Source: Sphagnum compactum
Taxonomy: Eukaryota
DNA length: 64,000 bases
Direction: 5' to 3'
Assembly: GCA_965153455.1 (NCBI GenBank)
Contig: OZ234493.1
Location: 1,860,001-1,924,000 of the forward strand
The notes under the pieces are model-generated. The model was not told the origin of the DNA. It did no database searches and was given only the letters and a program-made list of their open reading frames with translations. Shown here piece after piece: positions 1 to 64,000 of this stretch. Position 1 is the stretch's first letter. Each line of letters opens with the position of its first letter. The position numbers were made by a program, and so were the translations under genes.

Positions 1-2616
1 TATTTGTCTTTAGTGAAATACCAACCCGTTTGTGCCTTCTGTTTGAATTGGTAAGGAGGGAAGGTCTAACTTCTTTCCAACAAAACAACAAAATTAATTA
101 TATGTAAGAAATGCTTGTTGCTTGTGCTTTAACCGTGCTGTCCAGATATCCAGATAAATCTCGATATCAAAAGGCATAATTTCCGGATATGGATAAAACC
201 ATATCTGGTTATTAAGGTTGTCAAAATTCCCAATATGCATATGCTTTAGTGTTTAAGAACTTAGAATCCTCATGTGACTCCCTCCTTTTGCATGGCAGCA
301 TATATTGAGTATCAACACTTTTCCAAGCTCCTTGAGCTTTTATCGTTGAATTTTGCTCTCACATTTTTTTGAGCTTCTTGTTTAGTGCTCTTTTTGTTTT
401 GTGTTTGAGCTTCAACTCTTGGATTCAAGCTCATGTTGTCTTTGTTCTGGGAGGCTAGGTTGTAAAAAATTCCAGAAACAACAAGAATTGGAAATTGATA
501 TGCATAACCTTTAGGCATATCTGTTTTTTGTTTCAAAAAATAAAAAATTGAATTATTCAAAGGAAGAAAAATAAAATTGAATGTGTAATTACTAGTAACT
601 GGCTGCTGTAGAAAATTGCATATTTTTTTATTCATATCATTCCTTGTAATATATATATCCTTTATTGGTATCCATAGGTTAGGTTTAAAAGCTGATAACT
701 GGACAACACTAGTCTTAACCATTACATTGTACTACCTTATTCTCCCTGTTGCCTGAGAGTATGCTTCAGAAGAGAAGTTGGTTGGCTAAGTACTTGAGGC
801 CAAAAACATCCCTGAACCCATAGAGCATTGTGGATTAAATATCAATTCGACTAAACAGTTTTCACCCAAATAGGAATCATGCACCAGTGTTTTTGTTTCA
901 ATTTTGTGATGTAGCATGAGTGATGATCATCCATAAGACAATTAAGTCAAAATTGACTGTAAACAAAATATGAAAATAAAAACATGTAATGCATAATTGT
1001 ATACTGTTACCAGAACCTGATGTAGAAGCTGGATTTTTAACAAGAAAGAAGTTGACATGTGGTGATCAAAGGCCCCTCAAAAGCACTAATTTGTCACATG
1101 TGTACAAGCTATATTATTATTGAAAACATATCTTTAAAAACGGCTCTAGCTGTCCTCAATGAGTTGCAGGTTCCAAATGAACATTTGGGTGATCTTTGTG
1201 ACATGTGGAGCTTGCTTTGGAAACATATGTGGCTATAGGACATGATTGCCATAATAGTACCCTTCAGCCTCCATATAGGATCGACACATTTTTCAGCCAG
1301 TCTTTACTCTTGGAAATTTTTCTTTTCTTTGCAGATAGCGAAACTTTGGGTTCATTGCATTTCAATGAACTTAAGGCTAGTAGCCCATGCTTCTATTAAT
1401 TGTATTATCTGAATCTATTGAGGTTGCCTTGCAAGTAGTAGTTTGTGTAATTACCCACTACTCACGCTAGATGTTGTAGATTATAGCCAACCATTCTATA
1501 AAGGTAATCACCAAAAGGCACATCAATCCATAAAATATACTTTCAATAGAAGGGCAATTAAATTACATATGTTTCAATGCTTTCAAAATGGTCACATCTC
1601 AAAATGAGGAAATAGCCCTATATGGTGAAAAGTCATTCAATTACACCTAATTCAACATAAATGTTCTCGTTGTTTGTATTAATGGTCAATCGTTGACCAT
1701 CAACTAAACAATGAAATAGATTAGATTAAGAAAGAGTGAAACACAAAATTCAAACCACATTAACCCTCAATAAAGAGAGCTAAATTATCTAGATAAAAAA
1801 ATGCTAACAAGATAAAGAAAAATATAGAATAGCTAAGTTGTGAAAAGCGGCATTGAGTGCCCACGACAAGGGAGCTATAATCAACCACTGAGACTATAAA
1901 AATCCTGAGTTCGTCGGAGTAAAGTATATTAGATATGCAACATGTGTTGACAATAAAAGATCATTTTTCTCATTAAAAGTATAAGTTATTTTTTAACATG
2001 AATCACCAATTAATTTCACATACTATCGAAAGTGAGAAGGTGATCTTTAATTGAAAGTACATGTGCAAGAGAGAATATAGTTGTGAACTTGATAGCTTTT
2101 ACTGAATGAATTGGAATACAGCAAACACTTCAATATATCCTTTTTGAATTGGTATCTCTCTTTGTCCTTGCAATAGGTTATTATGTTGCCAACAATAAGG
2201 TTTACATATCTTGTCACTTCATATGTGTCTATACTTAGAATATGATATGTTGTAATATTTACAACATGAGTATTCTAGATCTTTACAATTCTACCTTTTC
2301 ATCTTAACTGTTTTTTTCCCAGATGCCAGACTTCTCATATGTGATTAAATTATTTTTACACATGATTCATAAAAATATGTTTTATTTTCATAGGTTCATA
2401 TAATTGGGTGAAAACACATTAATAAAAACAACAATGTGCCCACCTAGATGATTGTTTTCAAAATAAAAAGATTTGCTTGTTATGATGTGGCAGACTATGA
2501 TTGGTTAAAAAAAAGCTAGCTTAAAAGTCCATGATTTTCCTAATCATCGAAACTGTTCAATGACAAAAGAAAATGTAAAGTGTTAGTGATGGAATTTCAT
2601 TAAACTCAATTACACT

Positions 2617-3207
2617 TAGGGTAAACTGGCTAGTGACCAAACATTTATCCGTTCAAGGCAAGCTGGATCCAAGGAGAGGGCTCCGTTGTTTCTGGTGTCC
2701 AAACAAAACTTGAACCCCTCCTCTTTACGCATCTGACACATTAACATTTGTGCAAAATGAATTAGAAATGAGAAAGTTACAGCCCATCAAAGTACAAGGG
2801 TCAAAAACTCAAAAAAAGCAAACCACCAAACACTACAAAGGCCGATTCCCAAACACCCAAAGAATTCATTGTATGTTGCTATTAAAGTTCAAAGATGATT
2901 TGTAGAACTTCAGGTGATGCTCCTATAGCACTTTAAATCATTTAAAATGAATAAGAAATAAGAAAGTTATGAGATTTAAAAATAGGAGGGGTCAAAATGA
3001 AAAAAAATGAAAAAAACATGTTTTCCAAGTCGAAAAAATGTGTTTTCTTTACTGCTCTTTTTTTACTGGTCCTTTGGCTTTGCATTTGAAAGATGATTTG
3101 TAAAGCCACTCCTACAACATTTTATATCACTCAAAATGGGAATTTAGAAAAATCTGCCAAAGTGTTCGGTCATAGGCAGGTGATCGGTGATGGGCCAGTT
3201 TACCCTA
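2617..3207. mobile_element. MITE / non-autonomous TIR element
   Basis: Perfect inverted termini tagggtaaactggc (2617-2630) and gccagtttacccta (3194-3207). The outer TA could be a TSD. No coding capacity. Confidence 0.7.
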
Positions 3208-6200
3208 CTCAAGAAAATATTGTGCTGTTCAAAATGCTAGTAGATGAAATAATGTTATCTTCCCATAGAAAAAGCATTTCCATGGTACTACTTCATATTT
3301 ATTTGATGATTAATTCCATCAAATATATCAATAAATGCCAATTATGTTCCATCTTCATTCTATTGATCTCTTCAATGAAATGTTATTTTCTCTTTCCTCT
3401 CTCCTCTTCAAGACACATTTATTCCTTGAGAAATCACCTATATACACTAGTACCTTTAGTTCAGGTTGAAAACTACATGTGCATGAGAGAATATATTCAC
3501 AAAGGTAAGTTTTATCGAATGAATTGAGATAGAACAAAGACTTCAATGTACACTTTATGTATTGGAATGTCCCTTCATCCTACCAACAGGTTATTATATA
3601 ATAGTGTAGCCAAAGTGGTGACCATCCAAAGGAAGATTTAGGCAAATCTGGCTACAAACAAGAAATAAAGTATAAATCAAAACATGTTTTTGTTATTGAC
3701 TCTCTTGCTCGGGCACTGTATTACATGGGGGCATATTTACAGGCCCAAACTGAGTTTCATAATATTTGACTGCTATACTTCATCCAAAATGTATCATTCG
3801 GACCGTTTTACTGCCATGGGCTGAGATGCTCTCAGCAAAGCATGAGTTTGTCCCCCCATGCAGTAAATTGGAGTAGCTAGAACACAAATCATGACTTTGT
3901 CAGCTCTCATTGTGTACCCATGTAAGAAGTTTTACTGAATTGTTCAGTTCTGATCTGGGTCTTGGCTCCAGTATGTGTACGACTACATTGTATGTGCACA
4001 ACAGAGCCGTCCCCAGCCCCCAGGACGCCAACTGCTGCTGCTGTACATACAAGGATTCTTCCAATTGGAGGTATGAGGAGGCATCCTCCAGTGCCCACAT
4101 GGGTACCATCTGAGCAACCCTGTGTCATTTCTGAAACTAAACTGCAGCTAAAAACCTCTAGTTGCAGAATCTGATTACTTGATTCCGTAGATTCAATACC
4201 TTGATCCTTCAAATCAATTACTTGCATCCTTCAAAGTTTGTTTTGCTATAAATGTTACCATCATGAGTGCTGCCGTTACCTGATGAACCCATTTCATGGA
4301 GTCTGTCCTACTTGACTTCGTAGACCAGTATTGTCGTACGTTGCCACTGTTGGAAGTTGGCCTCTCAGGTAATGTACTTCTTACAACAACAGATCAGTTA
4401 AACATGGCTATGATTTTGAAAGAATAACATATTATTTTATGTTATGTTATTGTGTATATATATGTGCTTGTCACTTTTAAACAATTTAAACAATACTCCA
4501 CTGACCATATACTTTTTGCACACTTGTGTGAAATTATTATATGCATGTATCTATGAAAAAACTATGCATGCATATCTATTGCACTTGAAAAAGATGTTAA
4601 TTAATTTATAAGCACAAAAGTTTTGGTAGTTCTTTCTTTTCTCTTACTATTCATTTGCCTATCCAAGATGTGTTTGGACTCTTTCTAGTAAAAAACTAGG
4701 GACAAGATAAATTATAACTTTGCCCAATTAGAAGAGATTGCAACATTCAATCACAGGTTTGAAGCTTCTGGCCCATCAAGCTCCATGCACCTCCCAACTC
4801 CTAATAACTTCAGCATCCCACTACACATGGGGTTAGTTTGGAATCTTCCATCTTCGTCTAAACTTGACTCATTGACTAGATTAGACTTGCTCAAACAAGG
4901 CTAGGACTTAATCTAAATGCAAACCCTCCCTAATTTTGCCTCGTTACATTGGAAATCAAAAAACCAAACATCTCTATTTTATTTTGGAAATGGAGGACCT
5001 ATGACATCTAGTTGAGCTTGAAACTCTAGTCATTATTTCGTTTACTATAACCATTGAAAAACAATCAAGTAGTTCAAGTGATTTTGAACAATCAAGTGAT
5101 TATAATTTAGTTGGTTCCATTGCAGTACAAAAATCTTGCCTCAAGATGAAATTTGAAAAGGCAAAAATGAAAAACTTCATTTATTCTTAAGCTTTCAATT
5201 AAAGATCAAGTCATCCCTCATATTCTCTCTGTGAAAAGTATGAAAAAATGTTGGGATATCCTTATTAAGCAATTGTTTGAGGTAAAGAACAATGCAAGAA
5301 AATTGTTTGCCAAAAGTGACTTCTTTGAGGTAAATTTGAAAGAAAGGTCAAAAGTTAGTGATTTCATGAAAACTATAAAAAAGATCTTCAATGAACCAAT
5401 TGAATTTGAAAAGATTTTAGATAACATGGTTGTGGAACAAGTGATTGATGCCCTACCAAGGAGTTATGACATGTCAACTCTAGAGGATTTGTTCAAACAA
5501 ATGCAATTAAAGGAGAATCGTAACCAAAGTCGTGTTCATTCCAATGACAAGGAAGCATTAATAATAAGGTTTTGACACCATATGTTGCTTGAAAATTTTA
5601 CAACAATTATGGCAACAATAATCAAGATAAGAAAGGTAAGTGTAATTGATGAGATAGGAAAGGTCATTGGCCCTTACTTCAACACAACTTTTCCCAATGA
5701 GTTAAGTCAAAGAGTAAATTCTACCATTAAAAGAAGGTGATGGTGAAAAGAATCAAAAAAATCACCATTGAAAATCGAAATGTTGATGCTAAATTTTTTA
5801 TGCCACACTTGCAAGTCTTGTGTTTGAATCAAAAGACAACACGTGGATCCTAAACACTAGGGCATTTAAACATGTTATTAGTAATGCTTATATTTTAGAC
5901 TAAATTAAATCTATACAAATGGAATGTTTGGATGAGGACTTTCCCATGTTGTACATAAAAAATGATGTTTGTCTAAAATTTTCAGATGGTGAAATAAAAT
6001 GCATTTATGATGTTCTTTATGTCTTGAATTTTAAAAGAAATTTTCTTTCAATTGGTAGAATAATAGATGAAGGTATCATCACATTATTCAATTTTGATGT
6101 TTATCTTATAGTCACCAAGAACAAATCCCCAATAGTAGTTGCTAAAGGTTTTAGATACAAGTCCACAAGCCTATACATTTTTTTTCCAAAATCCAAAAAA

Positions 6201-8689
6201 GGATAATTTATTGGAAACTATATCAATGTAACAAAAAAAAGATAGATAATCTTGCTCTAACATCATTCGATAGGTCATCTCAATTTTCAAAGCCTATTTC
6301 ATCTTTCTAACAAAAGGAGTGCTACTAGCATACCTTAACTTCACCTCAACACCTCAATGTGTGAAGGTTGTCAATTAGGGAAACAATTTAGAAAAGTGTT
6401 TCCCAAGCAATCTGAACACTGAGCTTCCTAATGATTTACATTCATTCATATTCATCTTTGCAATCCTCTATAAATTAAATCTTTTTCTAGAGCAAAGTAT
6501 TTTATGACTTTTATCCCATGGATGATTACAATAGAAAATCGTAGGTGTATTTTTTTAAAGGGAGAATGAAACCTTCTTCAAATTCATGAATTTCGAAGCT
6601 CTTGTTGGAAAACAAACAAGTTGTTACATCAAAGTTTTCCACTCAGATCATGGTGGAAAATACCTTTCACAATACTTCAAATAAGTTGTGACAAGTTACA
6701 TGGCATTCAATATCAACTCACCCAACCAAGGACTCCCCAATAGAATGGAGTGGCCAAATGAAATATTGAACTCTAATGGAAATAATGTGATGCATGGTGC
6801 TAAGTAGCAACTCTTCAAAATTCCTTTAAGTAGGAGAACTCAACACTACTAACTACCTAGTGAATTGATCAACAACTAAAACCAATTTTGGAATAATTCT
6901 AGAAAAAAAATTTGCAAGTATCCAACTTGATTGATCAAATTTCAAAATCTTTGGTTGTGATGTGTGTACGTGCATGTCCCAAAAGAAGATAGAAAACAAT
7001 TGGACTCCAAAGCACTCAAATGTGTCTTCTTGCACTACGACACAAAAATCAAAGGATTCAAATGCTACTATCCAAAAATCCATAAGGTCATCCCCAACTA
7101 AGATGTTACATTTGATAAATCAAATTTGTTGAATATCAAATCTCTTCAAGACTTCAAATCTTTTTTTGTCCAAGAATAATGATCATCTTGTGTCAATATT
7201 TGATCCTAATACATGTTTTTTTGCAACACCTACTAAATTGTTCCTATGACGGAAGTTCATGTGATGGATCCAAAAAAGATAGTGGAAGTTTTACAATTTG
7301 TTCAAAAAATGACATTACAAACCAAATAAAGCAATCATTACATGATCAAGCAAATCATCCATCAACTAATCTAACACAACCACAACATCTAGAAGGTTCT
7401 TCTCAAGATCCTCATGCCCAAACACTAGTTGCTCCTATATTAAAACTTTGAAGATCAAATCAACCAAGACAAAGACCACTTTATCTAGAAGATTTTGTAG
7501 GCACAACAAAAACCCATGAACCAATTAACTTTGATGAAAATGTTTAAGATCCAAGGTGAAAAAGTACTATGGAAAAAAAGATGAGCTCCATTGGCAAGAA
7601 CAACACTTAGACATTGGTAGATTGTTTAAAGGAAAAACACGTATTTTAGCCAAGTTGGTTAATAAGGTCAAGGAAGTTCCAAGAGGAGAAGTTTTGTTGC
7701 ATGTAGCTTTGAGCAAAAGGCTAGAATTGACTATGAGGAGATGAACTTTGCTCCAATGGTAAAATAACCAATTATTTGAACTTCGATTGTTTTTGTAGCT
7801 TCCAATGTCTAAAAATTATATCACCTAGATGTAAAGACAATTTTTTTGAACATTGATCTCAATGAAGACATTGTCTTCATATATCAACCCAAAGGTTTCA
7901 CTATGCCAAGAACAAAAGATAAAGTTTATAATTCAACAAAGCTTTATATGACTTGAAATAGGCTCAAAAGGCCTAGTACAAGAAGATAAACTCATACTTG
8001 AAAGATCAAGGATTATGTAAAAGTAATGTTGATTATATTAATCTTTATAATCTAAAGGAAGAGAATAAGATTTGATCTTAGTATTCTATGTAAATAATTT
8101 GTTAGTAACTGACAACCATGTTCAAAAAATAAATTGGATCAAAAAGTAATTTTGTAAAGAAATCTAATACGTCAAGTTTAGGAAAAATGAAATGTTATTT
8201 TTGCATAGAGTTTGTGCATTTAGAAGAAATTATCTTTATGACTTAATGAGGTTATTTCACAAAGATCCTAATAGAATCTAGCATGGATGAGTGTAATATG
8301 TGTTTAGTCCCCACACATGATAATGTCAAACTTCTAGTAGATATGGATTCAAAGGAAATAAATCCTACCATAAGAGGATTGTTGGGAAACTAATTCACCT
8401 AATTGTAACTAAAAGTCTAAACCTAACATTTCATATTTTGTTGGAGTTGTAAATCGATTCATGAATCAAACCAAAACACCTCACTTGGCTACTATCATAA
8501 AAATATTAATATACTTACAAAAAATCATCAAATTTTGCATTCATTTCAAGAAAGGAATACGTAGTGAAATAACTAACTTCATAGATGTCAATTGGGTATG
8601 TGACCCCAAAAGCTAATAATCAACCTTCAGATATGTGTTTCAATTTAAAGTATGTCCCATTATGTGAAGTTCAAAGTGACAACCAACTT

Positions 8690-10070
8690 GGGGTTTCACG
8701 TTGTATTACTTTCTAAGGATGTGCATGTTTGAATGTATCCCACTTCAAACTTTTGAAAGATTTTTGTAGTGTTTTTACAAACAATATTAAATAACATGGG
8801 CAAGATATTAGAAAAAAATCTATTGTCATTTCAGTTTATAAAATGGGAGATTGGAATATATTTGTGGAAAAAAATGTTATGTACATGTGTGCTCAAAAAT
8901 ACAAATATACTCCAAAAATGTTTTTACTGATTTTTAATCCTTATGAAAGTTGAAAATATATTGAACCATGTCATTTCACATAATTTGAACCATGTTTGGA
9001 TACCATGTGATTAATTTGAAAATTTTCATTTCAAAAGATGAGTTTTTGTAGCAAAGATGTGATAGGGTAAAAACATGATCAATTAAACATCCATGATCCT
9101 TGTCTGCATAAATGGAAAATAGTTATAAAATACACCTTCACATACTAAATTTTAAAATATTATTTATTCCATTGATCAATATGGGAATGTTCTTTGCTTT
9201 TATACCAATGATATTAAAAAATTACATGTTTAATGTCCATTTCAGTAAATTTTTCAAAACTGCAAGTAGATTTTTTTCTATTTTTCCAGACATTTGTTTC
9301 ATAGAAAGTAGGTTTAAAATAGGAAAAATATTGGATTTTTTTACTTTCTTGGATATTGTTGGACTAAAATGTACTTATGTGGTTTCAACTTTTATTTTAA
9401 AGGTAATAGTATATCAAGCTTTCAAATGTAAAAATAATTTTGAACACATTTTGGCTAGTATATTTCAAAAATGCTTTTCACCTACTTTTATTATACAAAA
9501 GTCTTTCAAACTTTGTATACAACAAATTATAAACCCACTGTTTGAATAGCATGATGGTTTGATAATGATTGAAAACATTTTGATTATACTTTCTTACATT
9601 TATGTGCAAAAATATGATTGTATGAATGATAACTATTTTTTGTGTTTAATTGATTGTGCTTTCACTCGATATATGTGTGATAAATTGAAGTTTTGATAGG
9701 TAATCACATTCACATGGAAAATGACAAGCATAACCAAATGGACCATTTAAAATTTCACTAACACTGACTATTTTAATGATTAATGAAGCCTTAAAATTAG
9801 TGTGGTCAAAATGAGATAATGGCCCTATTATACCAATGTATATTGTAATATATTCATGGATCTTTTAAGATAGATAATGAAATTTATTATTGTTTTAAAA
9901 ATAATATTACATAACTTTAGTTTTGTAGAAATGATAATTGTAAGGCGCAAAAAACCAAAATTGATACCCAAAATTAAACGCACCATACTTTTGAAACAAT
10001 TATATTCTATGTAATATAGTACTAAACCCAAAAGTGCCCAAAAGGGAGTCACTGTAATGTGCTTTCACCC
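8690..10070. mobile_element. Non-coding insertion splitting the Copia RNase H
   Basis: Copia RNase H homology stops at ~8690 and resumes at ~10075 (KEATWL). The intervening DNA is AT-rich and no clean TIR was found. Confidence 0.5.
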
Positions 10071-10239
10071 TCAAGGTGCAAAAGAAGCCACATGGCTTAA
10101 GGCATTATCAACTGAATCAAGTGATGAACCAATTCAAATATGGCAAGACAACATTTACACGTTCAAGATTAATGGAAAATCGAATCTTTCATGCAAGGAC
10201 CAAACACATAAAGATTCATTATCACTTTATTAAATAATA

Positions 10240-10715
10240 TGGGTGCATTATCTCTTTTAGGGGCCACTTTTGGTATAATCACTACTTAGGTTTGAAAGTT
10301 TTATGCCTTCAAAATGAATGCATTGTTAAAATCTTGTAAATTATTTGCATGAAGATCTTCATTATGTATTATGCTATTAAAATCCAATGTAAGAAATACT
10401 TATAAAAAATAAAGAGATGCGAAAACACAACAATGTGTTTGTAATTAGTTCTTTCGCTACTTAATGAACTCCTAAAAAATCTTGAAATTTCTATTTATTA
10501 CACATTTATTGGATTTTTTTTAATAAAAATTTCACATAATAGTACAATGTAATAAGCTTTTGGGTCATAGGAATCAAAATCACTTTTTTCATGACTTGTA
10601 AATCATGATTCTTAAAATATTTATATTGTGCCACATTAATTTGATTACCTCATCCACTTCTTATAAAGATTTTTTAAAACAGATGTTTAGTGCTCTTAAT
10701 AAAAGAATGCACCCA
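10240..10715. mobile_element. MITE inserted in Copia RNase H
   Basis: TIR tgggtgcatt / aatgcaccca. It separates ...HYHFIK from QVLKKE... of the RNase H frame. Confidence 0.7.
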
Positions 10716-12702
10716 ACAAGTTTTGAAAAAAGAAACTAGTTCATCTCACATTCTATTAAATGAATAGATAGTAGATATCTTGACCAAATTTCACAAAAAA
10801 ATGAAATTTCAAGACTTCAAAAATAAGATAGGAGCTACATATATTACAAACCACGTTAAGATTAAAAAGAAAACTTGGATAAACAATTCAAAGTGTCATG
10901 ACTATAATACGTGCAAGGTTTGAAATAAGGTGTTCACTGTTCACACCCATGAATGGTTTCCAACATGCTTTATGGAATTTGGGGTGAGTAGTGGTCACTA
11001 CTTTTTTCACAAGTTTTTTTCCCTAAGTCCTTAATGCTAAAGCTCTTTAAGGAACACTTACCACCAAACAGGCCATAGTCGCAAAAAGTTGGAGACAAAA
11101 AAATTCGTAAAAACAATAAAGTCTTGACAAAAAATATCTATATATTTTTAATTAACATTTTACATAATGCAAAGTGATCATTGTTGGTTAGATAAGTTGA
11201 ACATAAAATTAGGTGTTAATTTATCCATTGCAACTAATATTACATATTTTCTCTTTAAATTTGTACTTTTGCTTTCCATATTGTATTGAAGTTTTTCGTA
11301 AAGTCAAGAAAACACAACATTAGAACCTTGAGTTTGGTCCAAAACCAGGTGAGATTTTTTTTTAAAACTACAAAAAAGTACATTAACCTTCAATATGTGG
11401 TGAAATTTAGAGTTGCATCATTTTTTGTGCCAAATTGAATTTCATCATGTTTTGACCGTCACTTTCCTTTTTCTTGAACACCTCCCCTATTGATACATAT
11501 ATTTTCATTATTCCAACATGTACAATTATTATACATTGTGCATTAAATATTGAGTTTTAGCATTTCATACCCAAATTTAATAAAACTTCATTAGTTTGCA
11601 AAGAGGGGATAGGGGGTGAAAAGAGGCCCAAAGACAAAGTTGAAGATAAGATGACTTTAAGAAAAACTCTATTATGTTCATTTAGTCTCATTAAGCTAAC
11701 ACCATATCCATCTCTTTGTAAATTTCCAATGTCCCCTTTGTTTATGGAATTCATGCCCATTTGCCAATTTCCCCAACATAAACCTTTTAGAAATTCTTGC
11801 CAATGTCTTTATATGTAACTATTAAACAAACTCCACTTTATTATAGAATTTTGGCCATAATCCCATAAACCAAATAAAGTAAATTTTTTTTTCAAACCCT
11901 TTACTTGATTTTGTGACAAAATCAAACATATTCCCAACCCATCCCAAATGTTGATATCATTTTTTCTTAAATTGATAACTAAATCTTCATTCCATTCTAA
12001 ATTCCTTTGGATTTTTCATCACCTACCACCACATTGATCCTATCTTTATTTATGCACATGTTTAAATTTTCATAGGAACCATGGTCACAACATAAGGTTT
12101 TCCATGGCTACTTGATTATACCCAAACACATTATATTGCTTTGAGGACATACCCCTTGCTTACAATCTTTCCATATTAGCATACCAAACAAAATTACTTA
12201 GCTTTAATTTCCATGCCAAATGCCTATTTCACCATTTTATGTCATTTAAATCTTTTTCCACACTCTCACTATTCATCATCACCAAACTCCCAGTTCATCA
12301 CTCGCCATAAGTTGAACATCCAACATTAAGAAAAAAATTAACAAGAATAAAAATTCAAAATCACAACACACATCAGCAAATGAAAACAAACCAAGTGCCC
12401 ACAATGGCTTCAATGCACTATTCACCATCGCCAATAGTCATTTGCAACATATAAAGCATATCAAACAAACCTAGTTATTTTAAAGAAATAACACTAGGTT
12501 ATGTTGTAATTTTGCAATTAATAATTTTCACACCATCATGAACATGAAACAACTAATGAAAAATTAGAGCACCTTTCCACACTGCTCCTCCAACCTTTTC
12601 CTTTTAAAATTTTCAGTAAAATCTTTAGGTCACATTTGGAGGTGTCCAAAACATTTTGATGCTACGTATTACACATTTTGAGTCCACTTGAAATGTGAAT
12701 AA

Positions 12703-12909
12703 AGGTGTTACACTTGGTGTTAAGGATTCTAATATTAAGTTCCCTAACACTAAGCTAATCATTTTTAGGACCTAAACCTATTTACCATGAAGATTTTATG
12801 CTTACAATCACTTAATATTAAACAATCACTCATTTAACATTGGTTACCACTTAAGATGCCACCTAGATTTTCGCTTAATATTGACTTAACATTAGGTGTG
12901 AATGCACCT
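12703..12909. mobile_element. PIF/Harbinger-type MITE (~210 bp), copy 1
   Basis: TAA-AGGTG...CACCT-TAA. Internal sequence is similar to the copy at 35369-35589 (gatgccacctagattt shared). Confidence 0.65.
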
Positions 12910-14970
12910 TAAGTGCTCAAGTGTGAAATGGAGATTATAGGCCCAAAACATATGTAACATGTGACCCAAAATGTGTGATAGATAACCAAAATGTGTTTCG
13001 ATTTCATCCATCTTTTTTGAAAAAAAGATGAATTGGGTTAAAGGCAAACAATGCAAAAAGAAAATAGGCAATATTTTTATATTGCCTACAATAAGGACAT
13101 GTAGCTTCTCTAATGTCTTTCCAACACCTATCAATTTGGTGCATCAATGGAGTTGCAAGCTTGATACTTCACAATGTATATGAGTTCAAAACTTGGGCAT
13201 ATTAAATGTCTGAATTTGCGCCCACCTAAGCCCATACCTTTGGTGGTTAATGCTTGTCTATACATAGGTCTTGGAATGCATGGGATTTTTTCTACTACTC
13301 CTTTTAGCCATTGTTTTTCTTTTCCAAGGTTTTAGGTTTTTTTTATGTTTTTCAATTATTTCTCCTTGAGGATTGGGATTAATGACAAAAGTTCCAATCG
13401 AACAAAAAAAATGGGTTTAACGTATGTAATTTAATATTATATTTTTATGTAACTAATATTCAAATTGGTGTTATGAAGAAGCAAAGTAACTTTTTGATTA
13501 ATTTGGTGGCAAGAATTTGCTTTCAAGAATAAAATCACATTGATTTGCATATGCCCAAACACAATATTCAAACTAATTAATATTCTCAAATACACAACAA
13601 TGTACTAAATGTGCATTGGAAATGACATGAGGTTCCAAGGTCAATTGAAAACATGTTATATGGACAGGAAATTTGATCCAAGATAGAAATTGCTATCAAA
13701 TAATATGAAAAATTCCTTTGTGATCACTTGAGTCATTATCAAAAAATGTTTCAATTTTTTTCCTTTCTTTATTTCTGATGAACTCCAAGTTCCAATTCAA
13801 GTCTCTTTTTTGTTTGGTGTTTGATTGCCTGGGATTTCATTAATGGGCCTCTCTTATGTGGGGCTACAATTTTAAAAGTGTTGTGGTTCTTGAAAACAAT
13901 TCTCCTAATTCATTTCAAATGGGTGTTTTTTTGGATTTTTTTTCACATTTAATGTTTATGTGTGGGTTATGGTTGTTTTATTTCCTATTCTATGTCAATC
14001 ATGTCTATGTAGGTTACAATTGCATGTGAAAGCTTATTTTAAATTAAACGTTTTTTACAATCACTTATTGTCTATTGTTTAATTCATTTTATTTACAATT
14101 ACATGTTTATTTATGTATGTTATGGTTGGTTATTAAAAATGGATTTTTACACTATATTTGTAACAATATCGTTCTTTCAATGGTAACACATTTATTTTTT
14201 ATGATTTTCTTCTTGTGAAGTATAATACGTATTTTTATGAATTTTAATTCTAATGTGACGATAGGGTGCATTTGCATTAGACCAAATTTGATGTGTTCAA
14301 ACTAATGTGATGCTTCATACCTTGGATTGTTGTATGCTTACAATAGAATGATGTCATGTTAAATCGACAAAAATATTTAAATATAGATTGGATAATTTAT
14401 AAATGTCCTTTTGAGTCCTTTTAAATAACTATATTTGTTGTCCTAATTGAAGTTTTTTTTAAAAGAGCAATCCAAAGGAATGCATTAAGTTATGCAATTG
14501 ATTCAAAAGAAACTTATGGATAAACAGTGTTTACATTTATGTTTTAAAAGAATTCATTGGATGTATTTGATTAAATTTTGAAAAAAAACAAATATTTTGA
14601 ATGCTACAAAATTCATTATATGGGGCTACAAGGAAATGATTTTTATTTTTTTGTTATTTGGTTGATTGTTTGTGTTCATTGAGCTTCGAATTTTTGGCTT
14701 AAATGCAAGTCACATATACCAAAAAAATCATGCAATAAACATATATCAATTTTTAAATAAAAATTTATTTAATCAAATTTCACATTTCTAGTTTTGAACC
14801 ATAATATTGATGCACAACAATACACACGTGTGAAAAATCAACACCACCATACTAATTATTTTAAATTGGACTATTTGATTTTTCTCATTTAAATTTGCCA
14901 CATGTAAATTTTATTTTGGTGGATAAGTAAAATTATATGGTAATAAATAAATTATATGTTTTTTCCTTTT

Positions 14971-17830
14971 CACTATGAAAAAAGGGGTGTTTTGCAATTG
15001 GCCTTCCAACTCAATTTTTGAATTGTAATGACCACTTCCAACTCATCCTATTTTTACATTATAAGTGATATCGGACAAGTTGCATGAGTTGTAAGAGTCA
15101 CAATTCATCATATATATGATGCAACTCAATGCAATTCATTACAATTCCATTGCAACTCTATCAAAACAACTAGTTTTCAACTATTATTCAAGTTCACTAC
15201 AACTATAGCCATAACATCATACTAACGTTACTAATTTTCATCCATTCATTAGAATTTGACACCTGGCACTATGAGGATTTTTGGATGTAAAATTATTATT
15301 TTTTATTTTTGAAATATTGATCTACATTGTCTATTATGATTGTTAATGATGGTTTGAGATTATGACATGTGGCACAATTAAAAAATTGTCACATGGCATA
15401 TTAATTGAATTCTGAAATATAAATATATATATACACTTAGGTAGGTCAATACATAGCCATAGGTAGGCAAATTTGAAGGTCCTAGGACCTACTTATCTAC
15501 CTACCTACCTACCTACCTAGGTAGGAAAAATAAAAATTAAGTGAATTAAAGAAAAACTTCATGTAAATATTTTTATTTGATTTCATGTTTTACCTATAGG
15601 GTTAAAGTTTTTGAATTCATCCCAAATGGCACGTGTATTTTAATGTGAGAACATAAGAGAAGACACCTTCTTTATATAATTTGTGACATGGGACTCAAAG
15701 ACAAAGCATATAAACTAAATCCTTTAGTTTTCTTTTAGTTGCAACTTGAGTTGCAACTACAAAAAGATTTTCGATTCCCACATATTTTGTGTTTGTTTTC
15801 ATTATGCAAGTCATACAATTAAAGTAGTAATTATTTGCTACATATATATGTGAATTAATTATTAAATATTTAAATACTAAAATGTGATTTAAATTAATTA
15901 TTTTAGTTTAAATAATTATTTATCAAAATATTTTATCTGATTTTATCTGAAATAATTATCAAAGGAATAATATTTTGAATTACATATATGATAATTACTG
16001 ATTTGGATCGATTATTTGAATTGATTAACCAATGAACTAGTTAGTTAAATTAATTAGTCCAATTCAAATAATTGGTTAGTTCATAAATTTAGATAATTAA
16101 TATTAAATAATTAATTCACTACATGAAGTAATCAAATTAATTCATTTAATTTTTTTGTTAACTACTTCAAAAAATTAATTATTTGAATCAAATTACTTAT
16201 AATTCATTTTAATAGTTAATATTCAGTTTAAGTAATTAGTTCAAAGCAATTAAGTAAATTACATATTAATTAATAAATTATTGATAAATAATTCATTACT
16301 AAACATTAAAAATTAAATATGAATTTGGATAAAAAAACATCAAGGTATAAATAAACATATCCATATGTACACCCAAATTGATTTTTAATATAATATACAC
16401 ATTGCTTTTAATTTCACATTTAAATTAACTATATGTATCTAGATAATTAGTTTGTTAGTGATGATTTTGTGATTATGATGAAATAATAATTACCTTGATT
16501 AATTGGTTTAATTCATCATAAAATATACCCAACTTAAATAAATATTTGTTTGATTATTATTTTATGAGTAATTATTGTTCTTATACATCCAGGCATAAAC
16601 ATGGTAAAGTATTAAAAAAATGAATGTCTCCATTTTTATCTTGTGTCATACATATTAATGTAGTAAAATAACATCAAAATAAAAGGAAATATGATAAAAT
16701 ACCCTTGGTGCCTTTTATTACATTTAAAAGAATTTACTTCCAAAAGATTAAAAGAAATAAAATCTAAAGGTAGGTAAAACATATCCCCATATACTACACT
16801 GTAAATTTATGATTTGGGAATCTTCAACACATTTAATTCAATGAAACATATTGATACTAGGTAAGGATATAAAGATCATTATATTCTTAATGTCCCCATA
16901 AAAAATTATTCCACTTATAATTTGTTAAAACCTACTTACCACGTACTCTACAAAAGTCCACAATGCAAAAAGTAGATGAAAAGTAGATTACAAAATTTAT
17001 TTTTATTTCTAAAAATTTACTTTCAACCTACTTTTACAATGCGAATTTGAAAGTTAATGCACAATAATCAAGAATAATTTTGTCTTTGATCATTCAAATA
17101 AAAATATTCCACATACAAATGGTTTATGATGGATTTTGTTGTTATTCTCTTTCTACTTATTAAGTAGATTGTCAAGGAGATTTAGTTGTCTACTTTACCA
17201 AGCTTATGCCCATCCATATTATTTAGTATAATTAGCATAATTAATTTATTTAAAATTAATTACATGAGTTACATTTATTTATTCAAATTAATAGTGAATT
17301 ATTTAGTATAATTAATAAGTTCATAATATTTAAGTGTATTAAGCACAATTAATGTTTAATAATCAAATTATTGAAACAACAAATCTTCATAAAATACTAC
17401 ATATGAATTTGTATCCTTATTAAGTTATAAGTTACACAATACTAATCACAACATAGTTGAACACTAGTCATTCAATAATAGTGCACTAATGGCTCTACTA
17501 GTTGTATCAATGGGAACCATAGTAGAAATGTATCCCATAATGGGCAGTGAAAATGCAAACACGTGGCATGATAGCATGTATGTACATTGTATATTAATTG
17601 CAAGATAGTTCTTGCATCAAAGGCACATTTACAATAATTAAAAATAGGTGTCACATACAATTACAATTCAACTCCTCAAAAAATCAAACATGGCTGATTA
17701 TGGATGTATGTATAGTGCATAAAAATAATTTTATAAAATACCATTTTCAACTCACTTGCAACTATTATACAATTAACTAATCTTTTGACTTGGCAATTTA
17801 TTTATTAATCCCCCATATTTCCAAGGGGAT
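14971..17830. mobile_element. Probable old non-autonomous CACTA-like element with nested MITE
   Basis: Starts cactatgaaaaaagggg and carries many gcaact/agttgc subterminal-like motifs. The right end is degenerate (cccccatattttcc...). Confidence 0.35.
16591..17211. mobile_element. MITE (same family as 21641-22198)
   Basis: TIR aggcataaacatggtaaagta versus reverse complement gggcataagcttggtaaagta; internal similarity to 21641-22198. Confidence 0.6.
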
Positions 17831-20800
17831 AGTTGCATAATGATTTTAATGCCTTAGAAGGGATGAATGCACAATAGTTGTGTATGAATTGTTTTTTGAG
17901 CTCTAATTGCAAGGCAATGTGATTTCAACAAACACAATTTCTTAGTGTTTTTTTTCTAGACTAAGCTTGTAACCACAAATGATCTTAAACCCCACTTTGA
18001 ATGCAAACCCTTATTTGCAAATTCATTTTGGCATCAAAGACATGTTAGGTTTAAAGGTTGTTTTATTGCGTTCTTGTTTAAACTAATCAAGTCCAACTTC
18101 CAATGTGTTAGAACTTTCAATTTTGTTGAAATAAGACCTATGTAATTACCAAATATTTTGTTTTCAATCTCCATTGTTGTACAACCTCGTTGTCAACACA
18201 TTATTTTCAATATTAAATTTAAATTCGAGATTTTAGTGTTTTTTCAAAATTGTAATGTTTATATATTTGAATGTTATCTAAATGTGCAAATAGGATAATA
18301 AGAGCTAGACTTGCTTGCTTTGATGATTACTTAGGAAATGGTCAATTGTTTTATAATTAGGATGATGTGTTAAATTGCAATTACTTACAAGAGGTGATGG
18401 ATTAGAAATCCATGATTTTTACAATATGACAAGCTATAATAATGAACATGTCAAACTATATTATTATGTAAAGGTATGAATAGTTATTAATTGTTAATGA
18501 TTATGTCATTTTGAAATCATTTCAATTTTTTTTAAATGAAAAAATAGCAAAAGCATTGGTTATAATGCTTTAACAACTTCATTTCCTATCATGGTTTTGA
18601 AATGGATGAGTTTTTTACAACTTGGAAACCCTTTAATTTACAAAATTTGCCACCAAATTTTCATTCCCATACACTATTAAAAATTTACATATTAATAACT
18701 AATTTTTTTAATTGTTTTTTAGTAAATGACACATGTGATTACAGATTTCTCTAGTCAATTTCAATAAGTCTAATTAAAATTTTATCACAAAAGACATTAT
18801 GTGACACCAAGTTGAAATGATAATTGCATCAAATGTCATGGACACCAACATCAATAAACATCACCAACATGACTTGTAATTCCATCATAGTTCATTCATT
18901 GTTGTAATTCATTTGTAATTGACTTTTAATTCATTCAAAGTTCACTTGTAGTTCATTCATACCTAAAAAGGTTTCCAAACAGTTCTTTGGATGGTGAACA
19001 TATGGAAGCCTCCATTGAAGTTTCTTTGAAATAAGTGTCCCCAAATTTCAAAGGAGTATAAATAAAAGTAAGACCTTCATTACTTCACTATGTTCAATAC
19101 CATTCTAAAGTACAATTTTACACCATAGTCTTGTAATGTTTTCTTTAGGTTTTCATAATAGTAAAGTTCCATAAAATTTATGTCTTGTGTACCTTTTGTG
19201 TTCTCATATTTGCTTTTCATGTTTTGTGTTTCAACTTAAAACTAGGCATGTTTTTGTCATAGTTGGTTCATGTGCTTTGAAAATTCTTTTGTTTTGGTTG
19301 TGTTCACACACATGACTTGGAGGTGTGATTTACATTCACTTTTCCAACTAATATCCAACCATGTGGCATCGTCATTTACAACTAGTTTTACAATGAAAAT
19401 GTGAAAACTTGAAATTTTTGAATTTTTTTAGCATTGTAATGTTGACATGTTCCAAGCTCCAAGTTGAACAAATGGCACCACATGGTGTACTTAAACTAGC
19501 CTAGTAGCCTAAGGTAAACCACTAATTAACCTAAGCGAGATATATTTGGCCACCTAGGCTAGATTAACCTACTTAACCTAGGGTAAGTCACCTAACTTAA
19601 ATGGCTTAGATTAGGTAGCCTACACAAGGTAACCTAGCCTAATTAAATTAGGGTGTTTAGGCTAGCCAACTTAACCTACCCAACCCTTGAGAAGGACACT
19701 AGTAAAAAAACATAGAAAATACGTAAGTAAAAATATAAGGTGCAATATATTAGTTGTTGGGTAAAAATTATATGTTAATTAGTTTTTAAATAAGGTACAT
19801 TTTATTCAAATAATCAATTTAATTATGATATAGGGTATGTAAAATCTAAAATATTGGATTATATTTAATATAGGGTGGTTTTAATATGTATATATTAAAT
19901 AATTAAATAATATTAGGGTGATAAAAATAGGTTGGACAATTATCTAATACCCCCCCCCCCCCTAAAAATGGTCATTTGACGCATGTAGATCCTAAACTTT
20001 ACACTACGTGTCCCCCCATGACCCAACATGGGTTGCCTACGTAAAAACATGGGTTGCAAAACCTAAGTGGTTTAGGCTAAACACCTTAGCCTAAAGTAAG
20101 CACTTAAACTACCTAGCCTAGACTTAGGTAGATAGGTTGCAATACTAAGGATTTGATTCCATCATTCCCACAGTAAAGGGCCAAGTGTATATTGTTACCA
20201 ACTTTTTTAAGTAATTTATAAAATGGAACCACATTTAAATAAATATTTTTTAAAACCTATTATGACCTACTCAACCTATTGTAGGCTATGTAGGTCACTT
20301 GGGGGTTGCCTAGGGTACATAGGGGCCTACATAAGGGTTGTTAAATTATTTAAAGGTTACTAAGGGGTTACCTAGGCTACCTAACATACTTAGGGGCCTA
20401 CCTAAGGGCTATTTAGACTGCCTAAAGTTGGGCAACCTAAATTAACATGACATATTGCATGCACTAACTAGCCATTAACACATATATTATGATATACAAT
20501 CATAATTCAAGTTGAACAAGATGCCATATGTTATTTAGTCATCTGTGAACCACATTATCAATCACAAAAACAATTAAAGTTTCATCTATTGTTGGACATC
20601 ACAAATTATGGATGGTATGAACACACTTTTCATTTTCAAATTTATTGAAACTAAGGTATCTTGCCCTAATGTTGTGGGCCGTCCTATTACAGTGCCCTAT
20701 AAAAACCCCCCATCTTTGTTACATTATATGCATAGGTTCTTTAACTTGTCTCATGGAAACTATGATAAGTATTAGACATATGAGGGATAAGTACACGTAA

Positions 20801-21640
20801 AGACAATAATGGAATGATTGAGTTGTCATTTATTACTAATTAACATAGTGGAATCAAGATAAAATGATGGCTAAAGATAGGAACTCTAGAACCTACAATA
20901 AATTATAACCTTCATTGATCCAAGAACACAAGAGGAAGGTTTGAAATACATGTGCACTAGGAATCATATTGTTTGGCAATTGGAGGTACATTGGTTAAAG
21001 GCTAAACCCATTGTCGCATAGTTTGTCCTTAAATAAAATTTGCCCGATCTTGTCATCCTACAATTGACTTGTTACAAAGAATTTAAACCATATATCATCA
21101 GCCAACTTGCCTAAACTCCTTGAGAATGATGCCATATATATACAAGCATTTCTATGAGCAAGATCTCAGACACACTTTCATGTTAAGCACCTTCTAGTAG
21201 TTAATGAGACAAGGGATGCCAAAATAAAAAACATAATGAACTTGTATTAATATTAGTACACAATGTGTTTGAACATGGATGATCTTTCATCACTGACAAC
21301 ATATAACATATGAAGGTAGGAATGCATATCCTTATATTTGGACTTGCAAAGCCTAGCTTGGAATAAGCTGATAAGTATATGATACGATGATTTTGCATGC
21401 ATAAAATGGCATAGTGTATATGGAACTTGTGCTCCTGGATTTCTTTTTCTTATCACTATCAATGTCCATTTTATGTGCTCCCCACTATACTTGGATTAGC
21501 CAACAATACTTTATGTGAAAACAAAAAAAATATAACATATATATTGTTGCAAGTATGGACACATCATTTACTTAGGTGACTCTAACCAATTAACAATGGA
21601 TCCTTAAAACCAACTTGTAATAGTTGTATAAAACATGTTA

Positions 21641-22198
21641 GGGTCAAAACAAGATAAAGTATACCAAAAAATTAGACATCTCTACTTTAACCCTGCGCCT
21701 CTCGTATAATTACCATAATGTAACATCAAACTAAGTGAAAGTATGTGTCAAGTAGCATTAGTTGGCTCTACTAAGTTTATAATCTAATTATAAGAAAATT
21801 AAAAATAAATGGATTTAAAAGTAGATAAAAAGTACATTTGAAACTGACTAAAAATTATGTGTTTAAACCTACTTTTTTATTATAAAAATTGATGAAATTG
21901 ATATGTAATAAATTAGGAAATGAATATCAGCATATGTTTTAACAAGTCATAAAAAAAAAATCTATTTCCTTTTTGTAAGAACCTACTTGACACCTACTTG
22001 AAACCAAAAGCCCATAGTGAAAAGTGAACGTCAAAAGCTATTTGTATTTTGAAAAACCTGTTTAAAACCTACTTTATAATTTGAAATATGAAAAATGAGT
22101 GTTCCAAAATTTTATAATGGGTTTTGTTGTTATTTTAAATCTACTTGTTCCAATTTTGATAAGGTAATCAAGTTGTTCACTTTATCTTGCTTATACCT
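21641..22198. mobile_element. PIF/Harbinger-type MITE in last TERT intron
   Basis: TTA-gggtcaaaacaagataaagt ... actttatcttgcttatacct-TTA (imperfect TIR, TTA TSD). Confidence 0.65.
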
Positions 22199-23915
22199 TT
22201 AAACCAATCTTCATGACTATGATACTCATTGTAGCAACAAACTACATTTAGTTTCTTGGATCTTTATACTTTAGAAAGGCCATTATGTAGTTGATGCTAA
22301 TAGGAACATGGTTGTTTTTAGGTTGAAAAAAGTAGAATGCAATTCTAGAGTACAACAATTGTTTCACACCAAGCCCACTCACATTTGTAATTACACACAA
22401 CCAATTTTGTAGGCTACTACTAAATAATCAATGAACAAACATAGTCCTAATTAGTACCTGGTATAATCTACTTGAATTTCTAATGTGCAGTAGTCTATTA
22501 GTAAGCCATTCCGGTGCATGAAAAAAGCTCCATCATCTATGCTGTCTAAGATGATTTGCTTTCCCAACATCAAATATAGTATTCCCTCTGGTTCTCCCTT
22601 TGAAGATTTTGCATGCTTAACATTCATAACTCCAATAGAAGAAATTGCCATATCTTTGTTTTTGTCTGGCATGTAAATTTCATTTGGATGGTGCTCCTCT
22701 AGACACCCCTTTGATATTTCAGTGTCAAAGCTTTGCAAAAGAGGTAAAAGAATGTGTATAAAAACGACCATAAAAAAGCAAACACAAGAAACACAAGAGA
22801 GAAGATAACACATTGCCTTGAGGAATCCCAACTTTTTGTTGATAATACTTTGACCCAACCTTCACTATGTTTCTTTTCACATGTTCCTTTACTAGTGATA
22901 CAACTTGCTCTTTCAATGTTTGTGTCACCACTACCTACATGCATCATGCACAGTTAAAGCCTAGAAAAAAAAAACTGATACAAATGGAGTCAATGTCAAC
23001 TCTCAAGCAAGTCTACAATCTTCCACATGAACACTAAAAATCATGTGTTCCAGGTAGTTTCAAACTACCTAAACGTTATGGCTTTTATAATTGAAGGACC
23101 TAGGATAGATGTGCATTCTCTTGAAGATCAATTAAAAATTTAGTAGAAGGACCTCACCCAAACTATGTAAAAAATTCAACTTGATATGCAATGCAAATGA
23201 TGGTATAAACATTGAACTTGAAGATTAATTATTCATATCAGAAGGGCTTTAATTGAACATTGAATCTTAGTGTTTAACTTTATGATGGAACATTGTCCAT
23301 GTACATGGTCATGCATAATAGAATGTGAACATGTTGGTTTTTGAACAAAACCCCCCATAAAAATCCTCTTACCACATTTCAGACCTCCAATGAATTTAGA
23401 TTGTTACATTTGGTAACCACACACATTCGCAACAAAGAAGGTGATGAAAATATTAACTATGTCATAGATGCTTATAGCCACAAACTGCATGAGCTACATT
23501 AATGGACATTAAAAATAATGTGAAATCCATAGTGCAAGTGAGAAAAACTTGATTGGAGATAATTACAAAAGCAAGCTAATGTTCTAACAGCTGTTATATG
23601 ATTATGCCTTTCAATAATGACCTACTTAAATCCTTTTGCTCTGGAATAATCTATTATTATATTTTGAATAGAATCTATATTTTGTACAAAATTGGACATG
23701 GGCCTCCTTTCATTTACCAAACATTCAAGTTGATCAAGCAAAATTTTGAAGTTTAAAATCTTAGGAAATGCGAAAACAAATAAATTATGTTCATGAAGAT
23801 TAAACAACATGATAAACTTGCTAATTTTCAGCAACTTGTTGAAGACCTATTAACTTCAAATAAGTGGAAAAAGTAGTTCCAAATTGTGCTTGATTTAGCT
23901 TCCTCCAACTATATA

Positions 23916-24805
23916 TGTGACGCGTTCCCAAGCTTCTTAATAGACTCAGGATGAGTCTAAAGTAAAAAACAACGGAAAGATTAGGAGCTTGGGGCACGCT
24001 CCCTGACTCTCAGCACTTTAAAGGGGTAGAGGGGCGTGCTGGAACTCTGGGATGGGACTAGGAAGAGTGACAAGAAATCTATTTACTCACTTGAATCTGC
24101 ATCAAACCAACCAACACGTTGGTTAGTACAATGTTGGGGCACCTTTGGTGCTAAGACGAACCACGGGCGACCTCCGACTCACAAGACTCACCACGGCTTG
24201 GACTCGAAGGAAGCCACCACCTTCCCCCATATAGTATATTCTGCACCTCTCCATGAGGCCCACATCCAAATGGCTTTTTGTCCCAAGATTCTCGAAGGAG
24301 AGTCTCGAATCTGCCAAGGTTGGAACTCCCGCAACTTTGCGGGGCTATAACTTCGTGCTTAGACCTCCGATCAGGATGAGGTATGTAGCAAAGTTGTAGA
24401 TCTCGTCAAGAGTTTTCCAATGGTGTGTTGCACGCCACCTGCACGCACGGAAGTCGGGTCGATTCCCAACTTTTCGTGGTCAGGAGTCAAACTACCAATT
24501 TGACTCGCGGCCTGTCTTTTCGCCATAACTTGTGTTGCAAATGTCCAAATGGGTCATGTGAGCCCCTTTGAGACATCTACACTTCAATAGCTTTCCAATG
24601 ATATAAATAAGTCATCAATGTGAGGTGTTTTGACCTTTGCAATCGCTCTTTGAAGGTTCGGGAGTCCACCGGGACTCCAACTCCCAAAATGGGAGCTCAC
24701 TCGGGTGTGTGAGTCTTCATTCCCACACTCTTTCACACTCCTCTTGGCCCGCGCCCTTGTAACTTTTTTTGCCTGGGTCGCAAGCCCAAGGCTAGGGTTG
24801 TGACA
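23916..24805. mobile_element. Solo LTR (890 bp)
   Basis: Begins TGTGAC and ends GTGACA, with an exact 5-bp TSD ATATA (23911-23915 and 24806-24810). GC-rich relative to flanks. Confidence 0.9.
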
Positions 24806-25619
24806 ATATACATCTTCAAGCCAAACCACATATTATAATGGATTATTTTTCAATATGAATGCACCTTCAAATCCTCAACTAAGTATCAAAAACAAACTAG
24901 CCCATTTTGGATCCATGAATGCTTGAAAAATGCATTAGATTAGACCACCCATTAACAAATCAAACATTGGCAACAATTATGATTCTAGAGCAACAAAAAC
25001 ATGTGCCATTGAAAGATAGAGCCTGTACCTAGCTTGTAAGGTTTAATTTGCCTTGTGTGGGTGTTTACCTACCCTTGTGTTGGTAGATATAGATATTTGT
25101 TGAAAAATAAGCATTTTGGCAAGATTCTTTTTCCACTTCAAGGGGCTTCCAACAACATGGTCATCATGTTCATGTGACCTATTTGATTTCCCTTTATTAG
25201 ATGTTCATGTTAGTTCTTCTTCCTCCTCCTTTGTTGGCTCATCTCTAGCAGATTTGGGTTTTTCTTGCATACTACTATGCAAGGTGAGGTTATTTTTCGC
25301 ACCCCTTTTGTGTTTTGGGTCTTGAGGGGTAGATGGTAGAACTTGGACCTTGCCAGTAGCCCCATCATCCTGCTTTTGTACTTTCCAGAAAGGAGATGTG
25401 ACAACTTTGCAATCCAATATTAGGGTTGTTGTTGGAAGTTTGAAACTACCAACAAATGAGTTGATGGTATTGGACCTTGCAGGTTGTAATTGTCACTAAT
25501 CACAATGAATAGAAAAGGATATAGAAGTGCAGAGTGGTTTTTCCATGGCCCATAAAAAACAAGATTAGAAACTTGATATTTTAAAACTTGCATATTACAT
25601 GTTGCACTCATACAACAAG

Positions 25620-26260
25620 ACTACTAAGAGGTTACCCTGAAAGCCTATCTGAAAGCCTAGGATCTACAAAAGTGATTCAATAATGAGCAAGTAAGAATAC
25701 ATGGACTTAATGCATTATGAAATTAGAATTGAATCAAAATGAGCAAGTAGGAATATATGGATTCAATGGACTGTGAAATTAGAATTGACTCAATAATGAA
25801 GAGATGGGCTTACATGGACTATGGGGATTACAAAAGTGACTCAACAATGAATAGATGGGCTTACATGCATGGACTCATGGGGACTACAAAAGTAACCCAA
25901 CAGTGAGTAGATGGGCTTACATTGATTCATGGGGACAACAAAAGTGATTCAATAATGAGCAAATAGGAATACATGGACTATGAAATTGACTCCATAGTGA
26001 ATACTTGTGGGAAGACATGGACTTGATGGACTATCAAGGTGAATCAGTAGTGAGTTAGTGGATGTTACATGAACTCCATGGACTACAAAAGTGACTTAAC
26101 AATGGGTCAATGGGCATAAGTGGACTCACAAGACTATGTGAATGATTCACTAATGTTTATTTGTGCACATACATGGATTCACACTCAAGTATGACAAAAA
26201 TGGCATTGACTATAGTAGACTACAATGGACTTTGAATGCACTTCATGAGGCCACAAAAGA
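25620..26260. repeat. Degenerate tandem array, ~50-bp unit
   Basis: Recurrent (t)acatggact...gactacaaaagtgactcaa...atgagtagatgggct. Confidence 0.75.
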
Positions 26261-26739
26261 GTATGCATGGACCTTACTTACTTATAATAATTATGATTGG
26301 ACCTTCCATGGTCACAACAAGCATGCTGCATGGATTGATATGGATTTATGTTGAAGTGTTTGCTTTCCATCTTGAAAGATGGGAAGTTGCAATTTATTAA
26401 GACATACAAATGGACTCAAAAGGACCATGACTATGACAAGTCACAATGAAGCCAATACACAAGCACCTTAGTTCTAAACTTTGAAATTTTAAAAGGGATT
26501 TAAAGGACTATTATGGTAATTACAAAATTGGTATTTTAAAACATTTATACTAAACTAACTTCCATTAGCAAACACATAACATTGAATCACATTAGACTAT
26601 CTAGAATCTTCAACCATCGATAAAATTGATGTGACTAGACACTTGAATATCATGTTACGTTTGAATCATAATTGAAACATCATAATACTAACATTGTGTT
26701 CCATTGTTTCCTTTTCCTCATTTAAAAAACGCCCACCAA

Positions 26740-27610
26740 TAAGCATGCATCTCCTTCTCACAATAAAAACATTTTACTGAGGTTGAGAAATGAGAAATTG
26801 CACACTAAGAGTGGTAGGCATGCCTGCATGAAGCAAGTTTAGAGCCCAAGCATGATCAAATCCCTTGTGTCAAAATGGACATGGTAAAATCAACACATGA
26901 TAAGGGGAAACTGTTGGAGCATCATAAATCCATAGAATGGCAAAGGTATGGGATTAAGAATTGGATGTTGGCTATCACATTTCATACGCTGGACCTATGC
27001 ACAAAGTGCAACTTTCTGCCATTTCCAAACCTCCACCCTTGCAACCACTTGTTTCCATGCTTTTGCTGCCATTGCACTCTTGGCCAAAACCCTACATGCT
27101 CAACTTCTACTATTGCCAACAACCCTTCGAAAGTTTCAACCATGAGGTGATGGGACTCCACTTTGCATTGAATAACCTCTTGTTCGACAAGAGTAGCTCC
27201 TACAATTGTTAATGCCTTTGGGCTATCACCCATACTTTGCAAGTTCAAAACTTTTACTGTTAAGGTTTCCATCTTTGGGCGAAGCCGCAACAACATCACA
27301 TTTGTTGTTTTAATAAGCGCTTCACAATCTTATAGTTGGTTAATAGCCCTTACAAGTTTTGCAACAACATCATCTTTTGCTTTCAAAAGAAATGACATCT
27401 TAGCTTCTGAAGTTGGCATCTCTTTTTCTAGAAAAGAAATAAACTCTTGCCACCCTTTGATTGCCTCAACTTGTAGTTCTTGATAACGATGACCATGGCT
27501 TGAAGGAAGAGGCATGGTGTCGATTTGCATGCCCATGTCCTTCTCTTTTGCTTCTAAATCTACAAAAGCCTCACCACTCAAAGTCAGAAACTTCCCACCT
27601 TCAACCATTT
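26740..27610 (-). pseudogene. Degenerate ORF ending in a RING-type zinc finger, probably repeat-borne
   Basis: ORF pieces 27330-27608 and 26982-27299 are followed by CPF*HKGF...LASCRHAYHS*CAISHFSTSVKC (C-x2-C, CxH-x2-H-x2-C spacing). Confidence 0.45.
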
Positions 27611-28079
27611 TAATTCCTTTAGCTCCCTCTAGATATTACAACCTCCTTAGTTGCTATCGAATCGTCCACCCAACAAATACCGCCCAATTAATTGGTTAAC
27701 CTTTCCTTTGACAGACAATGCCTCGCGTTTCAACCTTGTTGATCATGCATGTGTGCGGCACCTGAGTTCTCTTATGTGTGACCATTCCCAAACTTTCTAC
27801 CTCAACTATAATCTTTGCATTATTAGACCAAGTATAATGATAGTTGTTTTTATTGATAAAAGGCCCGAAGCTTCTCCCCCCTAATTTGACCCCCCTAATC
27901 CTAGCCCAACATTGTCCAATAGGTCTCTTTTGGACATCTAGGGACTAGAACATTTGCCAGATTTGAGCTACCTCATAATGCATACACCCCTCATTTTACA
28001 TCATTTGGATGGTATCGGTAAATGTTCAACGAAGTTGTTTTTCTTCATCTTAGTCTACATGTTGTCGTGCCTTCAAAGG

Positions 28080-30440
28080 TTCATGCTCCTTGAACACCTA
28101 TGCTTATGGTACAGAATGACTCTGAATTAACACTACAACAACCATGTTGAAGTATCACTTGTATTTCATATTTCCTTAGGACATCCATAGATTTATGATC
28201 GATTTGATTACAGAATAGAAATGGATACCTAATTGTTACATGTGCCAGTTTAATTAATTGAACTACTATTCTTACTACAAGAATTACAAAAAATTTAGGT
28301 ACTTCTTTCTTTTTTGCCAACAAGTTTTTATATTATAACCTCTCATATTACAATTGGTACAATATTGATTATTACCAGTATAATCTATGCTATTTGTTCA
28401 AGCTCCATTCTGATTTTGTGAAGTGGAAAAAAAAGAATTATAGCCTTCCAATTTGCTTTCCTCATGTAGATCACAATAGCTTTGTTATATTTGATTAAGG
28501 CCTCATGTTTCATTCCAACTGTTGAAAGTTGGATGTAAGGATGTAGACTTGTTTGGAAAACAATGGTCAAGTACATATATGTAACCTTAATATGTAAGCA
28601 ATTAACCAAGTTAAAGATTCGTTAATAATAAACTTTGACATTTTTTTAATTTTTGCTTGATACTATGTAGTTTCAAGTAGATTTGGTCATCATTTTTTTC
28701 TGTTCTATAATGTTTATAGAAAGCTTGCTCCAATTTTGCAAAAGTATAATTAAGATGATCTTGCAAAAAATATTTCCCCACTTAAATATATTATTTTGAA
28801 GAGTGAAGCCAAAAAAATTAATGATGTCTTCATTAACTATTTCTCCATTAGCCTTGATCAATTTCTTAAACACACAAATGTGAGCATCAAGATATGTATC
28901 TTTAACATATGTCAAATACAACAAATGTTTCCTTGTTGGGGGTGTTATTGGTGCAACGTATTGTGGATACCATGGTGGCACAAATGTACCCCATCCTGAA
29001 TTAGGTATAGACCAATCTCCATTAGGTTGTTTTTGTGGCACAACTCCACCTCCTAAATCTGCTGGTGGTGAACTTGGTATTTCCTCGACCAACTCCTCCA
29101 GTTGAAATTCTTGTTATTATTTGTTGTGTTACGATCAATGTTTGTGTGGCGACTAAAACAAAAATAGTCACATGTACTTGGGTGGTCTATGCCATCGATG
29201 GACATACACCTTCCAGCATACCAGGATACATTATTGGATTCCACATTAGCATTAATGAATTAAACATTGGATTTGTGCCCATTGGCATCATTGGTGTTCC
29301 CATCAGGAAACCAAAAGGTTTTGATCCATACCAATATGGAGGTATAATGATCAGAGTTTGTGGTTGTTTAAGCCCTTATGTTATCCTCAAGCGTTTCTAA
29401 GCTCTTGGATTAACAATCAATAAAACCATAGAGTTCATAATCATAGGTGTTTCAAATCTTTATATCTGTGGTTGAATTTGTGGGCTTTTTATTAAATAAT
29501 TCCTTTGGGTATTTTGAATAGAATTTCACTATTCATCGATCGTTTGTTGTCGAACCAAAAAATGAAACAAATGACAATTGCAAATAGTATGTGCATTTGT
29601 ATGACACAACTTATGGGCAAATCCATTTGTTTGCATTGGTACAACTTGTGGATTGTTCAAACATTTTCCTTGAAGTCCACACTGTGCATTTTGTACAACA
29701 TTCCCTTGTTGATCTTGGTTCATTTGTGCATTTTCCAGAACAATCGATCCATTAACATTATTTTGTTGTTTATTCATGGTTTGTACACTAATACTTTTAC
29801 CATAAGTTTCTAGTCCATGTTCATGAGAACCCATGGTTCCACCTGTATGAACTAGATTTTGTAAATGATTGATGGATTGCCGTAGTCCATCATTCACAAT
29901 TGGATTTTACAATTTGACCTTAATAACATCTTCTTTATTAAAAACATCTTTTGATGAATTCAACATATTTCAACACCTCCAAGTCTTCAATGTGGGTTTT
30001 GCATTTTTTCCTACGCTGCAATTTCATTCGAATTCATCCTTTATTTAGTATGAACTATGGTCACTTGTGAATTAAAGCTTGCTTTTCTGGTGATCCTATC
30101 AATAAGCACCGTTCATAATTATCAATATTGTTTCCATTTTTATTTTGATTACTTTGATCAATTTGTTTTTGTAAACTCCTTGTAACCACTATAAACATTT
30201 CTATTTCCTATTATACACTTGGTTTTTTAACACAAATTTGTAAAGATAATAGCCTTTCAAAAGTTAAATGATTATAGATTAATTATAGATTAAATGATTT
30301 TCTTCAAATTTTTCCTATTAAGATAAATTATCAAATCTATCACTTTCAAAATTTTTAAAAAATTGAACGACTAATTTTCAATTTTAAATTTGTCAAGAAT
30401 TCTTCTAAAATTTTTCCATGGAATGGTCACCAAAAATGGA
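28080..30440 (-). mobile_element. Degenerate Ty3/Gypsy gag region
   Basis: DAHICVFKKLIKANGEIVNEDIINFFGFTL...W (retrotransposon gag, 28673-29092); zinc-knuckle remnant FCNQIDHKSMD (~28200); possible decayed PBS tttttggtgacc at ~30425-30437. Confidence 0.65.
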
Positions 30441-31269
30441 AAAGGAAAATTTGACAATTACAATTCCTTTTAATGCTTCAATTAAAATCATTCTTCTACT
30501 ATTCTTTTTCTATGATCTATAGTATTTAATCACATATTATTTTAATCTATGTAAGCAAAAAACATATTTTATATCTCCAAATAATTTTTTTGGGAAAGAA
30601 CTCAAGAAAATACTTAAATACTCATTATAATTTACATGGTATTTTGTCCTTATATACAAGAAAAAAATTCAAAAGTTATGACCAGCTAAAGTAACCATTA
30701 AAATGTTACTAATAAAAATAACTGATAAAATGTAACTAGTAAAGTCATTCACAAATCAAACAACCATGTAACTATAGATCTAACAACTATATATAACTAC
30801 AAATTTACAAATCACCCATTAATAAAGGCTTTTAATTTGGCCATCTAAGATGAAGTAAATTAATTTAACCGAGTATAGCCAAAATAATTTAATTCAATAT
30901 TAAATGTCCCAAATAAACTTGGGCTTTACATTGTTTTACAATCCCAATGATGATCACCTTTCCCTCCTTTTCTTATGTTTTCATATGATTTCCAATAGTT
31001 CATCATTATTTGTGTCAATTTCAAAAAACAAACAAATGAATTTACATAAACATCATGAAAAAGGTACATGTTAATGTGTCTTTTCAACATGTATCCATGT
31101 TGGTGGTAAGGGGAAAAGAGTGAAGTAGGTATTAGTTTTGGTTATTAATGGTGGAAAAAGGGAAAGTTTTGGAAACATGGAATCAACATTTGAGTGATGA
31201 AACATTGAGGTCCTATTTATGTCCTATTTAAATTGATTTCAATTATAGTTATCACTTTAGAATAAAAAA

Positions 31270-33130
31270 GATGAATTTTAGGTTTTGCCTAGGCTATGCT
31301 TAACAATAGTGTAGGTTATGTTAAAATAACCATGAAAAAATATAAGTTTTGCTAATAAGTGGATGTTTAATTAGAAAAAATAGAGGTTTTGTTCATATAT
31401 ATAAATATATCGTTAAAAATGTAAAGGTTTTGTTAAGACATATGGTTTAGTTATGAAATATAAAGGTTTTGCTAAAAATAAAGGTTTATCCATGACATAA
31501 TAACAATTTGCAAAGAAGTAAAGATTAACATTAACAAAAGATCATAAAGGTTTAACCACTTGAAGATATAGAAGTTTTGTTGAAAGGTAGATGTTTAACC
31601 AATAAGAAATTAAGGTCTTGCCAAATGGTAGAAGTTTAGCCATGAAGTCACAATTGTCAAAACTGATGTGATGCACCAAAATTGTGTCTATTTATCTTTT
31701 TGCATCCAATTAGATGGACACATTTGGATGCCAACCATTTCTTTTGGTGATTGAAATTTCTTGGTCGTCCAATTTTCTTGTCCATACAATGGGTAATTAA
31801 AAAAACTTGGTCACCAACTTTCGATCGTTAAATCAAACGACTGAATTTTTTTAGGCCTACCCAAAAAAATTTGGGAGCTTTCAAAAAACTTTAGTTGTCT
31901 AATTGATAGTGACCATTGAATTGATGACCGAAAAAAAATTGTCACTGCCCAAAAAAATTCGGTCACTACCTAAAATTTTTGGGCAATGATCAAAGAATTT
32001 GGTTGCCAATTTTTGATTGCCTTTAGTCACCAAACCGGGTGACCAAAAACTTGGTGACCAAATTTTCTGAATAATGCCCAAAACCTACCAAAAATTTCTA
32101 GCCATTCGATGGACCGTGGTTTAATTTCCACCATTGATCTAGTAATTGAAAATTTTCAATTCTTGCCCAAAAAATTGTCATTGTTTGAAAAAAATTTCAC
32201 CACCCGAATTTGTTTAAATCACCATAAGGTTTAGGGTGATTGAATGATAGGATTTGCGATTGCCATTAATTGTATTTCGAGTAGCCTAACCTTGTTTTGA
32301 CCTAGGTTGACCTTAAGTTGACCTAAACTGACCCTATACTAACATGACGTAAGTTTACTTTTGCATCCAAATGCGTTTGTCATGTTGTGATGAACACACA
32401 AACACGGTGACAACCCTTCATGAAGTAAAGCAATTTTGTTAAAAGGAAGAGGTTTAGTCATGAAGTAGAAAGGTTTTGTCAAGAAGTTAAACTTTAGTAA
32501 TGAAGAAAAGAGGTTTTGTTAAAAGGTAGAATTCAAATAAAAAATATATAGGGTTGCCCAATAGGTAGAACTTTAGCAATGAAATAAAAATATATTGCCA
32601 AGAGATAAAGGTTTAACCATGAATTAAAGAGGTCTTGCCAAAAGGTAGAGCGTTAGTCGCACAAATAAAAAGTTTTTGTCAAAAGGTAAAAGTTTAACCA
32701 AGAAGTTGAAAGGTTTTTGAAAGAGGTGAGGATTAGCCAATAAGTAAAGAGGTTTTGCCAATGGGTAAAGGGTTAGGTTGTGCCAAGAGATAAAAGTTTA
32801 TCCATGGAGTAAAAATGTTTTGCCAAAAGGTAAAGGTTTAACCAATAAGTATACATGTTTTGATAGGAGGTAGAGGTTTATCCATGAAGGAAAGAGGTTT
32901 GCCAAGAGATAGAGGTTTAGTCAAAAAATAAAAAGGTTTTGCCAAAAGGTAGAGTTTTAACCATGAAATAAAAAGTTTTTCCAAAAGGTAAAGAGGTAGA
33001 AGTTTAGCCATGAAGTAGAAAGGTTTTGCCCAAAGGTAGAGGTTTAGCATGAAATAGAATGGTCTTGCCAAGAGATAAAGGTTAAACCATGAAGGAAACA
33101 AGTTTTGCCAATAGATAGAGGTTTTTTCAT
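31270..33130. repeat. Degenerate ~40-bp tandem arrays (aaaggttttgccaaaaggtagaggtttagccatgaa), interrupted at ~31650-32420
   Basis: Unit visible repeatedly at 31270-31650 and 32430-33125. Confidence 0.75.
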
Positions 33131-33139
33131 AAATTGTAT

Positions 33140-34490
33140 AGTTTCTTTGGTACATTGGTTGCCATGTTTTTTCATAGGCATTTTGGGGTTTTTTGAAGTT
33201 GCCCAAGCTTTTCCATAAGCATCATGGGGTTTTATTTAAGTCGCCCAAGCTTTTTGGTAAGCATCTTGGGTTTTCCTTAAGTTGCCTAAGCTTTTTCATA
33301 GGTATTTTGGGATTTCCTAGGTTGTTCAAGCTTTTTAACATGTTTGGGTTTTTTCTTAGCTACAGAGGCTTTTTCACAAGGTGTTTGGGCTTTTTTCTAA
33401 GGTGACTAGGCTTTTTCTTAGTTTTAAAAAGCTTTTTATAGGTTGCCTAGACATTTTCCCAAGTTATTTGGGCATTTTCCTAGGGTGCTTAAGCTTCTTC
33501 AAAGTTTATTTAACTTTTTTCATAGGTTGCCTAGGCTCTTTCCTAGGGTGCTTAGGCTTTTTTAACATGTTGCTTGAGTTTTTTCCTTGGGTACCTACCC
33601 AATATTAGAGTTCCCTAAACCTTTTTCATAGGATGCATGGGTTTTCTAATAGGTTGAGTAGGTTCACACTAATGTTCCTAAGGTTTTTTGTAAGCTTCAT
33701 GGGTATTTTCTTAGGCCTTTGTTTAGGCATTTCCATAGGTTGCTTGGTGAGTTCCTAGGCTACATTTTGCTATTGGGAGGCTAAGGCTCTTTCCCCCTAG
33801 GCTACATATAGGCTTCCCATTTAGCAAAGGCTTTTGAACATAGCATGACCCTTTTGCTTCTTGGGCCATTGGACTTTCTTAACATATGTAGGTGGTTTAA
33901 GCTTCTTGGGCATGGGCCTGGGTTTCTTGGACTAGGAATGGGCTTGTTTAGATTTTTATGGTGAGGCCTAGTCTCCTTGGACACAGGGTCAAGGTGATTC
34001 CTCCCTCCTTGGCATGGGCTTCTTGAACAAGAAATGGACTTGTTTAAGTCTTTTTGGTGCAGTCCCATGCTTTTTGAACATAGGGTCAAGGCAATTGAGG
34101 CTTCTTAAGTGTGGGCTTGGGCTTCTTTAATTGAAGAGGGGTTTGTTCAAGTCTTTTGGTGAGATCTCAAGCTTCTTGAACATGGGGTTGGGCTTTTTAA
34201 ACATAGGCCATTGTCCCCAAGCTCTTGGATAGGAGGATGAGTAACCAAGAATCTCTTTAACTCAAGAGGCTCATTGCTTCTTGATAAGAGGCTATGTCAA
34301 TTCTAGCACTCTACACTTGGGCTGGAACTTTTTAAACATTTGCGTCAAGGTGGCCCAAACCTCTTGGGTACGGGCTCACGCTTCTTGGACATTAACACGG
34401 GCTATTCCAGGTTCAATGAAAATCATAGCCTTATTCTAATCATAAGCATGGCCTTCTTGGATAGGGGCCTAAGCTCCTTGAACACATGCC
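33140..34490. repeat. Degenerate short-unit tandem arrays (ttttcataggttgcctaggc; gcttcttgggcatgggc)
   Basis: ~20-bp periodic motifs that generate spurious repetitive ORFs. Confidence 0.65.
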
Positions 34491-35368
34491 ATTTGCAACA
34501 CACTACCAAGTAAAAAACCCTTATGAAACAAGGAGCGTTTGAGATCACCTAGCATATTGTTATGTATGCTCCCAAGGATTTTGGGATTCCAAATACTTGA
34601 TGAGATATTCCACTCTTGGTTAACTAGTTAATTGTTGGTTTTTGATCTGGGTTATTAAGAACCAGATTGGAGTCAACGAGTCTGATTTTCAAAACCAAAA
34701 CCTGAATTTAAAATTTAAAAAAAAAAAAAAAAAAAGAACCCAGACCCAAAACTAGATTGTGGATTTCATTTACATGTGAGAACCAAAACTGAGATAGTTT
34801 TAATTCATTTTTTTGAACCAAAACCGGAGGTTCTTCATGAGGGTAAAGTAGCGACCAAACACTGGTTTTAACTAGTGTGATTGGGTAGTTATCAAAAACA
34901 GGAACAGAGACACCCTTACAATTATCAAGGTGATTGATTCTTAAGGTTCATAACTGCCGATTCTCAAAAATCAAAGAACTGAAATCCAGAAATGTTACCA
35001 CAATTTTCCAAAATGGGATTTTTTTTTTCCAAAAATCAGATAACCACTGGTTCTTTCCTGATCCTTTTGCATAAAAAATTGCCAATTCTTTGAGGTTTCT
35101 GAAGCAACCCAAACCTTCGGTTCTCTAATTCTGAAATATTGATTAAAGAAAACCAGAATCGACCATAATTCACAAAATCAAATACCCATCCACCACTACT
35201 GGTTTTAAGCTTTTAAACCAATTCACTTGGAACACAAACAGTCTGCCTAGCAAGCAGCACCACCTCAAGAGTGTCTCTCCCACAGTGCCCATCTCAGTGG
35301 AGCATGGCAATGATTCAATGTCATTGCTGAATTTGACAAAACAATCCCTCAGGCAACCTGCATATTTA

Positions 35369-35589
35369 AGGTCCATTCACACTTGGGTGTTAGGGACTCC
35401 AGTGTTGAGTCCCTTCTCACCATCCTAGTCATTTAAGACTTAACTGACTTATCATGAAGAAATTTTTTATGTTAAACTAACATTCACTTGACATTAAGCT
35501 ATCCCCCATTTAACATTGGGTTCCACCTAGGATGCCACCTAGATTTACATTTAACATTGATTTAACATCAAGTGTGAATGCACGCACCA
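35369..35589. mobile_element. PIF/Harbinger-type MITE, copy 2
   Basis: TIR cattcacacttg / caagtgtgaatg, TTA/TAA flanks; homologous to 12703-12909. Confidence 0.7.
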
Positions 35590-38500
35590 TAAGTTAGCCA
35601 GGAAAAAACAAAGGAAAAGAAGTTGGTGTAAATTCAGATTGGAAAACCACCCAATCATGCAGCCTGTAAGTTACAATGTAAGCTCTTTTGTCACAATGTG
35701 AGAAGTGATAACCCAAAGACTATGCAATATAATATCAGTTCTTCTCTCCTTGTACTTGAGCAGGAGAAGAGATCAATCAAGGATCTGAAGTAGGTCCTAC
35801 CTCTTCCAGGAACTGCCTAAGCCTGAATGGCACCTCAGTCAATAATGTTTTTAAAAAAATTCTGGCCAATTAGCTTTTCAAAGTAGTGAAAACACATGAG
35901 TGTCCTTCGGGTTTTCTAATAGCCAAAATTTCAAAATAAATAAATAAATAAATAAAATCCATATGAAGTTCCAGTAGGTAGCCAGAAATATAGAAAGATG
36001 ATTTAATTTTGAGCACTTTCATTTTTTTAAAAAAGCCAGATTTGGATAAATTAGCTTTTGGATGATGAGCACCACTTCAGTGACATCAAATAATTGGAAA
36101 AGGAAACACTGGGTTCCTGGAAGAAGTAGGGTCCTACCATGTACACCAGCAATTAATGATCTGGAAGCAAAAGAGAAGAGCTTTGATGCTACCCAGAACT
36201 GGCATGACTAGGCCAGGCCCGTGTACATGAGAGCAAACTTGCTTATAAGTACTTATAAAGGCCATCTACCAACTGGGTAGTCGCCCATCATTGGACTTGT
36301 ACTCAAGAGTCATGGACGACTAGTCCTTCATGGCCCCCACAAAACCCCAATTGCTTGATGAGACAAGAGACCACCAAATGGTCGATTGTGCTTCCAAATA
36401 CAGACAGATCCAGTTGTGAATCATACAAGGCCCTTTGGACTTGTCTAACCATAGCAATGTAAGGAGTGGTGGATCTGCTTGCTACCTGGACTGGACCCCA
36501 GCAACACCAGCAAATCGCGGCAGCAAAAAACTATGATGTCCATAAGCCTTCAACTTTAAACCTCAAACCCTAAAGCCGTAAACCCTAAAAGCCTGTCTGA
36601 AAGTGCAGGTTTTCTAGGATCTGCAATGATATTTTCAAGCACATCAATGAGGTTCAGACGTGAATTATGTTCAGCTCAAGAGCTCGAACTTTGTGAGATT
36701 TTGTCCATACTAGATTTTGAAGCTTAGTGTGAAGCTTTGTATGACATTACATTATTGTTGCTAAATTAATCTTTTTACCAAGTTATCATTTATAATTTGG
36801 ATGTATATCCATGACTTAATAAGTTGAGTACTTACCAAAGAAATAGTTGCCTACCAATTGTAACAATCAAAACAACCTAGTTATTTAATACTTGTGATGT
36901 TTAAACTAATCTTGTACCACTAGATTGTCTATTGATCTTTAACAAAATCAGTTGTCGTGTAGACCGACAATGATTTAAGTTGTGCAAGGGTGAAGTCTAT
37001 TTTTACATCCCCTCCCACATTTCACATCATTAAATATGAAACACCTTCCTACATCACTAAAAATGAAGTCACTTTGTATGTTAGACATATATGTGTCACG
37101 TTTAGCAATTTGGACATGATTGATTGTTGTTCCTACACAATTTTGACCATCTTCAATAACAATTGCATATTTTCAAATTTGGTGCTATTCATCTACTTGG
37201 TCAATATGTTTGCTTGTTGTTGGACGCAAGGAAGGTAGGAGAGTTAAATTGTCCCCTCCAAAACAAGATCTCTCACAAAGCTTGGATATGTTTTGTCTTG
37301 TTGTGGAACATAGGATTGTGTGCCATGTGTCAGAACATGAGTAGTAACACCCCTTTATGACTATTTAACACATCCAGTGCACATTGTTTAATTTCTCCCC
37401 CATCCCTACCCATTAATCTAAAAAGATTGATTCTGCAAAGTGAGAGATTGTTTAACTCTCAACACTTGGGCCAATCATTATAATTGGCCAATGAAAAAAA
37501 TCATTTATTGTTTAAAAATAATCATTTCCTACTGCATGTGTTATTTTAAGGCCATAAGAAAATGTGCATTTTTACCAACCCAAAGAAGATTAAGAATGTT
37601 TATATATAAATCTTCATCTCAAAAAATTGTAAAGGCCAATTTACTATTATTGTTGGGCATGTTCTAAGGCATTTTGCTTATCACAATGAATGGTAAGTTG
37701 TTTAGTTTTAGCAAGTCCCATTGTAGTTAATAGTCATTTGAATCCACTCTTTCCTTACACCATTTTGCAAGAACATAATATTTAAATTGCATTATAGATA
37801 GAGCAATGCAATCTTTTGCTTAACCATGACATGGGAGAACTTGTCAAAATGCGCCCTTCAGATATTTGGACATACATTGTGCAACAAGCAAGCGTGGGAC
37901 TTGGGGAACCTATATGAAGCAAGAAATGTAACAATTAACCAAGGTAATGCCAAGATAGGTTTGGGTTGCATCTAGAGAAATTTCCCAACTAAACTATGAT
38001 ATTATGGGATCTATAATTAGGGCATGCATATTAGCTAGAAGGGCAATGGTTTTTTCTATGGGTGTGGAAGCTATAGAACAATCTAACAATTTCCTATGTA
38101 AGATAAACATTTGAGAATATATTGACATGCTTAAATAACAATTTATATTCTCCAAGTGAAATGAATACTAAATTTCAAGATAATATGGCAAAAGCCCAAG
38201 AAGATACATATTGAACCAATGACAAAGTTTTTGTTAGATGACTTAGCCCTAGGTTTGTAAGATAATATCTCCCCTTCATTGTTGTTGTGAGTTGTTATTG
38301 CATCGGGTTGCAAACTATTGCTTGGTTGTGTACTCCCTCCTCCCCCCCCCCCCCCCCTCACCTTCCCTTTTGCATGTGCAAGTCTTGGAATTTAAAATGT
38401 TTGAAGTTGGATTTCAATGTTCAACTTAGAGCTTTTAGTCCCTTTTTAAGGTAAGATTTTAATCAAATCTTTTGGTTTGATTTTTTTTTTTTTAAATCAT

Positions 38501-39179
38501 TTATTTTTGTGTTGGGTGGTTGCTTGAGCTCTTTCTTTTCCTTCCTTTTTTTACATGTTTATTTATTTTTGTTGACTGCACCAAAACAAGATAAATAGAA
38601 TTAGAAAACGTAGTAGTATTATGATCTTAACCATCATATACGATTGGACATGATCACATGACTACATAGTCCAAACATCCACATCATATTTACCACAAGT
38701 CATATACGTGATTTAGTTGTAAATACTATTTGCAAATGTGTCCTTTATGATTATAGTTGTAATGGACATAGTCATGGAAACACACATTTAGCACCCACAA
38801 TGTGTCACATGGCACCAAAAAGGTTTTTTAAAATATATTTATTGGCCCAATAGTGTGGTGCCACATGGTAGTCAAAGGTGACTCAAATAAGGATAGACAA
38901 ACAAGACACCTAGGTTGTATTTAGGTTGCAAATGAAAGGACTTAAACCCTTCACCTCCACTTTGGGGGTTCGAAGTCCTTAACCATTGAACCACAATTTT
39001 TTTTGGTAACAAATCTAATTACCACCAAACTTTAAACAGTAAATGTTTTAGCCTAAATTAACCTAGGTTTGGCCTAAGTTGGCCTAAGTTGACCTAGTCT
39101 ATCCTAGGCCTTTTTAAGCTAAACTTGGTTAAACTTCGATAATGAAATGTGAATCTTTGTAAGAGATGTTTGAAAGAAA

Positions 39180-40700
39180 TCCAAACCTTCACATAAAATT
39201 AAATAGAAATCTAGATGTTATTGAACAAAATTTGGCCAAAAATTTGACTTAGCTATTAGACAAATATGAGTTGAGGAAGAAGATTGTTCCCTATGTGAAT
39301 GATGAAGGGTCTAACCTAAATATTATGACCACGTCCTTGAAATCAATTATAAGTTGTAAAATATTAGGTTTGGAAGAAAGTTTTCAAAGAATTTTTTTTG
39401 GTCATGTGCATTCTTTAAATCATGTCAATATGTTATAATGTATGATTTTTTTTGCAAAGGCTTGAAATATTGTTTATCAAGGCTACATAAAGGCAAAAAT
39501 GTATCATTTGGCCCAAGAAATTAGAGAAAGATAAACAAAAGTTGAAAAGGGTGAATTTTGGTATTCTCTGAAAGAAATTAAATACCCTAATGAAGACAAT
39601 GCATTTTTTTATTTGCCAAATTCTTGCACAAAATGTAATCTAACATAATTTTTTACCTTCACAAATTTGTTAGTTATAATGCTTTTAGAGAAAGCTTTAT
39701 AGTTCACGAAAGATATTATATTTTGTTTTAGTTATGAAAATGATTGTAAAGGTGACACTTCTTTTGACATGGCACATTTTCCAAATTATTGTTGATTGCC
39801 TTGACTCCATAATATCTATTTGTGTTTTGAACTAGTCCATAGGTCATTGGTTGTCAAATGATGAATAAAATTTTTCCATACATGAATTTGAAATGCAAGG
39901 ATGAAATTGAAACTTCAATTGCTTTTGATAACCTAATGGAAGAAGATGCAAATGTTGCTATTGATATATCATGTTTAGTTTTCCGCATCAAAAAGGAAGT
40001 TGTTGGGGTTTTGGATTATTTTCTTTCTTTTTAAAGGAGGTATGAAAAAAAAACCCATAATTTGTTTTTTTTGGTGTTGGACCTTAAGTTTAAATTTTTT
40101 TGTTTAATATCATCATTATTGGTTGTGAGTAGAATAAGGCCATTGTTGAGGAATATGATAAAAATATCCTTATGTCCCATGCTTTTAAAATGCTATCATC
40201 ATTTGCACCCCTTGGCCAAATTTGAATGTGACGTTCCTAACCAATTCAAGGAATTGATGAAGAATATAACTTATATATCTTTGAAATGATAACTAATGAA
40301 AGGTTTACCAATAGAGAAGTTTTTATGATCATGAAATGTTAATTAGATGCCAAATGCATTAAGTGTCATTTTCAATGGTGGGAAAACCATGAGACTATGT
40401 TTCATACTATTGGATTCCTTGCTTAACATTGAAGATTGTTGAATCACAAATTGAAACAAAAAGGATTTTTTCGCTAGTTGGAATGTGTATCAATTTAAGA
40501 AAATGTTGATTACAGTTAGACAACTTAAATACAAATTTAATTTTGTAAGGAAAAATTAGCCAAATGACCCTAGGGTTGGTTGCAAGTCCATTTTTAGCTT
40601 AATAGAGTTAATTGATATTTCAATACAGTTTTCGAAGAGGAATCAACAGATTTTGAAGGAGTTTTTGAAAGGCATGGACTTGTGGAGATATGAATTTTAA
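39180..40700 (+). mobile_element. Degenerate hAT transposase remnant
   Basis: LLDKYELRKKIVPYVNDEGSNL (catalytic D region) and the C-terminal dimerisation domain QWWENHETMF ... SQIETKRIFSLVG; many stops. Confidence 0.75.
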
Positions 40701-43700
40701 ATAACAAACATTGTTGCAAACTTTTCTAACATACTTTTATTCTTCAAGTGTAAAAAAAATTCCTTATTAATGAATGCAAAATTTATAACCAAATTGTGAA
40801 AACTAAATGTGGAAATTGCATTTTATTGCATTTGTGAGAATTACTATCTATGAGAACTAATTGAATATGAGAAAATAAAAATTTGATACCTTGGCCAACT
40901 CTTGTTAACCCCAACTTTTTTTAAAGAATTGATTTTTTTCTCATAACCCTATGTAAAGATTGGAACCATCCATTTATAAAAATTAAAAATTAAAAACCAC
41001 TCAACATTAGTCATGAAACTAGACCTATGTTTATGGAAAAAAACATTATCAGTGGCAATGAATATAATATTTATAAAGAAAATGAGTATAATGATTAATC
41101 ATAGGTCAAGATGAAAGTAAAAATCTTTATGTGGTCATGAAAACTATGGTTGAAACCCTAGGCTTGAATGTAGGAATTTATGGTGACATATCATGCATGT
41201 GGAGATTGACGAATGCCATTTATGACATGGTCTTTTAAATGTAACAAACTAGATATTCATTACATGTGGAATTTCAAACCTTGCGAAATAATTAATATGT
41301 TTATGTCATACCTTCTAGTTGATTTATATAAATTCATAATTTTATGTAATTGACATGGTTACAATTAGACAAATGTCCAATTACATTTGACCACAAGGTT
41401 GAAAATATCACAAAAATCAATCCCATTTGTTTGTTAACAACCCTTTGTTACTATTTTAGCTTTCAATTTTTCAATTTCACCATTAACATTAGTTTTAGCT
41501 CTAAAGATTGATTTAGTTTTTATAGAGGTGATACTTAGAGGAAGTTTAATAGCTAGCATCTAAGTGAAATTGCCAATAATGGATTCAATTTCTTCATGCA
41601 TGGCTTGGTCCCATTCAAAATGAATCAATGTTTCACAAGTGCTTGAAGGTTCTTATGTGAACTTGCCATACCAACAAAGGCATTGGGTCAAAACATGTTA
41701 ATAGGAATAAAAAATGGTGTTGGAAGTCTTGAAAATTTTCAAACTTAATAGATATATTTTTGTTTTGACATTTTAAATTTCTATTTTAAATCATTCCAAG
41801 TTGTGTTACATGACTAATATGAGTGTTGAGGAATTTAAATAAAAAATAATTAAATTAAATTTTGGGTTTTGGTTTTAGTAAAGGACTTTTGAACTTGAAC
41901 AATAGTTGCATCATAGATAATCAAGTTTGCAAAGGATTAGGGTAAAGGGACTATTTGAATATTAAAAATTGATAATAAAAAAGTTTGATGATAGTAACCT
42001 ATTACCCACATTCAAAAAACACTCACAATGTGAAAATTATGGAATCTGAAAGTTTTAGAAACTCAAAATATGTTTCGAAATCTCAAAATTTCAAGAATAT
42101 TTCACCACATGTAAATGGGATGTAATGTACATAACATATAAAACAAAGTTGTAACTTATATATGACACAAGAAATTGAAACTTAAAATATATGGTAACAT
42201 ATTTTGGTATGATTTGAAATTATGATAACTTTTCAAAATGAAATGTATAATCTAGAAAAATATGCACATTTATATTTATTTAAAAATGACTAACACAAAA
42301 CATGTGATATATTAAAGCAATTATATGTAATTATGATAACAAGTTACAAAAGATTTCATTCAAAAATTTCTTCATACGAAAAAGTGAAAATAATTAAAAT
42401 GATTAATAATCCTTTTATAAATTAATCCCATTGGCTCCTACTGGTGTGCTTTGACCCCATTATATTTAAAAGGAAACATTCAAGTGCTATTTGATCACTT
42501 GAAAGTTGGAGACAGATGTTAAACCTTGGGAGGGTTAAGGGTTATTTGTATTTGGTGTCTAAATGTTCATATGTAAATTATGACTAACCATCGTGAAGCA
42601 TATACTTTAGTTGCTTTGGTGTGTTAGGTGGTAAATCATTCATGTTACTATTGCAATCAAAAAATGATGGATGTGAATCATGAACAACTATTTCAAGTGT
42701 GCCTACGGAATGGCAACAACGCTTTTGAATAGAAACTTAATCTTTGTTGGAAAAGTACATCTATATTAACAATATCCCTACTTTCAATGTCAAATTACTT
42801 GTTTACTGATAATTGTTTCAATTGTGCATTTAAAGACTTTGTGCATTGCTAAAGTTTTTATTTAACTTATGGAACCCCTAACTCATGATTTGCATCATTA
42901 GTTGTGGTCAAGGAGTATCATGAACAAGAAAGGAAAGGAATTGGAAATGGGCCACACATGTCAACATGCAAAAGATTTGAGACCCTTGTTGCTTAAACTC
43001 CCTTGTATGAGGAGCACGCTTCTTGCTTTGTTTCCTTTCATGATAAACTTTACACAAACTTTCATCTAGTTTTAAGGTTTGCATGTTTTTTACCATTCCA
43101 TTCTTGGATAAAAATGCTAAACTTTATTGATTTAGGTGCATTAAAATATATTATTATTCTTGAACTAGGGGGTGAACAATGAAAAAACTCAATTTGGAAA
43201 AAAGATGTAAAGGTTTATATGTGGATTGTGGACATTTCTCCTTACAAAAATGTTGGGTCTTTTTATTATCAAACATTAAAATGAGTGAAAAGGAAGCATG
43301 TGACCTTGATAAGTTAAAGAGCTTATAGAAATAAAATTCTTGCACATTCCAAGACCATGCAAAACACACTACTACATATTGTGCCTTTTTGCGAAGCAAA
43401 ATCAACCTGTCATATTTGCGATGCGACACGCATCGCAACTTGTGGAGCACCACCCATCGCTTATTTATAATGTACCTTATTTCATCGCTGCACTTTTGCG
43501 ACATATACCACAAACAAAACTTTGCGACCCGTTCAGTCTCCGTCCACACTAGCGATATTCCACATTTCGCAACGTTTAATCATACTCAAAACATCGCACA
43601 TTTTACAATACACAAAGTATCGCTACAAACTTTGAGAGTCACAAGACATCGCAAGCTTGCGTTATTCGACGCCTCGCATTTTGCGTTTGAATATGTATCA

Positions 43701-44095
43701 CAAACCTCATCACAAATTTTTACAAAACTTTTCGGTGGTGGACATATTGCAAGTTGCGATGTGCGTTAGCTCGCACATTAGTGAAAGGGTTACTGGAAAA
43801 GGAAGTTTCGCAAAAGGTTTCGCAATGTCATCTGATTCCCAAAACGCCATAAAAAAAATAAAAAATATTTTAGACCAAATGGAAGCTATAAATCCACTTA
43901 ATCATTATTATAATCTATTTTGCCTTAGTAGACTGAGTGAAAATATCAGTAAAGTACGCATAGCAGTGCTCCTATTCTTAAAAATAAAATTACACAATGG
44001 AACAGAATAGGCAGAAAATGACAGAATGAACATTGTGCAGTAATATAGAACCACAAGCCTCAATGGCAATTTGCATAAAAATAATGAGTAGTACA

Positions 44096-47000
44096 TTATA
44101 CGTGGTCATCATGCACCTCAGAGGTTGTAAACACAACCTCTGGTTTCTCACCTAGAATAGAACGGGACCGTGGCACATATGTGACAACAAGTGACCACTC
44201 CTCTGGGTTTGGGGGATAAGGAAGATAAAAGCATTATTCTACATGACTGGGAAAAGTAAATGGCTCTGAAGTTTGCCAATGAGATGGCTGATAACTGGTG
44301 GCAGATGTCTTTAACCGTGTGTGTCCGCACTCATCTTGAACTACAGTGCAATTTACACCAACAAGGTTCACTTTAAACCACTTGCACTTAAACACATACT
44401 CTTCAAACTTTGAATGTGCATCATAAGATACCACCAAGATCTCTTCCAGCTTTCCATAATGTGGCACAATATCTTGAACAATATTCCTGTCATGCCGACT
44501 GCTTCTAGAGTCCTGAATGAATTGCCCTTGAACTCCACAGTCAAAGGTGCGGCCCCTCTTTTCATCCAAACTGAAAATCCTGAAATTAATATTGTGAGTC
44601 AACAATTTATATGATAATAGAAACTTCATGCCCATAAAAATCATCCTAGAACATTCTAAGAAACTTGTCTGGAATGTGAAGATGAGTTAATATGCCTAAT
44701 GAAATAGAAAAAATAAATACCTGAAATGTCTTCCTTGTGTCCACATTGCTGAACGTGTTGTGACAACTCTCAGTGGTCCATGAACAATGGTGCGAACATC
44801 ATCTGTGATCTCTGGAAAACATGCTATACTTTCTCCTTGTGCCAACAATTGATCCACTTCAGCCAACTTTTCTTTTATGTACTTATGAAACGTAGGAAAA
44901 ATCCTTGATCTCCCACTCATACTTTTGGCATTCTCATAGAAGTTCCTCCACTCTTCCATGACATTGCTATTATTCAACATGAATGTGGTTATCTGAATTA
45001 ACTCTGTAGGTAATAACATATGTGTTTTGATGGCACCAGTCAAACGGTCTTCCTCCTCTTCTCTTTCCTCCATCCAGACATGAGGACATGATGGATCTAT
45101 AGTGGCCAAGATGTTGGTGTAATAAAACATGCTCTCTGCTGCCAAATGTCCTGTTGCCATGCTTCCCTCCACTCGTGCATGGTTACGGACATAACCCTTT
45201 AATACTGCCATATATCTTTCAAGCCAATACATCCACCGACAATGCACAGGACCAGCAATGGCTATCTCATCCACAAGGTGAACTTGGAAATGCACTTGAC
45301 AATCAAAAAATGATGGAGGGAAGGCCTTTTCCAACTTGCATACCACCTCTGCTGCTATTACCCTCATTATTGGAATCTCCTCTACAAATAACTCCTTTGA
45401 ACATACCCATCTCAACAGATATCCCAGTGACCAAAGAGCATCTTGTACTTCTGCACTGGCTAAGCCTATTATTGCCACAGGCAATATGTGCTGCAATAAA
45501 CGATGATAGTCATGTGTCTTGAGATACCTTGGCCACTTGTGGTCATCGTCCCTACCAAAAGCTTTTTGAAGATTAGCTCCATAACCTGCAACAAGGATCC
45601 ATAAAATTATACAAAAGTATTCTAAACATCCAACAGATAGCATTCTATACTTCAAATTCTTTCTCCAGTATAAGGCATAAAGATTTAAATATAAATAAAA
45701 GCAACAGAATACCTTTGCCATCTAAATTCAACCCTTGCCATCAAAGTTCAAACCTGTAGGGAATCGCATCTCTCCTATGCGATTTCGAAAGTCTTTTCTT
45801 TCCTGTGTAGTAAGTGTCCATGGAGCTGATGGTCGCTGCTCAATACCTGTGTTAGGATCAATAGTAATCCACACATCGGGATGCCTCTCAAAATCCTCAC
45901 AGGCCTCCCTAAAGTTACTGTCCTTATCTCCATAGAGCTGTTTTATGATAGCCTTTCCCACATTTCCCTCAATGTGCATGGGGTCCAAGAGATGACGTAT
46001 TTTCAGCTCACCCCAGTAGGGCAAGCTGTTGAGTATACCCCACCTTGTCAATCCACTACCCTCAAACACCATAGAATCATTTGGTTCAATAACTCTATTG
46101 GCCACATCCCTCCAATATGCAAAAGTGGTAGCTTTTGGAATATCACGCTCATCACCATAAGGCATGTCAAAAGATGAAAATAAAAATGGGTCTGATCTCA
46201 TATCATGTCCCAGTGGAAGAAACTTTGTATGGCCAAGGTAAACAATTTTGCGAAGATGGCTTGAATATTTAGCCATGTCCTCCAAACTTGGGCCACATGT
46301 AGAGCAGGCCTTGTAGCCTTGAGTTTGCAGCCCACTTACAAAACCAAACCCTGATTGTAGAAGAACTGAATATTAGAACAACAAATAATCACAAAACAGA
46401 ATAATAAAAAAATATATAGAGGTATGTGCATGATTTCTTACCAGGATAATCATGCATTGTCCACATGCAGATTGCCCTCAACTTGAATACACGTGGTATT
46501 CCTCCAGTGGTCTTCCTCCCATCATATTGCCATACTCCATACCATAGCGTTTTGAGCTTATCAACCACCAGTGCTAAGTAGGTGTCTAGGTTTTTCACCT
46601 TACTTGGCCTTGGGATAATAAGAGAAAGCAGCAAAAATCCTTTTTTCATAGACAACCACGGAGGAAGGTTGTAATTCATGACAACAACTGGCCAAACAGA
46701 GGTAGGTCGTCCCTTTCCTCCAAGTGAATGTGGACTAACACCATCTGATGCTAACCCCAACCTCACATGCCTAGGGTCACGCTCAAACTCTGGCCATGAT
46801 GACTCCACATGCTTGTGAGCAGTAGAGTCAACCGGTAACCTCATAATACCAGGCTCTGATCGATGTTTCTTATGCCAAACCATTAATTCGGCCAAGTCTG
46901 TACATCGATACATGTGCAGCAAGCGAGGAATAATGGGAAACCACCTTACTGATTTCCTGGGCACCTTCTCTGTAAGCATGTGAGGATCATATCGAGCCTC

Positions 47001-48914
47001 TTCACATGTACTGCACTCCGTTAAATGGGCATTGTTCCCATGAAATAGCATGCAGTCATTAACACATGCATGGACAATTTGATACTCCATGCCTATAGAG
47101 GATAAGATCTTTTTAGCCTCCTTCCAAGATCCTGGCAAAACATTTTCCTTAGGCAGCAAAAGGCTATGACAATACTGGAAAATGTTTGACAACATAGTAT
47201 TGTTTGCCTTGTGTTTTGCTTGGATGTTTAACAACCCCAATAGGGCTGCTAAACGGCTTAACCTTGCACCTTGAAAAATAGGCGTTTGAACATGTGCCTC
47301 CGCCTCTTGCCACTGCCGTTGTCCCTGGGCAGTATGTTGATGACGTGGATCATCTGCATTGGCTCCTTCATCATGTGGGTTGCCAAACATATCATCAACT
47401 ATGTCAAGTCCAAACCAGTCAACCATGAAGTCATCCGTCGCTTGTTCTTGGTTTGCAGGCAGTGGTGCTTCCTGAACTGGTTGAAAGACACCTTCATCAT
47501 GAGCAGACAAGTCATTTGATGAAGAATGAGTTGATGAAGAGTCTGATTTGTGTGGCATGCCCATTTCCCGATATGTTGCTCTCAACCTCCGTGGCAGCAT
47601 GTCTTCAGAAGGCCGAATATTCTATGCAATACCAAATCCAGAAGATCTTAACTATATACAAAGCATAGTTGCATATTACATTATAAATAAAAAATGCCAA
47701 AATGCATGTATATAGATATGGTATGTTATGTCTTAAACAAAGTACATAGTTCAGAAATGGTGGAATCCTAATTCCAGTCATAGTGTGTAAACAACTCATC
47801 TCCTGATCTGATGGTACTAGTAGCTATAACCAGGCAATGGTCTTCATGATAAGTCTGGCCATATGGTGCTGGAGGAGGTCCCTCAACAAAAACCCACTCA
47901 CAATTAGCCCTACGCTTAGGCCGAGTCCCACCGTACTGTTGATGAAACCAGCAATGTTTCCAGAACGTATGGGGTCTCCATCTATCACCCTCCCATCACT
48001 ATGCCTCCTAGTGCTACCAGCAAATGTGTCCATATCAAGAGCAAAGGTCTTCCACTCAGGATGTTGTGTGAGGATCATGTTCCAATGTCTTCTCTTATAG
48101 ATAGGCCCACCATAAGGGAACAAAGTAGGACCCTCTCTACGACAACTAGCTGAATCCTCTACAATGATGTCCTCACAAGCATATACTCCATAGCCATGCC
48201 TCTCTCCAAGTGTAGAGGTCTTAACAATCCATCGTCTACCCCAAACCACAACCTCCTCATCATAGGGCAAACTATCAAGCAACCCAAGAACTGCAGGGTT
48301 CCATGACTGGATAATATTGGCACATTTGCCAGTGAACTCACACATACCCCATCTGCCCTCAACAATAGTCTTAGCATGACCCTCACTTGGACGTTGTGCT
48401 TTGGATCGCTGCCTAATGGAGGGCACACGTGGCCTTGCCTCATGATATGGCTTACTGGCCTCATGAGAGGTACCAATCCCTACAGCAAATGCATGCGAAA
48501 GTGCATTTCCTATGGCAGTTAAAACCCCTTGTGATAGAACATAGGGTGGTGGTGTCATACGGGAACCCTATTACATTCAAAAAACCACAACAAACCATGG
48601 AAGTGAAAATAGTTTCAAAGAGGATTTCATGAAAAGTAACATGTATCAAAGAGGAAAAATGACAATGGTAAAATGACACTTACCACATGAGATGAAGAAG
48701 CTCCTGGGGTAAGACCACGATGACGCCCAAATCGCTGAATGTGTTGAGCACAAACATATGACTTTTGTGAAATCTGACCAACACACTTGGTGCATTGGCA
48801 AAGCTGCCGAGGTGGACCATGAGAAGAATGAGACACCTCTGCCTGCGTATGAACTGATGTGCCTTCATTTGAGGAGGATGAGTCACTAATGGAGACAACG
48901 GAGGAGGAAGACAT
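44096..48914 (-). pseudogene. CACTA transposase (TnpD/Tnp2: transposase-associated Cys motif, Transposase_21, DUF4218, DUF4216-like)
   Basis: GT-AG exons 48914-48684, 47651-~46442, 46350-45754, 45585-44721 and 44579-44096 join in frame. Motifs: HACVNDCMLF, WFPIIPRL, RHVRLGLASDG, YNLPPW, TMHDYPG, LDPMHIEGN, KTHDYH, RWMYWLERYM, FKCKWF. Premature stops at 47622-47624 (TAG) and 44234-44236 (TAA). Confidence 0.92.
47768..48567 (-). pseudogene. SET-domain (protein lysine methyltransferase-like) exon within the CACTA element; one 1-nt frameshift
   Basis: VKTSTLGERHGYGVYACEDI (motif I), FPYGG (II), IDGDPIRSGNIAGFINS (III). After correcting a 1-nt deletion at ~47928 it continues RANCEW...LVIATSTIRSGDELFTHYDWN* (IV). 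AG acceptor at 48568-48569. Confidence 0.85.
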
Positions 48915-49642
48915 ATCATCTGTCACATTAATAAGGCACAAATGTAAGGCAAAGACCAGATTAGACTTTCAAAAATCATGTGATACAACAATATAAACCC
49001 TTGACTACTCATAAATTGAGACTACCTAAACCAAAAAGAAATGCATACCTGCATCCAATGTGGGTTCAACAATGCCTATAGGACTGGTTGCCCGAAACCC
49101 TTTGGCATATGCAAAAAAAACAACAAAATGTTAAAGCCAGAATAAATTAAAACTTTGCGAACCCATTGCGAATGCCCCACCATCGCATCCCTCTTCGCAT
49201 CTACATATGTTACTTAAACCAAAGCCCTAAACCCTTTAACTTCCTCCTACATTAACAAAGGCCCAGACTTTGCAACTCTTTAACTTTGCGAAACTAACAG
49301 CATTGCACGGCCTTCGGAAATGCGTCCATTAGTCATTTTTGAAACCCAGACTCCTTTGCGATAAATAGCGTATCGCAAGTTGCGATGCGGATTACATCGC
49401 AAGCCCTGAATTGCCGAAAGTCCTTAAGCTGGAACGAAATCCCTTGAAGGTGTAGTGAAATCTTTCTAGGGGTCTAGACTAGAGTAGGATGGCGAGTGAA
49501 TTTGAATTCATTCTTGGCATTGCTCGAGAAGTGTCGAAGGAAAGCTTGGGCAGAGAGGAGGTTGTGGATTGTAGTGGCTAGGACTGGTGGAGGGGGTTTT
49601 GGGTCTAGAGGAGGTGACAATAATGAGGAAAGGTTGAGGAAA

Positions 49643-51329
49643 ATGGTTGCTGATCACTTGAGAGCTTCAGAGCTATTTGCAATCGATACTAGGACACCTG
49701 AAGGGCTGGCATCCTTGACAGCCATCTTAGGTCAAGCATTGCAAGCAGGGCTGACTGCTGGGGAAGCACAAAGAAAGGAGGAGGCAAGGAAGGCTGCAGA
49801 AGCCAAGGCAGCAGAGAAGAAGAGAAAGAGAGATGGGGGAGCAACAACAGGAGCTCTCTCACCTAGAACTCTTGAGAAGAAAAGGAGGAAGGATGAGAAG
49901 GATGCCATCAGAAAGGAGAAGCTCGACCTGAAGAAGGAGGAGGAGAGGAAGAAGCTCCCTCTGATAACATTGGCAGAGGAGGGAATTCCAACCGAGCTGG
50001 CATACACTGGGGCCAAAAGCACCATTAGGCACATTGTCTCCACCAACTTTGCACGAGGAGTTGAGTGGGGCACTCTCTCAAAGGCAGAACAGAAGAGAGT
50101 GATAAATCAGGTCAAGGGAGCATTTCGAAATGGAGGAGAGCTTGATTCACAGTGGATTGCAGACAAGATCTCCAATTCAATGTCTCAAGCAAGATACCAT
50201 GACAGGATGAAAATTCGTGCTCACCTGAGAGACCTGAATGTGTACAAGAACTTGGAGAGGCCGCTTCAGTTCTCAGAAGACATCTGGAATGCCTTCTACC
50301 AGTCTGAGGTGTAGCTGAAAGCAGCAAGGCAGCTGAAGGAGATCACACAGCAACTAGCCAAGGCCAAGAAGGCAAGAGAGTTTGGGAGGTCTGACCGTGA
50401 CTTGAAGGCACTGGAGCTGAAGCTTGCTAAATGCCAATCAGTGGTGGACGAGGTTGGTGATCCACCATTGAAGTTCCTCAAGGCAACAGAGCGAGTGAAA
50501 CTGGTTCCACCCACCACCCACAGGCTAGGGCAAGGTGGCATTCCCGGCCTCAAAGCAGCATTTGTAAGTACCCTCCCTCTCCTCCATTTCTTTCCTGCAA
50601 AGATTCAAATAAAGTTGAGTTTCTATGGAGTCAAATAGGATTGTTTGCGATACCTCTACGATGCGAATTGCATCGCAAATATAGGTCAAATGGCGTTTGT
50701 TTCGCAAAGATACGATGGGATTTGTTTCACAAACTGCTTCGCAAGTTTCAGTATGCAAAGGTCTCCGCTTCGCAAAAGTGGTCGGAGACTTGAATAGATT
50801 CTTTATGCGTTTTTACTGACCTGTTGTATTGTGGGGACAGTATAAGAGGTATAAGAGGAAGATCACAGCTGCAGAAATGACAATGGGCCAGGAGCATGAC
50901 AAGGAGCATCTTTTTGAACATGTTGATGCACTATTGGTGAGTGGGTTTGGTTGGGATTCAATTTCTGTTTGTGTTGAGATTGTTTTCATTTGAATCAAGA
51001 TTTTCATTTATGGTGTTGACTAAACTTTGCATGTTGAAATGCAGGCGTCTGAGGGTGAGAGTGAGAGCTCCCAGGGCAGCAGTGATGAGGAGGAGAGAGG
51101 CGCTAGCACTGCTCCCAATGCTACCAGTAGCAGTGGACCTAGTTCATTTGCTAGTCGAAATGCAGGTTCTGCAAGGGGCAAAGATAAAGAGGATAGGGAG
51201 GAGGAGGAGGAGGAAGGGTAGGGGGACGATGAAGAGAAGGAGGAGGATGAGCAGCCTCCCCCTCCACCAGAGAACACTAGGAAGAAAGATTCAAGGAAGA
51301 AATCCAAGAGGGGAAGGAAGTCTAGATAG
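49643..51329 (+). pseudogene. CACTA ORF2, TnpA/Ptta (Transposase_24)-like protein
   Basis: Basic NLS-like tracts, RPLQFSEDIWNAF and THRLGQGG motifs; GT-AG introns at ~50564-50840 and ~50937-51044; acidic C-terminal tail. Premature TAGs at 50312-50314 and 51219-51221. Confidence 0.7.
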
Positions 51330-51628
51330 ACAGCTAGTGTGTTAGATACCCAAGGGTTGCAAACCCTTTTACATTGTAAATTTTGAAATTTTGATATAGA
51401 TATTTTTTTTTGCCTTCCAAAGTGACTCCAAATGAATATAAACCCTGCTTCCAAAATAAAAATACAATGCCATGCTCTTGCGATACACAGTGGATCTCAA
51501 AACCATTTGCGAGTCATAATTCTTCGCAACACTGCAAAAGCCAAAAGACCAAATATACCATGTCACAGACATCGCTACACTCTTACGGGTAAAATCATTC
51601 CAGAATAGGTTTGCGAAATCATAGATTT

Positions 51629-52052
51629 CGCAAACTTTAGCGGCATTTTGAGAATCCCAAAATGTTTGCGTTAGATCTTACATCGGAAACAGATAGACTT
51701 TTGAGTCGATTCACTAAGTCGTTGCGTTGATGGGTTTGTTGCAAATAGTTTCTGATGTAATGTTAATCACAAACTTTTAGCGGCATTTTGAGATCCTGAA
51801 ATGTTTGCGTTAGATCTTATATCGGAAACCGATAGACTTTTGAGTCGATTCGCTAAGTCATTGCGGTGATGGGTTTGTTGCAAATAATTTCCAATGTAAT
51901 GTTAATCGCAAACTTTTAGCGGCATTTTGAGAATCCCGAAATGTTTGCGTTAGATCTTATATTGGAAACCGATAGACTTTTGAGTCGATTCACTAAGTCG
52001 TTGCGGTGATGGGTTTGTTGCAAATAGTTTCCGATGTAGTGTTAATCACAAA
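51629..52052. repeat. Three tandem copies of a ~139-140-bp unit in the CACTA right subterminal region
   Basis: caaactttagcggcattttgaga...gatagacttttgagtcgattc...gttaatc repeated at ~51630, ~51770 and ~51908. Confidence 0.9.
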
Positions 52053-52989
52053 CAATGTATAGAAGCAGTTATAATCGAAAATGTTTTGCGATTTTATCAA
52101 GTTCGGGAGTTGTGAAGGACTTGCGATGGTACGGGTGCGAATGTTATGGTATCGCAAAAGGTTAAGAGTTTGCGAGGAATTATGGTTCACAACAGCGGGC
52201 TTTCGGAAATTTCTTTCTTTGTTGTTTGCGATGATATTTGGATCGCAAAATAGCCCCCTGTTGTTGTAGTGACATCTTTGATTTGCTTTGTTTCTTTCCA
52301 AGAAACATGAAGTTCAACATTTCTTTTATTTTGGATGTCATGAGCCTCCCCTCCCATCACTATAACTATGGATGACGAGTGAATTGTTCATTCACCTTAA
52401 ATGAACAAGGTTTGGTTTCCTGGACATGGTAACTAACACTAGAGTCCATGGTAGCACATTCACTATTTAAGCTATATGTTAAAAGAATTTAATATACTGC
52501 ATATGAACTTGGTTACACCATCAAGATTGCACGACAAAAATTGAATAGTACAAAACTTGTGCTACATTGTTCCAATCTTTGATATCATGTTGAAATGAAT
52601 TGTCTTACTAATTAAAATTGTTTAATTAGTTACTCCTATGTATATGGACCTCACTTAAAAAGTCAAATATTTTACAAAATAGATAATTGTTAATTGATTG
52701 TAATAGCCAAAACAACATAATTATTTGATGTTTAAACTAATATTGTACTATAGCTTAGGAAAGGTCCAAGCCTATAGATGTTAATTTTTGAATTCAATCC
52801 TTATAATCACATAGGTAGGTTGTACAATTAAAGTCCCATGTGCGATCATAGTCAAACGAGCCAAAAACCATGTTGGATGATCGAAAAATTGTCAAATTTT
52901 TCAAATATATTTATGTAATGCCATTTTAATGTCATGTTGATTAAGGAAATTTGTGCTAAATGATTTATATGAATTTTTAAAAATTCAAA

Positions 52990-53320
52990 ATATCATTTTA
53001 GAAATTTCAAATTTCAAGAATCACTTGCTAGATGTAAATGGGTCCTAATGTGTATGCCATATAAACAAAGTTTTGGCTTTTGATACAAAAAACTAAAGTT
53101 TAAAATAATTATCATATTTTAGCATGATTTGAAATTATGATCAATTTTCAAGACGAAACATAGAATCTGGAAAGTTGTGTACACTTTTAAAAAATTCATA
53201 TTTGTTCAAAAAGAGTTCACACAAGTAATATAATTTATTGGGGGACTTGTCAATATTTTTAAAATATGTTGCAAAAACAATCCTTCAAAAAATCCTTCTA
53301 TGAAAAAGTCAACATATTAA
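52990..53320 (+). repeat. Dispersed repeat, diverged copy of 42060-42390
   Basis: Shared blocks aatttcaagaat...atgtaaatggg...aaacaaagtt...atgatttgaaattatgat. Confidence 0.55.
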
Positions 53321-56300
53321 AAAAGGGCCCATTTGTGGTTGAGTCCTTCATCACTGTTGGTTCATTTCATTGTGATCACACCCTCTTGCACAACGCTCAC
53401 ACACCATACAAAACACTTGAAGAATACAAGAGATAAAATTTACATTTTTTGGGCTAGGATCACGAATGCATCTAAAACTTAGTCCTTATGTGGGCTACAC
53501 CCATTGGGGAGTTCATCACTTCTGCATTAGGACTCTATTTTATGGGGATCGTTCATCAAAATCATGTCCGTTTATTTTCATGAACACTTCCATAATCAAA
53601 AGGACACATACGTTTGTTGCAGCATAGGTTTGTTACACAAAAGGTTCATCCCATGGCTTAACGAAAAATAATTACATGAAATTATGAAAAGCAAAACATG
53701 AGCCCAAAGTTCCACCCATAACCATTTATGTACTTGCAAGGAAAAATAAATGAATTATTATGCCTATCCATCCACATCTATTAACATCCTCATTTATTAA
53801 CTACAAGCCATTCATATTGTGCCACATGTTATCCTTTTAGAATTGTCATCCTTCCTATGAACAAATCATTCAATTATTGGGAATCTTCTTCATGAAAATC
53901 TAATCGAGTTCACATAATTTGCTCCCAACTATGTCTAACCCAAAATAGTTAACTAATTATTCATGAGTTCAAACCTATGTCGTTAGTCAAAGATCGTCAA
54001 GGTAGGACCCATAAGTTGTATTATTTATTTACATATTTACCCATCTTTTTACCCTTGTGCAACATTATTATTTATTACAACTTTTACCCCTAATAACCCA
54101 TATTGGTGTTACATTATCACTAACTTGTATACTAATCTTAAACAAAATCAATTGTTGTGATGTTGATTTACATTGATCTAAGTTATTTAGGTGTGGATCC
54201 CATTTGTACGATGGTTTTTATCCCACCACATTAGCGCTTCCACATATCATTTGTATATAGATTAGTCCACTAAAATTCCTTACTTTATGATACATGTTAA
54301 CGTCTATTACTCTAACATTGTCACAGAGTATAATGGATTTTGTGCAACAATAAATACAAATTTTCCTACATGGCAATAGGCCTTGGTTCATGCAATCTTT
54401 TCTTTGTAAAAATAAATTTGATTTTCACAAATGGGAAATTTTTGCTGAAAAAATAAATAATATATTGAATAGACATGTTTTTTCAAGTTTTTTCCAATTT
54501 TTTTCACAAAAAAATGAATTTCTGTCGCAGTAAAAATCACTAGGCTCATGACACATGTGTGATATAAACTATTTGCTTTCATACATTTCAATCTAAATTG
54601 CATGTTGTGTACACTAAATATTTCAATATTTTTCTTCAAATAAATTGCAAAATAGCAAAACTTCACCACCAATCATTGAAATATATGGGGTGTGTATTAA
54701 TGTTGATAGGTTCCCTAGTTTGCACTATTAAATTCAAGGATTCATGTTTATATTCTTGTGATAGGACTCGAACTAACATCATTTGATGGAAATAACACAC
54801 AAACTAATTTTGGAACTAACCTTTGTTAGAATTGGAATTGAAATTGGAACCATGCATGAAAACTATTTCCAAACATAAGTTCAAAGAATTAGCAAGGAGG
54901 CTATAACTTTGTGTGCAAAACCAAGACCACATGGTTTAGACATTTGAAAAACGAGGTTCAAACCCACAGCTGGAACACTTACCATTTAAAGTTTTTTAAG
55001 TATCAAAATTGGGATTGAAGGTTTACTTTAAAAAGGAAAAACAATTCAACACTTGTATATACCATTGTTGTACTCATATATCCCTTTTAACACATCTATT
55101 GGGTATTGGTATTGAATATTCTCATACCAACCTAGTACTAATATTGGATCATTTTCAACACTATCATAGCACCTTGTTTGGTATTGGGCCCATTTTGATT
55201 TTTGCATGGTATGAGGTAGGTATAAAATGTGGTATTGAGATTGGTATAAATTTTTTTATGAAGCTAATATTCTTTTAGGACCTTACTAGTTTGGTCTTGG
55301 TAGGAGGTTGGCATTGCCTCAAGTTATATTAGATGTTTAAAAACCTTCAATCTTTTTGTTGCAACTATTGTGAGAGTCAATCAGGGAGTGACCTTGTGCC
55401 ATATCTTGTTTATTTTATAATAATGCAACATTTCAAAAATACCATACTTGCTATTGAAAGTTGGCATATTTTCACAAAAAAATCTAACATTGAAAGAAAT
55501 GGGGTTTGGTAATCCTAGCTTGGGTTGTAGGAGTTTCGTCTTTTTATTGTTTCACCTCTTTAGGAATTATTAAACATCAGACATTAATGCTAGGTATAGT
55601 ACCTATCTACTATAAAGGTCTTTTCCATTAGGCTCCTATGATTAGAATTACACATAATTTTGCAATCAGGGTTTTTTAAAAATTGTTTTTTGCATTTTAA
55701 GTTTAAATGATTACTATATATATAATATAGTCATATATGTAATTAAGGTTAAAATTTTGAGGTTGCACAAAATATGCTAATAATGCATACAATTCTCATA
55801 ATTTTGGCGACAACATAATAAGATAAAGTAATTCAAAACTAGCAAAACAACCCAAATTATAGAAGCTTGTGTTAATTATATCTAATTATGTCAAATCTAT
55901 ACAAACATTTGGCAAAAGGTCCCTTACACTGAGTAGCCTCCTTGATACATTAATGAAAAATATAAAATAAAATTGTGATTTGTAAATGATACCTTGAATT
56001 TAGCCTTGGAGTTGTCAACCATTTGTTCAAGACAATGTAACACAGAGAATCATGACCTAAAACAACTTTTTTAAAACAACAATATGCTAATGATGAAATG
56101 TGAATGTGTGTATGAGGGTTGGCAATCCTTCCTATAAAAGTAACTAGCAAACTGGCAATAAACCTAAATGTTTATGGTCTAAATGTAAAGCATCTTGTAA
56201 TCATTGAAAAATCTCTACTTGGCTATAGACTCCAGTCAATTCAATTTTTAGCCTAGTTTTTTGTACTTACAACTTTCATTTTTTTATAATAGGTCTTTAG

Positions 56301-57151
56301 TTAGGCATGGAGTTTTGTAGCTTTGACTAATTTTAGCCCATCGAAAAAAAACCATGATTGTGATGATTACAATAGCTTAATGAAAAGCCCCTAATTTAGG
56401 ACCATGTTTGTTGCTGCATGGACAAGCACTTTCCATTGAAGAGCTTTCAAATGCATTGAAATATGTAATTAATCAATGTTAAAGAGCATTGGAAACACAT
56501 TGCCATTCATAAAAAAACGACGACAATTGGGTCACTTTGTGGTGAGTTAGAGGTTGATTCACAACTCTTGCATTTGGTCAATGCTTGACTGATCAAGTAA
56601 TGAGGGTGGCTCTCAAGATTTAGGTCAACGCTTGACTAGTAGAGTAGTAAAATGGCTGCGCGAGCGCAGATAGCTAAGAAATATAAAATGGAAAGCCAAG
56701 GCTGATCAAAAAATCTCTTATCACAACGACCTCATGGAAAGATGTCCTAAACAATGGTTAGGTTGTTACTTCTGAATTTCAAGGGGATAATTATTTATCT
56801 ATCTATTTATGTCGAAAAATTCTTACCTTCCAATTTTGTGATGTTTTCTTCAACCAAAATTGCTCATAAGTAGTATATATATATATATCTAAATTTGGTG
56901 ATATTAACAAAATTGAAAGTAAAAAAAAACATTATGCATCTTTTGGTGGTGATTTTTTAAAGTTAAAAATTGGAATTTTCAGATAAATTTGACCCAGAGA
57001 CCACCGCATGAATATTTGAATATGATAAACAAGTTTTCAATCCTGGCGTCTCATCCCCAATCAAAAAAAATATTATTATTACAAGGTGGTGACGTCCTTG
57101 CTCAGGTGGGTGGCTCAATTGACTGAGTCCTCTTTGGATAGCTTTCAAAAG

Positions 57152-57520
57152 CAGTGCTGGATTGGTATGTGCTTTTTGACCAATGATACTAGCTAGACTG
57201 GTCCTGGAATTGGGTAGTTTTTTTTTTTTTTTGCCCCCCACCCCCCCCCCCCCCCTCAATATTATTTGGCAGGCCCGGGTAATTGGGTACTTGAAAAAGC
57301 TCTCATTACCCAATATGGTACTGGTATAAGGCATGTATGTATGTATATATCTCATGTTAGCTTATGTCTCATACCAGACTGACTGATATTGGTATCATAA
57401 ATAAGGTTGGTATTGCCTCGAGTCATCCCGGACTGACTGGTATGGTAGGTTCTTTAAATTACCCATATTGATACCCGTACCATATACCCAGGTTGCACCC
57501 TATATGCCAATACAACACTG
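57152..57520. mobile_element. MITE with CAGTG termini
   Basis: cagtgctggattgg versus ccaatacaacactg (imperfect TIR); no TSD seen. Confidence 0.5.
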
Positions 57521-58318
57521 GTTTCTTCACGGTTGGTTTCACCTAGTGTCAGGTGGGTTGTTCTCTCCTTTTTTTCTCTGAAGAAAGAACTGATGATGAC
57601 GATGGGTAAGGGTTAGGTGCATGATGGGACCCTTGATCGGCCGTTCTTAAAAAAAACAAAAAACAAGGAACCGAGTTTTGACCTGTAGGTCACTGCGGTT
57701 CTCTCGAAAGTAAAAATGAGTCTAAAGAACCTGCCCGGAACCTCTTGCTCTTTGGCTGCTGGAGCTTTGGAAAAACCCACCGGTTCTTAACAAATTTCCC
57801 AATGAAAGAAAAACACTCAAAGAACGAACCGCCAAACACCAGTTTTAACCAACATCTTTTTTGCTTGTTTCTCATCACTCAATTTTGCTCCCAAAGATGT
57901 TAATTAAATTTTTTTTCAAAAAATAGGTTGTGTAATAAATTGACAAAAATGAGAAAACTAGAACTTCCGAAAGTCCAAATGCCCAGTAAAAAAAGAAGAA
58001 GGTAGGTCTGATGTAAGTCAGGAAAAGGAGTATGGGTAAAAAGATTCGGGCTAGGGAGCCACCTGAAGATACAAAGGAAAACAAATGGTGGGTCTTTAAG
58101 TTATCTCCATAACTGACTTGTTTGTGAAGCACACATTGTAGGGAGAAATGAAGGAAGGAAACGTGAGAATAAAGTGGATAGGTGAAAATGGCTGACTCTA
58201 GCAAAAGGAGAAAGATGTGGCATATGGATTTGGGGAAGCCAAGGTCAAACAAGGGGTGTGTCATATTGTGGCCTTTTCATATACATTAAAAAAAGTACCT
58301 TAAGGCAAAAGAAGAATT

Positions 58319-60785
58319 ATGAAAACTCAAATATTTCACTAATCTTCAAAAATATAATCTTCAAAAAAATCCTCAAAGAAACTAATATCCTTTGAGAGAT
58401 TATAACTCTATTATAACTAATCTCAAGTTTCAACACAAGCCAAAATATATCATCTTTCAAAAATCCTCATTTAAAAATAGACCTATTATTATTACCTAGT
58501 AGGGGCCAAAATCCATTATTAAGCTACTACGTATACTCTATAATGAATCTAAACACAATATCCTTAAGGGCCTTGGTAGGCGAGACCAACAAAATAAGGT
58601 AGAAAGCATTTCAAACCACAAGAATATACGTATAGTCAGTTTCTTAGTGGTTTGGACTAGGCTGTTTAAAACTTATCATAGATGGGAAATGAAAGACTCC
58701 ATTGCTACAAGCTGAATAGGGTAAAAGGGTCACAAAGGGCCGCATCTCCTCCTTTCAACAATGGTTGTCTCAAGTAATTCTCTTTGATTTTGATTGAGGG
58801 AGTAAAAAAATTTAACATGAAAATGCTAAATTGCAACAAGATTGGAAGAGGGAGATTAAGGATATTTTGAAATGTAAAAGTTTTAGAGAGTGAAAAATGC
58901 ACTAAATAAGCATCCAATTTCAAATGGATGCATATGCATTCTACCATCACTAATTCAATCAAGTGGAAGGGACACCTTAAGTTGATTGGAAAAAAAAATA
59001 TGATTATACAACAACAACGCAATATGGAGAAACAATGGGCTTCTAACAAATAAATAACATTTCAACTTTATCTCAAAATTGTTCATAAATAGATAAAGCT
59101 TTAAGTGGTATGATATTTCAAATTTAATATTTCTTCCCTCAATGAAATGGAGTTGGCCTTGTCATCTCTAGCTAACTCTCCCTTATTGTTTTGTCTAAAG
59201 TAAGCTTTCAAGGTTTTGGGTATGGGTTTTGGAGTTAAAATTTCCTTACTTTGCGGATACTGCAGAAAGAGAGGATGGGGGGGGGGTGAAACGAGGCCCA
59301 AAGACAGGGTAAGACAAGGTTACTTTACGGATAACTCTAATGAATTGCAACTATTTTTGTTCCAACCATGTCAATCACTTTAGGGTAATTTGTTAGCTAA
59401 CAACAATCATGAAGACATATGCTATATGGAATCATACAACTATTTACATAATGATTGTTCACTCACATTGAACACAATAAAATCAACATATTCATAGTAT
59501 CTTGGGTACAATGCAAGTTTATTATATTGTCATCTTCAATGTATAAAAATTCAACCTTCCAAAATTTTAATCTCAAGCCCAAGACCTCAAAATGGAACTG
59601 CAAAGCTGAAACTGCATGTGCAAAGAATTCTCAACCCCTTCATAGGGGTTCAAATACATGTGGAATAGGAAAGTCCTCAAAGTCCAAGTGCACCTTGCTA
59701 ATGTTAGTAATGCAAGAGCAACGTTCTAACCTAGGTGCCTTTTAATGTGAGTTTTAAGGTAAGATTTTCAACAAAGTTTGGTAGGGTTATAACAAAATCT
59801 AATACCAATTCATACCCTCAACAAGTCATTGACGTAAACTCATATGAGTCAACAAAGGCAATGAACTAGCCTAATAAGCCTAGTTGAACTTATCCGCCTT
59901 CTAGAACATGATAAGAATATGGTTTTACCGTTGACACAAATTTATTACTTGAATTCACATTCTCTCTCGTTTCAAGTGAACAAATAACATGCAAATCGAA
60001 ATGGAGTAAATACAAAAGAAACAACCAAAAGTTCTTACAACATACATGAAGATACCACATTGATAGTGTTAGAGCTTACAAAATTAGCCAAAGGAGAGGC
60101 TAGGAAGAAAAGAACAGACAATTTTGCAAGAGCAAACACAACATTTTCCACTAAGTCACAACCTTGGCCAAAACTCGATTTGATGTTTGGGGGACCTTGC
60201 CAAGTGGAATTTCCCACCTGAGGCTTCCACCCTTTTAGATTGAGTGGATTAATTCGGCCTATTGACCTGAATAACTTGTGATCTTCAATTCCAATGGACA
60301 ATGTGAAAAAACAATGTAAACCCATAAACTCATATGGTACTTGCAACTCATGTTTGGTGTTAAGTACTTTTTGAGGAGGCCGAGTTAAAAGAAAACCTAA
60401 AATCTTAGCATGACTTTGTTGGATTTCTCAAGAAGTGAACTTCACAATGTTACAAGTTAAGAACGACTCATAGTTCACATCGTTGGATCATCATGTACAT
60501 TTATCTATTAAGGAAGGTAGTTTGTTGGCCTTGCCTACCAAGGCCCTTAAGGATATTGTGTTTAGATTCATTATAGAGTACAGTAGCTTCAGGGATTTTT
60601 ATGGGCCCCTAGGTAATAAAAATAGGTCTATTTTTAAATGAGGATTTTTGAAAGAGGATATATTTTGGCTTGTGTTGAAACTTGAGATTAGTTATAGAGT
60701 TATACTATCTTGAAGGATTTTGGTTTCTTTTAGAGAATTTTTTGAAGATTACATTTATGTCCGATGAAATATTTGAGTTTTCAAA
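58319..60785. repeat. ~270-bp inverted repeat pair (58319-58593 / 60521-60785) enclosing an L1 ORF1-like remnant
   Basis: Example: actctataatgaatctaaacacaatatccttaagggccttggtaggc is the exact reverse complement of gcctaccaaggcccttaaggatattgtgtttagattcattatagagt. Interior on the minus strand: KILGFLLTRPPQKVL, VPYEFMG..FF, LKGWKP, VHLDFEDFP. Confidence 0.75.
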
Positions 60786-63647
60786 ACTTTGTCCAGGTTT
60801 GGTTTTGGTTCCAAAATCCCAGATCCAGTTTAAAACCCAGTTCCAGTTCTTAGAAATTGGACTCGATATCGATTAACCACAAGACCTGAAATGTACTAAC
60901 TAACGATCCTAATTGACCAAACTAGGTAACCACCCAACACTCGTATGCTCCACTTCACTATATTTAAATACCTTCCTTGGAAGGTAGTTGGAATGTGTTA
61001 TAATCGCTCTAGTACCTCCGAGCCACCAAATTGTTGATTTAGGAGCCCCATTTCCACAAGGAGTCGAGGTCAAGGTTGAACCCAAATTGAGCAACCCTAT
61101 TGGTGCAGCTAGTGAAATTGGCCTCAAGGACTTCACACAAATATTCTTCCAAACGGGGGATAACCATAGGTGTGAATATCTCTATCTATCAAGGAAGGTA
61201 GTTTCCTTGTTTGTTTTGATTGTCACATTGAGATCTCCCAAACCACGGTGCCTCTTGCCGTGGTCTTGGTACACCATTGGAAAGCCCCCATGAGTAAGGG
61301 TGCACTAAGTTGGTTTCACGATGTTTTTTTTGACCTACAGTGCGGAAGTTATAGAATATTGAACAATTTTTGCATTGAGAATTATTCGAATCAAAACTAA
61401 AAATTATTTGGGCATGCTCTTGGTGCTATCGGAAAGCCTTTAGAGAATAAGATTCACATGAAAGTGCAGGAGACATTGAATTTTTGAGTAGATTTTTTCA
61501 TTGGAAATTTTTAATTAAATTATAAAAAATAATTTTGGAAGGAAAAATTTAGTTGGGTAACAATTTAGTTCACACTTGGTCCAGTTCAAATGTAAAACAA
61601 TCCGTAAAGAAAGAGACAAGAGCATGGGGCTATTTGCAAAGTAAGTGGAAAAGGTGTCTCAAGTTGCTAGCTTGAAATGCAACGGCAATGGAACAAATGA
61701 CCTAACTTAAGACATCTATGCTCTTCTTCTATGCTTTATTACGTAAGTGATATCAAAACGGCAAATGGCACATGTTGTTTGGGAACCCAACAAGTGGCCA
61801 TCCCTCTTTCATTAGCCATGTAGCCCATCCTTCTTGACTCCATGAGATAAACCCTAAAAAAGTTGTACTATTCATAGAAAAAGGAAATCCCTAGGATTGG
61901 CATATTTTTGGTCAAACTCGGCACAAAAGTGAATTGCAACCAAACAAAATGATCTTTCACACTTGGGCCTAAGAAATGTGAACAAAATTGCACACGTTGT
62001 TTTGTTAACGAACCCAACAACAATGGTGGGGGGGGGGCCTCTCTCCCCCTCTCCTTTGTATACCCGATGATGGGTTGTTTTAACACAAAGCTTTTTTTAC
62101 AACTCGTAGTGTGAAGGCCAAATGATCAATTAAAAAAATTGAAACATGTCCCAATATTGATAATTGAAATTTCAACATGTCCATGAATCAAACAAAGAAA
62201 TGATTTATGACAATAAATTTTTTAAAGAAAATTTAAATTATTATTTCTCATTTGTCAATGACAATAATCAATATGTACCAATATAATTATATCATACTTA
62301 TAAGGCCAGTTTGGCAACATAACATCATCTAATCTATTAAACATAATTCGGCTACCAATTAAGTTTGGAAGGAGGTTTTGTTTTTCCTTGAGTTCACATT
62401 TTAGCTATTCAAACCGTAAGCAACATAAGGTGAGAACACAAAAGTTTAGGCACACAAAATCGAGGTGTGCGTAGGAGTAGTGAGACACACGAGTTAGAAA
62501 GTATGTAGCACATATCATCACGACTTTGGGGGACTTTGATGACTATGGTGGTTTTTTTACTATTATATTTGGGAAGAGAAAAAGAGGCTCAAAATCATTG
62601 TTTTCAAAATTAGGTAAATAGTAGCCCAAGAAATGCAAAAAGGGCAAGGGGAAGGTACCAATCATACTTGCATAGTGACATAAAAAAATCTTGAAATTGA
62701 GCTTTCGAGTGTGAAATTATATGTGCATATAGTTGGTGGGTAGGTTTGTGTACTTATAAGATATTTCAATGGTTGCGTTACATTTTGAATTGGAATTTTT
62801 TCATTACATGTGTTATATAACACCATGTAATTATATAACACAGAAGTTGCCTTTACCTTCAACTTAATGTTTTTTTTTTATAAAATGAAAAAGAAATATC
62901 TGACAACTCATTATTGCTACAAAGTTCTAGATGTCTATCTCTTCTCAAAACCTTTTTTAAAAAAATCTATTTTAACAATCAATTCTAAAATCATTCAAGC
63001 TCAAAAGAAGAGAAATTTGTTGTGTATTTAAATTTAAAAATGTCTAATGTTTTGTAAAAATGCATATCTATATATATTTTTTTAAACAGTCTTATAACCA
63101 AAGTTTATCAAATGGGTACTACGTATCCCTCCAACTTGGATTCTTTTGGGGGCACATGTTCAAAAATCAAACTACCGTGCTTGTGTAAAAAGCAAGCACG
63201 TAGACCTCACTCACTCGGTGTGTTAAAAGTGTCCTAAAATTGTGGGAAAGGGTATACATACCACTTTCTTTCATGAGGACTTTTGTGCCCAAGTTGTCAA
63301 ACTTGGCACAATAGGCAGATTGAAAGAACTGCCCATGCAATTGCACCCGTGAGTAAAGTCAAATTATAACATGGGTTGAGATTATTACAAAGTGAATAAA
63401 ATAATACACTTTTGTTGTTCTTACCATCAATCTAAAAAGACCCTCAACCTTTAAAAATTTAAATGAAATGGCGGTTCCTGTCATTCCCAATGTATTCCCA
63501 TCAAGTTCCCAATGGGTTGCCATCCAATTCCCAATATTTTCCTCAAGTTCCCAATAGCACCTCAATTTCACCATTTTTCCACAAAGAAAATTGAGAGCTT
63601 TTTCAGATTTTTTTTTTTTGGGGCAGTTTATATGCAAGAATTTACAA

Positions 63648-63649
<2 letters not shown>

Positions 63650-63682
<33 letters not shown>
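63650..63682. repeat. (TA)n microsatellite
   Basis: Uninterrupted TA dinucleotide run. Confidence 0.95.
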
Positions 63683-63686
<4 letters not shown>

Positions 63687-64000
63687 CTTTCATAGTTCAT
63701 ATTAAAGGCCAAATTTGGCTAATTGTTTGTAAGGAAGGTTTTGATTAGGTATCTGAGTTGATTGCAAATTCAGTCTCTTGTGTGTGTGCATTTATTTTGT
63801 TTGCAAATGGATTTTATTTCAATTGTGCCCACCAAAAAAAAAGAAAAAAAAAAGCCAATAATATGTCAGTCCTCGCCTTGTACGGAATAGGGGTGGCCGG
63901 GTATTTGATTTCGTGGATACCCATTGGTTCTGGTTTTCCAGATCATTTTAGAATCAGAGGATCATGGGTTGTTCTCTGGGATTTTCAAAAAGAATCGACG

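Follow-up and report, generated by a model that had tools for sequence, protein, structure and literature searches.

The window, a 64,000-nucleotide stretch of Sphagnum compactum DNA (contig OZ234493.1), contains a complete CACTA (En/Spm) transposon copy in which a SET-domain exon lies next to the transposase. The locus is probably the principal transcription unit of a Sphagnum CACTA element of high copy number, a member of an old bryophyte lineage with a SET accessory gene, in which the first coding exon (exon 1) is spliced to the SET exon. The SET accessory gene is real, and comparison of predicted proteins gives good support to the joining of exon 1 to SET in a 343-aa product. Alternative splicing of exon 1 to either SET or the transposase is an unproven proposal that we regard as possible rather than likely.

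Structure of the CACTA element

The element occupies positions 43367..52271 (minus strand; 8,905 bp), as judged from its termini, its target site duplication, the limits of homology between copies and contigs from RNA sequencing runs. Read on the minus strand, its 5' terminus is CACTACAACAAC, a CACTAC-type end starting at 52271, and its 3' terminus is ...TGTAGTAGTG, the last base of which is 43367. These are the 5'-CACTA...TAGTG-3' termini of CACTA/En-Spm elements, and the 5' end is identical in another copy, L007. The termini are flanked by a 3-bp target site duplication (TGT, 52274-52272 and 43366-43364), as in the rest of the superfamily. The contigs of three RNA runs (X1, X2 and X7) and of one DNA-like run (X19) were compared with the window; the RNA-run contigs part from the window sequence at 43366/43367. 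A CACTACA motif at 49457 was considered as the element end and dropped, because homology to six metagenome copies continues up to 52271-52284, where it ends. A candidate for the subterminal repeated motifs of the superfamily, TTGCGATGCG, occurs seven times with at most one mismatch (0.62 expected), near the 3' end at 43416-43763 and internally at 49369-49389 and 50669-50775, and tandem units of ~139 bp lie at 51600-52000.

The window copy has its full structure, termini and target duplication included. Genetically it is decayed: its SET frame is shifted and its second ORF carries a nonsense codon. This second, divergent ORF (49478..50638, plus strand; at least 386 codons) is rich in Lys and Glu, and has TAG at 50312-50314 where copies L001, L010 and L014 encode Q. 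It matched no Pfam family, and its ESM Atlas matches, the best of which scored 0.79, were to bacterial GTPase-like clusters and are not credible. The plus-strand ORF may be the equivalent of the CACTA 'ORF2'.

Exon 1 and its Cys/His module

Exon 1 (48684..48919, minus strand) opens with an out-of-frame ATG at 48919. Its main ATG, at 48914-48912, starts a 77-aa ORF (MSSS...SHV) that ends at 48684 and is followed directly by a phase-0 GTAAGT donor at 48683-48678, both as described in an earlier sequence-only reading of this DNA. The product consists of a Ser-rich leader and a Cys/His module, LCQCTKCVGQ...HIQRFGRH. The donor is GTAAGT in all 19 aligned copies, and homologues of the exon-1 protein in the liverwort Calypogeia and on one Logan contig are 64-78% identical. 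The conservation of the 77-aa protein sequence in liverworts indicates that the feature is more than chance.

The same reading had likened this exon to the motif associated with CACTA transposases, and a profile comparison bears out the likeness. In an hhalign comparison of 11 exon-1 sequences with seven TNP2 N-termini, six of them annotated with PF13963, 29 columns aligned with CxCxxC...H...G in register (score 27.6, P 8e-5, probability 61%). None of 200 column shuffles equalled this score, their maximum being 17.1. The PF13963 model itself found no match to exon 1 at E<=10, nor any in the module-bearing proteins P0001, P0020 and P0057 at E<=1. In a SET-less relative, P0091, the module sits directly on the transposase: residues 5-32 match exon 1 (48809-48726) and residues 90-453 match the transposase exon, the two matches being colinear on the window, with no counterpart of SET. 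These comparisons support exon 1 as a Cys/His module related to the N-terminal module of TNP2/CACTA transposases. In the 63-sequence AlphaFold2 model described below, the module is predicted at low confidence.

A metagenome scan with exon 1 recovered 18 loci, each of them colinear unspliced DNA, so that the scan supplied copies and no transcripts. Substitutions among copies by codon position amount to 0.040/0.030/0.024 in exon 1 and 0.029/0.039/0.025 in SET; with no codon-position bias in either, they carry no signal of selection.

The SET exon

As the sequence-only reading had it, the SET-domain exon (47768..48567, minus strand) lies between exon 1 and the transposase body, and the acceptor named for it (tag/GGT TCC CGT ATG) places the exon start at 48567, in frame with exon 1 when the minus strand is read. 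The acceptor AG is kept in 12/14 copies, the exceptions being L007 and L012 with TAAGG. In intact copies the exon encodes 266 aa, with an internal ATG at 48558 that is kept in 13/13 copies and a family stop at 47770-47768 that is kept in 5/5.

The window copy itself cannot encode the product of about 343 aa, ending at 47768, that had been ascribed to it. The interval 48567..47768 is 800 nt long and not a multiple of three, and the frame entered at 48567 misses the TAG at 47770-47768 and meets a stop at 47826-47824 after 247 aa. One G is missing from the run at 47929-47927, a 1-bp deletion in the window; the extra G is present in all five other copies and in contigs of all four sequencing runs. 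The exon 1 plus SET product of the window would have 324 aa and a scrambled C-terminus, and with the window short of one G the figure of 343 aa is true only of intact copies such as P0001.

Among five intact relatives tested, three exceed the 22.4-bit cut-off of Pfam SET (PF00856), namely P0005 (27.8 bits), P0016 (26.7) and P0001 (22.9), and two fall below it (P0020, 21.7; P0048, 13.0). The frameshifted SET pieces of the window are also below the cut-off (14.9 bits, E 0.036). An AlphaFold2 model built from 63 sequences reached a mean pLDDT of 74.9, with values >90 over most of residues 140-343; a 10-sequence model with a pLDDT of 37.9 was set aside. Foldseek returned 301 PDB matches at E<=0.001, and all those listed are SET enzymes, led by LegAS4, MLL1, SET8, MLL3, G9a and ATXR5. 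A PDB sequence search with the SET profile gave no match at E<=1. On the strength of the predicted structure, the exon encodes a SET fold.

The cofactor and catalytic motifs of SET domains are GxG, NH and the Tyr of a C-terminal ELxF/YDY. In the present family, a small divergent clade of 129 representative clusters, the conserved residues include G202, G204 and Y340, the last within ...DELFTHY. At the NH position the family has N287-S288, and the Ser that replaces the canonical His is at least 90% conserved. With S288 in place of this His, catalytic activity is not assured.

A probable bryophyte protein joining exon 1 and SET

The sequence-only reading had predicted a protein made of the module and SET, and this combination recurs in gene models of Sphagnum, Calypogeia and Riccia and in one continuous ORF. 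The exon 1-SET fusion is modelled in six Sphagnum species, with models of 343-348 aa in S. jensenii, S. troendelagicum, S. balticum, S. compactum and S. fallax; the P0001 cluster has 360 members, and the exon-1-bearing models among those listed are 343-348 aa long. Module-SET models are found in Calypogeia fissa (P0020 of 351 aa, P0041 and P0056) and in three diverged subfamilies of Riccia sorocarpa (P0120, P0143 and P0106). P0109 is an unbroken 423-aa ORF on a 2,141-nt Logan contig that holds both module and SET and is colinear with P0001 residues 36-342 (E 7e-49); its source is a transcript or intronless DNA, and the other module-SET proteins are gene predictions. Predicted intron 1 (48568..48683, minus strand; 116 nt, ending in aatag), between the two exons, carries 14 indel events when copies are compared, and no indel has a length divisible by three; exon 1 carries one event.

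SET might instead be an independent accessory gene that starts at its own ATG at 48558 and encodes 263 aa, on a transcript retaining intron 1 or from an internal promoter, exon 1 then serving the transposase only or being a relic. We consider this improbable. It stays alive through the conservation of the 48558 ATG and through 263-aa models in several annotations, those of S. fallax and S. magellanicum among them, and it agrees with a Met at or near the start of the SET part in P0016, P0022, P0042, P0043, P0041 and P0056 and with the retention of intron 1 in contigs of all three RNA runs (see below). However, metagenome and Logan gene callers work on unspliced DNA, where an ATG is their sole possible start, and would make 263-aa calls under either model. 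The SET part of Calypogeia P0020 does not begin with a Met, and an upstream start is needed in that copy; P0057, judged from its intron read-through, lacks the Met too. Further points against a separate SET gene are the single ORF of P0109, the co-divergence of the module with SET in at least four lineages and the upstream ORF of ~95 codons that would precede the SET ORF in an intron-retaining mRNA. The reading that we prefer is a splice from exon 1 to SET.

RNA-run contigs

Upstream of exon 1 lies a leader intron of 129 nt (48920..49048, minus strand; GT..AG), preceded by a non-coding exon that ends at 49049. The joint 48919>49049 is present in RNA runs X1 (depth 26.5) and X7 (72.2), which come from two studies, and absent in RNA run X2 and in the DNA-like run X19. 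Its support is moderate, because the joint side is only 23 letters long. The GT of this intron is kept in 18/18 copies and the AG in 15/18. Among the 15 joints listed of 48, it is the only spliced-looking intron in the RNA-run contigs.

Intron 1 is unspliced in the contigs of all three RNA runs (X1 48497-48881, X2 48497-48888, X7 48497-48687). The contigs are colinear with DNA over intron 1, over the introns of the transposase and over the spacer between SET and the transposase (X1 47463-48408, X2 47345-47791, X7 47446-47741). Neither the joint 48684>48567 nor a joint from 48684 to the transposase is among the 15 listed of 48, and no poly(A)-like loose end is among the ends listed. The RNA runs also span the element termini and flanks, so that DNA carry-over or read-through is possible, and we draw no conclusion from their contigs about the two exon-1 junctions.

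The spacer and the transposase

The transposase body (44234..47621, minus strand) comprises four ORF blocks (47621-46389, 46372-45728, 45721-44696 and 44686-44234), with its first ATG at 47600. It is of the TNP2 type by its Pfam matches to Transposase_21 (PF02992; E 3.9e-37 and 1.4e-07) and DUF4218 (PF13960; E 1.3e-30), and residues 90-1044 of P0091 align to 47483-44165 in a tblastn search. An AT-rich spacer (47622..47767, minus strand) separates it from the SET stop.

It is in this spacer, at 47651 (tag/TTA AGA TCT), that exon 1 had been proposed to find its second acceptor. The site is present and in the transposase frame, but it does not offer an open entry: an in-frame TAG at 47624-47622 follows after nine codons in 4/4 copies. 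The AG of the 47651 acceptor (47653-47652) is kept in three of four copies, L013 having AA. Within 47767-47450, the only open phase-0 in-frame acceptors are 47621 and 47471. The AG at 47623-47622, within the TAG, is present in all four copies, and an exon starting at 47621 would open the fusion in phase 0, which makes 47621 a better acceptor candidate than 47651.

With the acceptor so corrected, a single pre-mRNA would be spliced from exon 1 either to 48567, giving a module-SET protein that ends at the SET stop, with a poly(A) site in the spacer, or to 47621, skipping SET and giving a module-transposase. The splice choice would then determine how much chromatin modifier is made relative to transposase, in the manner of TnpA and TnpD in En/Spm. 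We hold this model to be a reasonable possibility that falls short of being likely. It agrees with the module being the ancestral TNP2 N-terminus, found on the transposase in P0091 and in the PF13963-bearing angiosperm proteins P0094-P0101, and with a transposase ORF whose conserved region is not preceded by a Cys/His module. Module exon, SET and transposase also follow one another in the Riccia models P0092, P0169 and P0175, and CACTA elements such as En/Spm classically make two products from one promoter. Passages of PMC4158355 describe two ORFs per CACTA element. Against it, besides the missing exon 1-transposase joint among those listed, among 18 proteins that carry exon 1 there is none in which it runs straight into the transposase (a weak search), and P0003, the sole model with both, runs through SET by way of an internal GTGAGT donor. 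Any ORF with an upstream TAG offers a phase-0 AG, so that the 47621 site taken alone says little; in L012 another TAG comes two codons past 47621, and the module is absent in some predicted TNP2 transposases (P0093 and P0097). The layout with a shared exon is plausible from these comparisons, because exon 1 resembles the TNP2 N-terminal module and the SET-less relative has the module on its transposase. The transposase could be translated by way of another splice of exon 1, to 47621 rather than 47651, a route that is conceivable and perhaps a little closer to even; alternatively its translation would begin at the ATG at 47600, on a transcript that is longer or separate.

The models P0003 (Sphagnum, 404 aa; donor GTGAGT at 47901-47896, acceptor before 47491) and the Riccia models P0092, P0169 and P0175 are predicted fusions, and could be taken to mean that a SETMAR-like polyprotein of module, SET and transposase is made by splicing out the SET stop. 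This is very improbable. The SET stop is conserved in 5/5 copies, and the fusions of P0003 and P0169 remove the C-terminal catalytic part of SET. P0003 is one model set against the large P0001 cluster, and such fusions are typical of gene finders crossing decayed copies.

Discussion

In the explanation that we favour, a splice from exon 1 to SET in the main transcription unit, transcription would begin upstream of 49049 and the leader intron would be removed. Exon 1 would code for a zinc-module-like Cys/His motif inherited from the TNP2 transposase N-terminus, and a phase-0 splice to the SET exon would produce the 343-aa module-SET protein, a probable lysine methyltransferase, with the transposase body downstream on the same strand. 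The shared module would bring the SET enzyme to element DNA or to the transposase complex, and the element would thereby mark its own chromatin.

The maize element En/Spm makes TnpA and TnpD by alternative splicing. It shares with the Sphagnum element the superfamily, as defined by termini, 3-bp duplication and TNP2 transposase, and a leader followed by several downstream coding units on one strand, a layout most naturally explained by alternative splicing from a single promoter. The two differ in that the second product in Sphagnum would be a SET enzyme and not a DNA-binding protein of the TnpA type, and in that the shared exon would be coding, for the Cys/His module of the transposase; the splice alternatives in Sphagnum are predicted. 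The primate SETMAR (Metnase) arose when a host SET gene gained a mariner transposase exon, and is a single-copy, domesticated gene of the host. There too SET and a DNA-transposase module are linked by splicing at one locus, whereas the Sphagnum unit is mobile and high-copy, and its normal SET product ends before the transposase.

SET accessory genes have been described in HarbingerS and in Phytophthora MuDR elements (Kojima & Jurka 2014, as cited in passages of PMC12730594), and parts of a preprint on the red alga Bostrychia describe Plavaka PAG2 elements with DNA-methylase and SET domains (bioRxiv 10.1101/2025.02.11.637652). As far as these passages go, the common trait is a DNA transposon that encodes its own SET protein, with presumed action on element chromatin. 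The Sphagnum element differs in its bryophyte host, in belonging to the canonical plant CACTA/TNP2 branch and in having SET nested between the module exon and the transposase body, with the module apparently as the N-terminus of SET. Passages of PMC12730594 also cover the anti-silencing VANC proteins of VANDAL elements and fungal KDZ, Plavaka and EnSpm elements that carry TET/JBP; the concept of a transposon-encoded factor altering epigenetic marks, possibly on its own copies, is shared with these, and the enzyme class differs. We found no description of a SET gene in plant CACTA elements in the full-text literature, with Repbase Reports and subscription journals outside the scope of the search, and the passages seen of PMC11982613 contain nothing on transposon-encoded SET.

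Chromatin enzymes encoded by transposons are rare, and they give direct access to the contest between mobile elements and host silencing. In this family a SET enzyme seems to have been added to the N-terminal module of the transposase itself, and both mosses and liverworts have kept the arrangement. Should the module target element DNA, the protein would be an epigenetic modifier, encoded by a canonical plant CACTA element, that acts on that element. There is also a consequence for annotation, since hundreds of Sphagnum entries named 'SET domain-containing protein' are transposon genes, the P0001 cluster accounting for the 360 members given above.

According to passages of PMC9946827, CACTA elements make up 6.8% of the Sphagnum genome and are its most abundant classified repeat class. 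The fullest version of the scheme is an ancient bryophyte CACTA element that makes two proteins, a SET methyltransferase and a transposase, from one zinc-module first exon by choice of the 3' splice site, and delivers SET to the element ends or the transpososome. We think this version rather unlikely as a whole. If it is true, the element would tune mobilisation against self-directed chromatin marking, and this may have helped CACTA elements to reach about 7% of Sphagnum genomes.

Results

The window contains a complete CACTA element of 8,905 bp, bordered by a 3-bp target duplication. At its 52271 end the minus strand reads CACTACAACAAC, identically in the metagenome copy L007; the opposite end is ...TGTAGTAGTG at 43367, and TGT flanks both. 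All 18 metagenome loci that encode the Cys/His exon (exon 1) are colinear with the window, and in six of them homology stops at 52271–52284. Pfam recognises Transposase_21 (E 3.9e-37 and 1.4e-07) and DUF4218 (E 1.3e-30) in the ORF blocks at 47621–44696. Termini, flanks, homology limits and transposase domains therefore identify the element, and a passage in PMC4158355 lists such features for the CACTA superfamily. Protein matches assign the window to Sphagnum; among the classified repeats of published Sphagnum genomes, CACTA is the commonest type (6.8%, PMC9946827). The 5' subterminal region (51600–52000) carries about three tandem units of ~139 bp with mutual inverted matches over ~100 bp, and these units are common to other copies (L002, L004, L007 and L011).

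The plus strand carries a second ORF (49478–50638), rich in Lys and Glu and at least 386 codons long, divergent from the SET/transposase unit. It matched no Pfam family, had no credible match in the Atlas, and may be the 'ORF2' of the element family. The window copy of this ORF is interrupted by a TAG at 50312–50314, where three other copies (L001, L010 and L014) read Q; the element copy is thus structurally whole and genetically decayed. Copies also differ at 49091 and 49428–49491, in what is presumably the promoter region separating the two divergent genes: L006, L008, L012 and L015 have ~310 extra bases at 49091 and are without the window's 49429–49490 segment. Palindromic TTGCGATGCG motifs at 49369–49389 adjoin the variable segment.

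Exon 1 was found on the minus strand as the sequence-only reading had described it, starting with ATG at 48914 (MSSS...), containing LCQCTKCVGQISQKSYVCAQHIQRFGRH and ending ...SSSHV at 48684 with GTAAGT next. The predicted acceptor at 48567 also stands: 116 nt past the donor, aatag followed by GGTTCCCGTATG opens a long ORF in phase with exon 1. The same reading gave the SET exon a stop at 47768 and a product of about 343 aa. This is true of the family, as in the intact relative P0001, but the window copy is frameshifted. The interval 48567–47768 measures 800 nt, no multiple of three; the frame entered at 48567 stops at 47826–47824 after 247 aa, and the final 75 SET-domain residues, to TAG 47770–47768, are in another frame. 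In the copy alignment the window is one G short in the run at 47929–47927 relative to all five other copies, and the extra base is present in contigs of all four sequencing runs compared.

Comparative evidence assigns exon 1 to the predicted SET gene. Models of 343–348 aa with ...SSSHV joined to GSRMTPPP... are predicted in S. jensenii, S. troendelagicum, S. balticum, S. compactum and S. fallax, and a truncated 242-aa model of S. tenellum (P0036) has the same SSSHV-GSR join. The S. fallax annotation mixed RNA-seq-based and ab initio models, according to a passage in PMC9946827. The join recurs in the liverwort Calypogeia fissa (P0020, P0041, P0056), where P0020 has no Met at the beginning of the SET part, and in Riccia sorocarpa a co-diverged Cys/His module precedes SET in three diverged subfamilies (P0120, P0143, P0106). 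The most telling of these comparisons is P0109, one unbroken 423-aa ORF on a 2,141-nt Logan contig, colinear with P0001 from the module to the SET end (residues 36–342 vs 77–418, E 7e-49): be it derived from RNA or from intronless DNA, this contig encodes module and SET as one protein.

Intron 1 (48683–48568) has accumulated 14 indel events in 116 nt among Sphagnum copies, none a multiple of three, a pattern consistent with an untranslated intron, though T runs may inflate the count; exon 1 shows one event in 231 nt and the SET exon four in 797 nt. Three proteins (P0054, P0055, P0057) read straight through intron 1 and for that reason represent unspliced DNA. Neutral or contrary to the fusion are the 263-aa models starting at the internal ATG 48558, which are also common, the presence of this ATG in 13 of 13 copies, and the lack of codon-position bias in substitutions among copies. 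Support for the SET gene, and for its fusion to exon 1, is good; the module–SET architecture is conserved across mosses and liverworts, and splicing of exon 1 to the SET exon, yielding the 343-aa protein, is probable.

The best Pfam SET match of the window's two SET pieces falls below threshold (14.9 bits, E 0.036; curated cut-off 22.4 bits). The intact relatives P0005, P0016 and P0001 exceed the cut-off (27.8, 26.7 and 22.9 bits), and P0020 and P0048 remain under it (21.7 and 13.0 bits). A ten-member SET profile recovered only 129 representative clusters at E≤0.001 among 1.84 billion and, by sequence, nothing in the PDB; the clade is small and divergent. Structure prediction from 10 sequences was unusable (pLDDT 37.9), and that from 63 sequences placed residues 140–343 mostly above pLDDT 90. 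Foldseek with the predicted structure returned 301 PDB matches at E≤0.001, and those listed were all SET methyltransferases, headed by LegAS4, MLL1, SET8, MLL3, G9a and ATXR5. The family keeps the GxG glycines and the C-terminal Tyr, and Ser occupies throughout the position of the His in the canonical SET motif 'NH'. The modelled fold indicates that the middle exon encodes a SET-fold protein, probably a methyltransferase.

The exon-1 module aligns with TNP2 transposase N-termini over 29 columns with CxCxxC...H...G in register (score 27.6, P 8e-5, probability 61%); 200 column-shuffled templates reached at most 17.1. Six of the seven N-termini compared are annotated PF13963, and Pfam's PF13963 model does not detect the exon-1 module. 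P0091, a continuous 1,135-aa ORF on a 3,879-nt ENA contig with 45% identity to the window transposase, bears a Cys/His module (residues 5–32) directly on the transposase. By tblastn these residues match exon 1 at 48809–48726 (39% identity, E 0.19), residues 90–453 match 47483–46404, and no part matches SET. The window transposase ORF itself lacks a Cys/His module upstream of its conserved region. Given the TNP2-like module, the SET-less P0091 and the module-free transposase ORF, the layout resembles an ancestral transposase gene whose first intron has taken in a SET gene. The order of module exon, SET exon and transposase body, together with P0091, fits the earlier proposal that the SET exon lies within a transposase intron; the Riccia models P0092, P0169 and P0175 have the same order.

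The transposase acceptor proposed at 47651 fares less well: the AG exists in three of four copies, but the exon it opens reads TTA AGA TCT TCT GGA TTT GGT ATT GCA TAG, and this TAG (47624–47622) is present in all four. Between 47767 and 47450, the phase-0 AGs in the transposase frame are only 47651 (stop after 9 codons), 47621 and 47471 (both open). The AG of the TAG itself, with exon start 47621, occurs in four of four copies; L012 has a further stop two codons past it. Either alternative splicing to 47621 supplies the transposase with exon 1, which we regard as possible but somewhat doubtful, or the transposase is translated from its own ATG at 47600. A direct junction of exon 1 to the transposase was seen in none of the 18 exon-1-bearing proteins; the sole exon-1 model that also holds transposase, P0003, passes through most of SET.

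Inside the SET coding region, the conserved C-E-W codons produce a GTGAGT consensus donor (47901–47896), and within the transposase exon an AG stands before 47491 (feature 47493–47491). Both sites are used in one predicted model only, P0003, whose phase-1 junction links a truncated SET with the transposase. Another predicted protein, the Sphagnum balticum host protein P0099 (1,720 aa) with WRKY and DNA-glycosylase-like (DEMETER-type) regions, includes ~95 residues from the N-terminal exon of the element's transposase (87% identity); they reflect either exonisation of a piece of the transposon or an error in the gene model.

Of 24 runs listed for the element, 12 are recorded as RNA; none of the 18 rows labelled RNA or 'RNA?' contains more than 0.38 of the element's sampled words. 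We compared the element with three metatranscriptomes from three studies (X1, X2, X7) and a fourth, DNA-like run of unrecorded type. Among the joints listed, the sole RNA-specific one is 48919>49049 on the minus strand, which skips 129 nt with GT..AG borders, at depth 26.5 in X1 and 72.2 in X7, and is absent from X2 and the DNA-like run. As evidence for a leader intron it is moderate, because its short side has 23 letters; the splice sites are kept among copies in 18 of 18 (GT) and 15 of 18 (AG). The joint sets the coding exon start at 48919, the upper coordinate assigned to the feature in the sequence-only reading. Neither exon-1 junction, to SET or to transposase, is among the 15 of 48 joints listed. 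Contigs of all three RNA runs are colinear across intron 1, the SET stop and spacer, and the transposase introns. These runs also cover the element termini and flanks, so DNA carry-over or read-through transcription of a very high-copy element can account for the colinear contigs.

With the leader intron removed, the coding exon opens with an out-of-frame ATG (48919–48917), five bases 5' of the main ATG (48914). This ATG is present in 18 of 18 aligned copies and its context GATGATATGT in 17, L006 reading AATGATATGT; it may act in translational control through leaky scanning.

Discussion

In the CACTA element of the window, a SET-fold accessory gene is flanked by a Transpos_assoc-like exon on one side and the TNP2 body on the other. 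Expression of multiple products from one promoter is classical in En/Spm. SET accessory genes are on record for HarbingerS, Phytophthora MuDR and Helitrons (PMC12730594), and CACTA-related Plavaka elements of a red alga combine SET with a DNA-methylase domain (bioRxiv 10.1101/2025.02.11.637652). Full-text searches, whose coverage leaves out Repbase Reports and subscription journals, turned up no account of plant CACTA elements with a SET gene or of a SET protein using the transposase N-terminal module.

We put forward the alternative-splicing switch as a hypothesis. The module would direct the SET enzyme to the element's own DNA or its transposase, and the choice of splice or the level of expression would thereby couple mobilisation of the element with chromatin marking.
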